24,015 nucleotides of DNA from a virus (taxonomy: Duplodnaviria; Caudoviricetes): positions 1 through 24,015 of the IMG/VR virus record IMGVR_UViG_3300025759_000679. One strand, given 5' to 3'. Every line of letters begins with the position of its first letter. The first letter of the stretch is position 1. Below, piece by piece: positions 1 through 24,015 of the stretch. Made by a program: the position numbers and the translations under genes. The notes under the pieces are model-generated. The model was not told where the DNA came from. It did not search any database and was given only the letters and a program-made list of their open reading frames with translations.

Positions 1-372
1 ACAAGTTTTGAACATCTTAAAACTCATGGACTCTTTGCCAAACCTACTGCGACTAATGATTTTAGAACGAGACGAGAAGCATTGGCGATGCCGATGACGA
101 GATTAGTTGAGAACAAGCCTGGCTTCAGAATAGATCGTAAATGTGTTCGCTTGAGAAAATCGTTGAGTGGCGGATACCATTTTAAGAGAGTAGCTATTGG
201 AGCAGGGCAAGAAAGATTTAGGGATACACCGAACAAGAATGAGCATTCGCATATCGGAGATGCTGCAGGATATTGTCTGCTCGGAGGTGGAGAGCATAGA
301 CGAATGACTAAGGGTAATAGACCACACCTCAAACCGATGGTCGCTAAAATAGATTTTGATCCGTTACAATGA
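1..372 (+). CDS. terL: Terminase large subunit, C-terminal nuclease part (5'-truncated by window)
   Basis: Frame is open from base 1 (TSFEHLKTHGLFAKPTATNDFRTRREALAMPM...). It contains GGYHFKR and PNKNEHSHIGDAAGY, typical of the TerL RNase H-like C-terminus, and lies upstream of the portal. Confidence 0.85.
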   Translation, partial: TSFEHLKTHGLFAKPTATNDFRTRREALAMPMTRLVENKPGFRIDRKCVRLRKSLSGGYHFKRVAIGAGQERFRDTPNKNEHSHIGDAAGYCLLGGGEHRRMTKGNRPHLKPMVAKIDFDPLQ

Positions 373-584
373 TGTATTTATTTGTCGAATCTATTGCCAC
401 ACTAACCGCTATAATTTCTATTTATCTTTATGGGAATGGTTGGAAGTATTCTGGATACTTTGGGTTGTTCTCACAATTTTGGTGGATTCTATTTACCTAC
501 ATCAATGACCATAAGACTCTTTACTTTCTCTGCCTGTGTATGTGCATTACCCATATCCGCAACATAAGGAAAATGAATAAATGA
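369..584 (+). CDS. Small hydrophobic membrane protein (about 3 TM segments)
   Basis: 71 aa with three hydrophobic stretches. ATGA-type overlaps with both neighbours. Confidence 0.65.
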   Translation: MMYLFVESIATLTAIISIYLYGNGWKYSGYFGLFSQFWWILFTYINDHKTLYFLCLCMCITHIRNIRKMNK

Positions 585-1087
585 CATTTACTTGCGAAGA
601 ATTAAACCAAGCAACAAATCTGGATGGGGTCGATTATAAATTTATTCCGTTTCATTATACGCATCTCAAGATGATGGAGTTCCGAGAGTCCGAACATTCT
701 CTCATGAACAGCTTTGTAGATTACGAAGAAAAAATAAAAACGTGTCCGATGGAGGGGTTGTCATTTAGTGGAGTATCCTTTGGAGACATTGCCTGTTGTT
801 TTGGCATACTGCCTTTATGGGAAGGAGTATATGAGGCATGGATGTTACCATGTAAAGACCTAACCAAAAATAAATTTAAGTTTCATAGAGCAAGTCTCAA
901 GTTTTTTGAATACGTTGCAAAACGCTTAAATATTCATAGATTACAGATAAATGTTAGTAGTCAGAATTGCCTAGCATACAAATGGGCTAAAAAGTGTTAC
1001 TTTACTGAGGAAGGATTGTTACGAAAGTTCGGTCCAGATAAAACTGACTTTTATATTATGAGTCGATTGTTTAACGATAAGGAGTAG
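581..1087 (+). CDS. GNAT-fold acetyltransferase-like protein (T7 gp13-like)
   Basis: FGILPLWEGVYEAW, RLQINV...N..A.KWA...YF.EEG.LRKFG pattern of RimJ/GNAT-like phage proteins. Lies between terminase and portal. Confidence 0.7.
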   Translation: MTFTCEELNQATNLDGVDYKFIPFHYTHLKMMEFRESEHSLMNSFVDYEEKIKTCPMEGLSFSGVSFGDIACCFGILPLWEGVYEAWMLPCKDLTKNKFKFHRASLKFFEYVAKRLNIHRLQINVSSQNCLAYKWAKKCYFTEEGLLRKFGPDKTDFYIMSRLFNDKE

Positions 1088-1089
1088 AT

Positions 1090-1341
1090 ATGGGCGGATT
1101 TTTTTCACCACCAAAACCAAAAGCACCTCCAGGTCCTTCTAAGGCGGAGCTTGATGCGATAGCTCGTAGAGAAAGACAGGCGGAGCAAACTAAAGCCAGA
1201 GAATCTAGAGAGATTGCAGCTCGTAAAAGAACGAGACGTGGTTCTCAAGGATTAATGACAGCCTTTGTAGGTAGAAGACCAGAAGATCAAGGAGGTCAAC
1301 AGACCCTCGGTCCAAGTAGGAATCCAAGAGACTATGGCTAA
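1090..1341 (+). CDS. Small virion-associated protein (T7 gp7.3-like position and composition)
   Basis: RBS AAGGAG at 1079-1084. MGGFFSPPKPKAPP N-terminus, charged helix and Arg-rich segment, upstream of the portal. Confidence 0.65.
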   Translation: MGGFFSPPKPKAPPGPSKAELDAIARRERQAEQTKARESREIAARKRTRRGSQGLMTAFVGRRPEDQGGQQTLGPSRNPRDYG

Positions 1342-1376
1342 AAAATATATTAGAAACCCTAAAAAAAGGAGAGACG

Positions 1377-1547
1377 ATGCCAAAAGTTATGTACAAAACT
1401 AAAGATGGTATGAAAACCAAAATGTTTCCGTACAATAAATCTGGGGTAGATCAAGCCAAGTCATTCGCCAAGTTAGTGAATGGTAAGGTTGAAATGTCTA
1501 TGAAAAACTCTAAGATGAAGTATGCTAAAAAAACACAAAAATCCTAA
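1377..1547 (+). CDS. Small Lys-rich protein, 56 aa (MPKVMYKTKDGMKTKMFPYNKSGVDQAKSFAK...), not in ORF track
   Basis: Strong RBS AAGGAG just upstream of ATG 1377. Fills the 1341-1522 gap. MPKV..FPY..G...AK pattern recalled from marine podovirus small proteins. Confidence 0.7.
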   Translation: MPKVMYKTKDGMKTKMFPYNKSGVDQAKSFAKLVNGKVEMSMKNSKMKYAKKTQKS

Positions 1548-1791
1548 AGGTGGTTTGACTCAAGCAGGCAGAGATTACTTCAAGAGAAAAGAGGGAGCTA
1601 ATCTAAAACCACCTGTTAAGAAGGGAGTAAATTCGAGACGTGTAAGTTTCGCAGCTCGCTTTGCAGGAATGAAAGGTCCTATGAAAAACCCAGACGGAAC
1701 ACCAACCAGAAAAGCACTAGCCCTACGAGCATGGGGTTTTAGGAACGAAGAGTCAGCTCGTAACTTTGCTAACAAACATAAGAAGGCATAA
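1522..1791 (+). CDS. Basic hypothetical protein (DUF6321-like)
   Basis: KNPKGGL..GR...GANLKPPVK..RR.SF.AR..GM..P...ALRAW pattern. TAATG coupling to the next gene. Confidence 0.7.
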   Translation: MLKKHKNPKGGLTQAGRDYFKRKEGANLKPPVKKGVNSRRVSFAARFAGMKGPMKNPDGTPTRKALALRAWGFRNEESARNFANKHKKA

Positions 1792-2054
1792 TGACAAAAA
1801 CTATAAACATGACATACGAAGACTTTATAAAAACAAGTAGAACAGGTCTTAAAAAAACTATTACAGGATTAGGTCCACTTGGATATTTAGTGCAGGGTAA
1901 ACAGTTTGATAGAATGTTTAGTAATTTAGAAAAAGATGTTCAAAATAAAATGCGGACGAATCAAGTGCAATTTGTAGGCTCAAGCAACAGACCAAGAGGA
2001 AGAGCAAATTTAAGGGTTAAAAGACGTTCATTAATGAAAGCTAAGAGGACATAA
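1791..2054 (+). CDS. Hypothetical basic protein
   Basis: 87 aa ORF coupled by TAATG at both ends, directly before the portal. Confidence 0.7.
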   Translation: MTKTINMTYEDFIKTSRTGLKKTITGLGPLGYLVQGKQFDRMFSNLEKDVQNKMRTNQVQFVGSSNRPRGRANLRVKRRSLMKAKRT

Positions 2055-3613
2055 TGGCAAAACTAAACGCTCAACAACTAAAAAGAAAATACGATTTAAG
2101 TAATAGTCATAAGGATAATTGGAGATCAATTTACGAAGATGCATACCGCTATGCTTTACCTATGAGAAACCTCTACGATGGGTACTACGAGTCCAATACA
2201 CCAGGTCAAGATAAGATGGCGAGAGTGTTTGACTCTACTGCTATAGATAGTACGCAAAAATTTGCAAATAAATTACAGAGTGGTTTATTCCCACCTGCTA
2301 CTCAGTGGTGTCGTCTAGTGCCTGGTTCTGAGATACCGAAAGAAAGGCAAATAGAAACGCAACAGATTTTAGATGGCTATAACAACAGAATGTTCGATAT
2401 AATGCGACAATCTAATTTTGACCAAGCTATGGGCGAATTTCTTCTTGAACTCAGCATTGGCAGTGCGATCATGCTGATCCAACCTGGAGACGAAGTGACT
2501 CCGATTCGTTATACTGCTGTACCGACATTCTTAGTTACCTTTGAGGAAGGTCCATTCGGCACTGTTGATAAAGTCTATAGAAGAATGAAAAAACCTTACG
2601 GAGTATTAGATCAAGAATTTCCAGATGTAAAAATACCCCAAGATATGAAGAACAGTTATCAAGGTCGAGAAAGCGAGATGGTTGAGCTGATCGAGGGTAC
2701 TTACTACGACAAGGATACAGGTAAATATCATTATCAGATTGTTGATTATAATGGAAAGCATGAGCTTGTTTATAGAGAGTTAAAATCATTTCCTTGGGTG
2801 GTAGCACGTTACATGAAAGCTGCTAACGAAAGATATGGTCGAGGACCTGTACTTACTGCCTTACCAGATATTAAAACATTGAACAGAGTATTAGAACTTA
2901 CACTTAAAAATGCTTCACTAACTATTGCAGGAGTCTACACCGCAGTAGATTCTGGAGTTTTGAATCCTGGCGCAATAAACCTAATTCCTGGTGCGATCAT
3001 ACCTGTCAACAGTAACGGAGGTCCTAGAGGAGCTGACCTACAACCATTACCAAGAAGTGGTGACCCTCAGTTATCTCAGATTGTGGCGAATGACTTACGG
3101 ATGAATATTAAGAAAATTATGTTAGACGAATCTTTGCCACCAGATACTATGTCAGCTCGAACTGCACTTGAGGTTGCCGAGAGAATGAAACAACTATCGC
3201 AAAACTTAGGAGCTGCGTTTGGTCGATTGATTAATGAGACTATGTATCCTGTAGTAAGAAGAACTCTAGAAGTTATGGATCAACTCGGTATTATCCAATT
3301 ACCACTGAAGGTAAACGGACTACAAGTTAAGGTACAGCCGATTGGTGAACTTGCTATGGCGAGCAATATGACGAAAGTAAATCAAGTAATGCAATACGCA
3401 CAGATAGCTAGTTCGTTAGGACCAACAGGCCAGATGACTATTAAGGTAGAACAAATTGCCGACTACATTGCGGATGCTATGGGAATACCTGCGGATATTA
3501 GAACTACTTACGAAGAGAGAATGCAGATGCAACAAGTTATGGCGGAGCAAGCTCAGATGATGGCTCAACAGCAACAAGCTCAGCAAGCACCACCACCACA
3601 GGAAGAACAGTAA
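2054..3613 (+). CDS. Portal protein (head-tail connector, T7 gp8-like)
   Basis: 519 aa with VFDSTA, L.SGLFPP..W, PWVVARY...E.YGRGP...ALPDIK.LN, RTA.EV.ER and a Gln-rich C-terminal tail. Confidence 0.95.
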   Translation: MAKLNAQQLKRKYDLSNSHKDNWRSIYEDAYRYALPMRNLYDGYYESNTPGQDKMARVFDSTAIDSTQKFANKLQSGLFPPATQWCRLVPGSEIPKERQIETQQILDGYNNRMFDIMRQSNFDQAMGEFLLELSIGSAIMLIQPGDEVTPIRYTAVPTFLVTFEEGPFGTVDKVYRRMKKPYGVLDQEFPDVKIPQDMKNSYQGRESEMVELIEGTYYDKDTGKYHYQIVDYNGKHELVYRELKSFPWVVARYMKAANERYGRGPVLTALPDIKTLNRVLELTLKNASLTIAGVYTAVDSGVLNPGAINLIPGAIIPVNSNGGPRGADLQPLPRSGDPQLSQIVANDLRMNIKKIMLDESLPPDTMSARTALEVAERMKQLSQNLGAAFGRLINETMYPVVRRTLEVMDQLGIIQLPLKVNGLQVKVQPIGELAMASNMTKVNQVMQYAQIASSLGPTGQMTIKVEQIADYIADAMGIPADIRTTYEERMQMQQVMAEQAQMMAQQQQAQQAPPPQEEQ

Positions 3614-3664
3614 TGAATTTTAATTATGGTGGATATGATCCACAGCTATGGAGGGCAAAAAAAA

Positions 3665-3961
3665 ATGAAAGTAACAAACGAAGAACAAAAAAATATAAAT
3701 AGTCCAGGTTGGGAAGGCTTAGATGCAACACCTAACCCACATCAAAAGATAGAACCTACTGACTTGGATAAATTATATCAACGAGTTTTTTCATCACAAG
3801 ATGGGAAAAAATTACTGATACATCTCAAGGACACATACCTCGACACTCCAACTTGGACACCTGGGTATGATAATAGCTTTGGATATTATAGAGATGGTCA
3901 GAATACGATTATAAGAGAAATAATAACCAGAATAAGGAGGGCTAATTATGATCGAAAATGA
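3665..3961 (+). CDS. Conserved post-portal protein (Bbp19-like)
   Basis: LYQRVFSSQDGKKLL.HL....YYRDGQN.II.EI pattern, between portal and scaffold. Start at 3665 is preferred (GGAGG at 3650-3654); 3626 is the alternative. Confidence 0.75.
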   Translation: MKVTNEEQKNINSPGWEGLDATPNPHQKIEPTDLDKLYQRVFSSQDGKKLLIHLKDTYLDTPTWTPGYDNSFGYYRDGQNTIIREIITRIRRANYDRK

Positions 3962-4754
3962 AGAAGTAAAACAAGAAGAAGAACAACCTACACCACAACC
4001 AGAAGAGTCAAAAGGCTTGATGGCTGATGCAGAACAACAAGCAGAAGAAGTGGTTGAGGATGGAATGCCTACAGGTAAACAAGAAGATATCTATGACGGA
4101 GAGGATTTAGAAAACCTTGAGTTTACGAGACCAGAAACATTTCCAGAAAAATTCTGGCATGAGAAGGATGGTCCAGACGTTGAAGGTTTAGCCAAGGCAT
4201 ACGGAGAACTAGAAAAGAAATTTCACTCTGGTAATGGTAAAGCTCCTAAAGAATATAGCTTAGATAATATTAAGGAACTTGGCTTTGCGGAGGATGATCC
4301 TGTGGTCAATACTTTTAAGGAGTGGTCTAAAAATAACAACGTACCTCAAGATGCCTTTGACGAACTCGCAGGTAAGATTGCTGAAATGGGTATGCAAGCT
4401 CAACAGGATGAAGAGATACATATCCAAGAGGAGAAAACTAAACTCGGTGAGAATGCCGACAATATTATTAACTCTAACGTCAAGTGGGGTAGGGGGTTAG
4501 TTAACAAAGGTATGTTATCTGAGGATGATTACAATGAACTTGAAGTATGGGGAGGCACAGCTTCTGGTCAGAGACTTCTCAATAAATTTAGAGGCATGAT
4601 GGGAGAACGTGAGATACCGACTGCTACAGTGGAAGGTCAGCGAATGGATGAGGAAGAATTAAAATCCTTAGTTGCCGATCCTAGATATGGAACTGATGAA
4701 AGATTCCGTAAAGATGTAGAACGTAAGTTTGTGGAGTATTACGACAAAAGATAG
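3948..4754 (+). CDS. Capsid scaffolding/assembly protein
   Basis: Very acidic 268 aa with RPE.FPEKFW, LAKAY.ELEKK and C-terminal DPRY..D..FR..V. RBS AAGGAGG. Lies before the MCP. Confidence 0.88.
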   Translation: MIENEEVKQEEEQPTPQPEESKGLMADAEQQAEEVVEDGMPTGKQEDIYDGEDLENLEFTRPETFPEKFWHEKDGPDVEGLAKAYGELEKKFHSGNGKAPKEYSLDNIKELGFAEDDPVVNTFKEWSKNNNVPQDAFDELAGKIAEMGMQAQQDEEIHIQEEKTKLGENADNIINSNVKWGRGLVNKGMLSEDDYNELEVWGGTASGQRLLNKFRGMMGEREIPTATVEGQRMDEEELKSLVADPRYGTDERFRKDVERKFVEYYDKR

Positions 4755-4883
4755 ATGAAAGAAGAAAAGCCGAAACATATAATCCCTCTACGAGACTGTA
4801 GGGGGTCTCGGTTCCCTAATAAAAAGCGAAGGCTTGTTGAATATAAAAATCCTGTAGTTTACTACGGAAAAAGTTCGACTTGA
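4755..4883 (+). CDS. Possible 42-aa basic protein (MKEEKPKHIIPLRDCRGSRFPNKKRRLVEYKNPVVYYGKSST)
   Basis: ATG immediately follows the scaffold TAG in frame and fills the gap up to the promoter. Not in ORF track. Confidence 0.45.
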   Translation: MKEEKPKHIIPLRDCRGSRFPNKKRRLVEYKNPVVYYGKSST

Positions 4884-4908
4884 AAATAATCTAAAAAAAA
4901 GTTATAAA
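4880..4908 (+). promoter_or_regulatory. Putative sigma70-type promoter for the capsid operon
   Basis: TTGAAA (4880-4885), 17-nt spacer, TATAAA (4903-4908), directly upstream of the structured leader. Confidence 0.6.
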
Positions 4909-4917
4909 TAAAGTATT

Positions 4918-5013
4918 AACTTACAACCCTAATCTAGGGCAAGTTTGGCTACTCAGAAATGAGTCGTTGCAAGAACGTAATCTTGTAGCCAAGGCTGAAT
5001 TTTTTCAATAACC
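4918..5013 (+). ncRNA. Structured 5' leader of the major capsid gene (cis-regulatory RNA candidate)
   Basis: Stems read by eye: AACTT/AAGTT enclosing CCCTA/TAGGG; TTGGCT/AGCCAA enclosing ACTCA-GAAA-TGAGT and GCAAGA/TCTTGT; GG-C-TGAA/TTCA-ATAA-CC. Confidence 0.6.
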
Positions 5014-5058
5014 GATAGGCGATTAGTTTTTTATATTTAACTTTAATAAGGAGTACAA

Positions 5059-5913
5059 ATGAGTACAGGACTATCAACTGCATTTATCACTCTCTTTGAG
5101 GCTGAAGTAAAACAAGCCTACCAGGGTGAAGCAGTACTAAGAAATGCTGTACGAATGAGAACTAATGTTAATGGTTCAACTGTAAAATTTCCTACTATCG
5201 GAAAAGGTGTATCTCAAGTAAGAACACCACAAACAGACGTTGTTCCGTTAAACACTTCATTCGGATCAGTGACAGCGACTATGACAGATTACATAGCTGC
5301 TGAATATAGCGATATTTTCGACCAAGCAAAAGTGAACTTCGATGAGAGACAAGAGTTGGCTCAAGTTGTTGGTAAAGCGATTGCTAGAAGAGAAGATCAA
5401 ATAATAATCGATGTAATGGAAGCAGCTTCTCCAGGCACTACGATTGCTAATACAGTTGTAACTTCTGGTTCAGCCGCAGCTTCTGACTTGAATATTGGTA
5501 AAATCATTGCAGCTAAGAAAGCTCTTGATGCAGCTAATGTTCCTCCAAGCGACAGACACGCAATTATTCATGCGAACAATCTCGCAGGTCTTCTTGGCGA
5601 TGAAAGGGCAATTAGTGGCGATTTCCAAAACATCAAAGCACTTGTCGCAGGTGAGCTTAACACTATGATGGGCTTTCAGTTTCATATTGTAGGTGATAGA
5701 GACGAAGGCGGCTTAAATCTTGATGGATCAAGTGACAGGAAAACTTTTTTCTTTCATAAGTCATCTACAGGCTGTGGTGTATCAGTAGCACCTAAGGTTG
5801 AGGTGAACTATATACCGGAAAAAACGTCCTTCCTGGTAAGTGCCATGTATAGTGCTGGAGCAGCGGTTATTGATACTGCCGGTCTAGTTCAAGTAACTTG
5901 TAGAGAGTCTTAG
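5059..5913 (+). CDS. Major capsid protein
   Basis: 284 aa with F...F.AEVKQAYQ, FP.IGKG and DIFDQAKVNFDER.EL....AI.R.EDQ.II. RBS TAAGGAG. Follows the scaffold. Confidence 0.93.
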   Translation: MSTGLSTAFITLFEAEVKQAYQGEAVLRNAVRMRTNVNGSTVKFPTIGKGVSQVRTPQTDVVPLNTSFGSVTATMTDYIAAEYSDIFDQAKVNFDERQELAQVVGKAIARREDQIIIDVMEAASPGTTIANTVVTSGSAAASDLNIGKIIAAKKALDAANVPPSDRHAIIHANNLAGLLGDERAISGDFQNIKALVAGELNTMMGFQFHIVGDRDEGGLNLDGSSDRKTFFFHKSSTGCGVSVAPKVEVNYIPEKTSFLVSAMYSAGAAVIDTAGLVQVTCRES

Positions 5914-5923
5914 GAGGTAAATT

Positions 5924-6199
5924 ATGGCATTCGCAAGAACAGGATGGAATCCTATTGGTGGCATGAGCAAACGAGGTAGTGCTCCACAAATGTGGACGTA
6001 CACTTCAGCAGATGCTATCGCAACTGTAAATACTTCTGGATATTTTAATAGTGTATCTGATGAAGTAAAAGTTGGTGATCTAATTTATGTTCACGACTCA
6101 AACACACCTACTGCTTCTCTAGTAATTGTATTAAGCAATGCTAGTGGTGTAGTTGATGTGAGTGATGGAACAGCAATTAGTGTTGCTGACTCTGACTAA
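5924..6199 (+). CDS. Capsid-associated/decoration-type small protein
   Basis: RBS AGGAGG. W.Y.S.D...TV...GYFN....L/VKVGD.I motif. Lies between the MCP and the terminator, so co-expressed at capsid level. Confidence 0.75.
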   Translation: MAFARTGWNPIGGMSKRGSAPQMWTYTSADAIATVNTSGYFNSVSDEVKVGDLIYVHDSNTPTASLVIVLSNASGVVDVSDGTAISVADSD

Positions 6200-6209
6200 A
6201 TAATAAACT

Positions 6210-6236
6210 GTGGGGAGCTTCGGCTCCCTACTTTTA
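6210..6236 (+). terminator. Rho-independent terminator after the capsid genes (T-phi-like position)
   Basis: GTGGGGAGC-TTCG-GCTCCCTAC stem with a C(UUCG)G tetraloop, followed by TTTTA. Confidence 0.88.
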
Positions 6237-6249
6237 TAAGGAATTTTTT

Positions 6250-6867
6250 ATGGCAGCAGGAGATACTCAAGTCAGCATAGCAAACCAATCCCTACTACTA
6301 TTAGGAGCTGACACTATATCAAACTTTACTAACGGAACTGCTGTCGGCAATGCGTGTTCAATCATATATCCCAAAGTTAAAGCTACTACTCTAGGAATGT
6401 ATCCTTGGAGTTTTACTTTAAAAAAGGAACAGCTTTCTCGATTATCAACAGCTCCCACCGCACATTTTCTATATCAATTCGCCCTCCCCCCAGATATGTT
6501 AAATAGTGTACCAAGAACTGTCTATGCAAGTAGTGATCGAGGAGCTGCTCCTATTACTGATTGGACAATACAAGGTCAGACATTATTAACGGATAGAGAA
6601 CAAATATTTGTAGACTATCAACAGGATATCGTAGAGGGTAAACTACCAACGTATTTCGTACAACTCCTTGTATATATGTTAGCCTGGAACTTGGCTGAAA
6701 CAATTACAGATCAAACCGAGAAAGGTGCATACTATAAACAGATTGCCCTCGGTACTGTAGCTGAGAACAATAGAGGTGGATACTTTAGAACTGCTATTAA
6801 CTTAGATGGCGCAGGAGAAACCCCACCTGTTATTGCTCAGTATTTACTTACTGAGGTTCGCAGTTAA
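6250..6867 (+). CDS. Tail tubular protein A / head-tail adaptor (T7 gp11-like)
   Basis: IAN.SLL.LGA..I, YPWSF, YQF.LP.D and P.YF..LL...LA motifs. 205 aa, in the expected position. Confidence 0.88.
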   Translation: MAAGDTQVSIANQSLLLLGADTISNFTNGTAVGNACSIIYPKVKATTLGMYPWSFTLKKEQLSRLSTAPTAHFLYQFALPPDMLNSVPRTVYASSDRGAAPITDWTIQGQTLLTDREQIFVDYQQDIVEGKLPTYFVQLLVYMLAWNLAETITDQTEKGAYYKQIALGTVAENNRGGYFRTAINLDGAGETPPVIAQYLLTEVRS

Positions 6868-9119
6868 TGTCGAGAATAGTTCAGTATCAATCGTCATTCA
6901 CTATGGGTGAGTTTGACCCTCTCGTAAAAGGTAGGGTGGACATTCAGCAATATCAGAATGCTTTAGAGAAAGCGACTAACATTGTTTGTATTCCGCAAGG
7001 AGCTATAGAACGTAGACCTGGCACTCAGTTTCTACTCGACATCACTAGTCATTTAGGATCTGGTATTACAGCTCAACAAGGCATACGACTTATTCCATTT
7101 GAATTTTCTACTACCGATTCGTTTATGTTAGTCTTCGTTAAAATCTCTACTGCATCATCTAACAATACGAGGATGTTTGTTTTTAATAGTGGCTCACTTG
7201 TAACTAATATTAATGGGTCTGGTAATAATTATTTAACACTTACCTTTGGTAATATATCTTTCGACAAGGTGTCGTTTACGCAATCAGCCGACACACTCAT
7301 AATTGTTAATGAGGATTTAGCTCCTTTGAAAATAGAGAGAGGTGCAACTAATACTGCGTGGACCGCTACTACCATTACTCTTACTTCACCAAAGTTTGCT
7401 TTTAATTTAAATACCACCACACCTTCTGGAACAATTACACCAAGCTCGATTGATGGCACATCCGATATAACAGCTTCTACACACGTTTTTCATGATGGTG
7501 CAAGCGATACTGCTCAAGCAGGTGGCACTAATACAATTACGTTACACAGTGGAGCTTCGAGTAATAATGATATTTATAATGGCTCAACAATAAAAATTAC
7601 AGGAGGTACAGGCTCTGGACAAACTAGAATTATATCGGATTATGTACATTCAAGCAAAGTAGCCACTGTTTCAGAGAATTGGACTACACAACCAGACAAC
7701 ACGTCTACATTTACAATTACAAGTATGGTCGGACAGTATGTTCAAGTAATTAACGGATTCGGTCGAGCAAAGATTGTTGAGATTACTTCTAGTACAAAAG
7801 TTAAAACCAATGTAGAAGTTCCGTTCTATAATACGTCAGCTCAAAGTGATTATGAGTTAGAGTTTGGGTATGAGGATGTATTTAGCACTGATCGAGGCTT
7901 TCCTAGAAGTGCAGTATTTCATGAGGGTCGTTTATACTTTGGCGGTACTAAATCTTTACCTTCCGCATTGATTGGTAGTAAGATATCCGACTTCTTTAAT
8001 TTCTTAGAATCAGAAGGGCTTGATGACGATTCCATATTTGCTTTATTATCATCGGATACTGTTAACGCAATTACAGGTTTGCGTAGTGGACGTGATTTAC
8101 AAATATTTACGACAGGCAATGAGTGGTACGTTCAGCAGGCTGAGTCCGAACCGATTACTCCGCAAAACCTCACATTAAAAGCAGCCACTAAATCTGGATC
8201 AAAAGAAAACATTATGCCTGTAGCTGCGGAGGGTGGTACTATATTCTTACAGCGATCTGGAAAAGCCTTACGAGAATTTTTATTTAGTGACGTAGAGTTA
8301 TCCTATCAATCTAATAACATATCCTTACTATCTAGCCACCTTCTTAAAAGTCCTGTTAAGATTACGTTCAGACGAGCCACCTCTACTGACGATGGTGATT
8401 TATTAATTATTGTGAATGGAACCGATGGCACTATGGCAGCATACTCTATACATAGAACACAAAAGGTTGTAGCTCCTTCAGAGTTTATTACGGACGGAAC
8501 TTTTGAAGATTGTAGTGTGGATATTAACGATATATATGTTATTGTAAAAAGAACAATTAATTCATCAACAAAATATTATGTGGAGTTATTAGATGATGAC
8601 AGAACTACTGATGCTAGCTTCCAGCTTTTTGATGGGAGTAATGATGGGTCTAAGCCTACCTCAACAACAGTATCCGGTCTTACACACCTGGAAGGAGAAA
8701 CTGTGGAAGTTATTAGGGATGATATATTCTTGGGTACGAAAACTGTTTCGTCTGGGCAAATAACGATAGATCAAGTCCCTACGACTTATGTCGAGGTGGG
8801 TTTACATTACGATGTCCTAGCTAAAACATTACCTGCCGAACCAAGACTTTCTTCTGGCACTATGGTAGGACGTAAGAAAAGAATTGTAGATGCTAGTCCT
8901 ATTTTATTTCAGACACAAAACATTGCGATCAATGGTAAAGAAGTTCCGTTAAAACAATTTCCCTACACTTTAGATTCTTCTGAGACTGTATTTTCTGGAC
9001 GTAAAAGAGTGACTCCGATACTTGGATTTAGTACGGAAGCTCAGATAGAGATAACCCAAACTAAGCCCTTGTTTTTTACGTTACTTGGTTTAGAATACAA
9101 TGTGAGTGGTAGTCAATGA
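6867..9119 (+). CDS. Tail tubular protein B / nozzle (T7 gp12-like)
   Basis: Q.SFT.GE.DP...GR.D, PQG...RRPGT, RLIPFEFS, QSAD.L, GFP....FHEGRL.FGG and GL.HLEG.TV motifs. 750 aa. Confidence 0.92.
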   Translation: MSRIVQYQSSFTMGEFDPLVKGRVDIQQYQNALEKATNIVCIPQGAIERRPGTQFLLDITSHLGSGITAQQGIRLIPFEFSTTDSFMLVFVKISTASSNNTRMFVFNSGSLVTNINGSGNNYLTLTFGNISFDKVSFTQSADTLIIVNEDLAPLKIERGATNTAWTATTITLTSPKFAFNLNTTTPSGTITPSSIDGTSDITASTHVFHDGASDTAQAGGTNTITLHSGASSNNDIYNGSTIKITGGTGSGQTRIISDYVHSSKVATVSENWTTQPDNTSTFTITSMVGQYVQVINGFGRAKIVEITSSTKVKTNVEVPFYNTSAQSDYELEFGYEDVFSTDRGFPRSAVFHEGRLYFGGTKSLPSALIGSKISDFFNFLESEGLDDDSIFALLSSDTVNAITGLRSGRDLQIFTTGNEWYVQQAESEPITPQNLTLKAATKSGSKENIMPVAAEGGTIFLQRSGKALREFLFSDVELSYQSNNISLLSSHLLKSPVKITFRRATSTDDGDLLIIVNGTDGTMAAYSIHRTQKVVAPSEFITDGTFEDCSVDINDIYVIVKRTINSSTKYYVELLDDDRTTDASFQLFDGSNDGSKPTSTTVSGLTHLEGETVEVIRDDIFLGTKTVSSGQITIDQVPTTYVEVGLHYDVLAKTLPAEPRLSSGTMVGRKKRIVDASPILFQTQNIAINGKEVPLKQFPYTLDSSETVFSGRKRVTPILGFSTEAQIEITQTKPLFFTLLGLEYNVSGSQ

Positions 9120-9697
9120 GTGCGTCAGCGGTATTTGGTGGAATTGGTTTAGTAATGTCTGCATTGCAGTACAGGAGTACTGTAGCCGCAGGAAAATCCG
9201 AACAAGAGTTTTATAATGCTCAAGCTCGTAACAGAAGATTACAGGGCAGAGTAGAAGCAGTAGAAGCTAAAGAAAAAGGCAATGAGATACTGAGACGAGC
9301 TAAAGTGGCTCTAGCCTCAAACCTTGCAGGAGGATATGCAAGTGCAGTTATTCCTACAGTGGGATCAGTTCAGACAGTAAGCAGGCAACAAGTATTACGA
9401 CCTGCCTCACTAGACTTTGGTATAACTGAGATGGATGCATTGTTAGCGGTAGAACAAGCGAACAGAGAAGCAGGATACTTAGAGTACAGAGGTCAGATGG
9501 CTGCCTCTCAAGCTCGAACTAAAGCTCTCGGTAACTTAGCAATGGCAGGCTTTCAAGCAGGACTATCTGGTGCATTCGAAGGACTAAGCCTAGGTGGTGG
9601 CTCTGGATATTCAGCTAGTGCTTTTCAAGGAGTAGGTGCCGCAGGAACAAGAAATGTATCTATGGCAAGTAGAGTAGGACCAGCATTCGGAGGATAG
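9116..9697 (+). CDS. Internal virion (ejection) protein, gp14-like
   Basis: 193 aa, Ala/Gly-rich with a hydrophobic N-terminus and helical middle. Directly follows the nozzle. Confidence 0.7.
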   Translation: MSASAVFGGIGLVMSALQYRSTVAAGKSEQEFYNAQARNRRLQGRVEAVEAKEKGNEILRRAKVALASNLAGGYASAVIPTVGSVQTVSRQQVLRPASLDFGITEMDALLAVEQANREAGYLEYRGQMAASQARTKALGNLAMAGFQAGLSGAFEGLSLGGGSGYSASAFQGVGAAGTRNVSMASRVGPAFGG

Positions 9698-11446
9698 ATG
9701 GCAACAAGAAGAACATTACAAAGACAATTTTTTAGTCCAAGCTATGACCCAAGTGCTTCCGCTGAAGCAGGAATGTTTGAACAGCAGGCAAGTGGCATGA
9801 GTCAGCTTGCTAGTAGTCTTAATCAAATGTCAAACTTTTTCTATAAGGAGATGGAGACAAGAGCAGTAGAGGAAGGCGAAATGTATGGAGCTGCTAATCC
9901 AATCACCCTTGAACAATTAGCTAATGCCAGGAAAACAGGAGAAGATGTTTTAAAGAATTATGGATACGGAGCAAAAGGTAGAGCAGCTAGAAGTGCTGCA
10001 TTAGAAGGTCTGATCTTAGATGTTGAGACCACTGCCTTGCAACAATTTACTGATATAGATGTAAAATCAAAACAAGATAAAGTATCTATTGAGGAATATG
10101 CAGATAGGCTTGACTCGGCTGTCAATGGTTATACTGACATGATAAAAAAGTTTCCAGAAGTTCAGACAAAGGTAAAGGCTAGTCTAAGTGTTACTGCTAA
10201 TGGATATTTAAAAAATTACGCAACAGATGTAGCAAAGATACAAGAGCAAAATGATAAACGATTGTATACAGAGGCTGTGTTTACTAGGTATGAAAAATTA
10301 GGAGCTGATATATCTGCTGTACTTGATTCTGGTGGTAGCCTAGCTGATTTATATAATAAAACAAGACGAGATATATCTGATGCAGCTTACGTCACTAATA
10401 TATCACCTTCTGTATTTAAAAAAGATTTAGATACTAGTAGAGAAAAATTTACTGATTATTTATTTAAAGCAGGATTTGATGAGGCATTTAGAAACGATAA
10501 AGCAAGTGACGATGCCCTAGCCTTACTTAGTAATAATAAAACTGACAATGAAAGAATAAATAAGATATACAATTTTTTACAGGCAGACGAGAAAGAACAA
10601 TTTATAAAACATTTAATAGATCAAGAAGAACTAAATATAAAAGCCCAAGATGATGAGATTAAATTATATAATAAACAAAATGATCGAATAGAAAAAGATT
10701 TTAATACTGCAATAATACAAGAAAATTACGATGTTGCAGAACAACTACTATCTCAATTACCTATAGATAAACAAAACACCTTGCAAACAATCTTAGCAAA
10801 ACGAGGTCCAGATATACATCCACTTATTTTAAATGAAGAACAAAGAGTAAAGTCTGACGACTTATTTTTAAAAGCTACACGAGGATCACTGACATCAAAA
10901 GAACTTCTAGATAATAGAGAAAACATTCTTTACGCAGACTACCAAACCCTAGCAAAAGAAATTGCTAGAAACGAAGACACTGAATTTAAGAACAAAACAA
11001 AATATTTTGAACAATCTTATAAAATTAATTTAGATACAAGAGGACTCACAGAGATAGAAAAAAATGACAGAGAGTTAGCCAATGAATTGTTAAGAGGTTT
11101 GTATGATGATTATCTCAAAGCCAAAGGTCGAGGTGAAGACTTTGATATAAGTGCTGAGATAAGAAAAAGAGAAAAGTTACAAATTATTGAGTTTAGAGAT
11201 AAAGCAAACCAAAACTTATTAGGACAAAAAGATAGGTATCTTAAAGAAATATCTTTCATGAAATATGGTGGAGAGAGGGAAAATCCAAAAAAAATGTTGT
11301 CATTACAGGATGCTTTACAATATATTGAATTCATTACTCAACAAGGGTTGTCAACAGCAGCAGAAAGGAATAAAAACATTGTACCTGATACTGTTACTAA
11401 TATAGAAAAAAAATTAAAAAAAATACAAGAAATAGAGAATAAATAA
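9698..11446 (+). CDS. Internal virion (ejection) protein, gp15-like
   Basis: 582 aa, predicted helical and charged. Second gene of the ejection cluster; call rests mainly on synteny. Confidence 0.62.
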   Translation: MATRRTLQRQFFSPSYDPSASAEAGMFEQQASGMSQLASSLNQMSNFFYKEMETRAVEEGEMYGAANPITLEQLANARKTGEDVLKNYGYGAKGRAARSAALEGLILDVETTALQQFTDIDVKSKQDKVSIEEYADRLDSAVNGYTDMIKKFPEVQTKVKASLSVTANGYLKNYATDVAKIQEQNDKRLYTEAVFTRYEKLGADISAVLDSGGSLADLYNKTRRDISDAAYVTNISPSVFKKDLDTSREKFTDYLFKAGFDEAFRNDKASDDALALLSNNKTDNERINKIYNFLQADEKEQFIKHLIDQEELNIKAQDDEIKLYNKQNDRIEKDFNTAIIQENYDVAEQLLSQLPIDKQNTLQTILAKRGPDIHPLILNEEQRVKSDDLFLKATRGSLTSKELLDNRENILYADYQTLAKEIARNEDTEFKNKTKYFEQSYKINLDTRGLTEIEKNDRELANELLRGLYDDYLKAKGRGEDFDISAEIRKREKLQIIEFRDKANQNLLGQKDRYLKEISFMKYGGERENPKKMLSLQDALQYIEFITQQGLSTAAERNKNIVPDTVTNIEKKLKKIQEIENK

Positions 11447-11448
11447 TT

Positions 11449-13311
11449 ATGGATGTGTTTGAAGAAATATTTAAAAGACAAGAGTTTGAAAACAATGGTA
11501 TAGAGTATGACCTTGAATTAAAGGATGGTGTATTCCAGGCTATTGTAAAAGACCCAGACCCCTCGTTTCTTGAAAGCATAGGAGAAGGTCTAGAAAGAGT
11601 AGCAGGTACTACTGCAAGTATCGGAGCAGGAGCTGTAGGTGCTACGTTAGGTTTCCCTACTGATCTAGCTAGTTTATTTGCAAGTATAGGCAAGTCTGTC
11701 GGTGCAGAAGATGGTAAGAAACTAGAAACATTTGCGAATACATTTGAGACATTATCTAGAGAAAATTATGGATCACAGTTTTATAAAGGAATGTTTGATA
11801 GTTTTGTTGATGATCTAAGTGTATCAGATCAAAAGAAAGAAGATTTTAAATCTGGCTTTGTAGCAGGGGAGTTTTTAGGTGTAGGTAATGTAGGCAAAGA
11901 AGCTGCCAAGCAAGCTCCTACAGTTGCCAAAAGTATTAAAGAAACATCAGAACAAGTGGGAGAAGCGGCACAAAAAAGAGTAGATGAGAATCAAGGTTCG
12001 ATGACTATGTCTAGTATGGGTGTAGGTGAAATGGGTAAGATGGTTGATAAAGGGTTGTCCAAACTAGCTCCTACAGATTTAAGAATTTCTGGAAGATTTC
12101 CTACAGCAGTAAAACCAGAAGCTGACCCTATAGAAAACAAACTTGATATTGGTCTAAATGAAGTAAAATCAAATAAAAAAATATTTGAGAATAATATAAA
12201 TCTCATCAAAGATTACCCAAATTTAAAAAAAGATGAAATACAAAAGTCTGCTGATGAAGTTTCAGAAACTTACATTAATCACCTTAAAGATAACTTACTT
12301 TGGCTTTATGATAAAGTTCCAGAGCAAACAAGACAAAGATCGAAATTATGGTATGACGGAGCAAACAAAGTTACAAAAAATTGGGCAAAAGAATTTGATA
12401 CGAATGAACAATCAGTTGCAGCTGTTATTGCAGCTTTATCGCCTCAAAAGGATTGGTATATGAATGCTAGTCTGGCATATAGAGTATTAGATATAATGAA
12501 AAATAAGAAAGATATTATGTTTGACAATACTATGAAGGCGAAAGCAAAAACCATAATACCACAGAGATATAGTAAACAATTAACAAATATACTAAATAAA
12601 AAATTATCAGACCTAGACTCTACATTAGAAAAATCTATTTGGTTAAGAATTTATGATGAAACATACAATGATAGATCGTTTAAAACATTAACTCCAGAAG
12701 GAGACTTCGCTGATTTTGTAAAAACTGATAAAGGTGAAAATGCTAAAACAGCATGGAATAGTTTAAACATGATTTCAAAAGCTATTGATGCATATGAAAG
12801 CGGTGGAGATGTTAAGGTTATATCTAAATTAATGGGCAATAAACACAAGGTTAGAAATTTCTATAATAATATAATCGATCCTAACTCTTCCGCAGGTGAT
12901 GTTACTATTGACACTCATGCAGTTGCTGCTGCTACATTAAGACCATTATCTGGAAATAGTACACCTGTACACCACAATTTTGGAACATCACCAGAAATAA
13001 AGAAGAAGCCTAAAGATTTTACAGGAGCTATGAAAAATTCTGCAATCACAGGAGTACAAGGAAGTTATGGTATTTATGTTGATGCATATAGAAAAGCTGC
13101 AAAAGAAAGAGGAGTTTTACCACGAGAAATGCAATCAATTACATGGGAGGCTGTAAGAGGATTGTTTCCATCTACATATAAGCAAAAGCAAAACATTGAG
13201 GATATAGACAATTTGTGGTATCAATATAGAAATAACAAACTTAACTTAGATGAGGTGAGAAATGAGATTGAGCGAAAAGCAGGAGGAATCAATCCCCCAG
13301 AATGGGAATGA
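11449..13311 (+). CDS. Internal-virion-type protein with C-terminal HhH-GPD/EndoIII-like DNA glycosylase-like domain
   Basis: N-terminal ~200 aa has a Gly/Ala hydrophobic segment (GTTASIGAGAVGATLGFP). C-terminal part has LWYD.A, AAVIAALSPQKDW, GNKHKVRNFY, VTIDTHA and YR.AA...G..P.EMQSITW. Confidence 0.6.
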   Translation: MDVFEEIFKRQEFENNGIEYDLELKDGVFQAIVKDPDPSFLESIGEGLERVAGTTASIGAGAVGATLGFPTDLASLFASIGKSVGAEDGKKLETFANTFETLSRENYGSQFYKGMFDSFVDDLSVSDQKKEDFKSGFVAGEFLGVGNVGKEAAKQAPTVAKSIKETSEQVGEAAQKRVDENQGSMTMSSMGVGEMGKMVDKGLSKLAPTDLRISGRFPTAVKPEADPIENKLDIGLNEVKSNKKIFENNINLIKDYPNLKKDEIQKSADEVSETYINHLKDNLLWLYDKVPEQTRQRSKLWYDGANKVTKNWAKEFDTNEQSVAAVIAALSPQKDWYMNASLAYRVLDIMKNKKDIMFDNTMKAKAKTIIPQRYSKQLTNILNKKLSDLDSTLEKSIWLRIYDETYNDRSFKTLTPEGDFADFVKTDKGENAKTAWNSLNMISKAIDAYESGGDVKVISKLMGNKHKVRNFYNNIIDPNSSAGDVTIDTHAVAAATLRPLSGNSTPVHHNFGTSPEIKKKPKDFTGAMKNSAITGVQGSYGIYVDAYRKAAKERGVLPREMQSITWEAVRGLFPSTYKQKQNIEDIDNLWYQYRNNKLNLDEVRNEIERKAGGINPPEWE

Positions 13312-13456
13312 TAATGATGCAAAAAAACTTATGAAAAAGTTAAATTTAGCTTATACAAGAGAAAATTATTTAGACCTAATGTATCTAGGAGATGTGCCAG
13401 AAAAATTATCAGCAGAAGAAGAGTTAGAATTGCCATTAGAATTTCAAAAAAAATAG
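13262..13456 (+). CDS. Small protein with acidic C-terminus, candidate immunity/inhibitor of the upstream domain
   Basis: Overlaps the upstream gene end by 50 nt. GAGGTG at 13252-13257 before ATG 13262 (alternative start 13331). Core is LMKKLNLAYTRENYLDLMYLGDVPEKLSAEEELELP. Confidence 0.6.
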   Translation: MRLSEKQEESIPQNGNDNDAKKLMKKLNLAYTRENYLDLMYLGDVPEKLSAEEELELPLEFQKK

Positions 13457-13463
13457 GTAAGTA

Positions 13464-16304
13464 ATGTTTAAAAAATTTATAAAATTTACTGAAGAGGCTG
13501 AGAAAAAAGTATATGGAAAAGATATTCCAGATGATAAAGATATTGTTCAGCAAGAAGGTAAAATAATAATTAAAAGAACTTCTGAAGCAGAAGCTGCCGA
13601 AATGTCAGAGGCATTTAACAAAGTATTTAAAAATTCTACTACTATTGATGGAAGAGAAGTATTAGAAAATCTTGACGCAATGGAAATACCAACCACTTTT
13701 ACAGGTGATTATTTAAATATAATAAAACAAAAAAATAAAAAACTATTTGATTATTTAAAAAGAGGTAAGGTTACTACAGCAGACATGATTCGGTATGCTG
13801 AGCAATTAGGAGAAAGACAAATTATTAGAAAGCTCATTAAACTTGAGCCAGGAGAATTAGTAAAAGCAGATGATATTTTTGCAGGTATGTTAGTGGTGCA
13901 TAAGAATCTAAGAAAAATTGAAAAGAATTACAAAAAAATAGATAGTCTTAGTGACACAGATGTAGAAGTAAAAAAATTAAATGAAGAGATTGGTTTCCTA
14001 TCATCTATAAACAAAAACATAGGACTAAATATTAAAGCTGTTAGATCAGAATTTGGTCGAGGCTTGAGAGACCCTTTAGGTGGTAATGTAATAGAACGTG
14101 TTGTATTTCAAGAGACTCCGTCTAAAGGTGCAAGTATTCCTGTAATAAAAAGAGCGGCTAAATCATACCTTGCGTTACCTGCAAATAATAGAAGTAACTT
14201 TTTAGCAAAAGATGGATGGCTTGCAAAAACAAATAGAGTTGTACAAGAGATATATATAAATGCTCTTCTATCATCTCCTGTTACACACATGGTAAATATA
14301 GCAGGTAATGCTGCGTTTCAATTCAAATCTCTTTTTGATACAGGAATAGCAGGAACAGTAGGTTCTATTCGAGTTGGAGCTAAAAAATTATTAGGTCAAG
14401 AATTTGATGAATATGATCGAGTTATGGTAGGAGAAGCTGCTGCCGAATTATTTGGTGGTCTGATGTCACAAGGAAATGCTCTAGCTTTGATGAGTAAAAC
14501 TTTTATTAAAGGAGAAGCCCCAGACTTGTTAACAAAAACAGAATTAGAAGAAATGAGAGCAATAGGTAAAGAAAGAAGTGTTGGAGGTATAATTAAACAA
14601 TTTAAAGAGGGAGATCATGTAGGCTCTTTCTTGAGTGCTATTGGTTCTGCTAACAGTATACCTGGGCGATTACTAGCGACAGGCGATGAATATTTTAAAG
14701 TAACTTCTAGAGGAAGGTACATATACAAAGAGGCTTATAAAGAAGCTATGACCAACTATCAAATTACAAGAAATGCTGACAATGGATCAGCAGAAGAAGC
14801 TATGAAATCTTTTAAAGAAACGTTAATTGATAGAATAGAAAATCCAACTGAAGCCACAATAGAAGGCTCAAAACAATTTGCAAAAAAAATGACTTTTCAA
14901 CAAGAGTTAGGAAATAGTTTGCCAGAGAAAGGTGTAAAGGCTTTGATGGAAATTAGTCCTTTAATGAGGTATCTAATACCATTTGTTAGAACACCTACCA
15001 ACATAATTAAAGAGGCACTAGGCTCAACCTTAAATGCAGTAAACCCAAAATTTTATCAACAACTCAGAAATGCTTCTGGCAGAGAGTTCGATCAGTTAGT
15101 AGGTAAACTTGTGGTCGGTAATGGTATAGCTGCTACTATGGTTGGTTATTCATTAGGATTAATGGGAGATGACATCAAAATTACAGGAGCAGGACCTTCA
15201 GCTAAAGGAGCAAAAAAATATTGGGATGCAGCTGGTATACCTCAGTATAGTATTGGTATAAAACAAGAAGATGGAACGTATGAGTGGACAAGCTATTCTC
15301 GTTTTGATCCTATATCTGGTATTCTAGCTATGTCTGCTGATACTGCGTACTACATACAAAACGAAGATAATCCAGATGCAATACAAGGAATCATGAATGC
15401 ACTTACTGTAAGTATCACTAACTACGCAGGTCAACTTCCTTTTTTACAAGGAGTTTCTGATTTAACAAGAATGTTTGGTGACATACAATCCGACCCTATG
15501 AGAAGTAAAGATGCGTTACTAAAATTTTTAGGTCAAAAAACAGGTAATGTTGTAACTTCGCTTGGTAGGGTGGCAGGACCTGCGTCTGGTGTATTCCAAG
15601 ATTATCTTGCAGAATATTCTGGTTTACCAATTCCTCCGAGTAGTTCTTCATATACAGCTACACTTGAGAGAGTTCAAGACCCTACATTAAATGAAGTTTA
15701 TAAATTAGAAGACTTAGAAGTACAAAGACAATTACCTTCTTTTATGCGAGGGTTTTATATTGCATTGCAACAAGCTAAGTCTCGTAACCCAAGATTTAGT
15801 AAAGACCTATTACCTAAACTTAATTTTTGGGGAGAAGAACTTAAACAAACAGAAGGCAGATGGGATGAATATTTTAATCCATTTAAAAGAACAACGAGTA
15901 GAGGTGAAAGTCCGTTAGAAAAAGAGCTTATTAATTTAGCTAATAAAACAGGTAATGCTTTTGCAAATCATCCAAGAGCTTTTCTTGCAGGAAAACAACG
16001 AGTAGAACTATCAGCTCCGCTATACAATACCTATGTTAAAAATATAAATACTATTGATGATAGAGGTAGATTGCCAGATGATCCTGGATATAACTTTGAG
16101 TCTTCGTTAGTAAGAAAGTTGGAAAGTATTGTAAGAGGTGATGGAAGAATAGGACGAACATACCAAGAAACAAGAGACCCAGGAGATAGATATAGTATTC
16201 TCAATGCTGTTCTGACAAGTAAAAGAAAACAGGCAAGAGATAAATTGTACGAAGGCACAGACCTTGAGACACAAAAATTGAACTTTTATTTAGGCAGAGA
16301 ATAG
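13464..16304 (+). CDS. Large internal virion (ejection) protein, gp16-like
   Basis: 946 aa with INALLSSP.TH.VN..GN, RLL..GDEYFK, TFQ.EL, PFVRTPTNI and SYSRFDP motifs, recalled from large ejection proteins of marine podoviruses. Precedes the tail fibre. Confidence 0.8.
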   Translation: MFKKFIKFTEEAEKKVYGKDIPDDKDIVQQEGKIIIKRTSEAEAAEMSEAFNKVFKNSTTIDGREVLENLDAMEIPTTFTGDYLNIIKQKNKKLFDYLKRGKVTTADMIRYAEQLGERQIIRKLIKLEPGELVKADDIFAGMLVVHKNLRKIEKNYKKIDSLSDTDVEVKKLNEEIGFLSSINKNIGLNIKAVRSEFGRGLRDPLGGNVIERVVFQETPSKGASIPVIKRAAKSYLALPANNRSNFLAKDGWLAKTNRVVQEIYINALLSSPVTHMVNIAGNAAFQFKSLFDTGIAGTVGSIRVGAKKLLGQEFDEYDRVMVGEAAAELFGGLMSQGNALALMSKTFIKGEAPDLLTKTELEEMRAIGKERSVGGIIKQFKEGDHVGSFLSAIGSANSIPGRLLATGDEYFKVTSRGRYIYKEAYKEAMTNYQITRNADNGSAEEAMKSFKETLIDRIENPTEATIEGSKQFAKKMTFQQELGNSLPEKGVKALMEISPLMRYLIPFVRTPTNIIKEALGSTLNAVNPKFYQQLRNASGREFDQLVGKLVVGNGIAATMVGYSLGLMGDDIKITGAGPSAKGAKKYWDAAGIPQYSIGIKQEDGTYEWTSYSRFDPISGILAMSADTAYYIQNEDNPDAIQGIMNALTVSITNYAGQLPFLQGVSDLTRMFGDIQSDPMRSKDALLKFLGQKTGNVVTSLGRVAGPASGVFQDYLAEYSGLPIPPSSSSYTATLERVQDPTLNEVYKLEDLEVQRQLPSFMRGFYIALQQAKSRNPRFSKDLLPKLNFWGEELKQTEGRWDEYFNPFKRTTSRGESPLEKELINLANKTGNAFANHPRAFLAGKQRVELSAPLYNTYVKNINTIDDRGRLPDDPGYNFESSLVRKLESIVRGDGRIGRTYQETRDPGDRYSILNAVLTSKRKQARDKLYEGTDLETQKLNFYLGRE

Positions 16305-16328
16305 TGTATAAATTATATAGGAGTTTTT

Positions 16329-17630
16329 ATGGCAACCTTCGACATTAACGACACCACCAGACGTGTCCAATATACAACCAATGGCTCACAAACACAGTTC
16401 GCTTTTAGTTTCCAGATCAATGCCGACAGTGAATTAAAGGTCATACTCGGTGAGACTACACTAACACTATCTGCAAACTACACAGTAACAATAGCCACTA
16501 ACGGAACAGGTACAGTTGACTTTTCTTCAGCTCCTACTACAGGACAGAAACTAACCATCTTAGCTAACAAACCTTTATCGAGGGAGAGTGTGTATTCTAC
16601 AGGAGCTTCGTTTACAGCAGCAGCACTAGAGACAGATTTCGATAATACCATTATGGTCCTTCAGCAATTTGAAGAAAAAATCGATCGTACCTTACAGTTA
16701 CCAGAGTTTGTTACAGGTTCAACTCCGCCAAGTTTAATAGTTCCTTATAACGATACTGCCTCGGATAACTCTAATAAAGTAATTGGATACAATACAGCTG
16801 GAACTGCTTTAACATTATTAAGTAAGGGTGTCACGTCAGTAAGTGTTACTACGAATACCTTATCACCAGGATCGAGTGCGACAGGCGCTGCTAGTATCAC
16901 TGGAGATGCATTGAGTCTAACATTGGGAATACCAACAGGAGCAACAGGATCTGGTATAGCTACACTTGCGGATGATACATCTCCACAATTAGGGGCTAAT
17001 TTAGATTTAGTTACATTTGATATTGTTACCACAAGTAATCGAGACCTTGAATTAGCACCAAATGGAACAGGCCATGTAACAGTAAAAGGTAATACAAATT
17101 CTGGTGCAATACAATTTAACTGCGAGAGTAATTCACATGGACAAATAGTAAAAGCACAGCCTCATAGTGCAGGAGTAACAAATGAATTGACTCTGCCTCC
17201 AGGCGGCAATCAAGAACTTGTAGGTGCCACTGCTACACAAACTCTTACTAACAAAACAATTAATGTTTCACAATTAACAGGCACATATACAACCGCACAA
17301 GTTTCCAAAACAGAAACAGCTACAATATCTACTAGCAAAACATTAGACTTTGATGCTAATCAAAACTTTATTCTTACTCTAGGAAGTGGTGCAAATACTT
17401 TGACCAATCCTACAACTGAAGCAGGTAATGTAGGGCAAACAGGTGTAATGATATTTATACAGCCAAGTAGTGGTAGTGCAGGAACAGTAAGTTTAGGCAC
17501 AGATTATGAAACACCAGCAGCAGGAGGATTAACTTTAAGTTCAACTAATAGTGCATACGATGTCGTACCTTATATAATAAAAGCTGACAACTCTATATTA
17601 CTAGGTAGTCCTCAACTTGCATTTGGATAG
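16329..17630 (+). CDS. Tail fibre protein (T7 gp17-like N-terminal anchor)
   Basis: R.QYT.NGSQTQFAFSF...L.V and F.A..LE.DFD N-terminus, internal DTSPQLGANLD, Thr/Gly-rich. RBS AGGAG. Confidence 0.85.
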   Translation: MATFDINDTTRRVQYTTNGSQTQFAFSFQINADSELKVILGETTLTLSANYTVTIATNGTGTVDFSSAPTTGQKLTILANKPLSRESVYSTGASFTAAALETDFDNTIMVLQQFEEKIDRTLQLPEFVTGSTPPSLIVPYNDTASDNSNKVIGYNTAGTALTLLSKGVTSVSVTTNTLSPGSSATGAASITGDALSLTLGIPTGATGSGIATLADDTSPQLGANLDLVTFDIVTTSNRDLELAPNGTGHVTVKGNTNSGAIQFNCESNSHGQIVKAQPHSAGVTNELTLPPGGNQELVGATATQTLTNKTINVSQLTGTYTTAQVSKTETATISTSKTLDFDANQNFILTLGSGANTLTNPTTEAGNVGQTGVMIFIQPSSGSAGTVSLGTDYETPAAGGLTLSSTNSAYDVVPYIIKADNSILLGSPQLAFG

Positions 17631-17633
17631 AAT

Positions 17634-19019
17634 ATGTTTAGTAACGAATTATGGCAAAAATCTGGAGTTAGCACATACTCTATAGACCAATCAATTAGAT
17701 TTAATGATGATGATTCTGCTTATATGCAAAGAACTCATGGTGCTGGTGGTAATGTAGATAAATGGTCATTAAGTTTTTGGCTTAAAAGAAGTACATTAGG
17801 TACAGAACAATATGTTTTTGGAAGTGGTGCTAATACTTCTAATACTTCTGACATATCGTTTAACACTAGTGATCAATTAGTATTTTGGTCATATATTAGT
17901 GCTTATCAAACTCGTTTAATAACTACTCAAGTGTTAAGGGATACAAGTGCTTGGTATCATGTACTAGTAGTATATGACTCTGGGAATGCCACATCTGGCA
18001 ATAGAGCAATTATTTATATTAATGGCTCAAGAGTAACTGCTTTTGGAACTGAAACTTATCCATCACAAAATCAAGATGGAATTGTTGGTTCTAATGTTAA
18101 CATTGGTTTTGGTAGGTATATATCTAATGGAAGTAATTATTTTGATGGCTACCTTGCAGAAATGCACTATGTAAATGGTTCAGCTTTAGCACCAACAGAT
18201 TTTGGAGAATACAACTCATCTAATATATGGATTCCTAAAGAATATTCTGGCAGTTATGGTACAGGAGGATTTTTTGTTGATGGAAGAGATAGTGCTGACT
18301 TAGGAGATGATGAGTCAGGAAGTGGTAATGATTTAACAACAAGTGGACTTGCCTCACACGACCAAATGGCTGACTCACCTACCAATAATTTTAACACAAT
18401 GAATCCATTAAACCCATTAAGTCATGGTACACTTAGTCAAGGTAATCTAACAAATGTTTTAAGTGGTGATGACCAATTTTATACAACACAAGAATTAGGT
18501 TTTAAATCTTATTGTGAAGTTAGAGTAGATGCACAATCAAATTATGGTGGTACATTAGGACTTGGAACATTTGGTGGAGATGATGATGATAACACTTTGG
18601 TATTTCAAACAAATTATCTTAGTGGTTATATATGGTTAAATGGTGGTAATGCTAGTGCTAATATTGGCGGAACAATAACAACAGGTGATATAGTAATGAT
18701 GGCATATGACCCTACTACTAGAAAATGGTGGGTAGGTGTAAATGGGACTTGGAGAAATAGTGGCGACCCAGCAAATGGAACTGGTCAAGTATATCAACAT
18801 TCAACAACAGATTTTGGTGAGGGAATAGGAGCTATTGTTTGGGGTGGTTGGAAAGGTTCTGCAAATGGTTTAACTGTAACATGGAACTTTGGACAAGATG
18901 GAACTTTTGGAGGACAAGAAACAGCAGGTGGTAATAGTGATGGTAATGGAGTAGGTAACTTTAAGTATTCAGTACCAAATGGATTTTTAGCAAACTGTTC
19001 AAAAAATTTAGGATCGTAG
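17634..19019 (+). CDS. LamG/concanavalin-A-like plus SPRY-like domain tail/receptor-binding protein
   Basis: IDQSIRFN, W.LSFWLKRS.LG, RD.SAWYH, FDGYLAE, DSPTNNF, Y.EVR, GDIV.MAYD and NFGQ...F.Y.VP.GF.A motifs. Confidence 0.8.
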   Translation: MFSNELWQKSGVSTYSIDQSIRFNDDDSAYMQRTHGAGGNVDKWSLSFWLKRSTLGTEQYVFGSGANTSNTSDISFNTSDQLVFWSYISAYQTRLITTQVLRDTSAWYHVLVVYDSGNATSGNRAIIYINGSRVTAFGTETYPSQNQDGIVGSNVNIGFGRYISNGSNYFDGYLAEMHYVNGSALAPTDFGEYNSSNIWIPKEYSGSYGTGGFFVDGRDSADLGDDESGSGNDLTTSGLASHDQMADSPTNNFNTMNPLNPLSHGTLSQGNLTNVLSGDDQFYTTQELGFKSYCEVRVDAQSNYGGTLGLGTFGGDDDDNTLVFQTNYLSGYIWLNGGNASANIGGTITTGDIVMMAYDPTTRKWWVGVNGTWRNSGDPANGTGQVYQHSTTDFGEGIGAIVWGGWKGSANGLTVTWNFGQDGTFGGQETAGGNSDGNGVGNFKYSVPNGFLANCSKNLGS

Positions 19020-19028
19020 GAGGATAAT

Positions 19029-20075
19029 ATGGCAACACCAACAATACCAAATGGAAAAGATTATTTTAATGTAGTTAACTATAATGGTACAGGTTCAGAC
19101 AATGCAGTTACAGGTGTAGGTTTTGCACCAGATGCAACATGGTTAAAAAGAAGAGATAGTGGTAGTGCAGATTGGGGTGTTTTCGATACATCAAGAGGTG
19201 TAACTAAAAATCTAAAATTTAATACGACAGATGCTGAAAGCACTGAGGTTAATAGTTTAAAAACATTTGGTACAGATGGTTTTACTGTAGGAAGTTCTGG
19301 TGATTATAATGGAAGTGGAGGAACATTTAGTTCATTTAATTTTTTATCAAATGGAGGCACAACTGCAAGTAATTCTGATGGTTCAATTACCTCAACTGTC
19401 CAAGCAAATTCTGATGCGGGTTTTTCAATCGTAAAATGGACGGGTACAGGATCAAATGCAACTGTTGGGCATGGGTTGTCAACTGCACCATCACTTATAC
19501 TTGGTAAAGTTTTAACAACTACTGATAACTGGATTGTTGGACATCATAAATTATCTTCAACCCCTTGGAATAATGCTCAATTTCTTAATACCAATGGTTC
19601 TAATTATACTAATGCAGCATATTGGAACAATACTGCACCAACATCATCAGTTTTTACAACAGGAACTTGGTGGTATAGCTCGCAAGACTATGTTGCCTAT
19701 TGTTGGCATGAAATTCCAGGATTTTCAAAATTTTCTAGCTACAGTGGCCTTGGGTCGGTTGATGGTCCGTTTATTTACACAGGATTCCGACCTGCTTGGT
19801 TACTGATTAAGCGAACAGATTCTAGCACTGGTGGTAACTGGTCAATGATTAATGATGTTACATATCCATCTAATCCTATTGGCTCACCTTTAATGACTGA
19901 CTATGCAGGTGGTGAACCCGATCTTTCGGCAATAACTATGGATTTTCTGTCAAATGGTTTTAAAATAAGAAACACTTTAAACTCTAATAATGCATCTGGT
20001 GGCTCTTATATTTTTATGGCGTTCGCTTCTCATCCTTTCACAGGTGATGGTACTAGTCCTGTAACTGCTAGATAA
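19029..20075 (+). CDS. Beta-rich tail-associated protein (DUF7483-like)
   Basis: Y.GTG....TGVGFAPD..W.KRR, GFSIV.WTG.G..ATVGHGL, YVAYCW...GFSKF.SY.G and GFRPAW..IKR motifs. RBS AGGAGG. Confidence 0.75.
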   Translation: MATPTIPNGKDYFNVVNYNGTGSDNAVTGVGFAPDATWLKRRDSGSADWGVFDTSRGVTKNLKFNTTDAESTEVNSLKTFGTDGFTVGSSGDYNGSGGTFSSFNFLSNGGTTASNSDGSITSTVQANSDAGFSIVKWTGTGSNATVGHGLSTAPSLILGKVLTTTDNWIVGHHKLSSTPWNNAQFLNTNGSNYTNAAYWNNTAPTSSVFTTGTWWYSSQDYVAYCWHEIPGFSKFSSYSGLGSVDGPFIYTGFRPAWLLIKRTDSSTGGNWSMINDVTYPSNPIGSPLMTDYAGGEPDLSAITMDFLSNGFKIRNTLNSNNASGGSYIFMAFASHPFTGDGTSPVTAR

Positions 20076-20105
20076 ATATGAATAAATATGGTATAAGGAG
20101 ATATT

Positions 20106-20750
20106 ATGTGGGCAATAGTTAAAAATAGTAAATTAGTACAAATTACACGAGGTAATAAACCTATTACTGTAGGTGATGTAACCCATCCAAAAGATATATT
20201 TAAACATTGGACTCAATCACAACTCAAAGATATTGGTGTTTATGAGTTTATATCTGGATCAACACCAGATAATAAGTTTGAAATTGCAACAACTACATCT
20301 TATAAAGTAGATGATTCTAAAGGTACAGTTACAGAAACTATTAATAAGAAAGATAAAGAAATAACTGATACTTTATATACTTCTCAAAACAAAACTGATG
20401 GTATTATTCCAGAAGGTAAAGATGTAGGAGATGTAGCAACTAAAGGTTTGAAAACCATATATACAGAACAAATACAAAAACAAGCATCTGGTTTATTAGC
20501 ACCTACAGATTGGATGGTAGTAAGAAAAGCTGAAGATTCTAGTAAATCTATACCAAGTGCAGTTACTACATACAGGGCATCTGTAAGAACAGAAGCTGAT
20601 AAAATAGTACAAGCAATAAGTGATTGCGATACTCTTGATAAATTAAAAGCATTGTTTGTTACAGAATATAATGAAGATGGATCTATTAAGACTAAAGCTA
20701 CAATAAACACATTACCAGATGATGAAGATATTGAGGGTTATAAAAGATGA
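20106..20750 (+). CDS. Tail fibre assembly/chaperone-like protein
   Basis: HP.DIF..W...L..IG.Y and LL.PTDW.V.RKAE....IP..V.TYR..VR motifs. RBS AAGGAG. Follows the fibre genes. Confidence 0.7.
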   Translation: MWAIVKNSKLVQITRGNKPITVGDVTHPKDIFKHWTQSQLKDIGVYEFISGSTPDNKFEIATTTSYKVDDSKGTVTETINKKDKEITDTLYTSQNKTDGIIPEGKDVGDVATKGLKTIYTEQIQKQASGLLAPTDWMVVRKAEDSSKSIPSAVTTYRASVRTEADKIVQAISDCDTLDKLKALFVTEYNEDGSIKTKATINTLPDDEDIEGYKR

Positions 20751-20863
20751 TGCTTACTAAAAACCTTATTAAGTTCGGTAATTTTTTAATCAAGATACCT
20801 AAAGCTATGAAGGGTGTATGGGATAAGTCCGAGAATAGATGGGGGTATAGAAAGGAGAAGTAA
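20747..20863 (+). CDS. 38-aa hypothetical protein (MMLTKNLIKFGNFLIKIPKAMKGVWDKSENRWGYRKEK)
   Basis: ATGA overlap with the upstream stop and TAATG coupling downstream. Not in ORF track. Confidence 0.6.
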   Translation: MMLTKNLIKFGNFLIKIPKAMKGVWDKSENRWGYRKEK

Positions 20864-20913
20864 TGGCATACGGAAAAACAAAACCAATGACTAAGAAAAA
20901 GAAAAAGAAATGA
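20863..20913 (+). CDS. 16-aa poly-Lys micropeptide (MAYGKTKPMTKKKKKK)
   Basis: AAGGAG RBS at 20852-20857 plus TAATG coupling. Confidence 0.55.
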   Translation: MAYGKTKPMTKKKKKK

Positions 20914-20941
20914 CTACATATATTATTATTAATTTAGTTTT

Positions 20942-21148
20942 GTGGATGATATTCTGATGAGATCATTAATGAGAAAGTTTAGGACAGTTCCAAAAACCAA
21001 GGGAGGAGTTCCTAAGAAATATGTGAGTGGTGCAAAGAATCCTAAGTCAAGAGAAGCTGAGATTAAACGTACAGCCAAACTCTACAAGCAAGGGAAACTA
21101 ACACCTGCAATGATGGATAGAATAAGTAAACAAAGAGCAAGGGGGTAA
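20942..21148 (+). CDS. Small basic hypothetical protein
   Basis: GVPKKYVSG..NP..R.AEIKRT...YK.G. True start may be ATG 20957 or 20969. Confidence 0.65.
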   Translation: MDDILMRSLMRKFRTVPKTKGGVPKKYVSGAKNPKSREAEIKRTAKLYKQGKLTPAMMDRISKQRARG

Positions 21149-21149
21149 T

Positions 21150-21356
21150 ATGTCTGCACCAGATAAATATAAAAAAATGTTTGGATCGGATAGAGCAAAC
21201 AAGATCTATCGTAGAGGTTTAGGAGCTTATTATAGTAGCGGCAGTAGACCTAAGATGTCTGCTCATCAGTGGGCTGTTGCTAGACTAAAAGCTCATGCCA
21301 AGGGAAAAGCCACTGTTAAAAAAGCAGATGGAGATTTGTTTAGGAAGAAGTCATGA
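21150..21356 (+). CDS. Small basic protein (DUF5824-like)
   Basis: KIYRRGLGAYYSSGSRP.MSAHQWA.AR motif. Confidence 0.7.
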   Translation: MSAPDKYKKMFGSDRANKIYRRGLGAYYSSGSRPKMSAHQWAVARLKAHAKGKATVKKADGDLFRKKS

Positions 21357-21541
21357 CAACCAAAGCCGATAAGAATGAGATGAGAATCAGCAAGCATGAG
21401 GAAGTTTGTTCTGAGAGATACAAAAACATCCATGATAATATATCGGATTTAAAATCTAGAATAAAAAGACTTGAGACAGTAATGATGGCAAACACAGTAG
21501 CAGTGATAGTGGCACTCGTATCTGCGTTTATCAAGTTATGA
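21353..21541 (+). CDS. Coiled-coil plus C-terminal TM protein (XhlA/holin-accessory-like)
   Basis: HEEVCSERY..I...I..L...IKRLE followed by a hydrophobic tail. ATGA overlaps on both sides. Confidence 0.65.
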   Translation: MTTKADKNEMRISKHEEVCSERYKNIHDNISDLKSRIKRLETVMMANTVAVIVALVSAFIKL

Positions 21542-21996
21542 TTGATCCAATCTCAGCATTCGCAGCAGTTAAGTCTGCACATTCCGTTATAATGCAAGGT
21601 ATTAAAATCGGTAAGGATCTTAGCTCTATGTCTGGCTATATATCTAGATGGGCAGTGGGCGAGGCTAACCTTGATGTCAAAGCAGAGAAGAAAGGCAGGA
21701 GTTTACTTGGACGATTCAGTTCCGTAGAAGCTCAAGCGATTGAAGCTCACCTTCGTAAAGAAGAACTTCGTAACATGAGAAATGAACTCCGAGAAATTTT
21801 TGCGTTATATGGTAGCCCAGGTCAATGGGAAAGACTACAAGCTGAGATAGCATCAGTGCGAGCTGAAAAGAAAAGACAACTGAAGGAAGCTGAACGTCAA
21901 GCAGAGAGAAGAAAGACAATAATTATAACTATTGCTGCAATATCTGGGCTATTGCTTTTTATTTATTATGAACTAAAATTATTAAAGATAATATGA
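21538..21996 (+). CDS. Hypothetical coiled-coil protein with C-terminal membrane anchor
   Basis: MIDPISAFAA N-terminus, charged helix and C-terminal TM segment, in the lysis region. Confidence 0.7.
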   Translation: MIDPISAFAAVKSAHSVIMQGIKIGKDLSSMSGYISRWAVGEANLDVKAEKKGRSLLGRFSSVEAQAIEAHLRKEELRNMRNELREIFALYGSPGQWERLQAEIASVRAEKKRQLKEAERQAERRKTIIITIAAISGLLLFIYYELKLLKII

Positions 21997-22181
21997 CAAA
22001 CGAATTTTATACATTTACAGTTGAGGTTGAGAAGCATAAGTCGAAGAAACAACCTCCGACAGTGTGTATACGATTCTATGGATGTAATGATATGAAGGAT
22101 GCTGAGAAGTTAGCAAAACATTTAAACATAATGCTGAATACTGATGCCGAGATATTTAGCGATCACTTTAACGTACACTAG
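21993..22181 (+). CDS. Hypothetical protein
   Basis: 62 aa, ATGA overlap with the upstream gene, fills the gap before the holin. Confidence 0.6.
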   Translation: MTNEFYTFTVEVEKHKSKKQPPTVCIRFYGCNDMKDAEKLAKHLNIMLNTDAEIFSDHFNVH

Positions 22182-22189
22182 GAGATAAT

Positions 22190-22582
22190 ATGTTAACAGC
22201 ACTTATAGGACCTGTAACAGGTTTACTTGATAAGTTCATCGAGGATAAAGATCAGAAGAATAAACTAGCTCATGAGATAGCTACGATGGCTGATAAACAA
22301 GCACATGAAATTGCCAAGTCTCAGATCGAAGTAAATAAGGAAGAGGCAAAGTCTAGGCATTGGTGGATAGCAGGATGGAGACCTGCGTGTGGATGGATAT
22401 GCACTCTAGCTATGGGATATCATTTTATCATTCAACCATTCCTAATATTTTTTTTAGCTTTATTCGGACTTAAGATGGAGATACCCACATTCGATATGGA
22501 TACACTCATGACAGTTCTTCTTGGCATGCTGGGATTGGGTGGCTTGCGGTCATTCGAGAAACATAAAAAACTTACGAAGTAA
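22190..22582 (+). CDS. Holin (3TM, GTA-holin-like family)
   Basis: LIGPV..LLDKFI.DKD, Q.EVNK.EA, AGWRP..GW and LLGMLGLGGLRSFEK motifs. RBS AGGAG. Confidence 0.88.
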   Translation: MLTALIGPVTGLLDKFIEDKDQKNKLAHEIATMADKQAHEIAKSQIEVNKEEAKSRHWWIAGWRPACGWICTLAMGYHFIIQPFLIFFLALFGLKMEIPTFDMDTLMTVLLGMLGLGGLRSFEKHKKLTK

Positions 22583-22583
22583 A

Positions 22584-23036
22584 ATGCAGTTATCCAAACA
22601 TTTCAAGCTAGAAGAATTTACGAAAAGCCAAACCGCTGCTCGTAAGGGAATAGACAATACTCCTCCAGAGGATATCATTCCTAAACTTTCTTTTCTTTGC
22701 ACTCAGATACTCGAACCCCTCCGAGAGAAAGTGGACTCCCCAATAATCATTACTAGCGGTTGGAGAACACCGGAGCTGTCTCTGGCTATTGGATCAAGTC
22801 AGATGTCTCAGCATTGCAAGGGCGAAGCTGTGGATATTGAATGCCTTTCATTGAGTACACTGAGTCTAGCGGAGATGATAATCAATCACTTTCCTTTCGA
22901 TCAATGTATCCTGGAGTGTTATAAGAAGGGTGATATGAATAGTGGTTGGGTTCATGTAAGTCTGACCTCTGGTGAGAACCGAGGGGAAGTATTAACATTC
23001 GATGGTAAGCAATATCATAAGGGTCTGCTAGTGTAA
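22584..23036 (+). CDS. Endolysin, peptidase M15A family (Zn D-Ala-D-Ala peptidase fold)
   Basis: MQLSKHFKLEEF, ILEPLR, ITSGWR, SQHCKGEAVD and WVHVS motifs. Start reassigned to ATG 22584, just after the holin stop. Confidence 0.9.
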   Translation: MQLSKHFKLEEFTKSQTAARKGIDNTPPEDIIPKLSFLCTQILEPLREKVDSPIIITSGWRTPELSLAIGSSQMSQHCKGEAVDIECLSLSTLSLAEMIINHFPFDQCILECYKKGDMNSGWVHVSLTSGENRGEVLTFDGKQYHKGLLV

Positions 23037-23452
23037 TGTCTGAAGTATCTACAGGGCGAATCGGTGAACTGATCGCAGCTCTTAGACTAACTCAGATGGG
23101 TATCGAGAATACTATCAGTCCACTCAACGGATCAGATATCATTGCGACCACCAAAGGTAAATTATATAGAGTGCAAGTCAAAGCGCGGAGTGTTCCAGAT
23201 AGTTCCAGACCTACACATTTTATGTGGACTACGAGTTACTCAAGTAAGAAGAAAGTTCCGTACACCAGAGAGCATTGCGATATAATAGCACTCGTATCTA
23301 TTCCTCATGAGAACGTATACTTTATACCTGTAATACATCAGACAAGTGTTACTAGACGATTAAAGGTAGAAATATTTGAGGATAAAAGTATAGCCTCCTC
23401 CACATGGGAAAAGGCTATAAGTGAGTTAGATAACTCGGATGGATCGAGCTAG
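23036..23452 (+). CDS. PD-(D/E)XK family endonuclease
   Basis: G.IGEL.A...L, DII......YRVQVK and Y....CD.IALV motifs. TAATG coupling to the endolysin. Confidence 0.78.
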   Translation: MSEVSTGRIGELIAALRLTQMGIENTISPLNGSDIIATTKGKLYRVQVKARSVPDSSRPTHFMWTTSYSSKKKVPYTREHCDIIALVSIPHENVYFIPVIHQTSVTRRLKVEIFEDKSIASSTWEKAISELDNSDGSS

Positions 23453-23635
23453 TCCTTTGACCTTCGATATTCTATTTTCTTTTTCAAGATTAGATAAAGC
23501 CAACTGAACTGCTGAACGTGTATTATGATTCAAGCTATCAGCGATCTCACTTTGTGTAGGAGGAAATCCATTGCTCGATACATACGATATAATAAAGTCA
23601 TAGACACTTTCTTTTAATGGCTTAGTCATCTTCAA
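23426..23635 (-). CDS. LexA-like winged-helix DNA-binding protein (no peptidase domain)
   Basis: VYDFI..Y....GFPPT..EIA..L....S.V...L..LE....I......ARSI matches the LexA N-terminal domain. Only 69 aa. Confidence 0.85.
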   Translation of the reverse strand: MKMTKPLKESVYDFIISYVSSNGFPPTQSEIADSLNHNTRSAVQLALSNLEKENRISKVKGLARSIRVI

Positions 23636-24014
23636 ACCTCTTCACCCTCGCATCTACTTCCGCAAGATCATCTGGTTTTTCTTTTCTCATGATATCCATG
23701 ATCGGTTTATTCTGCTCAAAGAAAGCTCCTATTGCCATAAGCCTTTGGTCTTTAGGTTTCTCTTCGTAGGTTTCTACTGTCCATAACCATTTATTTATAG
23801 ACTGAATAGCAGTTTCTATGTCATCAAAGTGCTCAGACTTGTTACCAGGATACGATAGTCTGTATTTAGCATTCTCAGACCTCTGGATAGCTTCTTTTAA
23901 ATCTTGGTTAGTACGAGTCGACTTACCCCCTTTCTGCTCACTGACAGGCAAATTAGAGGCTTGTTCATTGCGTTGAGCAGTGTCCATCTCATTAGCCGAG
24001 GCATATTCACCTCC
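23622..24014 (-). CDS. C-terminal part of a probable ssDNA-annealing/recombination protein (5'-truncated by window)
   Basis: The frame stays open past 23987 to the window edge, reading GGEYASANEMDTAQ. GGEYASANE is recalled as the end of the core domain of Rad52/Sak-like phage annealing proteins. Confidence 0.5.
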   Translation of the reverse strand, partial: GGEYASANEMDTAQRNEQASNLPVSEQKGGKSTRTNQDLKEAIQRSENAKYRLSYPGNKSEHFDDIETAIQSINKWLWTVETYEEKPKDQRLMAIGAFFEQNKPIMDIMRKEKPDDLAEVDARVKRFEDD

Positions 24015-24015
24015 A

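Follow-up and report, generated by a model that had tools for sequence, protein, structure and literature searches.

What does a 620-residue protein do among the ejection-protein genes of a marine phage, and why does a small gene lie across the end of its reading frame? An initial annotation proposed that the protein is a DNA glycosylase of the HhH-GPD type injected with the phage genome, and that the small gene is its immunity partner. The window, the whole stretch of 24,015 nucleotides analyzed here, is a linear marine phage record (IMGVR_UViG_3300025759_000679; 24 kb, 75% complete), and all features described below lie on its + strand. Pfam and PHROG matches mark it as a podophage structural block with connector, capsid, tail-tube, internal virion protein, tail-fibre and lysis genes. 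The closest cultured relative of its capsid is that of OM43 phage MEP301, with which it shares 58.5% identity.

The 620-aa open reading frame (11449–13311) lies between the tail-tube genes and the tail fibre and adjoins the internal virion protein, which is the position of the ejection proteins in T7-type phages. Ahead of it is a 582-aa gene (9698–11446), syntenic in relatives, that is gp15-like by position only, its product matching nothing in Pfam or PHROG; behind it is a gp16-like gene (13464–16304) for a 946-aa internal virion protein (phrog_6651, E 3.6e-18). The 620-aa gene was initially described as an extra gene between these two; the location holds, but the gene is not extra, as the slot is a fixed one. 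Among 19 loci found through the tail gene (L296–L314), 14 have the gp15-like gene together with DNA after it, and a large gene occupies the slot in all 14. A promoter scan gave four matches against 4.0 expected, the chance level.

The protein consists of two modules. Residues 1–200 match 95 other proteins, with identities of up to 99%, and the 96 carrier sequences obtained by adding the window protein fall into eight C-terminal clusters that diverge after a common junction, KGLSKLAP. This junction closes an N-terminal carrier (residues 1–208; 11449–12072) common to proteins with unrelated C-termini, and what follows in the window (12073–13311) is a swappable cargo, the long form of the domain DUF7178. 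The largest cluster comprises 51 proteins with an EIQSDW motif, for which family searches gave no informative match and which we take to be nuclease-like. Another 25 carrier proteins bear a second DUF7178-type domain (Pfam match; probability 95 to the window-type profile). Clusters of 14 proteins and of one (P0315) are glycosylase-like by motif only, their profile comparisons being not significant, and the rest are two proteins with the window cargo type and three further singletons. Because carriers that are 98–99% identical bear three different cargo types, the exchange must be recent. The window cargo type also occurs behind other N-termini (P0004, P0005). The gene thus joins a constant N-terminal carrier to a C-terminal cargo that is exchanged as a module.

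Relatives of the cargo are found in larger company. In the 24 host proteins that we scanned, the domain sits within chains of 1,000 to 4,500 residues together with LPD38, LPD22, ART-PolyVal or GNAT domains, and no LPD model covers the DUF7178 domain itself. Sampled neighbours of the relatives include terminase, portal, capsid, tail and internal virion genes. These structural-gene contexts make it likely that the protein travels in the virion and enters the cell together with the genome. The first reading of the locus had placed the effector on an ejectosome carrier rather than a MuF protein; the window protein indeed matches no MuF family in Pfam or PHROGs, but the domain is not confined to ejectosome carriers, occurring also in polyvalent proteins and beside terminase and portal genes. 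Comparison of MEP301 gp25 with the carrier gave E 0.019, which does not establish homology, and the available text of the MEP301 paper (PMC8024684) makes no mention of mass spectrometry.

From residue 272 onward the cargo belongs to DUF7178 (PF23802; PHROG 3842), scoring 96.8 bits against a cut-off of 27. The family is large, with 6,651 representatives at E ≤ 0.001 and 1,864 clusters at E ≤ 1e-30, and 1,468 DUF7178-type proteins are of similar length. We found no published function for it and no paper naming it, in a literature search that left most subscription journals outside. A stand-alone form of about 200 residues occurs in Streptomyces phages and is related to the long form with a probability of 99.5 in a profile comparison. 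In Streptomyces phage Janus a short form is encoded away from the structural block, in the company of small genes. Both forms have an SPQ turn, a Lys, a D-x-H motif and a Q-x3-W motif, whereas the long form is lengthened by an insert of some 90 residues and by extra sequence at its C-terminus, is fused to virion carriers and is linked to a partner gene.

The motifs on which the initial annotation was built, S331-P332-Q333, K467, D488 and EMQSITW, are at the positions it gave, with a Lys–Asp spacing of 21, and they have proved to be conserved. In an alignment of 116 sequences, S331-P-Q, K467, P478, D488, H490, Q562 and W566 are invariant, K467 and D488 among them in 116/116; the motif residues are also invariant in a separate set of aligned sequences (38/38), and SPQ, K467, D488-x-H and Q562-x3-W566 are kept in all 150 of the best representatives. 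Since some loci were found with patterns containing the Lys and the Asp, the sets from protein searches are the fairer test of conservation.

To what fold do these residues belong? A structural model of residues 240–620 was obtained with a pLDDT of 95.1 and a pTM of 0.91. In a VIA structural comparison with 48,161 solved chains, HhH-fold proteins take every one of the first 22 rows, and the row after them has a Z score of 3.9. The best match is Thermotoga Ogg2 (3n0u; Z 9.6, rmsd 3.6, 184 residues aligned), a score below the tool's caution level for helical folds; the result has weight because a single superfamily occupies all the leading rows. Rows 2 and 3 are structures of Qng1, an enzyme of queuine salvage (Z 7.9 and 7.8), AGOG scores 7.7 and OGG1 6.7, and further HhH-fold matches are EndoIII, Mag1, ROS1, MutY and AlkA. 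A Foldseek search did not confirm the fold, returning nothing at E ≤ 0.001 (Pa-AGOG, E 0.66). Searches of PDB sequences with the domain and two profiles gave nothing significant. The short form, compared with 28 archaeal Ogg2 proteins, gave a probability of 48.5 and E 1.8e-4, with D-x-H and Q/D-x3-W aligned, while the direct profile comparison of the long form with Ogg2 was not significant (E 0.46).

Four elements of a predicted active site can be placed in the window. S331-P332-Q333 (12439–12447) is the predicted DNA-wedge turn, a role we assume from its likeness to the LSAQ loop of EndoIII and the corresponding loop of OGG1. K467 (12847–12849), which aligns with K113 of the short form, is the predicted catalytic lysine, in favour of which Ogg2 entry 3knt has Gln in place of the Lys of the DUF7178 family; K467 starts helix 227–237 of the model (model numbering), and its register in the profile alignment with Ogg2 is off by one residue. 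D488-T-H490 (12910–12918), aligned to the Ogg2 D-x-H through the short form, is the predicted catalytic aspartate motif, and Q562-x3-W566 (13132–13146), aligned to D-x3-W of Ogg2, is the predicted base-recognition and stacking pair. The canonical G-h-G-x-K hairpin is absent: where Ogg2 has both G127 and G129, the family conserves a single Gly, G463, at −4. The window protein has no PF00730 match, nor is it a member of Ogg2 (PF22175), as it lacks a profile match, has Gln for Asp and has no terminal Lys motif. The HhH-GPD reading is supported as to fold, but the closest structures are Ogg2 and AGOG rather than endonuclease III, and the hairpin is degenerate. In view of the nonsignificant direct comparison, the Lys offset and the single hairpin Gly, we file the domain as DUF7178 with an HhH-glycosylase-like fold rather than as canonical HhH-GPD or Ogg2, and predict from the model that residues 240–620 form a DNA glycosylase/AP-lyase.

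We infer a guanine-type base as the substrate, from the closest folds, from the residues K118, D132, D184 and W188 of the antiphage glycosylase Dag1, and from the guanine-edge pair Q315/F319 of OGG1, to which we liken Q562-x3-W566.

The small gene is the second component. The initial annotation described an overlapping ORF of 41 to 64 residues; the overlap stands, 50 nt between the enzyme ORF and a 64-aa ORF at 13262–13456 in the +1 frame, but the shorter start does not. A 41-aa product would begin at Met 13331, and the conserved core starts upstream of that position. With a Shine-Dalgarno-like GAGGTGA at 13252–13258, inside the enzyme gene, the window partner is most likely the 64-aa product of the ATG at 13262. 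It carries a net charge of −4; partner cores average −4.9 and are negative in 94% of 108. Its linkage and its charge suggest a putative inhibitor. The partner has no family in Pfam, PHROG or Atlas.

To see how regularly the pair occurs, we surveyed 116 distinct domain sequences from 133 loci, from which the partner profiles were themselves seeded. A partner accompanies 108 of the 116; six have none and two are cut off. In 71 the host ORF encloses it completely, in the +1 frame, and in 33 of these the host protein runs on for more than 150 residues; it is nested even within polyvalent proteins of 2,000 to 4,500 residues. In 30 it partly overlaps, as in the window, and in seven it stands free, in one case following an inserted domain. 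A further 49 loci from bacterial and archaeal genomes, an independent set, gave 27 partner profile matches, 21 loci with none and one cut off, and in about nine of the 21 misses a diverged +1 ORF is visible by eye. Searching in reverse from the partner motif, the enzyme lies directly upstream in 73 of 75 loci, one of the others being truncated and the other being L183, where, as in L231, enzyme and partner stand tail to tail on opposite strands. There are no orphan partner genes among the 75 loci, within the reach of an exact search pattern that extends to close relatives only. A second, diverged type of partner occurs in a single enzyme clade only. Nested partners are present in prophage-like loci of Jannaschia, Pseudofulvimonas and three Bradyrhizobium isolates, and phage LS06-2018-MD07 has a weak match to a nested partner (E 3e-4).

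The reading frame of the partner bears its own marks. Of the 101 overlapping loci, 99 have an ATG in the open +1 frame, where synonymous recoding gives an expectation of 57.6, and 85 combine a start with a match to a ribosome site, where 30.4 are expected; because the loci are related, these counts are not independent events. Differences between pairs of nested partners whose host continues amount to 0.395, 0.261 and 0.557 on the three +1-frame codon positions, the third varying most, and a control in which the main frame is closed gives similar values of 0.361, 0.243 and 0.606, in a test of 46 pairs with 45–97% identity whose alignment in the +1 frame favours that frame. The main frame over the nested partner is 22% glycine. 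The small ORF behaves as a gene in its own right, with selection acting on its +1 frame.

Is the pair then a toxin with its immunity protein? The layout has a variable cargo on a constant carrier with a linked cognate small gene, as initially claimed, but intact enzymes without a partner, and sister cargoes without one, speak against a strict toxin–immunity reading. Of 198 distinct domains, 27 lack a partner profile match, and 18 of these have no visible partner either; the 18, dispersed across the tree, have retained an intact K467 motif and include the cultured phage zth2-2 and the cultured Roseobacter phage CRP-738 (gp40). Sister cargoes in the same slot, the second DUF7178 type included, have no partner, free or nested, in the 13 genes checked. 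Some lineages can therefore do without the partner, or their enzymes have another substrate. Alignment columns that separate partner-bearing from partnerless enzymes are scattered and confounded by kinship. All five near-complete carrier phages are without QueC (0/5 with the gene), which argues against self-protection by 7-deazaguanine, though other marks could serve.

The reading that we prefer, and to which we give an even chance, is that a virion-injected carrier delivers a DUF7178 HhH-fold glycosylase/lyase directed at a guanine-type base, and that the 64-aa acidic gene encodes its cognate inhibitor. The enzyme would be made late with the other ejection proteins and packaged in the virion. 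After ejection it would flip out and excise a guanine-type base in the Q562/W566 pocket and nick the strand through a K467 Schiff base with D488, so that the DNA of the host or of a rival element would be damaged early in infection. In the producing cell the mRNA of the enzyme would also yield the partner, which would close off the basic DNA-binding cleft for as long as progeny genomes are being replicated and packaged; it would be needed because the substrate, as we infer it, occurs in the phage's own DNA too. Nesting in the +1 frame would make enzyme and inhibitor one portable module, able to sit in the middle of a giant polyprotein.

If the injected enzyme instead excised only a modified base, as Dag1 does, whether an epigenetic mark of the host or a hypermodified base of the kind carried by rival phages, such as a 7-deazaguanine, it would be harmless to ordinary DNA, and the small protein would be a regulator, a chaperone or a packaging aid rather than an immunity protein. 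The quartet of K, D and D/Q-x3-W is as in Dag1, which cuts only guanine-modified DNA; the partner has been lost repeatedly while the motifs were retained; several glycosylase-like cargoes alternate in one slot, as expected for differing base specificities; and carrier phages without QueC would be spared by such an enzyme. Yet a self-sparing enzyme has no obvious need of a partner that nearly all relatives in the survey keep despite the constrained overlap, and the acidity of that partner is like that of the DNA-mimic inhibitors Ugi and p56. We consider this account unlikely, if deserving of attention. Repair is a less probable purpose still: the enzyme would remove 8-oxoguanine from the packaged phage genome after ejection, the partner keeping it inactive until then. 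That the nearest folds, Ogg2, AGOG and OGG1, are 8-oxoguanine glycosylases, and that Q-x3-W matches what we take to be the guanine-edge pair of OGG1, speaks for repair, but the invariant C-terminal Lys of Ogg2 is missing, PF22175 is not matched, and the domain is exchanged with unrelated cargoes on one carrier and accompanied by ADP-ribosyltransferase and GNAT domains, a context of conflict.

The high rank of the Qng1 structures, the PUGT gp46 match at Z 3.8 in the VIA comparison and the degenerate hairpin would all suit another chemistry on the same fold, either that of Qng1, which would here hydrolyse a free nucleotide or a signal, or group transfer onto DNA, as in the phage enzyme PUGT. Against this, the Lys, D-x-H and Q/D-x3-W align with the set of the Ogg2 DNA glycosylase/lyases, the SPQ turn is invariant and the domain is basic (net +7), and we see only a slim chance that it is right. 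Finally, the small ORF might be no gene at all but an alternative C-terminus reached by programmed +1 frameshifting, since it lies at the domain end in the +1 frame in 101 of 116 cases and there is one in-frame fusion, P0093. That fusion is the only one in 470 proteins compared, and no shared slippery codon is visible; partners are free-standing in other frames in 7/116, once behind an inserted domain, or on the opposite strand in L183 and L231, and their own ATG and SD occur far above the null. We have therefore rejected frameshifting as very improbable. The preferred reading of an injected glycosylase/lyase and its inhibitor may also extend beyond this lineage: tentatively, and at somewhat less than an even chance, we propose a large class of phage-injected base-excision weapons, in which carriers bear interchangeable HhH glycosylases that differ in base specificity, one lineage (>1,800 clusters at 50% identity) has a nested +1 inhibitor, and polyvalent proteins hold an unannotated layer of nested immunity genes.

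Several consequences follow from the locus. Glycosylases have recently been shown to be bacterial antiphage weapons, and here one is placed, by prediction, on the phage side and delivered with the genome. DUF7178 gains a fold and an active site that can be tested, and the system can be tested directly with two small genes in E. coli. A conserved gene wholly nested inside giant phage genes is of a kind that gene callers would miss, and the nesting hints at how the antidote stays with a harmful module that is embedded in a polyprotein. The nested form is carried by prophages of cultured strains, and a base-excising enzyme with a natural off-switch could serve as a reagent.

How does the system compare with those already known? 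The 8-oxoguanine glycosylase/lyases Ogg2 and AGOG (3n0u, 3knt, 1xqp) have the closest folds and present K, D-x-H and D/Q-x3-W in the same order. The window domain differs from them in sharing only about 10% identity, in having Gln for Asp at 562, in lacking the second hairpin Gly, a PF22175 match and the C-terminal Lys, and in its context, phage structural genes as against housekeeping repair. Ugi of PBS2 and p56 of phi29 are small acidic phage proteins that inhibit the uracil glycosylase of the host; the partner described here, in contrast, goes with an HhH-fold enzyme that the phage itself encodes, and it has no Pfam family. Dag1 and Dag2 are antiphage HhH glycosylases that, according to the available text of the preprint, are host-side, stand-alone and located in integrons (bioRxiv 10.1101/2025.10.29.685425). 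Dag1 is there described as bifunctional, cutting guanine-modified DNA with the quartet K118, D132, D184 and W188, of which D184 and W188 are essential; that text does not mention phage-encoded or prophage versions. Like the window enzyme as predicted here, these are HhH glycosylases in conflict with a K/D/D-or-Q/W quartet, a likeness drawn from residues.

Our literature searches for ejected or phage-encoded HhH glycosylases, glycosylase polymorphic toxins and nested phage antitoxins, with most subscription journals outside their range, returned nothing on this system. We found neither the effector chemistry nor the nested-gene layout described, while the general kind, polymorphic toxin or polyvalent effector, is already known. 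The polymorphic toxins of the MuF type have a small downstream ORF at 89.4% of toxin genes (Jamet 2017, PMC5576092), and the available text of that paper does not mention a glycosylase. Similar to what is predicted for the window system, they combine a constant virion-associated N-terminus with a variable C-terminal effector, as far as that text goes, and some relatives of the window domain adjoin portal or terminase genes; unlike them, the window system has no MuF domain, occupies an ejection-gene slot and has a partner that is often fully nested in the +1 frame. In phage polyvalent proteins (Iyer 2017, PMC5512222), the main text that was available mentions neither 'glycosylase' nor 'overlap', although the supplements may list the domain. 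Relatives of the window domain sit in multi-domain chains of this sort, whereas the window protein has only two modules. The module is real and widespread, and in its working it would resemble both a polymorphic toxin–immunity pair and an effector of polyvalent proteins.

The point at which cargoes are exchanged is the junction KGLSKLAP (window 12049-12072), at the end of the carrier, the N-terminal 208 residues of the 620-aa protein, in the window and in the relatives P0243-P0335. Across the 96 carrier-bearing sequences, the most frequent occupant of the slot between the gp15-like and gp16-like genes (51/96) is the cargo of the P0244 cluster (loci L297-L299, L301, L303 and L311), which carries an EIQSDW motif and is putatively nuclease-like; family searches with this cargo returned no informative match. 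Two more cargoes, that of the P0268 cluster (L309, L310, L312 and L313) and that of P0315, which contains GVGQK, appear glycosylase-like from the succession of their motifs (SP, then K, then D-x-W or D-x-H, and finally Q-x3-W), and profile comparisons for both fell below significance. In MEP301 (L317 17157-20744), the slot is occupied by a 161-aa gene without cargo, and the annotation splits the gp16-like gene into two ORFs, gp24 and gp23.

The partner gene, which encodes a candidate inhibitor and mostly lies in the +1 frame at the 3′ end of the enzyme domain (DUF7178), also varies. At L008 (2400-2840), a 146-residue insert without a Pfam match, ADP-ribosyltransferase-like by eye (YHGT, SLT), separates the two, leaving the partner gene beyond it free-standing. 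Among 470 proteins, P0093 is the sole in-frame fusion of enzyme and partner, and could reflect either natural variation or misassembly. Giant proteins of one clade (L040-L053, L236, L242) have a second, seemingly unrelated type of nested +1 protein after the enzyme domain. Directly 3′ of the partner start codon, the conserved GGINPP codons form a hairpin (window 13280-13299) with a terminator-like score on the minus strand; four such minus-strand sites were found vs 0.3 expected, three of them this hairpin.

Elsewhere, the window encodes a GNAT-like gene (581-1087) 5′ of the connector and a PD-(D/E)XK endonuclease gene (23036-23452) 3′ of the lysis genes.

The enzyme domain also occurs in cultured phages. 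CRP-738 gp40 (L133 7777-10284), flanked by portal and capsid genes, encodes a methyltransferase-like segment (by eye) followed by the enzyme domain, and its locus has no partner gene. Streptomyces phage Janus gp73 (L136 3003-3620; 587 relatives found) is a stand-alone DUF7178 protein of 205 aa, encoded among small genes close to the genome end. Its predicted catalytic set is identical to that of the window enzyme, and it offers a cultured system usable for assays.
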